From Haliotis rufescens (Eukaryota), in the NCBI RefSeq assembly GCF_023055435.1, contig NW_025963891.1, forward strand, positions 20,336,001 to 20,400,000: a DNA stretch of 64,000 nt, written 5' to 3'. The notes below the pieces were generated by a model, which was not told the DNA's origin, did no database searches, and worked only from the letters and a program-made list of their open reading frames with translations. This document shows positions 1-64,000 of this stretch, in pieces. A program made the position numbers and the translations under genes. Position 1 is the first letter of the stretch. The number at the start of each line of letters is the position of its first letter.

Positions 1-165
1 GCGATATAACTGAATAGTGTATTTTTTGTTTCAAATGCATGATGGGTACGGTTAGTTCAACAAATAGACGATATGCAAGCATACACTCGTACAAGCGATA
101 TAACTGAATAGTACAGTTTTTGTTTCAAATGCATGATGGGTACAGCTAGTTCTACAAATGAACTA
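1..165. repeat. ~95-bp intronic tandem repeat (A1 intron 6)
   Basis: gcgatataactgaatagt...gcatgatgggtac unit recurs at 1 and 96; homologous array at ~19550-19910 in A2. Confidence 0.7.
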
Positions 166-177
166 TGTGGTATTTAC

Positions 178-2559
178 CCCGATCCTCCCGCGTATCGTAT
201 GTAGGCATGCTCGTGTGTGCGGGGTTTGAAAGTGATGCACGCTTTGCCATTGACCTTGGTCTTCTCATGAATTGTCTGCATGGCAGTATGTATGGTTCTC
301 TCCTCAGACGATGCTACATTAGAAAAACTATGTCATTCCAAACAGAGATATGCATAGCAACGTATGTGAAGTGCTCTCTGATTATATTAAAATTCATTGT
401 TGTTACGGCAGCATTCATGTAGCTGTCCTATATTCAAAACTATGTCATTGAAACATTTGAAATTTTGAAAATAACTATTTTGGAATTATTTCAAATTATA
501 AATGTGATATTTATTGTTTCAATTTCCAATTATTGTATTTATTCATGCACATGTTTTGAAATCCAAATTCATCTTTAGTTGTTTATATTTGTTCAGAACA
601 ACTTTTCATTGCTTACAGAAATGATGGGTGTCAATTTCGAAAGGAACTTCGCCATTTGGCCATCGGTAGTTTTTGTCTCTTCTCGCATTTCTGTCCTGTA
701 AAATAGACATGTTTTGACAATACTTAAGTTTGCATATATCACAATGATTGAAAAAGTTCATGCTATGACATGATACTTTAAATACTTTTCCATTTTTCTC
801 ATCTTATTTAATTATATACAAAACAAAATGCCTTACGTTGGGGTTTTGTCCTGGCATGAGAATGATATCTCCCTCGAAGAGGCCTGGCAAAAATAATTAT
901 TCATTTGGTTTATATAGTAAAATACTTTTTTATGACAAAAATGGATGCGTGGGTGGAAAGTGAATGCCTTTTTAAAAGAAACAATGACATCATGACTTCT
1001 TTTTTTGCAAAATCGTGTTCGCACTGATTCAAAATATAAATGCCAGTGAGTAGGGTCGGTTTTGGTCACATGAGACCCAAGAGACAAATGGTTCCCAACC
1101 ATTTGATATCATGAACAAATGTCTATCGACATGGCAAACATTTGGAACACTTTCCACAAATCATTTGACTCATTTTTCTGTGAATCTTCAAAAGTACAGA
1201 TATATGTCTGTCCACTCATTATTTAGGATCATATCATGAAACAGGTGCACTGGTGAAGTGAAATGGAGTTCAATATCGCGTTCAAAATTATTGCACTTAT
1301 ATAGCGATGTGATAATTAAAAAGACTTATACAAACTATCGAAGAAAATCTTAATAATCTTAATTATTTGTGAACCTACCAGGGTTTTCTTCCGGATACGC
1401 CTCTAGAAAAATAAAACAAGAATTTAGTTTTAAAGCTTTAATTTGATATTGACATAAATTTGAAAATCGTGGTTTTTATTATGGTACTATTGTAGTGTTG
1501 ATACGCAGACAATGAATAAATGAACATTATCTTCAAATTTCACAAATTAATGCAAAAATTACAAAACAATTAAATGTTCATTTATATATCAATTTCAACA
1601 AACACCTTGTCATTGAGTCTATTGTAGCATATGTGTGTCATAACTGAGACTTAAAGTGGTTGATGATGCATGTCATGGTATCCCAATTGCGTGGATCAAT
1701 GGTCATGCTCAATCACTGGATTGTCTGGTCCAGACTCGTTTATTTACATACCGCTGCTATATAGCTGGAATATTGCTGAGTGCGGCGTTAAACAACAATT
1801 AAACAAAACTGAGATGACGGTTTGTCCACATATCACAAACTGGCTGTTTGCATGCATTCACTTGTGATTGCCAGTCATTAGGATAAGGTAGTGTAGCAAG
1901 GTGACGTGGTATCACACCATACATGAATGTTGCCTTACATCAACCAAACAGTTGATAAACAGCTTTAGAAAAAGAATGTGATTCGTTTATAAATTAACGC
2001 TTGTAAAAGCGCTTACCTCAAAGCTATATGTTTATGCATTATATTGCACTTACCATCGAAGTCTGGAAGCTGAATAAGAGAAACAAAGATTTTGTATTTC
2101 TTTACAAATAAGGTGTGACTCAAACTTTTGTTTAATGTTTCAAATTTGATCTTTAAGCATCTTGGGTATGTCGGTCTCTTTCCGATAAGACAATTATCTA
2201 TTAATCTTAAATTCAAACTTAATCAAGCGTTTACTTTGTATGGTTTTAGAAAAGTTACGAAAATTTAATCAATAGTGACCTTAAACAAATCGCCAATTAA
2301 GTGAGTGAGTGAGGTTTTACACCGCTTTTAGCAATATTCCAGCAATATTACGGCGGGGGACACAAGAAATGGGCTTCACACATTGTACCCATGTCGAGAA
2401 TCGAACCCGGGTCTTCGGCGTGACGAGCGAGCGCTTTAACCACTAGGCTGCCCGACCGCCCTTTTCGCCTATTAAGAGCGGTATGTGTAATATACTGACC
2501 TGATCTATTGGTACAGCAAGAGCATGCCCAACGAATAAGATGAGGACAACCCCTAACAT
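178..2559 (-). CDS. Astacin-MAM metalloprotease copy A1, 5' part (exons 1-6; continues beyond left edge)
   Basis: GT-AG exons 2500-2559 (signal peptide MLGVVLILFVGHALAVPIDQ), 2054-2069, 1379-1402, 837-883 (GLFEGDII propeptide motif), 617-695 (DRNARRDKNYRWPNGEVPF), 178-313 (KACITFKPR); phases consistent; near-identical to A2. Confidence 0.9.
2300..2461 (-). mobile_element. tRNA-headed SINE family S1
   Basis: Reverse complement has A box (tagcctagtgg), B box (ggttcgattc), tail gctggaatattgctaaaagcgg(t/c)gtaaaac and (CACT)n; other copies at ~21690-21851, 22186-22299, 22616-22789, 26562-26700, 29147-29250, 61508-61674. Confidence 0.85.
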
Positions 2560-2604
2560 GGTGCCTTCAAGAAACCGTTCTGAAATAATAGTAAGTAAAG
2601 AAGC

Positions 2605-2633
2605 TATTTATACTGATCTCTGCTCTTGATAAG
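2605..2633 (-). promoter_or_regulatory. Putative core promoter of A1: TATA box plus GATA site
   Basis: TATAAATA on minus strand (2605-2612) 46 bp upstream of the ATG; TGATAAG at 2627-2633; a TGATAAG also lies upstream of A2, A3 and A4. Confidence 0.5.
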
Positions 2634-3491
2634 GACCGTGGGAGCGGACGTTTGGCGATTGTCAAAGTGTTACGTATTGATTCCAAAGGTCGCAAGGTAT
2701 ATTTAACCTCTTTAAGTGACTATAAACCCTTTGAGATAAAAGGCAAGTGCGCCTCTCAAAATATAGCAGACTTTGGTAACCGAACATACTCAACCTCAGT
2801 GTTAATAACATCAGAAATCGGCTAGGACTTGACATTCACAAAAGCATGGGGAGAAGTTTCTGATGTTTGTGATGAGTATGGGGCGTGGCTTGTGACAATA
2901 TCTACATCTAACAACTGACGAGAAATCTGAATCTGAAACGGGGGCATCTGACTTTCCATGGAATGAACGATCTGCCTTTCTAGCTTTCGAACCTGTCTGA
3001 ACAGAAGAAACTGACCTTTCCTAATCTGAATTACCCTACTGACCTGACCTGAAAGTACCCTGACCATTCCTGGTAGTGACCGTACTGCCTAAAATCACGT
3101 GAGTGGCCGAGTAACCATCTGTCATCTGTTGCAGACTGGTAAAAATATAGCATGTCAAGGCCAGAGAATAACCAGCCTCGATTATCCGCCGAAACAAATT
3201 TCATTGGCCGTAAAAGAGCGGTGACAATTATATGAATTAATAATGATAATGAGTGATGACACTGATGTTCGAGAAAAGGGGAAGCATGTCTTGTCCAGGC
3301 CCCGAGGTTATAAAACTTCCCTGAGTACGATTTCATGCTCAAATCCGGTTTCGTGCTCAACTCAAAACTCAGACTCAATAAACGGAGGTTATAAATAATC
3401 TGAGTACGTTTTCGTGCTCAACTTGAGCATGAAATACGTAGAATCTCAAGTACGCTTTGGACCGTGCTCAACGCTGAGTTCGATAACAGCA

Positions 3492-5396
3492 ATGGCAGCT
3501 GATCTGCGACAGACTCGACAAGCGAGGCGGAAAACCCGTGTTCCGAGAGTGTTTCGAGATCGTTCAAACCCGCTGGAAGATTTAGATGTGGAAGAAGTTT
3601 TTGAACGTTATAGATTTAGGCCAAATACTATAAATTATTTACTTGGTCTACTCGATCTAACCAGAGAGACAGCTCGTAACTGTGCGGTTCCACCACTGTT
3701 ACAGTTGCTGGTATGCCTTCGCTTTTTGGCGACAGGCGCTATGCATCTGCTGGTTGGGGACAGCCTAAACATTTCCCGATCTACAGCTGGCAGATGCATA
3801 CGCGCAGTTTCGTTGCAAAGCGCTAAACTGTCAGGAAGGTTCATTAAATTCCCAGTTGTAGGGGACGCTGTACGAGCAACATTGCAGGTACGTACATGGG
3901 ATTTTCCCAATGTAAACAAAATAAATGATTTCATTGGTGTGATTTGTGTCAGTGCCATTTTGATTGGTCAGTAAAAAGAATATGGGTCAGAGGTCGAGCT
4001 CATGTATATAAATCAAATCAAATTATAATCAAGCGGTAGATTTTAGGATGGGCTGTAAATGAAAACTATTAAACGCTGCCCAGTACAGTGTGCTATCTAT
4101 TGTGACACCATGACACGTTTTACTTTCAGGATTCCCTAACGTAGTAGGGTGTATTGATGGAACGTTTATCAGGATACAGCGGCCTACCGCTAACGAGGGA
4201 GACTTCGTGAACCGGAAAGGTTACCATTCCCTGAATGTACAGGTAAATAGGCATAATTTTACTCCTTAAGTATTCGTTATAATGTATGTGTTGGTTTAGG
4301 GGTGGCGAGATGAGTGACATTTGTAAGTCTTATGTATATATTGTAAGTTGGAGTTTAAATTTCTGATTTGCTATCCCACAGATGTGCTGTGATGCAATTT
4401 TTTACATCACAAGTTGCAACGCCAGCTGGCCGGGATCGGTACATGACAGCCGCATTTTCCGGACGTCAGCACTGTGCAGGCAATCTGAAAATGGTAAGAC
4501 ACGTTTTTAGAACAATTTGGTGAAAGTATTCTGCAAGTGAACAAGCATATATTTTATCCTGTTACAAATAATATATAATCATTTCTGTTATTGTAATTAT
4601 TAGTTAAGATGTCAAGAAGTAGCAAGTTAATCAGTTAGTAAATTTAAATCAATATACAGATATTTTTGTATGACGTCTCATTGAATTGAAGTGACATACA
4701 AATGGCAATTGCTTTGGAACCCTGGATATGACACTGTATAAAATCTCAGAATCTTCATACCCATTTTAATTAATAAATTAGATTGGATTCATATCCTCAT
4801 TTTCAATTATTTTTTTCTCACAAGTTATCTTTTAACTAAACAGTTCCATTAATTAGGATGAATGTATTTGTTCCTGGAGAAAGGTTTATTCCATTCATCA
4901 TGTTCAAGATAAATATTGAAATATTGTAATTCTTGATGAGACAAATTTTATTCATTCATTATATGTACTTTTTACCAGTATTCAAATCATAAAACAATCT
5001 GTTATTCTTTTAATAATAAATAACCTTATTTTATTATGTTTAAGTACAGTACAAAGGTTTTCTGCTGGGGGACTCTGGCTACCCATGTCGTTGGTTGCTC
5101 CTGACGCCTGTACTGAACCCCACCAACCGTGCAGAGAACGTTACAATGGGTCATTGTGCAGGACAAGAGTGCTCATTGAACAGACCTTTGGTGTCCTGAA
5201 ACGGCGGTTTCAGTGCCTGCACAATGAGCTCAGGGCGACCCCAAGACAGGCTGTGACCTATGTTGCGGCATGTGTTGTGTTGCATAATCTAGTGCCTCCA
5301 TCATCAAATGTGAATAATTATGTGCCACCTGTTACATGTCAAAATGATGGAGCTGATGTGAGACGGCACATTATTCAGACATTTTTTAGGCGATAA
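3492..5396 (+). pseudogene. Harbinger (HARBI1-like) DDE transposase, frameshifted
   Basis: Exons ~3492-3887, 4130-4242 (GFPNVVGCIDGTFI..NRKGYHSLNVQ), 4382-4493 (WPGSVHDSRIF), 5045-5396 ([27 protein letters not shown]); frame breaks near 3880 and 5135. Confidence 0.88.
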
Positions 5397-7299
5397 ACAT
5401 AGGAACATTTATTCACTACAATTTAATCTGAATTTGTGATTTCAAATGTATATCATCTTAATTAATGATTGTGTGAGTGGTATTGCTCAGTAAGTCAGAT
5501 ATGTCATGACAGTTAGACTTGAATACAGAATCAATTTGGTCATTCGATGTTTTATTCAGATACAAGCAGTGCACAAAATGGAACAATATTTGATTTGTAT
5601 AGTCTGACCATGCCAACAGTGCCGATTTATTTGTTGTTTAACTCCTCACTCAGCAATATTATTCCAGCTATATGACGGAGGACTGTAAAGTAATTGTGTC
5701 TGGGCCAGACAATCCAGTGATTGATATTATGAGCATCGATCCAAGTGTAGTAGGTGTTAATTCTGCAGCTTGTAAATATGTATGTATTTTTAGTGTAGAT
5801 AAGGTATCATGTCTTTTCTATTTCAGCTTGTTGATTCAACAGAGGGTTGTGTCATTTCCTGGTTTCTATCTATCATTAGTTGTGTCCTTATCAGTATTTG
5901 CTACTGATAACTTTCTACTGGGTCAAAGGTCAATGGTCCAGTCTATTTTACTTCCAAGGGTGTTTTGTTCTATTGTTTGCTCGTCATTAGGTTTACCTGT
6001 TGTTACCCAATTAGTATACCTTTCAATTCAAATCCCTTTCTCACCTGCCATTGCTAATCTTATGCTCACACACCCACCTGCACTGCACAGCAATGGATTG
6101 AGCATCAAGTTATCAAGGTTAGTAATCATAATTAATCTGTATCAATCTAAACATTATAATTTCAATCATTAATATAAATAAAGTAATAAATAATAAAATA
6201 GGTTTTAAATAACTTGTAAACATAAACAAACGATAGGTTGAGTGAATGAGGTGAGTGTGATGAGATTAGGGTCTGATTCATGAGTATTGCTTATCTATAC
6301 ATATATTTTATATATATTTTTTATTTGGTTATTTGGTATTTTGTGTATTTTTGGTATTTGATGCATATTTGCTATTATTTAGTAAATCTGGTGTATTTCT
6401 AGACTTTGTACATATCTCTCTAGATGTATGCATGTATTTATTGATAGTTGTATGAATGAATGACTGAAGTTGTATTTCAGTGATGCATGTATATGCCGTG
6501 ATTATATGTTTTATTTACAATATTATAATTATATTGTATCTGTATTTAGTTTCATGTGACTGTCGAATGAGATGACTGGCAGAAGGCATGTTACACTCTC
6601 GTGTCACACACAGGGTATGTTTTGTATATAGTTTATCTATATAATATGTTCATGTTGTGCATTCATTATGCATAATATGATTATGTGATGATTTAATTAT
6701 TTCCTCAGTTATGCGTTTAATAATGTGTAATTATATTGTCTTTTGTATATGAAGGTACATCTGCACTGATAAGTTATCGAGGCAGAAATATACTTGTGTA
6801 TCTGCTGTAACGATGTAATGAGTTATGAAGAAGCAGATCGATACTTTACATTTAATGTGTTATTGTACATTTATTCTGAAACACGTGACATATTGTGATT
6901 TTAAATTGTTTCAGGAGTGTCTTCTTTATGCCTTCAACTGAATAAACTGATATTCTCACAAACCCGTGGACTGTAATCTCTTGCGACTAAGGATTACACA
7001 TAAGGTCTACAACACAAGTACTTGTGATCGATGACATGTATCAACCAAGTCAGCGAGCCTGACCACCCGATCCCATTTGTCACCTTTTACGGCAAGTAAA
7101 GTGCAGAATATTGGATAATATAGGGCACATACTACGGTAGAAACTAACATTTTTAGTCTACAAGTCCTTACAATGATAACATATAGCAAAAACCTGAAAA
7201 ATGGCAAATGTCTACAAGTTCTTTCATACATTGTCAATTGGACACTTTGGCACGAACTGCAGGACTAGTTCAAGTTTCTTACATTGCACATTGTGACAG

Positions 7300-7620
7300 A
7301 GACATTCAATCCATATTTGTTTCTTAATTTCTAAATTTGAACAAGATAAAGAGTTAGCTGGAATAAAATGTTGTCATTTGTTGTGAGTAAAGATACAGAA
7401 CTTATGCATGTTAGGATATTCTTAATAGTCTGTATGAAGGACAAATATCTTGACCTAATGTTAATATCAGCTGGACAAATGAAAAGTGCATGGTATTCAT
7501 CATCTAAGTCTCTACAAATTGCATAAAGTTTAAGTAAAGTCATGATCACTAGACATTCTATATTACAATGTTAGAGTTAAATGCTTTAAAATGATCTTAC
7601 TTAAGAGCACATAACAAAAA
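7300..7620 (-). mobile_element. Degenerate 3' end of a LINE ORF2
   Basis: ICRDLDDEYHALFICPADINIRSRYL resembles the C-terminal C..DE.H..F.C motif of non-LTR retrotransposon ORF2. Confidence 0.45.
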
Positions 7621-7820
7621 ATCAGGATTTTTGGAGCAATTGCATATGTAATGAATAGTGATAAAACAATACAGATAGAGTTGATATTGTGTAACAATAT
7701 TTCTTTCAATTATCATTAACTAATGTATCTGTCGAATTCAGCTGATCATGTCCAAGCAAATCAGTAAATGTTGTTGTCATTCATATTGCATTTCTACATA
7801 ACTGTCTTTAGTAATTTTGA

Positions 7821-10293
7821 TTATAAATATTCTTCAGTTGGACATGATTCGACAAGAGAAACACCAAATTCCGCATTCATTTTTAGTTGGTAGTAGACTG
7901 ATTTACACTGCAGCATTTGAATTTCAATGTCTAATTTCTTTTGATTTTTTTCTAATAATTCAATTTCCAGTTTCAGCTTCCTTTGTTCAAGTTTGATCCT
8001 TTCTGTGTCCTGTATCGTGTTGTCATAGATTGCCTCAGCTTTTGTTCTTATTCGTTTGCGCCCGGTCTTTTTGTCTGTAATTATAATGAGACTGACTTGT
8101 CACATTTTAGAAACATGAATTGTGTACTCTGCGTCATCTTTGGGAGTATAGTATTGTTGATAGCACTATGCGTGTTAGTGTGACTGAAATTTAATTCGAA
8201 TATATTTCCGGTCTCTTAGTATTTTCAGCTTATGACAAGACAGTGAATGTATTGTTTGGGGTAATACATGTATTAGCATCTTGCTATGAGTGTTTTCATT
8301 TCTATGCTTTCAGTAAATCATACAAAGGTCATAGTTTATTAGTAGTATAATACTAGTATTATAGAAGGATTATGCAAACATAAATTTGATCTGTAACTGC
8401 AATCTTGAATATACTGAAATAATCTCTAAAAATCTTCATTATTTAGTATAGTAATATGTTCTACAGATATTACTCAGATCCTTCTGATGTACCCTCTGCT
8501 GTGTTGTCTTGCTCATCAATGTGCACATCAACATGACCAATGTGTTGTGCTTCACCTTGCAGACCTGTAAATAAGGGGATACAATTTTTTACATTGAAAA
8601 AATGCAAAATATTATTGTATCATTTTCAGACATTTATATATTTAAGCATTCAATAAAGTCACAAAATAAAGTTATACTTTTATGTTATTAATTGAGAATA
8701 ATTACATTGATTGTATACAATGTGTCAGCTCAGACAATAATGTTATGACAGGAATAGCAAACTATGCTCCACAATACATGTTGGAAATTTTGGTATTATG
8801 TTCAAGACATGACCTATATAAGAGAGACAACCCACAGAGTAATTGGATATATGTCCCATGTTATAGATGTGATTATGTATAATAATACATGTTAATAGTA
8901 TTCAGACATATGATGATATGTATTACCTTCTGGTGCAGCGGCAGCTACATCGCCATCATGAATGACTGAAGTGAACAGAATATTAAAATACAGTAATGCA
9001 GCTATTTTACAAATTTTCGGGTTAGAATTGACAAAAATAATTGCATTTGTGACTGAAATTGTGATGAGTAATTAATTTGATTATCTGACAAATATTAATT
9101 ATTATTTTAATGATTTTGTACCAGCGCAATTCACAACAAATGTATTCATTACTTTGATCACAGGCATATAAAGTTGGTGTCTGAAATTGTTTTTGTTTCC
9201 TTAGTCTTTTGGCAGTACTTGATTTGTTTGTACTATATTTGATATGTATTTTTGTCATCCAAATACATTGTCCCAGGTGATAGGTCTCACCATAACCAAC
9301 ATTAATGAGAAATAGTTGGCTTTAAAATTTACATCAATCTTTTACATATTGAACTGCCCATACCATCAGTGTCAATGCCATGTTCTAGGCCATGAATACC
9401 TGGCCTCCCCTCCAAAGACTGAGAAAGGACCTCGTCCGCGTTGGACAGTGCTGGGAGTGGAGGCCCTCCTCCAGTTGTAGCCATTGACCTTTTGAGGCCG
9501 TCGATCTTGCTTTTAGCTACAATACAAGTTTGCAGTTTAGTTTCAGTAACAATAACATATATATTGAAATATTAAATTTGGGTTTCATTGACACGTGTTC
9601 ATGTGTTATTGAGGGATAAACATGTGTTTCATCAATTATATAATAACCATTTAATACATTATGATGGAGTAACAATGTTGACACAATATGCCTCTTGGTA
9701 TTTTTCTAATATAAAAAGAGTACCTCTTTGTTTCAAATTGAAGTACTTCTTTTTCACTTCCAAAGCCTCCCTTTTGGCATTGATGTGTCTTCTGAAAGTA
9801 TATAAAAGAAGAGATATAATTTGAAAATTAATATACAGAACATGTTTTCTTCTTCACTGTCAAGGAATTGTGGAGGGGAAAGCCCATGAAAATACATGTC
9901 TTCCGCCCTTACTTTTTTAACTCGTTATGACAGGTACTTTGTTTTACCGAACACAGTAAATAAAACCAGCATCGATCAATCCTGTGTCATAAAAGTTGAA
10001 TGAACACTTTGCGCAAGACGTATTTATAACTTAACTATCGCGATAATATAGCGTACCATGCTGCAAATGATATTAAACAACGATAACATATGAACAACTT
10101 ACGTGTTGAGGATGTCCGTGATACTTTGCCATCCATCGGTCCGCTGTCGATGGATGGACTTCACACCGCTTCCCTTTGTTTCACCGAACAACAGTTGCTC
10201 TCGCTGAACAACTTCCTGGATTAGACAAACCTCCTCCGCTTCTGACCACCCCTTACCCCGCCTTCTCGATTCGGTCACGCCCTCCGTTGCCAT
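7821..10293 (-). CDS. Harbinger Myb/SANT-like DNA-binding protein (~258 aa, 6 exons)
   Basis: Exons 10103-10293 (WSEAEEVCLI..W..I), 9724-9791 (EVKKKYFNLK), 9364-9516 (TGGGPP), 8927-8965, 8493-8564, 7821-8074 (coiled-coil-like KLKLEIELLEK); total 777 nt in frame; exon 5 donor least certain. Confidence 0.8.
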
Positions 10294-10559
10294 TGTAAAT
10301 AAGCAGACGACAACATCCGGGTTGTTTTCTTACCATTCTCGACGGAGAGAGTTCCAAATTGCCGCTTATATCATAAACAAAGAGTCATTTGAGCATGCTC
10401 AAGCCGAGCGTGAGTTGTTCTCAGCTGAGAACAGACTCAAGATGTTTTATAACCTCTGCTTGAGTACAAATCTCAACTGAGTACGAAGTTGAGCATGAGC
10501 ATGTATTTGAGCATGAAACTGAGTTGAGCACGAAAATATTTTTATAACCTCGGGGCCTG

Positions 10560-10927
10560 ATCTACCCTCAAAATAAGTCGTAAACACAGCATGAACATAC
10601 TGCTTGAAACCTTCCTCCCAAATCAGTCATCAAAGTATTGGCCTACATCCTTCCCTCAAAAAAAGTCGTCTTTTCGTGATCAAAATCCACACAAACATCC
10701 TCACATCTTTTTTGTGTAAGTGTAAGAAGAAAGTTTCGTTATTGAAAAGGAGGGACTAATCTGACATTTCCATTTCCAGCCCTTTTAATTCAAAGCTTTC
10801 TGATTTACCCCAAGCAACGCCAACGTCAAAGCTGAATCGTCTCAAGGTACCTCCATAAATATATGTTTTAATCAAGACAATGGCTTCCTGTAAAGACTCC
10901 AAAATGCATTGATGTTGGACATGCCTG
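10560..10927 (+). mobile_element. Old degenerate Penelope-like remnant, left part
   Basis: Last ~60 bp repeated at 14849-14907, where a Penelope linker-like peptide continues; protein similarity in this part is weak. Confidence 0.35.
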
Positions 10928-10969
10928 TTGACCCCTCGTGTTTGCCCCCTCGTGTTTGTTCGGTACTAC

Positions 10970-11017
<48 letters not shown>

Positions 11018-11066
11018 AAATAATAAAGTCCACGTTAGTCCATCATCTTCTTTATATCAGTTTCAG

Positions 11067-11105
11067 ACATAGTACTCTCGCTGTCTCATGACAGCTCTTC
11101 AGTGT
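11067..11105 (-). ncRNA. Minimal type-I hammerhead ribozyme motif in Penelope pLTR (one core substitution)
   Basis: Minus strand: ACA-CUGAAGA-GCUGUC-AUGA-GACAGC-GAGA-GUAC-UA-UGU; stems I and II pair, palindromic stem III; GAAA is GAGA. Confidence 0.75.
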
Positions 11106-11219
11106 AACTGACAATGACATATAATATGACGTCATACTTATGATGATGTCATAAATTACAACTGTGACGTCATAATGTATTTACACACTCCAGCGACGAC
11201 ACCAAGTAATTCAACAATT

Positions 11220-12913
11220 AAAAAACATAGTGAAGACTTCTCTGGAGATCTACACCCTAAAGAAAAAGACTACTTAATAAACTGTGACCCGCAGACGGCT
11301 AATTTCTACGGACTACCCAAGATCCATAAAAGTAAATTGATAAATAACGCTATTGCCGAACAGAATGCGGAGTATATCGAGATTACCAGCTGTCCTGATT
11401 TGACATTCAGGCCGATTGTCGGAGGACCGAACATCCCGACTCAGCGCCTAGGTCATCTCATCGATATCATTTTAAAACCATTAACAAAGCATGTACCGAG
11501 TTTTGTAAGAGACGATGTAGACTTTCTTACCCACCTGCCCGATGCCGTACCTATTGATGCGACTCTAGCCACCTTTGATGTGAAGAGTTTATTTACCAAC
11601 ATACCCCATGATCTGGGATTGGAGGCATTTCAATTTTGGCTGAGAAAACATCCTGAGGCTATTGACACTGAATTTTCGGAAAGCTTCATCGTGGAATCTT
11701 TAAGATTAGAAAATAATACCTTCTGTTTCAACGGAAAATTCTATCATCAAAGAAAGGGAACGGCCATGGGAACGAAAGTCGCTCCAACATACGCTACACT
11801 TGTGATGGGTTATATAGAGGATATTCTTTACAGGAAGGTACACGATTCCATGTCAGAATCCATTGCCAAACATGTGCGCGAAACTTGGAAGCGATTCTTG
11901 GACGATTGTTTTTTAGTTTGGCTCTCAACTCGTGAAAATTTAAACATTTTTCTGGATATTATTAATACGCTCCATCCTTCCATCAGTTTTACTATGGAAT
12001 TTAGCGATAGCGAAATTCAATTTCTGGACGTCCTTGTAGTTAAGGAAGATACTAAATTGAAAACTGATATCTACTACAAACCAACGGACACTCATCAATA
12101 CTTACAATTCGGTTCATGTCACCCCAGGCATACAAGAACTAACATTCCTTATTCACTTGCGCGGAGAGTATGTACCATCGTGTCGGAAACGGATTAAAGA
12201 ATTGATGGGGTATCTCAGGAAGCTAGGATATCCGCTTCACGTAATAAATGACTCTATAGAAAAGTCGTTAAAAATTCCAAGACATACTCTCCTGAAACCT
12301 AATGAAAAATCTGTGGGCGATCAAATTATACCGTTTGTGTCCACCTTCAATCCTAATAACTGTCATATCACGCCAGTCATAAGGGACAACCTCCCAATTC
12401 TACAGCAAAGCGTTAAAATGAAACAAGGACTGAATAAATTTAAAATTATAAAAAGTACCAGGCAACCAAAAAATCTCAAGCAAATTCTTTGTCCATCCAA
12501 AATATTCTTGTACAGAGAGTGTACCATGTGTAAGTAGATGTAACACACCAAGATGCGGCACGTGTAACATCATAAGTGAAGGTACTACTTTGCTTTTTGC
12601 AAATGGCAAGGGTTTCAACGTGAAAGCCGACATGAACTGCCGCAGCAAAGATGTGGTGTATGTTATGAGATGTTCGGGATGCGGCGAAAACAACATCGGT
12701 GAAACCGGCATGGAATTAAAAGATAGAGTCACTGTACACAAATAGCAGATTAGAGACCCTGATGTTCGATGCTTAGGTGTCAGCAAACACATTGATGATT
12801 TAGTATTTTTCCGTTTTATAAATTGTATACAAGTAACAAGCAGCTAAGACTGGAAAAATAACAAATGTTTATCCAATTGATGAAACCCAAATTGAACTCG
12901 AGAATGTATTAAT
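11220..12913 (+). pseudogene. Penelope reverse transcriptase + GIY-YIG endonuclease, truncated and frameshifted
   Basis: LATFDVKSLFTNIP, GTAMGTKVAPTYA, WKRFLDDCF, YYKPTDTHQYL; Cys-rich linker (CNTPRCGTC); VVYVMRCSGCGENNIGET; frameshifts near 12195 and ~12500, in-frame stop ~12743. Confidence 0.9.
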
Positions 12914-13144
12914 AGATTTCAATCGTAAATGTTACACTGTTACTTTACAAATACTGTATATTTTAATTCAAATGTCTCCTTACAATTGTTAAATTACTTG
13001 GTGTCGTCGCTGGAGTGTGTAAATACATTATGACGTCACAGTTGTAATTTATGACGTCATCATAAGTATGACGTCATATTATATGTCATTGTCAGTTACA
13101 ATGAAGAGCTGAGTGAACACCGAGTGAACATTTACTCATTTTTG

Positions 13145-13189
<45 letters not shown>

Positions 13190-13191
<2 letters not shown>

Positions 13192-14196
13192 TATAATGGG
13201 TAGGTTTCTCGACAGGATAAAGCCAACGGATAAAAACGATATCCGTTGGGGTCATATGCGGATAGAGATGCAAATATCAAAGGTCAAGTAGGGACTACTT
13301 TCACTGTTAAACAAACATGGCATCGCACTCGTCATTCGGCGATCGAGTCAGAATTAACCATCGGGAATCTGGATAAACTACAGGGATAATTGCTTTCATT
13401 ATCAAAAGAACAGTCTAATATACTGAAAATCTGTGTCTAACTGTGATGTAGCTAAGGCATTTTATAAGTTTTGGCAACTTTGGAGATATAAATTTCGAAA
13501 CAATTTGGCGAGGGCACGAGGCCTAGCCAAGCGGGATCAGTAGCCATATCTGTGCTTGTAGACCTCTGTGGCTTGAAACCTCCTCCATAAATTAAAATAG
13601 TTGGATTTGGCGGAAATATGTTTGAATTGTTACCTTGTTTCGTTTTGTCGCTGTGTGTACATCTGACTACACTTCTTATCGTTATGACAGGACAGACCGA
13701 CTGTCAACAACATCTGACCGTTGCCGTGACGTCTCATAGACAAGGGTTAGAGTAGCTTCCCTTTCACAAAGGGCAGTTACTCTAGCGGACAGACCGATGG
13801 ATTGCCGCGAAAGGCAATTAAAAACAATTGTTGTTTTGCGTATATGTTGCTTCGCCACTGAAAAAAGAAAGATATTTCAGTTGGAACTATATTGGCTACT
13901 GTCACTGTCCGACTGACACATCACTTACCCTGTGACGTAATAAATATTAATGCGCGCATGCCAGGAAAACTCGCAATGTTTCGGTAATGTTTGTGAGAGA
14001 GGGAAAGCGATTTTGAAGCACAGAATTAAAGAATGACATTATATGATAAAGAGGTTATCACTCTTGTGTGTTTGGGGATGTTAAATATCCTGTATTAGGA
14101 ATAAACACTATGTATTTAGCTCGCCAAGGCTCGCTAAATACAATGTTTATTCCTAATGAGGGATATTTACCATCCCCAAACACACTCGCGTGATAA

Positions 14197-14198
<2 letters not shown>
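13190..14198. mobile_element. Non-autonomous element ending in a long hairpin, flanked by (TA)n
   Basis: ~65-bp-arm palindrome 14053-14198 with loop tcgccaaggctc; (TA)n on both sides; family unassigned (Crypton-like by resemblance only). Confidence 0.45.
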
Positions 14199-14233
<35 letters not shown>

Positions 14234-14236
<3 letters not shown>

Positions 14237-14711
14237 CTCACCCTCGTGTCTTTGATATCAAATATATCAACACGAGTTGATAAAAGTGGAAAAATTCCGA
14301 GGCTTGCCGAGGATTTTTGCCACTTTTATCAACGAGTGTTGATATATTTGATATCAAAAGACACGAGGGTGAGATTTTATTTATCATCCAACATCATTCT
14401 TTCAACTTTTTCAATTTGTAGACAGTAATTAGCAGTGTCTTCAGTGTAAAAAGTATTGCAAACAGCTTCAGTAGCAGAGCCATTAGTGATGTCATTTGAT
14501 TGTGACGTCATGGTAACCAGTGACGTCACAATGGTCTTCAAAGCATGTAATTTCATTGCAGAGATATCTTCAGTGTAGATATCGCTTGATCTCATCAAAG
14601 CGATATCTCCTGTCGGAGCCAGTTTTGGATGATAAATAGAGAATCTCACCCGAGTGTCTTTTGATATCAAATATATCAACACGAGTTGATAAAATAGGAA
14701 AAATTCCGAGG
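14234..14711. mobile_element. Second hairpin-ended element running into the gap
   Basis: Palindrome 14234-14376 (loop gaggcttgccga); the same arm restarts at ~14642-14711. Confidence 0.5.
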
Positions 14712-14848
14712 NNNNNNNNNNNNNNNNNNNNNNNNNNNNNNNNNNNNNNNNNNNNNNNNNNNNNNNNNNNNNNNNNNNNNNNNNNNNNNNNNNNNNNNNN
14801 NNNNNNNNNNNNNNNNNNNNNNNNNNNNNNNNNNNNNNNNNNNNNNNN
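14712..14848. other. Assembly gap (137 N)
   Basis: Run of N. Confidence 1.
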
Positions 14849-15310
14849 AATCAAGACAATGGCTTCCTGAAAATACTCCAAAATGCATTGGTGTTGGACA
14901 TGCCTGATACGTTGTCAAAGTGTCCAATTTATCCGCACAATACAAAAGGACCATCTCCACCACACACCTCCCCAAACCCAAACCAACCAGATCAGAATCC
15001 GCCCCCATCACAATCACCCTCCCCTACATTTGCATGACCTCTCATCAAATCAGCAGATTACTTTACAGCCAAATAGGTATCGATACCATCTTCACTGGCT
15101 CCCCATCCCTTAGAACTATCCTCCAAGCCGCACCCCCACCTCCACTCCGACCCCCTCGACTGTACATTTGGCTTCATCCAATTATCAGCTTGTTTTATAT
15201 ATACCTCTCATCACTTGGTTGCTCCAGCTTCATGACGGTGTAATAATCTACATAAAAAAGTGGCTGTATTCATCAAACCAGAAGTTGTTATCCATTTATC
15301 CATAAAGATT
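14849..15310 (+). mobile_element. Old Penelope-like remnant, right part
   Basis: ITITLPYICMTSHQISRLL..DTIFTGSPSLRTIL matches the RT-thumb/linker region of Penelope elements; degenerate pLTR-like tail ~15210-15310. Confidence 0.55.
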
Positions 15311-15698
15311 TTCTTGTCAAATTTATGTTTGTGCTTGAATATTGATTCGATGCGATTTAAAGGCTTGTTCCAGCGGGTGGATTATCGTGTCCGATGTCTG
15401 TAGCGAGGTACTATTTATACCTGGTACATGTTTATGTAGGTACATGAATATTTATTCTCTTTGCAACACATGTCCCACTTTTCACTCGCTATGCAATCTG
15501 ATGGCAACAGGCACAAATTGAATTAATCTGGTGAACTAAATATTATATCACATAAGTTCATCGGGAATTCTTTGATAAACAATTTATGAGAAACAAAATG
15601 AAATAATAAGGCTAACTGTATAACATTACAGTTTATTGACATTCCGTGAAATAAGAATCATATCTTAATGAAGTCACGCTCGTCAGGTAGTAACTCTG

Positions 15699-18600
15699 CT
15701 ATAGTGAAGAACAGTCGCCTTTGGTAACAGTCAGATCATCAATGGCAAAGTCACTTCTGTGGGCACTGCCAATGTCGCCCACTATTTTAACCTAAAACAA
15801 GGAATATCGGCGTTACACATGAAGCAATAGTACAAATGGTTAACGGTCAACTGGAGAGTACATCCGCAAGACTCACATTAAAAGGTTTCCATTGAGGTTG
15901 GCAAGAATCCTTTCACTATTCATTAGAAATCTCTGCTAAAAGCAGAGTCTCTGAAAAGATTCCGACTATGTCATGAGTATATGTTTATGAATCACTATCG
16001 AATAGGGGTGATACCAAGTGTCCACGAAAAGGTGAGTGTATCCTGCTCCACCGGTAGCACCCGTCACAAACACATGGAAAGACAAGTCAATTTGAAAGAA
16101 AGCAATACTGCATTTGATTTTGACTTTTGAATACTGCAATTCAGTTTGAATTTTGAACCTGACAATTCAGCATTTACAATCTTTTTGAGTGATATAGCAT
16201 TGGTTCCATATCCTGTTAGGGACGTACCACGTCTAGCAGTCAACTCACCTTGAAATCCCCAGTTTTAACTTCGAGGTTGGTCATGTAGTGATGCCATCCG
16301 TGACCCTGATCACCAGACACAGTGTGCAAGTTCGTATCATGGCCTCCTGTTTGCAACCCTAGTTTCAGACTTCCGTCGTCGTGGCCATGCATGCTGTAGT
16401 AGACGCTCAGACAGTAGTTGCCTGCAGCGTATGTCTCGGACAAGAGGTAGCCTTTCTTGTGTTCATTTCCCGATGCTTCAAGGTAGGCATAGTAACCTGA
16501 AAGGTAATAAATAAAAAAGGGTTCTGTGCGTTTTCATAACAATATGTAATGAAAAGGCATTCATGGTCAGAATAAAATTCCACGAAAATAATAAATATTA
16601 TTATTGCTTTGGGTTTTTTTTTTCGTTTTTCAACTCGCCCAGATGTATTATTTACTTATTGACTCCGGTATAGAGTTTTTGTACTAAGCATCTGCCCGCG
16701 GAAACACTTCAAGAAACAAATCATAAATTTCACATGATTTCCATAGCGTATAAGTATTACCTAACAAACCAAGAAATATTCGTCATTGGACAATAAATTG
16801 AATCATTGAATTGGTGAGTCTGGACGTGCTGCGCCATTGGTGATATCCTGCAGACAACCCACCTTTACCTGGCTACCGTCAGTCCGGAAGCCTGGCTTCC
16901 TATGTATTTCTGTTTGGCATTACAAAATATCATTAAATCATATGACATAGCTCATATGCGTTACTTCGGAAATGTCATTATGTTGAAGATTTTATGGGGT
17001 TTCAGAGTGTACCAATGACACGCTAGAAACATCCCCATCACTCACCGCTTGATGACCCGGAGTTATCAGTCGTGGGTCCTGTGTGTGAGGTCGGAGTGCT
17101 TCCTCTGGTACGGATCCAGTTAATGTCTCCACCATTCTGCCATTTGCAGAGATCAGTTTGGAAATTGCATGTTTCAGAGGCTTCATGAAAAGATCAAAAC
17201 ACGTACCATTAATGATCGAATGTCCAAAGTTTCAAGGTTTCTTAATGAATACTAAAAGTAAAATTATGTTTAAGCCTTATTGATGCGATTGCTCAGTAAT
17301 ATATTTCAGCTGCTGTGTTAGACATGTTCACATCCGACCGAATGGGGATCGGTTGGTTCATATGCATACCGTATTCGACGTACGAAGCGCCCATGGCGCT
17401 CTCAAAATTAGAAATAGGAGGCTCTTATTAAAATATTATTTTGGTGAAAAAAAAACAGAGTGGAAAGATAAATTTCGTGTTCATGTTCAGATATATTTTT
17501 CCAGAATGTATTGCCAATAATTAAGGTTGCATATAACACACGAGTGCATATCATAGGCTAATAAATAAGTCTTGTGAACATTGATCAATCGGAAGGATGG
17601 CTAATTGGGATTGCTCACTAGACAATATATTCGCAAATATCGCCGTGGGCGCTTATTAGAGCGGGGCGCTTATTACGTCGAATGCGGTAACTTGACCGTG
17701 TATTATCGCATCACGATGGCGGCGCTCCTTGCTAGATTTTTTAACAACATGTTTATGTGGGCCATTGTTCAGACCACCTGAGATAAGGCACGTATGTTGG
17801 TAATGTTACTCCATTTAAAGATCACGAACGCTTTTGATATGGATATTAAACTTACACATAGAAGGATTTGAGTTGCGTTTCCCCGAATGAGTTGCACAGT
17901 CGTAGTAGATTTGTATTTCCTTAATGTCCCCAGGGCTAAGGTGGGTTCTCTGTCCAATCGACACCCCTGTCTTTTTGACGATGATCGTTGGCTTCGAGCG
18001 GTCTATAGCGAAGCTATAAGCGTTGTAATGCATCACGGACTCGTAGTCATAAGGAATCCCAAATGTGTCGGCTTCTACAGAGCTTTTACGGTCAAAGTTG
18101 TGTTCATGGCCTGAATTAATAAAAATCATTTGAAGTATGGATGAAGTGGTATGCTGAATTGAAGATTTCGCCTTGTGATATTCATTGTATTGACACCGCC
18201 AAAGAGGTTTATTAAAAAGTATATATTAACTAATGAATCAGTTCACTTTAACGAAACATTTATATTACTATCTAAAGATAAACTACAGTGAACTACGTTT
18301 ATAACGAACACACTTATAATGAAGTGACGGATATAACGAATTGTTGTTTTGGATCCCGGCCATTTGCGGTATCCTTCAGTTGAAACGCTTATAACGAACT
18401 ACGGTTATAACGAAAGAAAATATTGGTCCCTTTCAATTCGTTATAACCGAAGTTTACTGTTATCGTGTTACATACATTAACAGTTACCAGCAGATAGATG
18501 TAGCCCAAGAAAACTGAATTGAACAAAATAACTTCCAAAACGACCTTTCATAATGTGACTTTTCTCTATACAAGGTTAGCTGAGGTAACCGGATCTTTGT

Positions 18601-21600
18601 GCTGCTCCCTGTCACATAAAAATAACAAATTGAAGTCGCAATATCAAAGTTGTCCACAGGGAGCAGCACAGATATTCGGATCCACACCAATATCCCCTTA
18701 GGTGGTTTTATATAAAAAACATGTACCCTTCCCGATGTTGCTCCATTCAATAGTGATGTAATTATCTCTGTCGGGACGACTCTGCTCGTGCCAGAACCCA
18801 AGGGAGTGCATGGTCTCGTGCATGACGGTTCCTAACCTCATGCATCCACTGCCGAGAGTCACGACATCCAAGCCACTGTGACGTCCTACAGGAGTATGGC
18901 ACCTGCACCAACATACATTTTATGGACTCAATGGTATGTTTTGAAATGACCCATTTGTTATATCGGCACCGCAGTGCATGTTGCAGTTAAAGCAGTTTGT
19001 GCTAGAAGGATGAAACCTGCATTGATCGTTGGAGATGTGCGATGAAGCATACCAAACCAAGCCACTCATTGTAACAATCCGTTCCCATTCCCAAACATAG
19101 GGTGATGGAGACATATTGTCACCTATGACTTTTCCATGCATTACTCTTGAATTTGCCATTTTGATTACACATTCAGCGCAGTTACATTGACGAAATGCAA
19201 CCCCTTGTTAAAATATTTCCAAACCAACTACACGTTTGGTGAGCTTTCATTTCAGTTTAACACTCATGTTATTGCTGGAAGGACACACGATCAGTCATTG
19301 TAACTTTTCCTTCTTATGTATAGAGTACTTTGGTTATGGTTTGCATCACCTGTCATGCATCAGTTCATATGTTTGCAGGTTAATCCCTCCTTCATTGTTT
19401 GTTTGTTGTTTAACGCCGCACTATTCACACGGGTATAATCTCTCCTTCAAGTCAAGTGACACAAGCATATGTATACCTTTTTTTTGTATCTTTACATTTT
19501 GTATCAGAGTGATTTCAAGCAAATGGATCAGGTACGTATGTAGAACTTATGAAAGTTGCATGCATACTATTATCCAAGCAATTTGCTGATTAGTACAGTT
19601 TTGGTTTTGAAAGCATGATGGGTGCAGTTAGTTCTGCATATATGGACGATGTGAAAGAATACAATTATACAAGAAATAAGCTGAATAGTACAGTTTTGGT
19701 TTAAAATGAAAGATGGGTACAGTTGTACCATTGGGCGATGTGCAAGCGATATAACTGAATAGTGTAGTCTTTGTTTCAAATGCATGATGGTACGGATAGT
19801 TCTACAAATGGACGATGTGCAAGCATACACTCGTGCAAGCGATATAACTGAATAGTACAGTTTTTGTTTCCAAGGCATGATGGGTACAGCTAGTTCTACA
19901 AATGGACAATGTGGTATTTACCCCGATCCTCCCGCGTATCGTATGTAGGCATGCTCATGCGTGCGGGGTTTGAAAGTGATGCACGCTTTGCCATTGACCT
20001 TGGTCTTCTCATGAATTGTCTGCATGGCAGTATGAATGGTACTCTCCTCAGACGATGCTACATTAGAAAATCTATGTGTTAACCGAGATATGCATAGCAA
20101 CGTGTGTGAAGTGCTCTCTGATATCGTTAAAATTCATTGTTGTTACGGCAGCATTCATGTAGCTGTTCTATATTCAAAACTATGTCATTGAAACATTTGA
20201 AATTTTGAAAATAACTATTTTGGAATGATTTCAAATTATAATTGTGATATTTATTGTTTTAATTTCCAATTATTGTATTTATTCATGCACATGTATTGAA
20301 ATCCAAATTCATCTTTAGTTGTTTATATTTGTTCAGAACAACTTTTCATTGCTTACAGAAATGATGGGTGTCAATTTCGAAAGGAACTTCGCCATTTGGC
20401 CATCGGTAGTTTTTGTCTCTTCTCGCATTTCTGTCCTGTAAAATAGACGTGTTTTCACAATACCGAAGTTTGCATATATCGCAATGATTGAAAAATTTCA
20501 TGTTATGACATGGTACTTTAAATACTTTGCCATTTTTTCTCATCTTATTTAATCATACACAAAACAAAATGCCTTACGTTGGGGTTTTGTCCTGGCATGA
20601 GAATGATATCTCCCTCGAAGAGGCCTGGCAAAAACAAATATTCATTTGGTTTATATAGTAAAATACTTTTATGACAAAAATGGATGCGTGGGTGGAAAGT
20701 GAATGCCTGGATCATATCCTTAAACAGGTGCAGTGGTGAGGTGAAATGGAGTTTAATATCGCGTTCAAAATTATTGCACTTATATAGCGACGTGATAATT
20801 AAGAAGACTTATACAAACTTTCGAAGAAAATCTTAATAATCTTCATTATTTGTGAACCTACCAGGGTTTTCTTCCGGGTACGCCTCTAGAAAAATAAAAC
20901 AAGAATGGAACAATGAATACATGAACAGTCATTATCTTCAAATTTCACAAATTAATGCAAAAATTACAAAACAATTAAATGTTCATTTATATATCAATTT
21001 CAACAAACACCTTGTCACTGAGTCTATTGTAGCATATGTGTGTCATAACTGAGACTTAAATTGGTGGATGATGCATGTCATGGTATCCCAATTGCGTGGA
21101 TCAATGCTCATGCTCAATCACTGGATTGTCTGGTCCAGTCTCGTTTATTTAAAGACCGCAGCTATATAGCTGGAATATTGCTGAGTGCGGCGTTAAACAA
21201 CAAAAAACAAAACTGAGATGACGGTATGTCCACAGATCACAAACTGGCTGTTTGCATGCATTCACTTATGATAGCCAGTCATTAAGATAAGGTAGTGTAG
21301 CCAGGTGACGTGGTATCACACCATACATGAATGTTGCCTTACATCAGCCAAACAGTTGATAAACAGCTTTAGAAAAAGAATGTTATTCGTTTATAAATTA
21401 ACGCTTGTAAAAGCGCTTACCTCAAAGCTATATGTTTATGTATCATATTGCACTTACCATCGAAGTCCGGAAGCTGAAAAAGAGAAACGAAGATTTTTTA
21501 TTTCTTTACAAATAAGGTGTGAATCAAACTTTTGTTTAATGTTTCAAATTTGATCTTTAAGCATCTGGGGTATGTCGGTCTCTTTCCGTTAATACAATTA

Positions 21601-21949
21601 TCAATTAATCTTAAATTCAAACTTAATCAAGCGTTTACTTTGTATGGTTTTAGAAAAGTTACGAAAATTTAATCAATAGTGATCTATTAAGTGAGTGAGT
21701 GAGGTTTTACGCCGCTTTTAGCAACATTCCAGCAATATCACGGCGGGGAACACAAGAAATTGGCTTCACACATTGTACCCATGTCGGGAATCGAACCCGG
21801 GTCTTCGGCATGACGAGCGAGCGCTTTAACCACTAGACTACCCGACCGCCCATATCGCCTATTAAGAGCGGTATGTGTAATATACTGACCTGATCTATTG
21901 GTACAGCAAGAGCATGCCCAACGAATAGGATGAGAACAACCCCTAACAT
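15699..21949 (-). CDS. Astacin-MAM (meprin-like) secreted metalloprotease copy A2, 422 aa, 11 exons
   Basis: Exons 21890-21949, 21458-21473, 20862-20885, 20578-20624, 20357-20435, 19922-20057, 18727-18902 ([19 protein letters not shown]), 17856-18110 (YDYESVMHY Met-turn), 17046-17180 (CNFQTDLCKW MAM start), 16249-16496, 15699-15791 (FAIDDL, TAG); 1269 nt in frame; AATAAA at ~15632-15637. Confidence 0.93.
17367..17689. mobile_element. MITE (pogo-like termini)
   Basis: TIRs taccgtattcgacgta / tacgtcgaatgcggta; second copy in opposite orientation at 57353-57699. Confidence 0.8.
18284..18461. mobile_element. Tigger/pogo-like MITE
   Basis: TA-cagt(g/a)aactacg TIRs with internal tataacgaa repeats; related copy at 30197-30375. 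Confidence 0.75.
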
Positions 21950-22789
21950 GGTGCCTTCAAGAAGCCGTTCTGAAGACATAGTGAGTAAAGAAGCTAGTTA
22001 TACTGATGATCTCTGTTCTTGATAAGGACCGTGGGAGCGGACGTTTGGCAATTGTCAAAGTGTTTCGTGTTGATTCCAAAAGTCGCAACGTATATTTAGC
22101 TCCTTAAAGTGACAACAAACCCTTTGAGATAAAAGGCATATTAACTTTAATATTAATTTCACTCTTTCTCGTTTCACTCTTTCCCCACGGCGGGAGACAC
22201 CAGAAATTGGCTTCACACATTGTACCCATGTCGGGAATCGAACCCGGGTCTTCGGCGTGACGAGCGAACGCTTTAACCACTAAGCTACCCGACCACCCCT
22301 ATAAATTATGAAAGTGCATGTGTACATTCAAGTTCTAAACAAGATCAGCGACGTGGTAGTCCACGCAGGTTTCTTTCGTTAGCAGGGATGTGTGTAAAAG
22401 TGTAACACTTTGACAATCGCCAAACGTCCGCTCCCACGGTCCTTATCAAGAACAGAGATCATCAGTATAACTAGCTTCTTTACTTACTATTATTTCAGAA
22501 CGGCTTCTTGAAGGCACCATGTTAGGGGTTGTCCTCATCCTATTCGTTGGGCTTGCTCTTGCTGTACCAATAGATCAGGTCAGTATATTACACATACCGC
22601 TCTTAACAGGCGATATGGGCGGTCGGGTAGCCTAGTGGTTAAAGCGCTCGTTCGACACGCCGAAGACCCGGGTTCGATTCCCGACATGGGTGCAATGCGT
22701 GAAGCCCATTTCTGATGTCCCCCGCCGTGATATTGCTGGAATATTGCCAAAAGCGGCGTAAAACCATTCTCACTCACTCACTCACTCAT
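21690..22789. repeat. Inverted duplication (~380-bp arms, ~340-bp spacer) of A2 promoter + exon 1 + intronic SINE
   Basis: 21690-22064 is the reverse complement of 22404-22789. Confidence 0.9.
22519..22578 (+). pseudogene. Orphan inverted astacin exon 1 (signal peptide)
   Basis: ATG..MLGVVLILFVGLALAVPIDQ followed by intact donor gtcagt; no downstream astacin exons on the plus strand. Confidence 0.85.
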
Positions 22790-22980
22790 TATTTTTACGT
22801 CAATCTGGATGCGTCAATTGTGAGTTATGTAAATGAATTTATCTCTGGATGTCATCAATGTTGTCTGCGGGAAGATCATGAAGTCTCAGCTGAATACATC
22901 CAAGCGGGGAAGTCATTGTACAAATTTCTACTTGCATACAAACCATTTCACAACTAAAATGTATTGCTTATGTTTATGAT

Positions 22981-23392
22981 TAAACTTGGCACGTTTCAGC
23001 ACCATCATATGCCAGTCCTTTGTTTAAACTTGGCACGTTTCAGCACCATTAGATGCCAGTCCTTTGTTTAAACTTGGCACGTTTCAGCACCATTAGATGC
23101 CAGTCCTTTGTTTAAACTTGACACGTTTCAGCACCATCAGATGCCAGTCCTTTGTTTAAACTTGACACGTTTCAGCACCATCAGATGCCAGTCCTTTGTT
23201 TAAACTTGACACGTTTCAGCACCATCAGATGCCAGTCCTTTGTTTAAACTTGGCACGTTTCAGCACCATCAGATGCCAGTCCTTTGTTTAAACTTGACAC
23301 GTTTCAGCACCATCAGATGCCAGTCCTTTGTTTAAACTTGGCACGTTTCAGCACCATCAGATGCCAGTCCTTTGTTTAAACTTGGCACGTTT
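22981..23392. repeat. 44-bp minisatellite, ~9.4 copies
   Basis: Unit taaacttg(g/a)cacgtttcagcaccatcagatgccagtcctttgtt head-to-tail, no spacers. Confidence 0.95.
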
Positions 23393-24213
23393 CTAATATG
23401 AAAAGAGCAGTAAAATACTGATGCAGGCATGTACGTCTTCTACCTCACCGGCTTCATATATCTATAAAACACTACCTGTCATTTTAACGTGAGAGGACAG
23501 GCATACGTCACAGGTTGTAGTTGTTACAACGTTGATACCACACAGCGGCAAAGATCATACACGTCCCTGGGGTGTGATCTGTGTACAGTTAATATTCACT
23601 ACCTACAGCTGTTCTTATACGTCGAAGGAGACGGTCTTTATTTAATGTGTACAAAGCTGTTGGCGTAATACACCTCCTGACGTCTCAGTGTATCATTCAT
23701 GACGTCGGGACACTGGGTTTGTTTGTGTGTTTGTTCTTTCACGCCGCAATATTATGATGGCGATTTGGAAATAATCAAGACTGCCCCGGTCAATCTGGCG
23801 ATTGACATCATCAGCATCGGTCCACGCAATTGTGATGCGATGACACGCATCAACACTAAGCCTGATCACCCGATCCCGATTCAGCATAGGTTCTAACCCT
23901 GATCTTCACGGGCCTGGGTCAGTTGGGATAGTATTGTGGTAAAAGCGTTCTTTCGCCACGCCGAAGCCCAGAGTTCGATTCCCGACATGGGTACAATGTG
24001 TGAAAACCATTCAGGAGCTACAACATTGTAAAAAGCGGCGTACGACCTTAGTAATCCCACTTTGGCCAATATGTCTGTTATATCATAGCGTACGTGGCAC
24101 CTTGATGTAGGGGGACAGCACTTCGTAGACTTACACTTTGGTGAGACCCTAATGCATTATCAGCATTATCATTTTCAAAACGAATCCCACGATCATATGT
24201 TTCACGCCTAATA

Positions 24214-24745
24214 CCCCGTTCATATGCGCCTCTATTCATATGTCTGTATATATGCACACGTGTGTAGAAATACATACGTGAGTATACTTGTTATGTGTGT
24301 ATATTTACACCAGGTGCAAATTTGCATGGAGCAGGTGCAAATGTAAATGTAAACTTGCACTGTGTGTATATGTTGCAATGTGAACGTTTATGTCAGCGTC
24401 AGAGGATGATCTAATATCTGTTCTTTTGCCAACACCAAACAAATTGTCAACAGTTGCCAACCTTTGAGTTGAGCGGACGGTGTTTTCTTTTGGTTTCAAG
24501 GTGTCAAAACTTTGTGTACAAATTAAATCAAACACATCTCGCTTCACGCGAAACTTTTCGGTGATGCAACTCTCTGCTCATTCTCATTATGACGAATATG
24601 TGTGTCTTACACAATTTAAACACTTTATTTACACATCCATGAGACTTTTCATGTGAAGGCGTAGTAAATTTACATATACGCACGTATGTATAATTACACA
24701 TGTGTAAAATCACTTACGTATGTAAATGTTGTGCATGTGAACGGG
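24214..24745. mobile_element. Probable MITE
   Basis: Terminal cccgttcatatgc / gcatgtgaacggg. Confidence 0.5.
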
Positions 24746-24963
24746 TTATAAGACGGAACACTGCATTGCGAAATGCGGCATCAAATCGCCTTGGCCAGCC
24801 GTGTCGTTACTCTTTTGTGAACCGATGGATATGGGACATAGTTTAATACACTAGTTCTAACGTTAATAACAAATAACAACTCCGTATCTAAAGTCCGAAA
24901 TATTTACGAGCGTGATGTTGTTGCTATATTTCAGATGTCGATGAATCCTGTCTCCACGCCCCT

Positions 24964-25894
24964 CTAACCGGTAGCTGGAAAAGTGGTGCAGTCACCGCTA
25001 TGAATTGTGATATCATCGATGGCGATGTCGCTTCTGTAGTTATTTCCGACGTCACCTTCGATTTCGAACTGAAGTTAAATAAATAAAAAGGATACAAAAA
25101 TGGACCAATGGTCTCAGTTCGGGGTACATATTATCAAAGTTCAAGTGTACTGGAAATGCATGTGTATTCTTATTTCCGCAATGCTTACGTGAAAGTTGTT
25201 TCCGTTCAGATTCACGTTTACGATGTAATGATGCCAAGCGTTGCCCTGGTTACCAGTAATGGTATGAATAACTGTCCTGTTGTTATCTGCCAAAACAGCC
25301 TCGACCTTAAGGCTACCTTCATCTTGACCGCTCATGTAGTAGTACATGCTGAAACAGTAGTATCCGGCCGGCAGGGGGCGAGACAGCAGGTACCCCTTCT
25401 GACTGTTGTGTCCTGAGGCTTCAAGGTAGGCGTAGTAACCTTACAACAACATTAAAATATGACTGTTATTAACACTATAGAACATAAAATGAAGTGGGTT
25501 TTTTAAGTATTTAAGAAAGACATTAATGGATGGTGACTATTTTATGTTTAATTTATTTTTTTTTATTGGTATTATATACAGATTAAAATAAAAATGCAGC
25601 ACAGATGGTGTGGGTGATCCTGGCACAGTCAGGGCCCCGTTCCCCAAAGCGATCTTAGCACTAAGCTGATTGTAAGTCCCATACTTTAACATAGGCATAC
25701 AATCATCGCAGCGCTAAAATCTCCTTGGGGAACGTGGCCCTGGCTTGTTAGGCTCATCAAAAGCTCAGGGCCCTTCTCACTTCTAAATGCAGCCCAGACA
25801 GCGAATGAGGGCTGCCTACTCGAACCCACCCAGAACTTTTCGGAGAATATGAAGACTGCCTTCGACGGGTACAGCATTAGTAGTAGTAGTAGTA

Positions 25895-25952
<58 letters not shown>

Positions 25953-28900
25953 ATAAAAATATAAAAATGCAGCAAAGGGGACGGGGGGGTGGTCGGATGA
26001 TCGTGTATTACACAGAATATGTTCACGTCATTTGTCCAGTATTAGTCGAATTTAATTATCACTTGCTTGATAACGCTGTTAGAACCTACACCGAAACGTC
26101 GCTCCTAAATGTAATAAAGAAGCTTTTCATCCATAAATCTTCACATTGCTTTCTGAATTTAAGGAAGTTAAAATAGTGTATCAATGATTATTTGAACTAG
26201 AATGTGTTTCATGTTCAGTGCATTGGTGTCACACAGCTGAAGATCCTCAGTGAACCTTGTCACAGACTGACCTGTTGATGATCCTGAGTGGTCGGAGGTG
26301 GGACCAGTCTCGACACTGGGGGTTTGGCCCCTGTGACGGAGCCAGTCCATGTTGTCTCCTCCAACGTTGCTCCATGTGCAGAAATCGGATTGGAAGGTAC
26401 AGATTTCAGCAGCTAATTACAAACACAGAAAAGGGTTCAGGGATATGTGCTGAGACAAACTGGTGTCTGCTATGGAAGTTATTTCATACAATCTGCTTGG
26501 TGTTATTTGTCGGATTGATAATTATAAGAGTGTGATATTTTTCTATCAACATTTCAAAAATAGTGAGTGGGTGAGTATGGTCTTACGCCGCCTTTAGCAA
26601 TATTCCAGCAATATCACGGCGGGGGACACCAGAAATGGGCTTCACACATTGTACCCATGTCGGGAATCGAACCCGGGTCATCCTCATGACGAGCTATCGC
26701 TACAAACATAGAAGCACATGCACTTATTGTCATTTTCATAATCTTCATAACGTGATTCATCGTTTCTACAACCTAGTACAATGTACATAATGGACATGAG
26801 TAACAGGGGGTATATTGTCTCCATGTTGAAAGTAGATATAACAATACTATTTAGTTGACATCAAGCACATGCTTTTGTTTGGATGCAGTGGGTGACTTGA
26901 TATACTTTAGTAATGTGTAGCGTAATACTAAATCTATGCACCTTCATGACTTTATCCCTGAAGAACATTGTTTAAAGAAAAGGATGTATGCCTTACTTAC
27001 ATTGGCCAGATGACAGTGTTGCAGCTGAAAAGCATTGTGAAGGTCGTGATGTTCATTTCTACAGTACAATAACATTTAACAAAAACAATTACATAAAAAG
27101 GAACCACGGTTAACCATTTGTATGACGTTGAAATAAATTAAAGAAACCAAACAAAGATCTACTCCTGGGAACTCTGAACAAGTGGATGTAAAATTGTGGG
27201 CAAAATTCACACTTCACTCTGCTCAGTACCGTGTACTGTGAAATTGCTACCTCCGTGTTCCTTCAGACGCCATGTTCACGTCACCTCTTGTGAGATAATC
27301 GCTTATATGAAGCATGGAATATCGCCTATGATACCCGTATCAAATACATCACCATCGAATAATCATTTCATTTATGTATGGTGGAAATACAAAAATAAGT
27401 AACACAACTACAAGTAGCGCTCCTCAGTTCAACGTGATTTACATTTATAGGAATAACTATCCTTTATGCTGGAGTTTTTATCGGACTTACGAGCTGGCGT
27501 GGTGAGGGAGCCCTGGGAAGCCAAACAACCATAGTACATCTGGATCTCCTTGATGTCAAAAGGACTCAGGTGAGTTCTCTGTCCAATGATTGCTCCCTTC
27601 TGCTTGACAATAATGGTTGGCTTCCTGCGGTCGACGGCGAAGCTGTAGGCGTTGTAGTGCATGACGGACTCGTAGTCGTACTGGAGTCCAAGAGTGTCAA
27701 CCTGTGTGATGGTGTTCTTGTCGAAGTTGCGTTCGTGCCCTACAACATAGAACGGTATATTGAGGATATCTCATGTGTAGAGTAAAATATCGCCTTTGAG
27801 ATAAACACGACATTTGAGTCGACACATGGAATATCATATTTAATAGATATAATTGAGTAGTTGTTAACCGTAAGATTAAAACCATAAAACGCATATTCTC
27901 CCTACCTAACCAATTGTAATTGCGACTTAAAAAGTAGTTTCATGTTCACAAAAATTTGAAAATAATATAAACAAATGTAACAGAAAATGTATAAGATCAA
28001 TACAATTCTCTATCTTACATTTGGATATGATTTTATACAAAATCAACTTCAACAAAAAATATTCTTGAGTTGTTGGAAGTGAAAGAATACACGCTGGTCA
28101 AGTTACAAAAATGTCTCTTTGAAAAACAAAAAATATCGATTTATAAGTTAAATGAGAATTTTACAGTTTATAATGAAACTTTTTCAAGACAATAACAAAC
28201 GTCAAGAAGCGATATAAACTATATAAACACAAAACCCTAATGGTACCAGTTGTGTATCATATTTTTGTCTAACATTTCTCGTTAATTTAATTAATTATAT
28301 TATTTTTTCTCGTTACTTCGATTTTTTCTCGTTATTTCGATTATTTATTTCACGCTCGAAAGATTTTTTGTCATCGTTTCCATTATTTTCTCGTAGTTTT
28401 AATTATTTGAAATAAGCTTGAAATAACGAGAAAATGCTCGAAGTAACAAGAAAATACACAAAATAATAAGAAGCAATTCTAAATTAAGAAAATAATGGAA
28501 AGGACGAGAAAATTCGATTTTGGAAAAATACAATTATGCTACTATAGTGGCACTATTAGGCTATAAATGACCATCTGTTATTATTTTGCCTAACGTAAAC
28601 AGGATGTCAACAGTTTGTGTACGGGCTAGATACATACGATAAAGGGGAGATAATTGGCAGGGAAGTAACTCTTGTAAGACAATAGTTATGTTCACTGCAG
28701 TGAATTATCAAGTGTTATGTTCATTGCAATGAAAATATCACTTTTTTCAACTTCAGAAACCTCAGTGTTTCCCACTGAAGTATAAAATGAAGCTTTTTAC
28801 TTTATGATGAGCTGAATTTGCAGATCTAGTGTATTAATTCACAAGAGAACTGAATTGATTAACTTAGCTTACTTATCAGGAAGTTAAATTGGAAATGTTA

Positions 28901-31900
28901 ACATTCAAATAATTAATTTCTGTTCTCTTACGATATACCTGTTTGGATGTTGCTAAAGTCGATGGTGACGTAGTTGTCTCTGTCGGGGCGGCTCTGCTCG
29001 TGCCAGAAGCCCAGGGCGTGCATTGTCTCGTGCATGATGGTGCCGATTCTGCCACACCCAACTCCAAGTGTGACACCCGACACAGTGTGGTGATAGCCTA
29101 CTGGTGTGTGACACCTACAACAACGATCATATCTTTGCAAGAAGCGATCGGGTGGCCCAGTGGTTGAAGCGTTCGCTCGTCACGCCGACGACCCGGGTTC
29201 GATTCCCGACATGGGTACAATGTGCAGTGCCGTAGCCACTCACTCACTCACTTTGCAAGAACACAACAGAAATAGAGCAACAACCAGAACAGGTTTATGC
29301 GTGAGCGAGTGCTTCAGGACAAGCTCACCCTTTTCCTGGTGTCATCACTGATTTTCAGTGATCCATTCATATTATTTCCATCACTATTTTGCCTGTTACG
29401 CCCCATGGAATCTTTTTCGGCAGATAATCGACACTGATTATTCTCTGGCGTTGACGTGTCAGCTTTATGTATGCAACATGGTGCAGGTCGTAGAAGTTTC
29501 CGACTTTAGTGTATACTACACGTACTGGTATACGGTTGACCAAGGAACATAACCGAGGCGAATATTAGATTCCAACCAACGTTCAGCCGATCCTGCCACA
29601 AAACACGGACGCCACTCGCCACAGCTCCAGATCACCAGACCACCCATGCCTCCGTTCCGAGGTAATATGAAGCTAGCAGTATGGTCAATCCGTCTTTATC
29701 CGGGTAAATAAAAAAGAATGATGCATACTGTAGCCCTTCACTCCACTTTAATTTAGGGGGCACGGGTGGCCCAGTCGTCTAAGGCGCTGCGATTCGCTCT
29801 GCAGAATTGCGTCCCTTGGACACGCCAGAAACCTATGATTGGTGTTCGAATCATGGTTCGCCCCAAATATGTTTCTAGGTTTGTCAGCACCATACCCGTG
29901 CTCGTGGGTTTCACCGAAGTGGTAAACGTCTGAGACCTACATCACTTCGGGCTTTCCTCCCACATTAAGCTGACACGCCGTGATATAACCGGATAACTGT
30001 TGGAAGCGGCGTTAAACCTAACTCACCCACTCACTTTAATTCATCTCATCTCGGACTGAATTTTACATCATATTGACTGTCCTCAATATTAACTGATCCA
30101 CATCGTCAGCACCACACGGGATTAGATACCCTACTTTCCTCCACCCCCATGATACGGCGGTGTTGCGACGTGTCTAGTTTTATTCAACTAATGAAATACA
30201 GTAAACTACGGTTATAACGAACACGCTTATAACGAACTGACGGATACAACGAACTAACTTTTTAGTCCCGACTGTTTGGTGTAGTTATGCTGTATATATG
30301 CTTATAACGAATTACGGTTATAACGAACTAAAATTAGTAGTCTCTTTTAGTTCGTTATAACCGTAGTTTACTGTAAACCCGTTTAAAACTTACGGAAATG
30401 AAATGAGCTCCAGTCCATGCATTAACTTTGTGTGAAACCTACTATTGCCTGATGCTGAAGCAATGTGTGAAGCAAATGGCACGTGTTGCATGAGACATTG
30501 CAGTCTGTGCGATGTAATCTGAGCGCTAATTTGTAATCACTGGAACCAGATCGTGGCTTGATTCGTTGGTTATAAACCGCGTGACGAGCGAACGCTTTAA
30601 CCACCCGACCGCCCCAACTACCGAAGGACAAAACCCGTGTCGATAGCTGATTCTTAAAAGCACCCCACATTGCCACTTGTTTGTTGTATTTTGACAGCGC
30701 CAATTTACGTCTTTTAGTCTACACGAGAAGTAATTTTTTCTCATTCTCTTATCGCATTTGCACTATATATCATACAAATATATCACCATACTGAAATTGT
30801 TTGATAGGCATACTTAGAAGTATGACATAAGTAGATACAATTTTGGATAACAACTTCTTTGTTTCCCGAAAATTCGACGTTTCTGTATAGGTCCTTTTAC
30901 CATAGTCAGTCTTGTTTAAAGATCTATACCGACACGTCGCCTTTACAGTATATAAAATGTAAAAAGATGTTATCCATACATTGTGTCTACTTTGAAATCA
31001 CTATGCCCCGCTTGACGAGTCCCATTATCTCTGTCAGTACTACATTTACTGCAGCAGGTGTTGACTGAACTGCAGATTTCGTGAGACACTGTGGAAGGAA
31101 TATGTTCGTTGGCAACATAAAATATAGTGTAGCATGGACACACCCGCTTCCTCCTTGGTATTTGATGTAGGCGGTCTCGTTGGTACGGGGTTTGAATGTC
31201 AGGCACGCTTTACCATTGACCTTGGTTTTCTCCTGTAAGTTGCTTATGGCTTGGTGGATGGTCTTCTGCTCAAGGGCGCCTTGACAAAGATAATACCACA
31301 GACAATACCAACTCTTGATAATACCACAGAGACGATCAAGCGAAACAGTTTACAAGAACAACATAAGCAGATTTCGAAAAACCTTTAAAAGTCCTTTGTA
31401 CTAAGAAATCGAAAAAAAGTTTGGTAAAAGTTGCAAAACCTTGTTGATGTCCATGATTTGTCTGTAGATTGTCTTAATTGAGTTGAGTTCATAAATAAAA
31501 CAAGCTAAATATTTAGGAAATATGTCAATAGGTAAGGATATTGAAACACTTTACAACAACATTAAGATTTCTCAAAACCTCCAATATTTCCATTTCACTA
31601 AGAAATCGAAAAATCGTTTCAGAAAGTTACAAAATCTGTGTACTAAAAGATGTCCATGATAGTAAAATCCATTTATTAAAGATTGTCTTAATTAAGTTGA
31701 GTACAGAAATAGAAAATAAAAAAGGAGAAAGGAAGGTCAATTAACAGATTTTGTAAATTAAAGAAAGTTTCATTCAAAGATCTCAATTTTCAGTCGACCT
31801 GCTAACGTTCTAACACGCCTAGCTACAGCTTTGGTATACTGCAAACAGTACTCACTGAAATGGTTGGTGTCTATGACGTAGGGGATGACGCCGTTCGGCC

Positions 31901-34633
31901 ACCTATAATTCCTGTTCCTTTGAGCATTTCGGTTCTTCAAAGGAAAAAATATGTTAAATTCAGTTTGGGGTTGATTTACTTTAAGTTGTGGAATTTCTTG
32001 TTCAAATAATGCGTCATTTAATTGAAAACTGTTTTTATTCAACTAATTTGACAGTGATATGTAAAGAACAGATGAATGGTTACCTTAGGGTTTTGTCCCG
32101 GATGAAGAATGATGTCACCCTCAAAGAGACCTGTGTGGGGGAAGATATAAGGTTTATCATATGCATGGGATCTCGTGCTCAGACCTATGGATGATTGTGC
32201 ACATGTTACCACACCATTGACGTTATTCACTTCTGGTATCTTCCCTTGCCTAAAGAACTTGGGTGTGGGTCAAAAGCACAGCTGTTTATCCTGGATAATG
32301 TACGTGAGTGTGTGGATTTGAAGGCCGCTTTGTACAGTATTTCCGTTGTATCAGGGCATGTCAGAAATGTTCGACATTCTTAGACATTTACCACTTTTGG
32401 TAATATCCAAACAATCAATAATAGGTGCATTATATCACCTACGTGTAGGTGTTAAATTACACTACAGGGTAAAATCATATCGTTTAATGTTCAATCATAA
32501 CTCACCAGGGTTTTCCTCAGGATATGCCGCTGTAAGTAAATATAAACAATATCACAATATTCATTTTAAAATTGATCATCATGTGGAACAGGAATAAACA
32601 TTATATGTTTCATAACTTCCATATTTTTTCCCTTTATTAATTTTAGTTATTTTTATTCACGTTGAAATTAGTGTGAGGGTATTACAGGTTTTGACATGTT
32701 TTCCATAAGGATACATACATTTAGATTTTCTGGTAAGTTATGCTAAATATGAATACATTTTGTGCCTTTCACGCTGGGCCACATGCCCTTAATGTTTGTT
32801 CCTTGTGTTGAATATATAATTAATACCAAAATACTTACGATCGAATGCAGGGGCCTGGTGGTTAAGAGAGATAAGCATAATTATAGTAGGATACAATTAA
32901 GATATACGGTTGTGTTTGGACTACTATCTAATTTGGTGTGAACGTATTTCAAATCGTTTGAAAAACTTTAAAATGTGACTCAGACATATTAATGTCAGTT
33001 GCGTGAGTTAAATTAGCATATACGTCTGTTACCCGTTCCACAAAGCGATTTTGGTAACTCTGATTCCTTTAACACAAACGTCATAAGATCGATTATCGCA
33101 TTGGGAAAAGGAGCCTAATCGAGGCTATATTTCTGCAATCTTTCCTTAAAATAAGTTGTGATGGTGTTTCAATTACAAGAAGAAAAAAACTATCGATATT
33201 TCCCGTCCTTATGAATATGTGCATAATATGACACACAAGATATGACATTGATCTCATTATACCAGAAATGGTTAATCCTATAAATGTTAGCACATTTGAC
33301 ATTATGACTGGTTACTGAAAGTACAACGAATTATATCCTCTATTCTTTAAAATGCTTTTATACCTTCCAATGACGTGAATTAGTAATGACACTTTTCCAT
33401 AGGAAAAAGTTCATTTGATAGCAATGTTACATATAGTATTTTCAAAACTCTTAATTATCATTCCTTAACAAAATAACAACATAAAATTAAACTATTCTTT
33501 AATTTAACTCTGCCAGGGTACGAAGTCACACAATCAACCAAGTCACCAATTCTGACCTACCGATCCACTTAGTCACCTCTCAAAACAAGCATCGGTTACA
33601 GGGAACCACATGATATCTGAGCTTACCAAATTTCATGAAGAAACATTCAATGAGTTTTGAGCTACTGCGTTTGAGTCCAGGTTGTTTTTGCCTGATAAAC
33701 AAAAACATCTAAACAATTTTTAAAAAGTAGCAAAAGGCATCAGTTCAACATGTGCCTAATGGACATGCTTAGTTTCACAAAAATGTACAGTTAATGATTT
33801 ACGCAACGACACGAACCCTACTCGTAACCTTCATTTCTATGTGTTGCCTTTGAATGCAAATACAATAATAAAAAATCAAAACCTTCTAATTAACAAAATG
33901 CCCAGTTCAGTGCTTGCCTGATGTGTATAAACGTTTCACAAAGTAATAATAACTGTTAACGAGTTATAATCCTGAAACGATCCCTATTTTGTATTTGAAA
34001 ATGTTTTCTTGGAAACGAGAAAAAAAAACATTTAAAAATTCAAACATTCCCTAAATAAAAAGGACCTTAGTTCAGAGCATGCCTGATGTGTATACAAAGT
34101 TTCATGAAGAAATATGAAACGGTTTGTGAGTTATGCTCCAAACATGAACACTACCCTCATTTGACGTGAGGTGCATTACAAAGATGGAGATATTTTAAAC
34201 GGTTTATGAATAATGTTCTGGAAACGAAACGTGACGGACAAAGCCCGGTTCTTCATATCCCCGCAAATGTCTTTTCCTAATACACTTCTAAAAGCACAAA
34301 TGTTTGAGTTAACCTGGAAATATGAATGAACTAACACGTTCGAACTCGCTTCTTTCGACACTTCCCTTGTGTCATGTCGAATTTGTTAACCATATCAATG
34401 TTTAAACTTCACAGAACATTTCGAAAAAAGATGTTATTGTCTCTCTTACCAATAAAGCACAGCACAGCACTGCATATACATAAAAGTGTGTATAAAATGC
34501 GTTGTTACGAATATACTTTTTTACAAGGGAACTAAAACAGAAATGCAGTTAAAAGAAAGATGTCCCCAAATACCTGCTCAATAGGCACAGCAAGGGTATA
34601 CCCCAAACACAAGGCGAGGAGAACCCTCAACAT
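24964..34633 (-). CDS. Astacin-MAM metalloprotease copy A3, 427 aa, 11 exons
   Basis: Exons 34574-34633, 32839-32854, 32506-32529, 32084-32130, 31856-31934, 31144-31279, 28939-29114 ([19 protein letters not shown]), 27491-27739 (SVMHY), 26272-26412, 25189-25439, 24964-25068; 1284 nt in frame. Confidence 0.93.
25631..25741. mobile_element. Short Harbinger-type MITE
   Basis: agggccccgttccccaa / ttggggaacgtggccct inverted termini with CAG/CTG flanks. Confidence 0.6.
25878..25952. repeat. (TAG)n microsatellite
   Basis: Direct reading; a similar (TAG)n lies in the same intron of A4 at ~37988-38041. Confidence 0.95.
29756..30034 (+). mobile_element. tRNA-headed SINE family S3 (V-domain-like body)
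   Basis: Head ggtggcccagtcgtctaaggcgc..gttcgaatc; body gtgggtttcacc..tttcctcccac; tail gccgtgatata..gcggcgttaaac; TSD cactttaatt; 5'-truncated minus copies at ~44722-44975 and ~49642-49895. Confidence 0.8.
30197..30375. mobile_element. Tigger/pogo-like MITE
   Basis: Perfect TIRs tacagtaaactacggttataacgaac / gttcgttataaccgtagtttactgta. Confidence 0.85.
33600..34270 (+). mobile_element. Degenerate non-autonomous Helitron/Helentron-like repeat
   Basis: Recurring aagtttcatgaagaaa..gagttatgctcc units ending in gacggaca..tatccccgc; absent from A4 intron 1. Confidence 0.5.
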
Positions 34634-35179
34634 GTCTCTTCAATAGAAGTCAGAGTTATATAAATATGTCCACATTCCAGATTTTTCCTGACATAATAAT
34701 GGGAATGTGTCACATGGTCTCATAGATATCTCGCAGTCGGTGTAAGAAGCCCAGTTTGTTGGTGTGCTTGATAAGAGCTGAGTTTAGGTTATTTTAATGA
34801 GCGATGGAAAACACAAGTCACAGGTTGTAGATGTGTACAACTTCGAAACCACTGTCCGGTAGAGCAGTCACGTCTCTGGGATGTGATGTGTGTACATAGT
34901 CACCCAGGTCAGTCAGCCTGACCATCCGATCCCGTTATTCACCTCTTACTACAAGCACAGATAGCTGCAGATTAATTCTAACCCGGATCTTCACGGGGCC
35001 TGGACAGTAAAGGTATAATTATGGCTTCACCGTTCTCTCGCCATAGGCCTGAGTTCGATTCCCCACATGAGTACAATATGTGAAGCCCATTTCAGGAGCT
35101 AGAATATTGTTAAAAGCGGCGTAAACCCAACTCATTAAAGTTCTCATGCTTTTGCTACCCGACACTGTTTTCCAATATA

Positions 35180-36580
35180 TACTCTTCAAAAAAAGAAACG
35201 CAATACGGATATTTTTGTCAATAAAAGAGGTGCAAAATGAAGAGGTTTAATATGTTAAAGTGTCAGTGACAAATTTCCCGGATCAAAATGATCGCAACAA
35301 GGACATGCAAACCATTAGTCGGGAAACACGTAGGATTCGGAAAATCGCACCCAGTGCATTTAACAAAAGGGCCTTGGAGCTGTACGCACTGCACGTGCAG
35401 CAGCACTTTGAACGGTATTAAAGTACAGGTTTTTTGATTGCCTGGCATCTGCGTCAATCGAACAGTGACAGTTCAACAACATGCCAAGATTAACAGAAGT
35501 GCAAAGAAACGTCATAGGCCGCTTTCAGGTAGGGGAATCCCGATCAGCTGTAGCCGGGGTTTACAATGACGCGCCCAGCACCATCACAAGGCTATGGGAT
35601 TGGTTTCAACAACATGGGTCAACACGTGATCGGCTAAGGTCGAGACGACCACCCCCGCCCAAGATCGCTACATCCGACTGCATACCCGGACTGCGCAGAA
35701 TCTCCGACCAGACCGTACGAAACCGTTTAAGAGCAGCAGGTTTACGAGCAAAACGTCCTGTTCGACGCGTCATACTGAGTCGACAACATCGTCAACAACG
35801 ACTACATTGGTGTCGTCAACACAGGGTATGGCCTTAACTGCGATGGAGAGATGTCTGGTTCAGCGACGAATCAAGATTTCTTCTCCGTGGGGGAGATGGA
35901 AGAGCACGGGTCTACTGACGTCGGCGAGAACGTTACGTCGGAAACTGCGTACAAGTGGACAGGTTTGGTTGGGGTAGTGTTATGATGTGGGCGGCTGTCT
36001 CTCATCATTGCAGGACATGTTTGGTCCATATCCAGGGCAATCTTACGACCAACGATACATTGACGAAAATCTCCTACCACACGTCATCCCAATTGCAGCC
36101 AACGGCAACGGTGTATTCCAGCAGGACAACGCTCGATCGCATACAGCACGGATCATAAGAGCCTGTCTACACAACAACAACGTTGATGTTCTCCCCTGGC
36201 CCTCCAGATCCCCAGATTTCAACCCGATAGAGCACCTGTGGGATAAATTTGGATAGACGGCTTCGCCGACGTCAACCACAACCTTAGACGTTGCAGCAGT
36301 TTGGATTTGCGTTGCTGGTTGAGAGGGCTACCATTCCCAACGATGTGATTCGCATACTCGTCTCTTCCATGGACAGGAGATGTCAACGGGGGCCAAACGC
36401 GTTATTGTCGGTAGCTGACCTTTACCTTGGACATTTCCTATGTACTGATAACTAAGATGATTACAATCACCATGTGTTCTCTCCACAACATTTTGTCTCA
36501 ATACCTTGTAATTTCCTCGTATATATGTATTTTTCTACACACAAATCTGGCTTTACGTTTCTTTTTTTTATTGAAGAGTA
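35180..36580 (+). mobile_element. Tc1-like transposon, decayed
   Basis: TIRs tactcttcaa..aaagaaacg / cgtttcttt..ttgaagagta; transposase pieces 35481-~36406 (MPRLT HTH, FSDES, FQQDNAR, SPDFNPIEHLW) with stops and frameshifts. Confidence 0.9.
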
Positions 36581-37124
36581 CATGTTTATTAAATTCTTCA
36601 GTTACAGGAATTTTCCTCGGATCTGAGCAGAGATTGTGATGTTTGAAGTTCAGCTCTGAGCTTGCCAACATGGGGAAAGCTGGTGATTAATGACCAACCT
36701 TGGCTCTGCATTTGTTCCCAAAAGAGAGAAAATAAGGGCTGGAGAAATACAGGGCTGGAAAAAAGGACGAATACCGCGTTTGACATGGGAGGGCGGAATT
36801 AGGGGGAGATGACAGATAATGGATTTTTTATTTGTCTGTTGTTTAACGCCGCACTCGCTAATATTCAAGCTATATGACGGCGATCTATGAATATTCGAGT
36901 CTGGACCAGAAAATCTAGTGATTGACATCATGAGAATCGAATCGAGAATCGGGCACCCATGTCGTTACTCTTTTATGAACCGATGGCTATGGTATATAGT
37001 TGAAGACAGACCATTGTTCTAACTTAATAACCAATGACAACTCCGTATCAAAAGTTCGATATGTTTATTGGCTTGATATTGTTGCTATATTTTAGATGTC
37101 GATGAATCCTGCTTCCACGGCCCT

Positions 37125-44303
<7,179 letters not shown>

Positions 44304-45134
44304 GTTTCTCCAATGAAAGTCTTGGGAGAATAACCTTTGAACGTGTCCTTTTTAATACATACGTCCAGAAACCTGGTTTTTACTGATAAATTAATGGGAA
44401 TGTGTCACATGGCCTCACCTATATCTCAGTGCAAGAGGTGGAGTTGTTCGTGTGGTTGATAAGAACTGGGTTTGGTTACACAAATACTAGGTGCATGGTT
44501 TTATTTGTGAAACGCAGGTACCAAACATTATCTATTGGGGTTTAACTGTAACCTTACTTATTGGAACTGATGAAAAAGCCGTCATGGCAGATGAGTGAGT
44601 GAGTGAATGAGTGAGTGAGGTTTAAAGCATCAGTTATATCATGGCGTCTGGGACGAAAGCCTAAAATGGACGCTTTATCGCTGTAACTTTGAATCAAAAT
44701 AAGGGCGAATTAGGGATTCGTGTGAGTGAGTGAGTTGGGTTTAACGCCGCTTTTAACAGCATTTCCGTTATATCATGGCGTGTCAGCTTAATGCAGGAGG
44801 TAAGCCCGAAGTGATGCAGGTCTCAGACGTTTACCACTTCGGTGAAACCCACAAGCACAGGTAAGGTGCTGACAAACCTAGAAACATAATCGGGGCGAAC
44901 CGGGATTCGAACCTACAGTCATAGGTTTCTGGCGTTCCCAAGGGACGCAACTCTGTACAGCGAATCGCGGAGCATTTGGGATTCGAAACTACCACCAACT
45001 CTATGTAATTCATTCTTCATGAAAAGTCTATATTTTAATGCTGATGCACAAATAAAAATGTGGTATGAGCATGGCCTCAGTGCAAAAGCAGGCAACTCAT
45101 AGGTAGAAATATACTGAATTGCTCTGTCTTCCTT

Positions 45135-45505
45135 GGCCGCCGTGGTCTAATGGATAGAGCGTCTGTCTGTTGAGCGGAAGATCAGTAGTTCAATCCCCGG
45201 CCGTAGCTACCAAAAGACCCTAAAAGATGGTACTTGTTACCATGCCTGGCGCTCAGCATGTACGGGATAAGACAAGGTCGTCTCGGAGTCAGTATACTGT
45301 GTCTGCGGCATTGTGTCTCAGTGTGCTCGCACCATGAAACCGACATATGTCAGGACTAGTACAAACACACACACACACACACACACACTCACTCACTCAC
45401 TCACTCACTCACACTCACGCACGCACACACTCACTCACACTCACGCACGCGTGCGCGCACGCGCGCACGCACACACACACACCCGTGGATGCACGTTGCT
45501 GTAAC
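45135..45505 (+). mobile_element. tRNA-headed SINE family S4 (Meta-domain-like) with (CA)/(CACT) microsatellite
   Basis: Head ggtctaatggatagagcgtc..gttcaatccc, body taccaaaagac..aaaagatggtacttgtt; copies at ~46895-47211(-), 50057-50430, 51835-52151(-), 61000-61330(-). Confidence 0.75.
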
Positions 45506-48500
45506 CACATCCCTGACTGACCTCTGAAACAGACAAGTACGCCTCACAGAGCTATCAATCTCGCCATCTATTATTCCAGACGGAACTACGCTGAACGCCT
45601 ATACCATTATTTAAACGTCGCGTTGTCCTTAGACATAACATCCTTCATTATCCAATGTATTACATTTCCTTCCTATAACTGTATATATATATATATATAT
45701 CTTAATGCAATGAAGATTTGACACACAGGATAATCGTGGGTGAATGGTCCTGTTTTCTTTAAATAGGTAGATCAGTTGATCTGGATCCCGAAACAGACGT
45801 TGCCACACCAACTGAGAGTTTTTTGTTTGTTGTTTAACGCCGCACTCACCAATATTCCAGTATATGACAGCAGTCTGTAAAGAATAGAGTCTGGACCAGA
45901 TAATCCAGTGATTGATACCATGAGCATCGATCCACGCCATTGGGATACGATGAGACACATAAACCAAGTCAGCGAGCCTGACCACCCGATCCCGTTAGCC
46001 GCCTCTTACGACAAGTATAGTCGCTTTTTACTGCAAGCATAGTCGTTTTTTCTGTAAAAAAAAGTGACATAACACGTTCCATATTCACAAGAAACCTCTG
46101 CTAAAAGCAGAGTCGATTGTACGATTCAGACCATAGCATGTGCATGTGTTTATACATGGCTGTCAAATAGTAATATGATACCAGTTCTTCACAAAAAGGT
46201 GAGCGGATCCTGCCCTATCCGTGGCACTCGTCACAACACATGCAGAGGAACGTACCTATGGTACAAATCAAAATCTTCGTGAAGATTCCGGGGTAGAACA
46301 GGTCTTCAGCAACCCATGCTTGCCGTAAAAGGTGACTAGGCTTGTCGTAAAAGGCGACTAACTGGATCGGGTGGTCAGGCTCGCTGACTTGGTTGATGCA
46401 TGTCATCGATTCCAATTGCGTGGATCGATGCTCATGATATTAATCAATGGATTGTCTGGTCCAGACTCGATCATTTGCAGACCGCCGCCATATAGCTGGA
46501 ATATTGCTGGGTGCGGCGTTAAACCACAAACCAACAACAACCAAACCAATCATTTTTGTCACTGATACCTCAAAGTTGGAAATGCGCTCCACATGTCTGT
46601 CAAAAGACTTTTACAGTTTTAGTGAGGCCTTGAATGTTGTAACCTTTATCAAACAACCTCTCAGTAAGAGTTGTATGACGTCCTTTGAAATCTTCATAGA
46701 AAGAGCATGCTCGATTGTACCTCAAAAGTCGTGCAATGTAAACATCAAAGGCTGGACCTAAACTGAAGTTTATTGGCTATTTGATGGTTATTAAACGATA
46801 TTAGATCAGGTCGTTTTCAATATTGTTACATGACCACCGTAGTATAAGTGTTGGCAATGTTCTCCCTTGTGCATGACACTGCAACCATGACGACGGTGAG
46901 GTGAGATGGAGTTTAACATCGCGTTCAAGATTATTGCACCTATATAGCGATGTGCATGCATGTGTATGCGTGGCTGCCTGTACCAGTCCGGACTGATGCC
47001 GATTTTTAGTGCTAGCACACTGAGATACCATGCCGCACTTGACTCCAGCTCGAGCCAACCACTGCTTGTTTTAGCCCCTTGATGCCGAGCGTCAGACAGG
47101 TTACAACAAGTACCATCTTTTAACGTCTTTTGGTATGACGCGGTCGGGGACCGAACCCTTGACCTTCCGCCCTCCGGGCGGACGCTCTACCACTAGGCCA
47201 CGGAAGCGGCTCCATAACAATGGAGTAACGTAGATATTAGGTGGAATGGCCTTGGCTGCTATATCTCGGTCAGTGAGACCCGATGCCATGCCATACATAG
47301 ATTCCTGGCTATAGTTAGGCTCGTCGCAGATGACAAGACAAATAGCTTTGTAGATAGCAGCGGAATGCTTCGAGCCTCATGGTTTATGCTCCCTGCAGTG
47401 TTTTATTGTACGATAAACAACTCCCACTCGTCGTTTATTTCTTAATTATGACATAATCTCTATCATGAGAAGAATGTTGAATATTTGAAGTTTTTGTCCT
47501 TTCGCCGTGAGGATTCCTAGTTTGAATCCCCGGCGACCTAGGCTTGTCGTAAAAGGCGACTAAGTGGATCAATCTCATTGAAATCAGATCTTAGTGCTCG
47601 CTACCGTGTTTAGCTGTAGAGACAACTACTTAATGGATCTGGTAGTCAGGCTCGGTAACTTGGTTGATTGAATGGCATCCTATCCCGACAGCGTGGAAAG
47701 TTGTTCATATGATATAAATCACTGGTTTGTTTGATCCGGACTCGAGTACGTACAGTGCGCCGTCATATAGCTGGAACATTGCTGAGTGCGATGTTGTAAA
47801 CACCCAAAGAAACAAAAACCTCTCCTCATATATTTACCATAATTTGGCTGGTGTTGCACACCGCTATAGTGAGCAATATTAAAGCTACATCAGAAAATAA
47901 TTGTCTGAACCAGTGGTGGACAGCATGAGCAACGATCCTCGCCATTAAGGTACAATGATAATACTCTCAGGAGATCTGTTACGACGTAAAGTGTCATTAA
48001 CCGCGTTTTTACAATTTACGTCGTAACAAGATCTCCATGAAGATCCGGGATGGAAGAGATCCACACGACACTTGTCGTAAGAGGCGACTAACTGGATCGA
48101 GTGGTCTGGCCTTCCGACTTAGTTGATGCATGTCATCGTATCCAAATGTCCCTAGATCATAAAATATAACTCCGACATATTAATAACATTTGCGTGAGTT
48201 CAATTAGCATACACGTTCGTTGCTCGTCCCACAAAACGATTGTAGTAACTCTGATTCCAAACGTATTATCGTCATAGTATTTTCACAACTCTAAATCATA
48301 ATTCCATAACAAAATAGCAAAATAAAAGTAAACAACTCTTGAATAAACACTGCATTAAGAGAAACGTCCCACTCTTCCAGGGTATAATTTGACATTATGA
48401 CTGGTTACTGAAAGTACAACGAATTATATCCTCTATTCTTTAAAATGCTTTTATACCTCCAATGACGTGAATTAGTAATGACACTTTTCCATAGGAAAAA

Positions 48501-49134
48501 ATTCATTTGATAGCAATGTTACATATAGTATTTTCAAAACTCTTAATTATCATTCCTTAACAAAATAACAAAATAAAATTAAACTATTCTTTAATTTAAC
48601 TCTGCCAGGGTACGAAGTCACACAATCAACCAAATCACCAATTCTGACCTACCGATCCCTGAAGTCCCCTCTCAAAACAAGCATCGGTTTCAAGGAACCA
48701 TATGCTATCAGATGAGCTAACCAAGTTACCATCGTAAACAAATGTTATGGTTTCTTTTAACAATAAAGCACAGCACTGCCTGTATATAAAAGTGTGTATA
48801 AAATACGCCGAAAAGTACTAAAATGGTAGATGCCCCCACAGACCCGTGAAGATTCCGGGGTAGAATATGTCTTCAGCAACCCATGCTTGCCGTAAAAGGT
48901 GACTATGCTTGCCGTAAAAGGCGACTAACGGGATCGGGTGGTCAGGCTCGCTGACTTGGTTGATGCATGTCATCGATCCCAATTGATTGGATCGATGCTC
49001 ATGATATTAATCACTGGATTGTCTGGTCCAGACTCGATTGTTTGCCGCCCGCCGTCATATAGCTGGGATATTGCTGAGTGCGGCGTTAAACAACAAACCA
49101 ACCAACCAACAAACAAACCAACAAACCAACATAC

Positions 49135-49194
49135 CTGCCCAATAGGCACAGCAAGGGAATACCCCAAACACAGGACGAGGACAACCCTCAACAT
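49135..49194 (-). other. Duplicated A4 exon 1 with its promoter (possible alternative first exon)
   Basis: Encodes MLRVVLVLCLGYSLAVPIGQ, identical peptide to 44244-44303; donor gtatg retained; S2 SINE inserted a few bases into the intron. Confidence 0.85.
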
Positions 49195-50601
49195 GTTTCT
49201 CCAATGAAAGTCTTGGGAGAATAACCTTTGAACGTGTCCTTTTAATACATACGTCCAGAAACCTGGTTTTTACTGATAAATTAATGGGAATGTGTCACAT
49301 GGCCTCACCTATATCTCAGTGCAAGAGGTGGAGTTGTTCGTGTGGTTGATAAGAACTGGGTTTGGTTACACAAATACTAGGTGCATGGTTTTATTTGTGA
49401 AACGCAGGTACCAAACATTATCTATTGGGGTTTAACTGTAACCTTACTTATTGGAACTGATGAAGAAGCCGTCATGGCAGATGAGTGAGTGAGTGAGTGA
49501 GTGAGTGAGTGAGTGAGTGAGTGAGTGAGTGAGTGAGTGAGGTTTAAAGCATCAGCTATATCATGGCGTCTGGGACGAAAGCCTAAAATGGACGCTTTAT
49601 CGCTGTAACTTTGAATCAAAATAAGGGCGAATTAGGGATTCGTGTGAGTGAGTGAGTTGGGTTTAACGCCGCTTTTAACAGCATTTCCGTTATATCATGG
49701 CGTGTCAGCTTAATGCAGGAGGTAAGCCCGAAGTGGTGCAGGTCTCAGACGTTTACCACTTCGGTGAAACCCACAAGCACAGGTAAGGTGCTGACAAACC
49801 TAGAAACATAATCGGAGCGAACCGGGATTCGAACCTACAATCATAGGTTTCTGGCGTTCCCAAGGGACGCAACTCTGTACAGCGAATCGCGGAGCATTTG
49901 GGAATCGAAACTACCATCAACTCTATGTAATTCATTCTTCATGAAAAGTCTATATTTTAATGCTGATGCACAAATAAAAATGTGGTATGAGCATGGCCTC
50001 AGTACAAAAGCAGGCAACTCATAGGTAGAAATATACTGAATTGCTCTGTCTTCCTTGGCCGTCGTGGTCTAGTGGATAGAGCGTCTGTCTGTTGAGCGGA
50101 AGATCAGTAGTTCAATCCCCGGCCGTAGCATACCAAAAGACCCTAAAAGATGGTACTTGTTACCATGCCTGGCGCTCAGCATGTACGGGATAAGACAAGG
50201 TCGTCTCGGAGTCAGTATACTGTGTCTGCGGCATTGTGTCTCAGTGTGCTCGCACCATGAAACCGACATATGTCAGGACTAGTACAAACACACACACACA
50301 CACACACACACTCACTCACTCACTCACTCACTCACACTCACGCACGCACACACTCACTCACACTCACGCACGCGTGCGCGCACGCGCGCACGCACACACA
50401 CACACCCGTGGATGCACGTTGCTGTAACCACATCCCTGACTGACCTCTGAAACAGACAAGTACGCCTCACAGAGCTATCAATCTCGCCATCTATTATTCC
50501 AGACGGAACTACGCTGAACGCCTATACCATTATTTAAACGTCGCGTTGTCCTTAGACATAACATCCTTCATTATCCAATGTATTACATTTCCATCCTATA
50601 A

Positions 50602-50643
<42 letters not shown>

Positions 50644-53600
50644 TAATGCAATGAAGATTTGACACACAGGATAATCGTGGGTGAAGGGTCCTGTTTTCTT
50701 TAAATAGGTAGATCAGTTGATCTGGATCCCGAAACAGACGTTGCCACACCAACTGAGAGTTTTTTGTTTGTTGTTTAACGCCGCACTCACCAATATTCCA
50801 GTATATGACAGCAGTCTGTAAATAATAGAGTCTGGACCAGATAATCCAGTGATTGATATCATGAGCATCGATCCACGCCATTGGGATACGATGAGACACA
50901 TAAACCAAGTCAGCGAGCCTGACCACCCGATCCCGTTAGCCGCCTCTTACGACAAGTATAGTCGCTTTTTACGGCAAGCATAGTCGTTTTTTCTGTAAAA
51001 AAAGTGGCATAACACGTTCCATATTCACAAGAAACCTCTGCTAAAAGCAGAGTCGATTGTACGATTCAGACCATAGCATGTGCATGTGTTTATACATGGC
51101 TGTCAAATAGTAATATGATACCAGTTCTTCACAAAAATGTGAGCGGATCCTGCCCTATCCGTGGCACTCGTCACAACACATGCAGAGGAACGTACCTATG
51201 GTACAAATCAAAATCTTCGTGAAGATTCCGGGGTAGAACAGGTCTTCAGCAACCCATGCTTGCCGTAAAAGGTGACTAGGCTTGTCGTAAAAGGCGACTA
51301 ACGGGATCGGGTGGTCAGGCTCGCTGACTTGGTTGATGCATGTCATCGATTCCAATTGCGTGGATCGATGCTCATGATATTAATCAATGGATTGTCTGGT
51401 CCAGACTCGATTATTTGCAGACCGCCCCGATATAGCTGGAATATTGCTGGGTGCGGCGTTAAACCACAAACCAACAACAACCAAACCAATCATTTTTGTC
51501 ACTGATACCTCAAAGTTGGAAATGCGCTCCACATGTCTGCCAAAAGACTTTTACAGTTTTAGTGAGGCCTTGAATGGTGTAACCTTTATCAGACAACCTC
51601 TCAGCAAGAGTTGTATGACGTCCTTTGAAATCTTCATGGAAAGAGCATGCTTGATTGTACCTCAAAAGTCGTGCAATGTAAACATCAAAGGCTGGACCTA
51701 AACTGAAGTTTATTGGCTATTTGATGGTTATTAAACGATATTAGATCAGGTCGTTTTCAATATTGTTACATGACCACCGTAGTATAAGTGTTGGCAATGT
51801 TCTCCCTTGTGGATGACACTGCAACCATGACGACGGTGAGGTGAGATGGAGTTTAACATCGCGTTCAAGATTATTGCACCTATATAGCGATGTGCATGCA
51901 TGTGTATGCGTGGCTGCCTGTACCAGTCCGGACTGATGCCGATTTTTAGTGCTAGCACACTGAGATACCATGCCGCACTTGACTCCAGCTCGAGCCAACC
52001 ACTGCTTGTTTTAGCCCCTTAATGCCGAGCGTCAGACAGGTTACAACAAGTACCATCTTTTAACGTCTTTTGGTATGACGCGGTCGGGGACCGAGCCCCT
52101 GACCTTCCGCCCTCCGGGCGGACGCTCTACCACTAGACCACGGAAGCGGCCCCATAACAATGGAGTAACGTAGATATTAGGTGGAATGGCCTTGGCTGCT
52201 ATATCTCGGTCAGTGAGACCCGATACCATGCCATACATAGATTCCTGGCTATAGTTAGGCTCGTCGCAGATGACAAGACAAATAGCCTGTAGATAACAGC
52301 GGAATGCTTCGAGCCTCATGGTTTATGCTCCCTGCAGTGTTTTATTGTACGACAAACAACTCCCACTCGTCGTTTATTTCTTAATTATGACATAATCTCT
52401 ATCATGAGACGAATGTTGTATATTTGAAGCTTTTGTCCTTTCGCCGTGAGGATTCCTAGTTTGAATCCCCGGCGACCTAGGCTTGTCGTAAAAGGCGACT
52501 GAGTGAATGAATCTCATTGAAATCAGATCTTAGTGCTCGCTACCGTGTTTAGCTGTAGAGACAACTACTTAATGGATCTGGTAGTCAGGCTCGGTAACTT
52601 GGTTGATTGAATGGCATCCTATCCCGACAGCGTGGAAATTTGTTCATATGATATAAATCACTGGTTTGTTTGATCCGGACTCGAGTACGTACAGTGCGCC
52701 GTCATATAGCTGGAACATTGCTGAGTGCGATGTTGTAAACACCCAAAGAAACAAAAACCTCTCCTCATATATTTACCATATTTTGGCTGGTGTTGCACAC
52801 CGCTATAGTGAGCAATATTAAAGCTACATCAGAAAATAATTGTCTGAACCAGTGGTGGACAGCATGAGCAACGATCCTCGCCATTAAGGTACAATGGTAA
52901 TACTCTCAGGAGATCTGTTACGACGTAAAGTGTAATTAACCGCGTTTTTACAATTTACGTCGTAACAAGATCTCCCTGAAGATCCGGGATGGAAGAGATC
53001 CACACGACACTTGTCGTAAGAGGCGACTAACTGGATCGAGTGGTCTGGCCTTCCGACTTAGTTGATGCATGTCATCGTATCCAAATGTGCCTAGATCGAT
53101 ATTCATGACGTTACTCCAGACTCGATTGTTTTGAGGCCGCCGTCTAAAAGCTGGAAAATTGGTGATTGCGGTGTTAAACAACAAACAAACAAAATAAACT
53201 TCAAACAGAATTCAAATCCTGACCCAAATCCATGTCCTGGAAATGTCGTGAGCACTGACAGATCAGGTGCCTAACAAAAATCGTGACATAGATAACACTG
53301 GGGGTCTATACTCAGCTGTCACATCTACTGCTAATCAAACATAAAGTATGTTTTTTGTCGATTTTGGACAGTAAGCGTTCCAAATACAACGGAAGAATCC
53401 ATTTCCTTTGAACAGGGAACTGCGTGTGGAGTGTAACGCAATGCACGTGGATTTCATGTAGCACGTCTTTATAGATTCGTCACCTTACACCCATGCTGAT
53501 GTTATGGAATGCACGAATTGTACAGATCCGTGGGTCACAAATTATCAGATCATGCTTTTATTTATGTTCGTTAAGCAGTGTGGCCAGGAACCAATTTTAC

Positions 53601-53755
53601 CAGAGAAGTTTTATACTCATTTACTGGTTGGAATAAATTCTCAGCGGAATTGGTCGTTTACTCAAGCAATAAGAGAAATCCATAAGAAGAGAACAGTTTA
53701 CGACTCTTCTCGTTTCACTAAAATGAGGGCAAATATTTTCGGTCACTAAAATATA

Positions 53756-55211
53756 TCCTCACGCGCAAAAGAAACGCAAGTCGAGTATGCAGTATACATG
53801 TTATTTATTTTCAGCAGTAAAGACAAGAAATACTAATAGGGCCAATTTGGGTCAATACCCAAAATGTCAGTCAATACCTGGTGTGACCACCATTACCATT
53901 GATCACTGCCACACATCTCCTGTACATTGAGTGGATCAGACGATTTGTGAAGGCCCTAGGGATCATCCTGCACACATCCAGAACAGCTGTGCGTAGTTCA
54001 TCGGCAGTTGTAGGGACTGGGCTCACATTGTGCAAACGCCTTTGAACCTCATCCCACAAGTGTTCGATGGGGTTCAGATCAGGGCTGAGGGCTGGCTACG
54101 GTAGAACACGGATGGTGTGTTGTTGCAGAAAGGCCATGGTAGCTCTGGCAACGTGGGGACGAGCGTTGTCCTGCTGGAAAATGTGTTGTTGATGTGGTAC
54201 AAAAAATGGAACAACATGGGGTCTTATCACTTGGTCGATATATCGCTGAGCAGTGACGCCGTGTCCCCGACCTTGACCAACATTCAGAAAGCACATGGGT
54301 CCAAGTCTCGCATTAAGTTCAATCCCTGCCCATATCATGACGCTAGGTCCACCCCATGGATCCTTTTCCACAATGTTTCTGTCAGCGAAACGATCACCTC
54401 GACGCCGCCAAACTCTAACTCTTCCGTCTGCATGGGAGACACAAAAGCGACTTTCATCAGAAAAGATGACACGCCTCCACTCACGATGACGCCAATTGCG
54501 ATGACCCTTTGCCCACTGAAGTCGTGCTTGTCGATGCCGTGGTTGGAGAACAGGACGACGTGCTGGTCGGCGACATCTGAGGTTGTTGGAACGGAGACGT
54601 CGGATCACAGTGTCCCGGCTAATGTGTCGATTATGTGTTCCTATGGTCTGTCAAGAACTTTCACTTGCAGTTAGGAACGGATGTCGCTGGTGTTGACGGG
54701 TAATCTGCCGATCCTGTCGAGGTGTGGTGACCCTAGGACGACCGCTCCGAGAAAGGTCATCTGTGGTCTGTGTAGCATTGTATCGATGCAGGAGACGGTA
54801 AATTGTGGTTATGTTAACGTTGAAAAGACGGGCAACATCTTGGACAGACTCTCCTGCTTCCAAACGTCCGATAGCCTGGTTTCTCTGAATTTGAGTTAGG
54901 CGTGGCATTGTTGACCAAGGAGTGGTAGGTCCAAGAATGGGCCACAGTTTATACCAACTACAGTTCGTGACAGTTCGTGCATTTTCGATTTCGCGAGAAA
55001 TGGGTGCATGATACCCACATATTCATTGAAATGGCGCGTTTTGGCGATTCGTCTTTTATGTTGCGTGTTTACTCGGGGCTTCCAAAATACAACCCAAAAT
55101 ATTGATAACACCATGAGGCTTCACTATACATGCTAAAAATCGTATCAATTTATGGTTCCGTGTTGTTACCTATTTGCTTAAAACCACTTGCGTTTCTTTA
55201 GCGTGTGAGTA
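53756..55211 (-). mobile_element. Tc1-like transposon, full length
   Basis: TA TSDs; TIRs t(a/c)ctcac(a/g)cgc(t/a)aaagaaacgcaagt. Confidence 0.92.
53871..54908 (-). pseudogene. Tc1 DD34E-type transposase, 345 codons, two nonsense changes
   Basis: One frame from MPRLTQ to GGHTRY*; IFSDESRF, FQQDNARPH, SPDLNPIEHLW; stops at 54651-54653 and 54096-54098 only. Confidence 0.92.
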
Positions 55212-55918
55212 TAGATATTGGCCTGAACATTTTTCTGGGATGATTACCATTATAAAAATCATCGTAAGATAATAAACATTTTTACGAAATGATCATGAAT
55301 CGCACCTATGGTTAAAATGTTCCCATTGCAATGTCATCTTGTGCACGGGTGCTAAATGAGGTGAAGCTGTATTTTTCTAAGTTTTTCTTCCGGATTGCAT
55401 TGCTCAATGTTGCATTTTACAAGCGCTTCAATACATTACATACACCTAAGCTTCAGCAGGTGAGTCTGGTGGATCATTGACATAACATCGTAGCAGCTTG
55501 TTCTGTCTAAGTGGTCAGTGGTTGTTCTTGGTTTTCTGTGCAAGTGGGGGTTCGCCTTCGCATGTTTTCCTTTTCCCGAAAAGAGTGTACATATTACCCA
55601 GAGAGATCTAGAATCGAATTCGTGAATATATTAAATCATATTTTTCACGAATAATGTACAATGTTTCGAGCAATCTGTTTTAAAACTAATGTCAAATTTA
55701 AGATCCTAAAGCTCTGGGTTCTTTCGGGTAAGATCTTTTGGGTATCACTCCTAGATCCGGCGACCATCGAAGCTCTCTTGTGCAGTAGGGTGAAATAATA
55801 ATTTAGAGTTACCTCCCTTGCTTTGTTTGAGTTTTGCTCTCGCTGTCACGATCACACGTGAGACTGTTTCAGGGAGATAAGGAATTTGACCTCGATCAAA
55901 TCGATGCTCCGACACACC

Positions 55919-58900
55919 ATGGCGCGGGTGTTGGTTGCAGGCACAGGCATCACAGGAGCGGCAACCGCGGCTGCGTTGCGTCAGGAACTACCTGAGGACG
56001 CGACGATCACATTGTGGGACAAGTCTCATGGGGCAGGTTAGCAGCAGCACGGTTCCTCCCTAATGAACAAGGCATGATAATTATGATCATTATCCAGAAC
56101 GTAGGATAATGATGTGATGTAATTGGTAGACGTGATCGAATCTCGTTACTGGCAGGTGCTTGTGTAAGCAAGGATTCTATCCTACCTAAATATTATCCCA
56201 GGAGAAGTTTTACTCTAGAGTAGGCCTATAGTAGATCTATAGGATAGGATAAAAGACACTGGTATGGGTTCAAATTCCCTAGGGAGAATCATCCTGACAC
56301 GAGAGAATTTCATCACCGGGATAAAAAAAAAATAGGGTAGGAGAATATTCACTCTTATATTGCACCCACACTCCGTGAATAAACTCGTTGACAGTACACC
56401 TGGGCATTGAGTCCTGCAATCATTTAACACGAGGGACATGCATGTTTGAAACTGATTTTACCATACCTAATCAGGTGATCAGATATAGTTTTAAACCAAC
56501 AGTTGCAGCACTGTCATGGATTTCGGATCACCTGGTATTCTGTTGTTTGAAGCGTGTCCTTTTTATTATATTTCATAACTATAATTTAACAACTGGTTTT
56601 TTTTCTGTATAATATATTGATTTCAGAGACTAGATATTAGTCTAATGTATTCCCAATAACATGTTGCTAGTTACTGTGAGATTTAAATGACACAATCTTT
56701 TCCCTACTTTATGTATACATGTGTCCTTGTGGCAGCCAATATGGTGCCATGACAGTCCTGATGAATATGCAATTCATGCTCTCTGTCATCTTCCCGAGGC
56801 AAGGGAGTTAACTGACTATGAAAGTCCAGTTTCCACCCTTGCCGAACAAGGCTGGTGTTATTTAGTTTGATTTTGGCTGGACTAACGAGTCTATGCATAG
56901 TCCAATCAAAATCGCGAACTGAAATCGAAATCCAGTTCGTAAACTGTCATGCAGAGTTCGGTCGATTGCAGGATTTGCAAAGCATGTGCAACGTCAACTC
57001 GTTGTCAACAGATATTTTCCAAATCTTTTCAAGTTTTTAATCAAGGTGCTCACATGATTTGATGCACTTCATGATGTAAGACCCGTTTTATCATAATATA
57101 GATCTCAATTGTCGATCAGATCGTCTTATCTTGGCGCCGCCATTTTGTTTGAAACAAATGCAAGTGACACGAGAGGTGGAATCTGATTGGTCAATAGGAG
57201 ATGCATAGAAGGGACATAACTCGTAACAGCCACTGGTGGCGCTACAATCGAGCCCAGGAATTCCAGCCTAGTTCAGCAAGGGTGGAACCAAGGGTCAGTT
57301 AACTCTCTTGCCTTGGGAAGATGGCTCTCTGTATAGCCAGTTAGTCATGTATTACCGTATTCGACGTAATAACCGCCCCGCTCTAATAAGCGCCCATGGC
57401 GATATTTGCTAATATATTGGCTAGTGAACAATCCCAATTAGCACCCCTTCCGATTGATCAGTGTACACAAGACATACTTATTCGTGTATAATATGTGTGT
57501 TATATGCATCCTTAATCATGGGAAATTAAATTCTGGAAAAAATATATCTGTCTTATATAAACATTTCAGGCTGTCAGCATCAACCATGAAACTTACGATC
57601 TTTCAACTCTGTTGTTTTTCACCAAAATAACATTCTAATAAGAGCCCCCTATTTCTAATTTTGAGAGCGCCATGGGCGCTTATTATGTCAAATACGGTAA
57701 TGTGGAATTAAGGAAAATGCTTTGTGGATGTCTGTTGTGTAAAGACTTCTTTTGATTATGCTCCTTTTCTATTTGTATGACCTTTCTATCAGAAAAGAAA
57801 AAAGCTCAGGTGAGCTGCAGAGCTTTGTGGCTCTAATTTTGGAATCTGTTTTTAAATTGATTTCTGTTCTGTAGGATCTCCTCATACTTTTGTCTATCTA
57901 ATAACAATTTTGCTGAGGCCAAAACCAAGTGAAAAGGTTTAGGACAACAGAAACACACAGAAATCAGTTTGGGGGCCCGAGCCAATATGGCTGTTTGATT
58001 ACCTATGTACAGGGATACACATGTAGCAGGGCATGGAGTCATCCCACAGATGACATCCTTACCTTGTCAGCTTGCTGACGGGGTTAACCTCTTTGGTCAT
58101 GTGGACAAGGCGTCCAACCTCGGATCAAAAGGTCCGTGGTTGGAATCCGAACTCGGGACTCGGAAATTTTATGGCCGCTACATTGGTGCCCAACAAGGGG
58201 CTGAGCACGTTGATATTAAATTTGAGCAAAGTAAGCCTCACTACCCAACTATGCGGCCCGGGACGTGCCTTCTGTTGACAGGGGAGTATGTAGCAGGGTG
58301 TGGAGTCATCCCACAGATGACATCCTTACCTTGTCAGCTTGCTGACGGGCTTAACATCTTTGGTCATGTGGACAAGGCGTCCAACCTCGGATCAGAAGGT
58401 CTGTGGTTCGAATCCCATTACCGGACTCGGAAATTTTATGGCCGCTACACACACTATAATGTAAATCCAACCACCTGAACTAGCCCACATGCTAAATGTT
58501 ATAAGTAAACATGTTCATTCAATTTTTTTTCAACTTTTGGATGAGCAGACTTGTGGCCATGTCAAACTCTGAATATGAACATGCCTCCAAAAGGCTGGCT
58601 GAATTTGTGGAGAATTACCTTAGTTCTAACACCTTAAACCCTTGTTTTTCTGATTTACCATCTGGGCGAAGATATCTCACTCCAAAAGTTAAATCTAAAT
58701 GATCCCAGACCTCTTTTATTCCAGTTTTTTCTTGTATTATGTTTTGTGATGCTCTGATGTAAGAAAATTGGGGCAATAAAGAATTATCTCACCTCACCTC
58801 ATAGTTCATCTACGGAGCCAAATATACTCTTATCATGTTTCATCTGTTCAAATTTCATCATGCTCTTTGGACAAGAGTTAAGCATTTTTGAGTGGGTGAA

Positions 58901-61900
58901 AATCTTTTGTGGGGTCATTCAGCGATGTCATTGTTTATTATTGACAATCATTTTTACAGGAGGTCGCATGTCAACATCGCGAAAACCAGGAGATGACACT
59001 TGCACTGTCGACTTGGGAGCTCAGTATTTCACCTTGACACCACAATACAAGACCAAGAGACAAAGGTTGATTCACAGGGACTACTTTTGTTTTGTTGATT
59101 TACAGATACATTTTTCTCTAATAAAAAAAATTATGAACTAAATTTTTGTTTTGTTTGTGATTGCAGCTCATTTCAGCTGAATCTGCAAACAGAAAAAAAA
59201 TAAAAAGACACCTTCATATATAATCAAGAGAATCTGAAGAATCAGTGAAGCAGAAATAATAAAATGAGCTGTAATTATTTAAAACATAGGGCAAATGCAC
59301 CAGAATAAATTAAATAAATGAAAACTGTCAATTTTCCTCATTGTCCAATTGCAGCCTGGTAATCTCAGTCTTCATTGCTGAAGAGTGTACAAATGACAAC
59401 AGATAACCATCACCCTCTCTGTTGCAGTCTGTTTGATGAGCTGGAGTCTGCTGGAGTATTTAAACCCTTCAAGGGCGTGTTAGAGGGAGACAACTCCGTC
59501 GACTGCCGGCATTATGTGACGCCAGCAGGAAGTGGATCTCTCGTCAAACACTACCTCGCTAAATCAGGTAATTTATGTCCTTGTACAACCCAAGCTGACC
59601 ATGAGGCACTGGAAGGTCAACAGTGACATTGCCATCTCCTCCTACCCCAGCTCATCAAATGAATATGCATTACAGCCATTAAGCTACAGTACTATGAAAT
59701 CAATGCCAATGAAAAAAGAGAGTGTCACTTACATTAAAAACTTGATGCATATTTATCTGGACATGTTGTCAGGTTCACAGCACAGAAAAAAGGACATAAG
59801 TCATTATAAAGCAGCCAGAATGAATATTACTTTCAATATTAAGATTCTTCCACTCAATACAGGGTTAATAGTCACAGCAATACCTTTGACATGATATTTA
59901 ATTAGACACAACCTGTAAAGATCAGGGGTAGAATATGTCTTCAGCAACCCATGCTTGTCGTAAAAGGCGACTATGCTTGTTGGGATCCGGTGGTCAGACT
60001 TGCTGACTTGGTTGATGCGTGTCATTGTATCCCAATTCCGTGGATTGATGCTCATGATGTCAATCACTGGATTGTCTGGTCCAGACTTGATTATTTACAG
60101 ATGGCCGTCATATAGCTGGAATATTGCTGAGTGCGGCGTTAAACAACAAACAAACAAATGCAGGTAAGCAGGGAAACAAGCGGGTATCCCAATGGCGTGG
60201 ATCGATGCTCAGGATGTCAGTCACTGGATTGTCTGTTCCAGATTTGATTATTTACAGACTGCCGTCATATAGCTTGAATATTGCTGAGTGCGGTGTTAAA
60301 CAACAAACAAACAAACAAAAGACATGGTAAACACCTTTCAATTACATGACAGCGTCCATTTGATTCAAACACTGTAAACCCTTTTTTTTTAGCTGTATAA
60401 ACCGCTATATACATTTTGGCCAACAAAATTATGTGTGTTTCTAATTTCAACCCTTCAAAATATGGTATAGGTAGGTCGTTTGGGTTTTTTGAGAGGGGTT
60501 TTTAAACCTTACTTCTTTCATAAACGGTAATTTGGTGTATGGGAGTGAAAGCAAGCTTTCAAATGAAGACAATGACTGGAGGATCTATAGCATGTATAGT
60601 TATTTTATTGTTGAGAAAAACAGAAAGAAGGGCCAGAGTTCAGATTAGGGTCAGTCACTTAGCCAGAAACACACATGTATTTAGGGGTCGTACCCAGTGG
60701 ATAAGACTGATGTATTTGTGTACAAGGTGCTGAGGCCAAGTATGAGCACCACATATCTCAGGTGGACTTCAAGTCAGGAGATGGTCAAGCGGTCCAGGTG
60801 ACAACTCAGGCAGGCACCAGTCAGGAGTTTGATGCTGTCATACTGACCATGCCAGTACCCCAGATTCTCCAGCTTAAAGGCGCCATACAGCAAAGTATAG
60901 GTAAGTGACTACTTACAGGAAATGTTTGTTGAGAGCTTGACATCTGTTTTCTTCTACTGTTATCTGTGAGCTGTAGATCCAATGTAGGGAACTCGGGTGG
61001 CCAAGTGACGTGCATGTACGTGTGTGTGTTTGTGTGGTCGCTTGTACTAGTCCGGACTGATGCCAATTTATAGTGCTAGCCCACTGAGATACCATGCCAC
61101 AGTTTAACATGAATACCCCACTCAGACACAGTATACTGACTCCGAGCCAACAAGTGCTTGTTTTAGCCCCTTAATGCCGAGCGCCAGACAGGGTAACAAC
61201 AAGTACCATCTTTTAACGTCTTTTGATATGACATCTTTTAACGTCTTTTGATATGACGCGGCCGGGGATCGAACCCTGGACCTTCCCCTCTCCGGGCAAA
61301 CGCTCTACCACTAGACCACGGAGGCGGTCGGCAGATACAGGGGTACAAGTTGACTATTCATAAGGGGAGACTAGGATTAGGGGTACCTATGGTCCAAGAG
61401 ATTCCATAGGTCATACGTTCTCAGCTGTGACCCACCGAAGGAAGTGTTACCCAGAAAAGGTCCCACGTCTTCTAAATTTGTCAATGGGGGCAGGTGGTTT
61501 TACTATTGGGGCGGTCGGGTACCCTAGTGGTTAAAGCGTTCGCTCGTCACCCCGAAGACCCGGGTTCGAATCCTGACATGGGTACAATGTGTGAAGCCCA
61601 TTTTTGGTGTCCCCCGCCGTGATATTGCTGGAATATTGCTAAAAGCAGCATAAAACCAAACTCACTCACTCACTGGTTTTACTATGTGACTACATTACAG
61701 ATCATCACACCCTGAGGATGTAAATGGTGCTAGAACTGTTTCCAAGTTATTGATCTGAGGCTATGGCATTGCTGAATGACACATAAAACTTCATTCTGCC
61801 ACTCGCTGTTAAAGTTTGAACAGCTGGATGCTGTATATATTTCAACTGGTCACTCCCATGTGAGGTTATGTCTGGAGAAGTTCTTCATCTACAGCTATCA

Positions 61901-63433
61901 TGGCTATAGCATTGCTGATGGACACATAAAACTTAATTCTGTCACTCGCTGTTGAAAGCTGAACAGCTGCATGTTATATATATTTCAGCTGGCCTGTCCA
62001 GTGTGAGGGCGTGTCTGGAGAAGGTGTCGTACTCCTCCCGGTTCTGTCTGGGTCTCTTCTACCCACCAGGAACACAGCTGCCCTTCCAGTGGGATGCCAA
62101 GTACTTCTTTGATGGTCCCTGTATACGATTTGTGGCCATAGATAACAGGAAACGAGGACTGCGTGGTAAACTATTCATAGAATAACCTAAAACTGTGCAT
62201 CATCTGTACTTACCTGGTTGGAATACACTACGTTCATCCAATCACCCATGACTACATGCTTAGCGTTAACCATGACTACACACTTAGTGTAGTCACTATT
62301 TTTACCCAGTGCATCCTGTCACGGCCTGCTCCCAGTCAGAAGGAAACCAGTGTGTATTGAGACAATTTGAAAATAACATGAACAAGAATCTGTCATCTGT
62401 CCAGAATGAATTAATTTTCAAAGTCTTGGGGGAAAAGATATTCTGTGTTGCAGAGTTTGGAGTCAGTTTATCAATATATTGCCCACCGTCTATTTTCTGC
62501 ATCTCCTTGAGGCATGGGTGTTAATTGACTATAAAAGTACAGTTTCCACATTTGCCGACCTTGGCTGGAATTATGGAGGTATATTTTGGCTGGACAAACA
62601 AGTCTGTGCATAGTCCAATCAAAATCAAAATCGACATCCATTTATGAATGCCTTACTGATTTCGGTTCATTTGTTCAGATTGTCTTGCCTTAGCCCCGCC
62701 ATTTCTTTTTAAACAAATGCAAGTGATGTGAGAGGTGGAATCTGATTGGTCAATAGGAGGGACATAGAAGAGACATAACTCATAATGGCCAGTGGTGGCG
62801 CTATGATCAAGCCCAGAAATTTCAGCCTAGTTCGGCAATGGTGGAAGCTTGACTTTAACAGTTATCTCCCTTGACTTGGGAAGACAATTTTCTGAGAAAA
62901 TGTGGAAAAGTGTGGTATCATGAACAATGGATGACTATCTTTTGTTATTTGCAACAATGTATTTGAATGACATCACGTTGCTATGAGCTTCTTTGCAAAC
63001 AGTAGAACAATTGGGACAAACCAGCCAATCAGCATAAAGCCAAAATTATAATTATAGTAATACATGTAATTACTGACATTATTCCTCCTCTATTGATCCT
63101 CCAATGGACAGTCTCAATCTTTATCACCCACATGATATATCTCTGTATGATTTTAATGAGATTGTTCCTATGGGTAATATAGCACTGTGCATGATTCCCC
63201 TTTTGGAATGACAACATAGTGATTTAGCTTGGAGGTTTATTTTGACACTGGTGTGATCTGCCTCAGATGTGCCCCCGTCGGTGCTAGTCCACACCAGCGT
63301 TCCCTTCAGCCTCCAGCACTTGGAGACAGACAAGGAGGCCATGAAGCCCCTGATCATGCAGCACCTGCGTGACATCCTACCTGATCTACCCGAGCCGGAG
63401 GTCGTTAAAAGTCACAAATGGAGGTATTCACAG
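55919..63433 (+). CDS. RNLS: Renalase (FAD-dependent oxidase), exons 1-6; last exon beyond right edge
   Basis: Exons 55919-56036 (MARVLVAGTGITG..WDKS), 58960-59065 (GGRMST..DLGAQYF), 59428-59567, 60727-60900 (FDAVILTMPVPQILQL), 61989-62165 (VSYSSRFCLGLFY..CIRFVAIDNRKR), 63267-63433 (VHTSVPF..KWRYSQ); motifs match vertebrate renalase. Confidence 0.93.
56787..57323. mobile_element. Non-autonomous element with long imperfect inverted termini
   Basis: catcttccc.aggcaag.gagttaactgac..ccacccttgc.gaac.aggctgg at both ends; related copy ~62545-62885. Confidence 0.65.
57353..57699. mobile_element. MITE (same family as 17367-17689)
   Basis: taccgtattcgacgtaataa / ttattatgtcaaatacggta. Confidence 0.8.
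58022..58449 (+). mobile_element. Miniature non-autonomous LTR retrotransposon (TRIM) with tRNA-derived LTRs
   Basis: 161-bp LTRs 58022-58182 and 58289-58449 (TGTAGC..GCTACA), 4-bp TSD CACA, PBS tggtgcccaacaaggggc (58184-58201), PPT aggggag before the 3' LTR. Confidence 0.9.
61508..61674 (+). mobile_element. Full-length SINE S1 with TSD
   Basis: TSD tggttttactat at 61495-61506 and 61674-61685. Confidence 0.9.
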
Positions 63434-63440
63434 GTAAGTG

Positions 63441-63706
63441 ACCCCTGAAGATCCAGAGTAGAATAGGTCTTCAGCAACCCATGCTTCCCGTAAAAGGCGA
63501 CTATGCTTGTCGTAAGAGGCAACCAACGGGATCGGGTGGTCAGGCTCGCTGACATGGTTGATGCATGTCTTCGTATCTCAATTGCGTGGATCGATGCTCA
63601 TGATGTCAATCACTGGATTGTCTGGTCCAGACTCGATTTATTTACAGACCGCCGTCATATAGCTGGAATATGGCTGAGCCCGGCGTTAAACAACAAACAA
63701 ACAAAA
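63441..63706 (+). mobile_element. Full-length SINE S2 with 11-bp TSD
   Basis: TSD acaggtaagtg at 63430-63440 and 63707-63717. Confidence 0.9.
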
Positions 63707-64000
63707 ACAGGTAAGTGGGGACACAACATCATGTCGCTGTGTTTCCCCACAGTTACATCATCATGACCATCATGTATTCAGTGGTTTGTCTGGTCTAGCT
63801 GGACTCACTCACTCACTGGTTCCCCACTGGTCCCCTCTGGTTTGGTGAAGTCAATTCCAGATCCTTGTGTGTGTCGAAAAAGTTAACTACAAAGTGGAAA
63901 AGCTATGTGGAAGTAATCATAACATATTGGCTGAGAAGGGATCCCAGGTCAAAATATAGGCCCAAGGCCTCTCACACTTGAGCTGACAATGGGAATAGGT

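Follow-up and report, generated by a model that had tools for sequence, protein, structure and literature searches.

A Helenus-type TRIM with a tRNA-derived LTR cassette in the abalone Haliotis rufescens, and its mosaics with two Gypsy families

The stretch of DNA analysed here, referred to as the window, comprises 64,000 nucleotides of the Haliotis rufescens genome (contig NW_025963891.1, positions 20,336,001 to 20,400,000). It contains a renalase-like gene, a later exon of which (60729-60899) shows 100% identity to a Haliotis rufescens renalase-like protein and 96% to that of H. cracherodii. Intron 1 of this gene harbors, in sense orientation, the TRIM described below (Table 1). The gene also carries MITE-like elements with TIRs at 56787-57323, 57351-57701 and about 62560-62890, one of which resembles, by eye, an insert within another TRIM copy (L082). 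SINE-like repeats headed by a tRNA and ending in ACTC or AAAC tails lie at 61500-61680, 59930-60320 and 63440-63705. The repeated exons at 17815-42522 are presumed, from their translations, to be astacin-like and MAM-like, and reading frames elsewhere in the window are taken on the same basis to be Tc1/mariner-, Harbinger- and RT-like.

Table 1. Features of the TRIM and its host gene (window positions) and loci of direct and complex Gypsy/TRIM mosaics
Feature	Position	Strand	Remarks
Renalase-like gene, exon 1	55919..56036	+	exon 2 starts near 58960
Left target-site duplication (TSD), CACA	58018..58021	+	
Whole element, TRIM	58022-58449	+	428 bp, no coding sequence; two LTRs, PBS, PPT
5' LTR	58022..58182	+	161 bp, TGTAGC...GCTACA; initial 10 nt as in the Gypsy family B LTR
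Hairpin GTCAGC-TT-GCTGAC	58066..58079	+	predicted U3; second copy 58333-58346
Palindrome GGGGTTAACCTC	58080..58091	+	predicted RNA 5' end; 3' LTR copy 58347-58358 with two changes
A-box-like motif TGGTCATGTGG	58094..58104	+	second copy 58361-58371; aligns to the D arm of host tRNA-Arg(TCG) L031
Anticodon-loop remnant CC-TCG-GA	58118..58124	+	family-wide; most variable part of the LTR
B box of 5' LTR, one change (GGTTGGAATCC)	58138..58148	+	3' LTR copy 58405-58415 intact
T4 run after cassette	58167..58170	+	predicted leaky Pol III terminator; copy 58434-58437
PBS for tRNA-Lys(CTT)	58184..58202	+	near-palindromic core; three mismatches in window copy
Polypurine tract (PPT) AGGGGAGTA	58280..58288	+	adjoins 3' LTR
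3' LTR	58289..58449	+	161 bp
Right TSD, CACA	58450..58453	+	
Direct mosaics (with TSD)	C2 TCAA; C25 CCCA; C45 CACA; C501 CATG; C556 CATG; C583:1.35 Mb TTGG; C594 TTAT		
Complex B/TRIM locus	C190		bounded by TGTA

An earlier note on this DNA had described most of this anatomy, and the description was borne out. The two LTRs, said to differ at about a dozen positions, are identical in 149 of 161 columns, leaving 12 differences. The CACA duplication on either side, the 106-bp interior and the purine tract directly before the 3' LTR are all present. The PBS does have the claimed three mismatches, counted against the complement of the 3' end of host tRNA-Lys(CTT) plus CCA, and the A box, the CC-TCG-GA loop and the B box (with one change in the 5' LTR and none in the 3' LTR) lie where they had been placed. 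The window copy diverges by 5-6% from young copies of the TRIM, has a damaged PBS and a damaged 5' B box, and is probably inactive. The PPT ends in GGGGGAGTA in young copies and in GGGGGTGTA in the Gypsy family A described below.

The element belongs to a real family that was recently active. The DNA search of the genome returned 1950 first-look candidates, 40 of which were scored, and at least 60 full-length or near-full-length matches with 92-100% identity to the window element were found among the matches listed, well above what chance would give. Exact-motif counts gave at least 247 LTR–PBS junctions and at least 1097 LTR A-box motifs, lower bounds that include arrays and segmental repeats; the reversed-pattern controls gave 0. 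In a scripted survey of 44 loci, both ends were resolved in 29 copies, and an exact 4-bp TSD was found in 28 of these and one with a mismatch in the remaining copy. Among 20 copies with a length of 428 bp, nine show no difference between their LTRs, in a sample biased toward the best matches. A 16-LTR array is flanked by a TACA duplication, and the genome-wide copies and tandem arrays that the earlier note proposed to count were detected. Read sets under six labels contain TRIM sequence (word shares 0.27-0.48), and the TRIM and the Gypsy B LTR are both covered in all four DNA read sets examined, which carry four labels. Two pieces related to the TRIM also occur in a low-share RNA contig set labelled plant metagenome. 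Copies or solo LTRs were observed within larger tandem repeats (about 2.25-2.5 kb; 7 kb) at G000:C1 43.92-43.99 Mb and C2 0.37-0.39 Mb, and an older array at L192:6451-8133 contains the LTR start as internal tandem repeats of 49 bp.

The cassette in each LTR had been attributed to tRNA-Arg. Four host tRNAs were compared with it; the genome-wide tRNA search scored 63 candidates, and the 200 kb around three tRNA genes contained no additional tRNA isotype. Host tRNA-Arg(TCG) aligned to the cassette end to end with a score of 63-70 and 51-53 of 73 positions identical, above all of 500 shuffles in which the A and B boxes were held fixed (maxima 49-51). Thr-AGT scored 53-59 (shuffle maxima 58-60), an Asp-like tRNA 40-44 and Lys 33-39. 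The alignment therefore favors Arg(TCG) as the apparent closest donor among the four tRNAs, in agreement with the attribution. The covariance-model tRNA score that the earlier note had proposed as a test was not obtained for the LTR segment: neither ARAGORN nor Rfam called a tRNA on the LTR, the best match being tRNA-Sec at 11.8 bits (E 6.8). Among 128 LTR contexts the anticodon loop reads CCTCTGAT in 54 and CCTCGGAT in 44. By alignment the cassette is tRNA-derived, a promoter relic that is neither a foldable tRNA nor a tRNA gene.

The proposal of tRNA-Lys(CTT) as primer gained support from the young copy L004, whose PBS matches host Lys(CTT) plus CCA at 19 of 19 positions, compared with the three mismatches of the window copy. 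The Lys(CTT) pattern has 197 exact matches in the genome, and nearly all of the 100 listed lie in an array on contig C79. This tandem array has a 297-bp period and occupies G000:C79 from about 12.77-12.80 Mb and beyond (L033-L037). The tRNA-Lys(CTT) that it encodes is the predicted primer for the TRIM as well as for three long LTR families, which were recovered by searching for exact PBS patterns with non-TRIM neighbors.

Families A and B are young sister Gypsy families. Family A has LTRs of 550-950 bp that differ at 0-9 positions within pairs, and eight of 10 loci were resolved (two of them identical), all with 4-bp TSDs. Family B is 9.2 kb long with LTRs of about 870 bp, 0-2 differences within LTR pairs and TSDs at six of eight loci. 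By Pfam, both have pol in the order RT–RNase H–integrase between the LTRs and gag upstream; their Pol sequences are 72% identical, and the gag of B has a PNMA match. The LTRs of A and B have TRIM-like ends, TGTAGC...GGCTACA, and the PBS is that of the TRIM. The B LTR starts with TGTAGCAGGG, as does the TRIM, the identity covering ten bases. Beyond the PBS and PPT, the interiors of the TRIM and of A and B have nothing in common. The third family, C, has the same PBS as the TRIM but different LTR ends. The Gypsy-type helper with 4-bp TSDs that had been suggested, and the autonomous Gypsy with shared termini, PBS and PPT that was to be looked for, both have a candidate counterpart in A and B; further helpers may exist. 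A fourth LTR-like element with the Lys PBS (L064/L093) was set aside, since 9 kb of it contained no long reading frame. One copy of family A (L118; G000:C112:24413920-24422308), with the TSD AGTG and two LTRs of 550 bp, carries an additional U5 piece in inverted orientation, linked through a symmetric PBS.

Mosaics of Gypsy and TRIM sequence were found at 17 loci. Matching 4-bp TSDs bound 11 of them, namely three inverted mosaics, all with A, and eight direct or complex ones; at the other six the TSD was not resolved. A symmetric-PBS pattern was found at seven sites. At three of these a family A LTR and a complete TRIM LTR are fused head to head, with TSDs CATT, AATC and CGAA, and the flanks of the first are unlike those of the other two. 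The remaining sites are one A/A version and three with short A-like pieces at two loci. The two halves of the inverted junctions are fused precisely at the 18-nt PBS, where 14 nt overlap as a near-palindrome (duplex -15.0 kcal/mol). The pattern in which Gypsy U5 leads into the TRIM interior was found at 12 junctions in 10 loci, and TSDs match at seven of these loci and were not resolved at three, nor were they at an older mosaic locus on C594. Mosaics with B have the TSDs TCAA, CCCA, CATG, TTAT and TGTA, and those with A or an A-type partner CATG, TTGG and CACA. The reverse pattern, from TRIM LTR to Gypsy, occurs at one junction, with a variant at C583. At two TRIM-LTR-to-B junctions, the PBS is preceded by the spacer of B and not by that of the TRIM. 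In a small control, 10 family C junctions contained 0 TRIM interiors. Family C has the same primer site and yet gave no mosaics, a hint that the partnership is determined by LTR ends or packaging rather than by the primer. At C556, 1141 bases are missing from contigs of the independent runs X1 and X5, corresponding to the 1137-bp unit plus one CATG, that is, to an empty site. The mosaics were inserted as single units.

Upstream of the A box, the TRIM LTR has a hairpin followed by a palindrome. The U3 hairpin segment was folded in L004 (z -2.99), and inspection by eye shows similar hairpins in the animal Helenus LTRs of the accessible supplement of PMC10886601. The palindrome GGGGTTAACCTC has a self-duplex energy of -17.2 kcal/mol and pairs both RNA ends in the predicted L004 fold. 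A z-score of -4.14 for the full RNA fold was not counted as evidence, as it is inflated by the repeated palindrome. In the same supplementary material, the A box is immediately preceded by an inverted repeat in 36 LTRs from bivalves, nemerteans and coelacanth. The core of this repeat is a perfect palindrome of at least six bases in 22 of the 36, with 10 different hexamers (e.g., GTTAAC, GATATC, GACGTC, AGTACT, AGATCT and GCATGC), and in the remaining 14 the center is a single base or G-T; this is a by-eye tally without a statistic, over related families that are not independent, and it leaves out LTRs lacking the repeat, such as Helenus-2_CGi and wasp families. Carp-type LTRs in that material show the same pattern (CCATGG, CTGCAG). 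Across these animal Helenus LTRs the palindrome appears to vary in sequence while staying self-complementary, making it a possible dimerization or end-pairing signal. Pairing of the palindrome with the leader of Gypsy B, around nt 70-82, was considered and rejected, this site being outside the six best duplex sites in B; as for pairing with a helper more generally, self-pairing is stronger than pairing with every site in A, B and C.

Taken together, the window element is very probably an aged copy of a Helenus-type TRIM family. This family likely uses its tRNA-Arg-derived cassette for transcription by Pol III and likely depends on enzymes of the Lys-primed Gypsy families A/B for copying and insertion. 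Its RNA is predicted to start near LTR position 59-64, to read through the T4 of the 5' LTR and to stop at that of the 3' LTR, giving about 358 nt. The RNA would be co-packaged in Gypsy A/B particles and primed by tRNA-Lys(CTT), and Gypsy integrase would use the TGTAGC...GCTACA ends. Since an 18-19-nt PBS is common to TRIM and helper, strand transfer would sometimes cross from one to the other, yielding units of Gypsy LTR, TRIM interior and TRIM LTR. The standard LTR cycle offers a basis for reading the head-to-head fusions as annealed strong-stop DNA: two plus-strand strong-stop DNAs may anneal by the near-palindromic PBS and be extended to head-to-head LTR pairs. Leaky termination could also feed multi-LTR arrays. 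The B-type spacers in two TRIM-to-B junctions speak against a simple plus-strand transfer and would need an extra switch.

That the joining took place before integration, in a shared particle, is the most likely account of the mosaics, and A and B are likely helpers on this evidence; retroviral recombination requires co-packaging according to the available part of PMC5086612. The mosaics might instead have arisen after insertion, by nesting and a subsequent deletion or gene conversion that used the shared PBS, or be assembly chimeras, and they would then name no helper. The shared PBS is long enough to be used as homology, several mosaics are complex, and no contig crossed the whole filled C556 mosaic in the runs examined. 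Nevertheless, nesting with deletion would leave host-element sequence behind the TRIM LTR rather than a TSD, whereas 11 loci have the same four bases at their outer ends, mostly one Gypsy and one TRIM end. Flanks are unrelated where tested, and the empty site in two runs removes the entire C556 unit and one TSD. An origin after insertion or in assembly is highly improbable.

With the same TRIM and helpers, the RNA could also come from Pol II, through a U3 promoter or read-through from host genes, and the cassette would be a relic. Such a source would fit the imperfect A box, the position of the 5' LTR's T4 ahead of the PBS, the lack of a tRNA fold in the cassette and the sense orientation of the window copy within an intron. 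It would have only about 58 bp upstream of the palindrome to work with, and one mosaic has a TRIM piece that begins at LTR position 59-64, the place of the expected Pol III start. Young copies, moreover, retain an intact B box, and among 12 LTR segments it shows the lowest rate of non-CpG differences, a weak signal (0.014 vs 0.016-0.031 outside the loop); difference rates are flat outside the anticodon loop, with no sign of selection on LTR segments. Small-RNA reads on a young copy numbered 0, 13 and 8 in three runs, and seven sense reads begin near LTR position 70, too few for start mapping. Transcription by Pol II appears quite unlikely on balance. The donor of the cassette may likewise have been another tRNA, such as Thr, common to older animal Helenus, the likeness to Arg(TCG) being partial. 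A host Thr-AGT-like gene comes within one point of its shuffle maximum (59 vs 60), the TCT variant of the loop is as frequent as TCG, and tRNA-Thr was called in seven bivalve families in the accessible parts of Kojima (PMC10886601). The alignment to Arg(TCG) nevertheless runs from end to end, and TCG-type copies differ from host Arg-TCG at just three of 29 positions from the D loop to the variable loop; a different donor is accordingly judged unlikely. Pol III transcription from an Arg-derived cassette with Gypsy A/B as helpers remains the preferred reading.

A wider interpretation is advanced tentatively, at somewhat less than even chances. The family may be a record of a Pol III TRIM being carried by a Gypsy particle, with recombinants that name its helpers, including an interior-free product of two strong-stop DNAs joined head to head at the near-palindromic Lys PBS; the palindrome upstream of the A box, maintained by covariation in abalone, bivalves, ribbon worms, coelacanth and carps, would be a dimerization or end-pairing signal and would mark one ancient animal Helenus lineage.

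Helenus has been defined as TRIMs with a tRNA cassette and, in animals, 4-bp TSDs (Kojima 2024, PMC10886601, in the parts accessible). The abalone TRIM belongs to Helenus, and all five defining features tested were found: a TRIM of <1000 bp, an LTR with tRNA-derived A and B boxes, a 4-bp TSD, a PBS for a different tRNA and a cassette that is not a functional tRNA. The earlier label Ajax-like had to be given up, as the tRNA-bearing class is Helenus and Ajax has 5S rRNA sequence and 5-bp TSDs in the accessible text of that source; Rfam scans found no 5S rRNA match in the TRIM LTR. According to the accessible text of PMC10886601, Pol III transcription of Helenus is not validated, helpers of animal Helenus are inferred from PBS likeness alone, how the dependence of a TRIM on its helper is maintained is stated as not known, and the main text has no mention of chimeras, palindromes, hairpins or dimers. 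Molluscan hosts in its Table S1 are Bivalvia only, and the accessible supplement gave 0 matches to Haliotis, Gastropoda or abalone and 0 to five exact abalone-TRIM motifs, of which line breaks may hide one. No published report of the abalone family or of helper/Helenus mosaics was found in a literature search; Repbase or Dfam may contain the family. New here are a gastropod member of Helenus and the indication of its helpers by genomic recombinants, which point to two helper families where earlier work relied on primer-site likeness. The dependence of a TRIM on its helper becomes testable in a farmed animal, the range of Helenus extends to gastropods, and polymorphic insertions are provided, as by the C556 empty site.

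Judged by the portions of the published accounts that were accessible, the closest relatives of the abalone TRIM are Helenus-1_CGi, Helenus-3_ArIr, Helenus-1_LiLo and the coelacanth LTR1_LCh. Helenus elements are likewise shorter than 1 kb, with a tRNA-like LTR cassette containing A and B boxes, a tRNA-Lys PBS, a PPT and a 4-bp TSD; the tandem arrays resemble those of the Helenus element LTR-11_DR, and a hairpin and palindrome also precede the A box, Helenus-1_CGi having gggttaaccc by eye. The abalone TRIM differs in its gastropod host and the Arg-type D arm of its cassette. Ajax, the nemertean TRIMp3, has a similar size (421-434 bp) and an LTR promoter derived from a small RNA, but that RNA is 5S rRNA, the primer is tRNA-Leu and the TSD is 5 bp. 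The plant TRIMp3 Cassandra also has a Pol III promoter inside the LTR and forms tandem arrays; unlike the abalone TRIM it is 5S-derived, and it shows no sign of an autonomous partner according to Kojima (PMC10886601). biv-TRIM (Satovic 2019, PMC6934838) is another mollusc TRIM, described in the available portion without a canonical PBS, with no autonomous partner found and with gastropods unmentioned. The chimeric TRIMs of sugar beet (PMC13570524, as far as accessible) are, like the abalone mosaics, template-switch hybrids that exchange LTRs; they formed between non-autonomous families, and their partners were assigned by sequence similarity.
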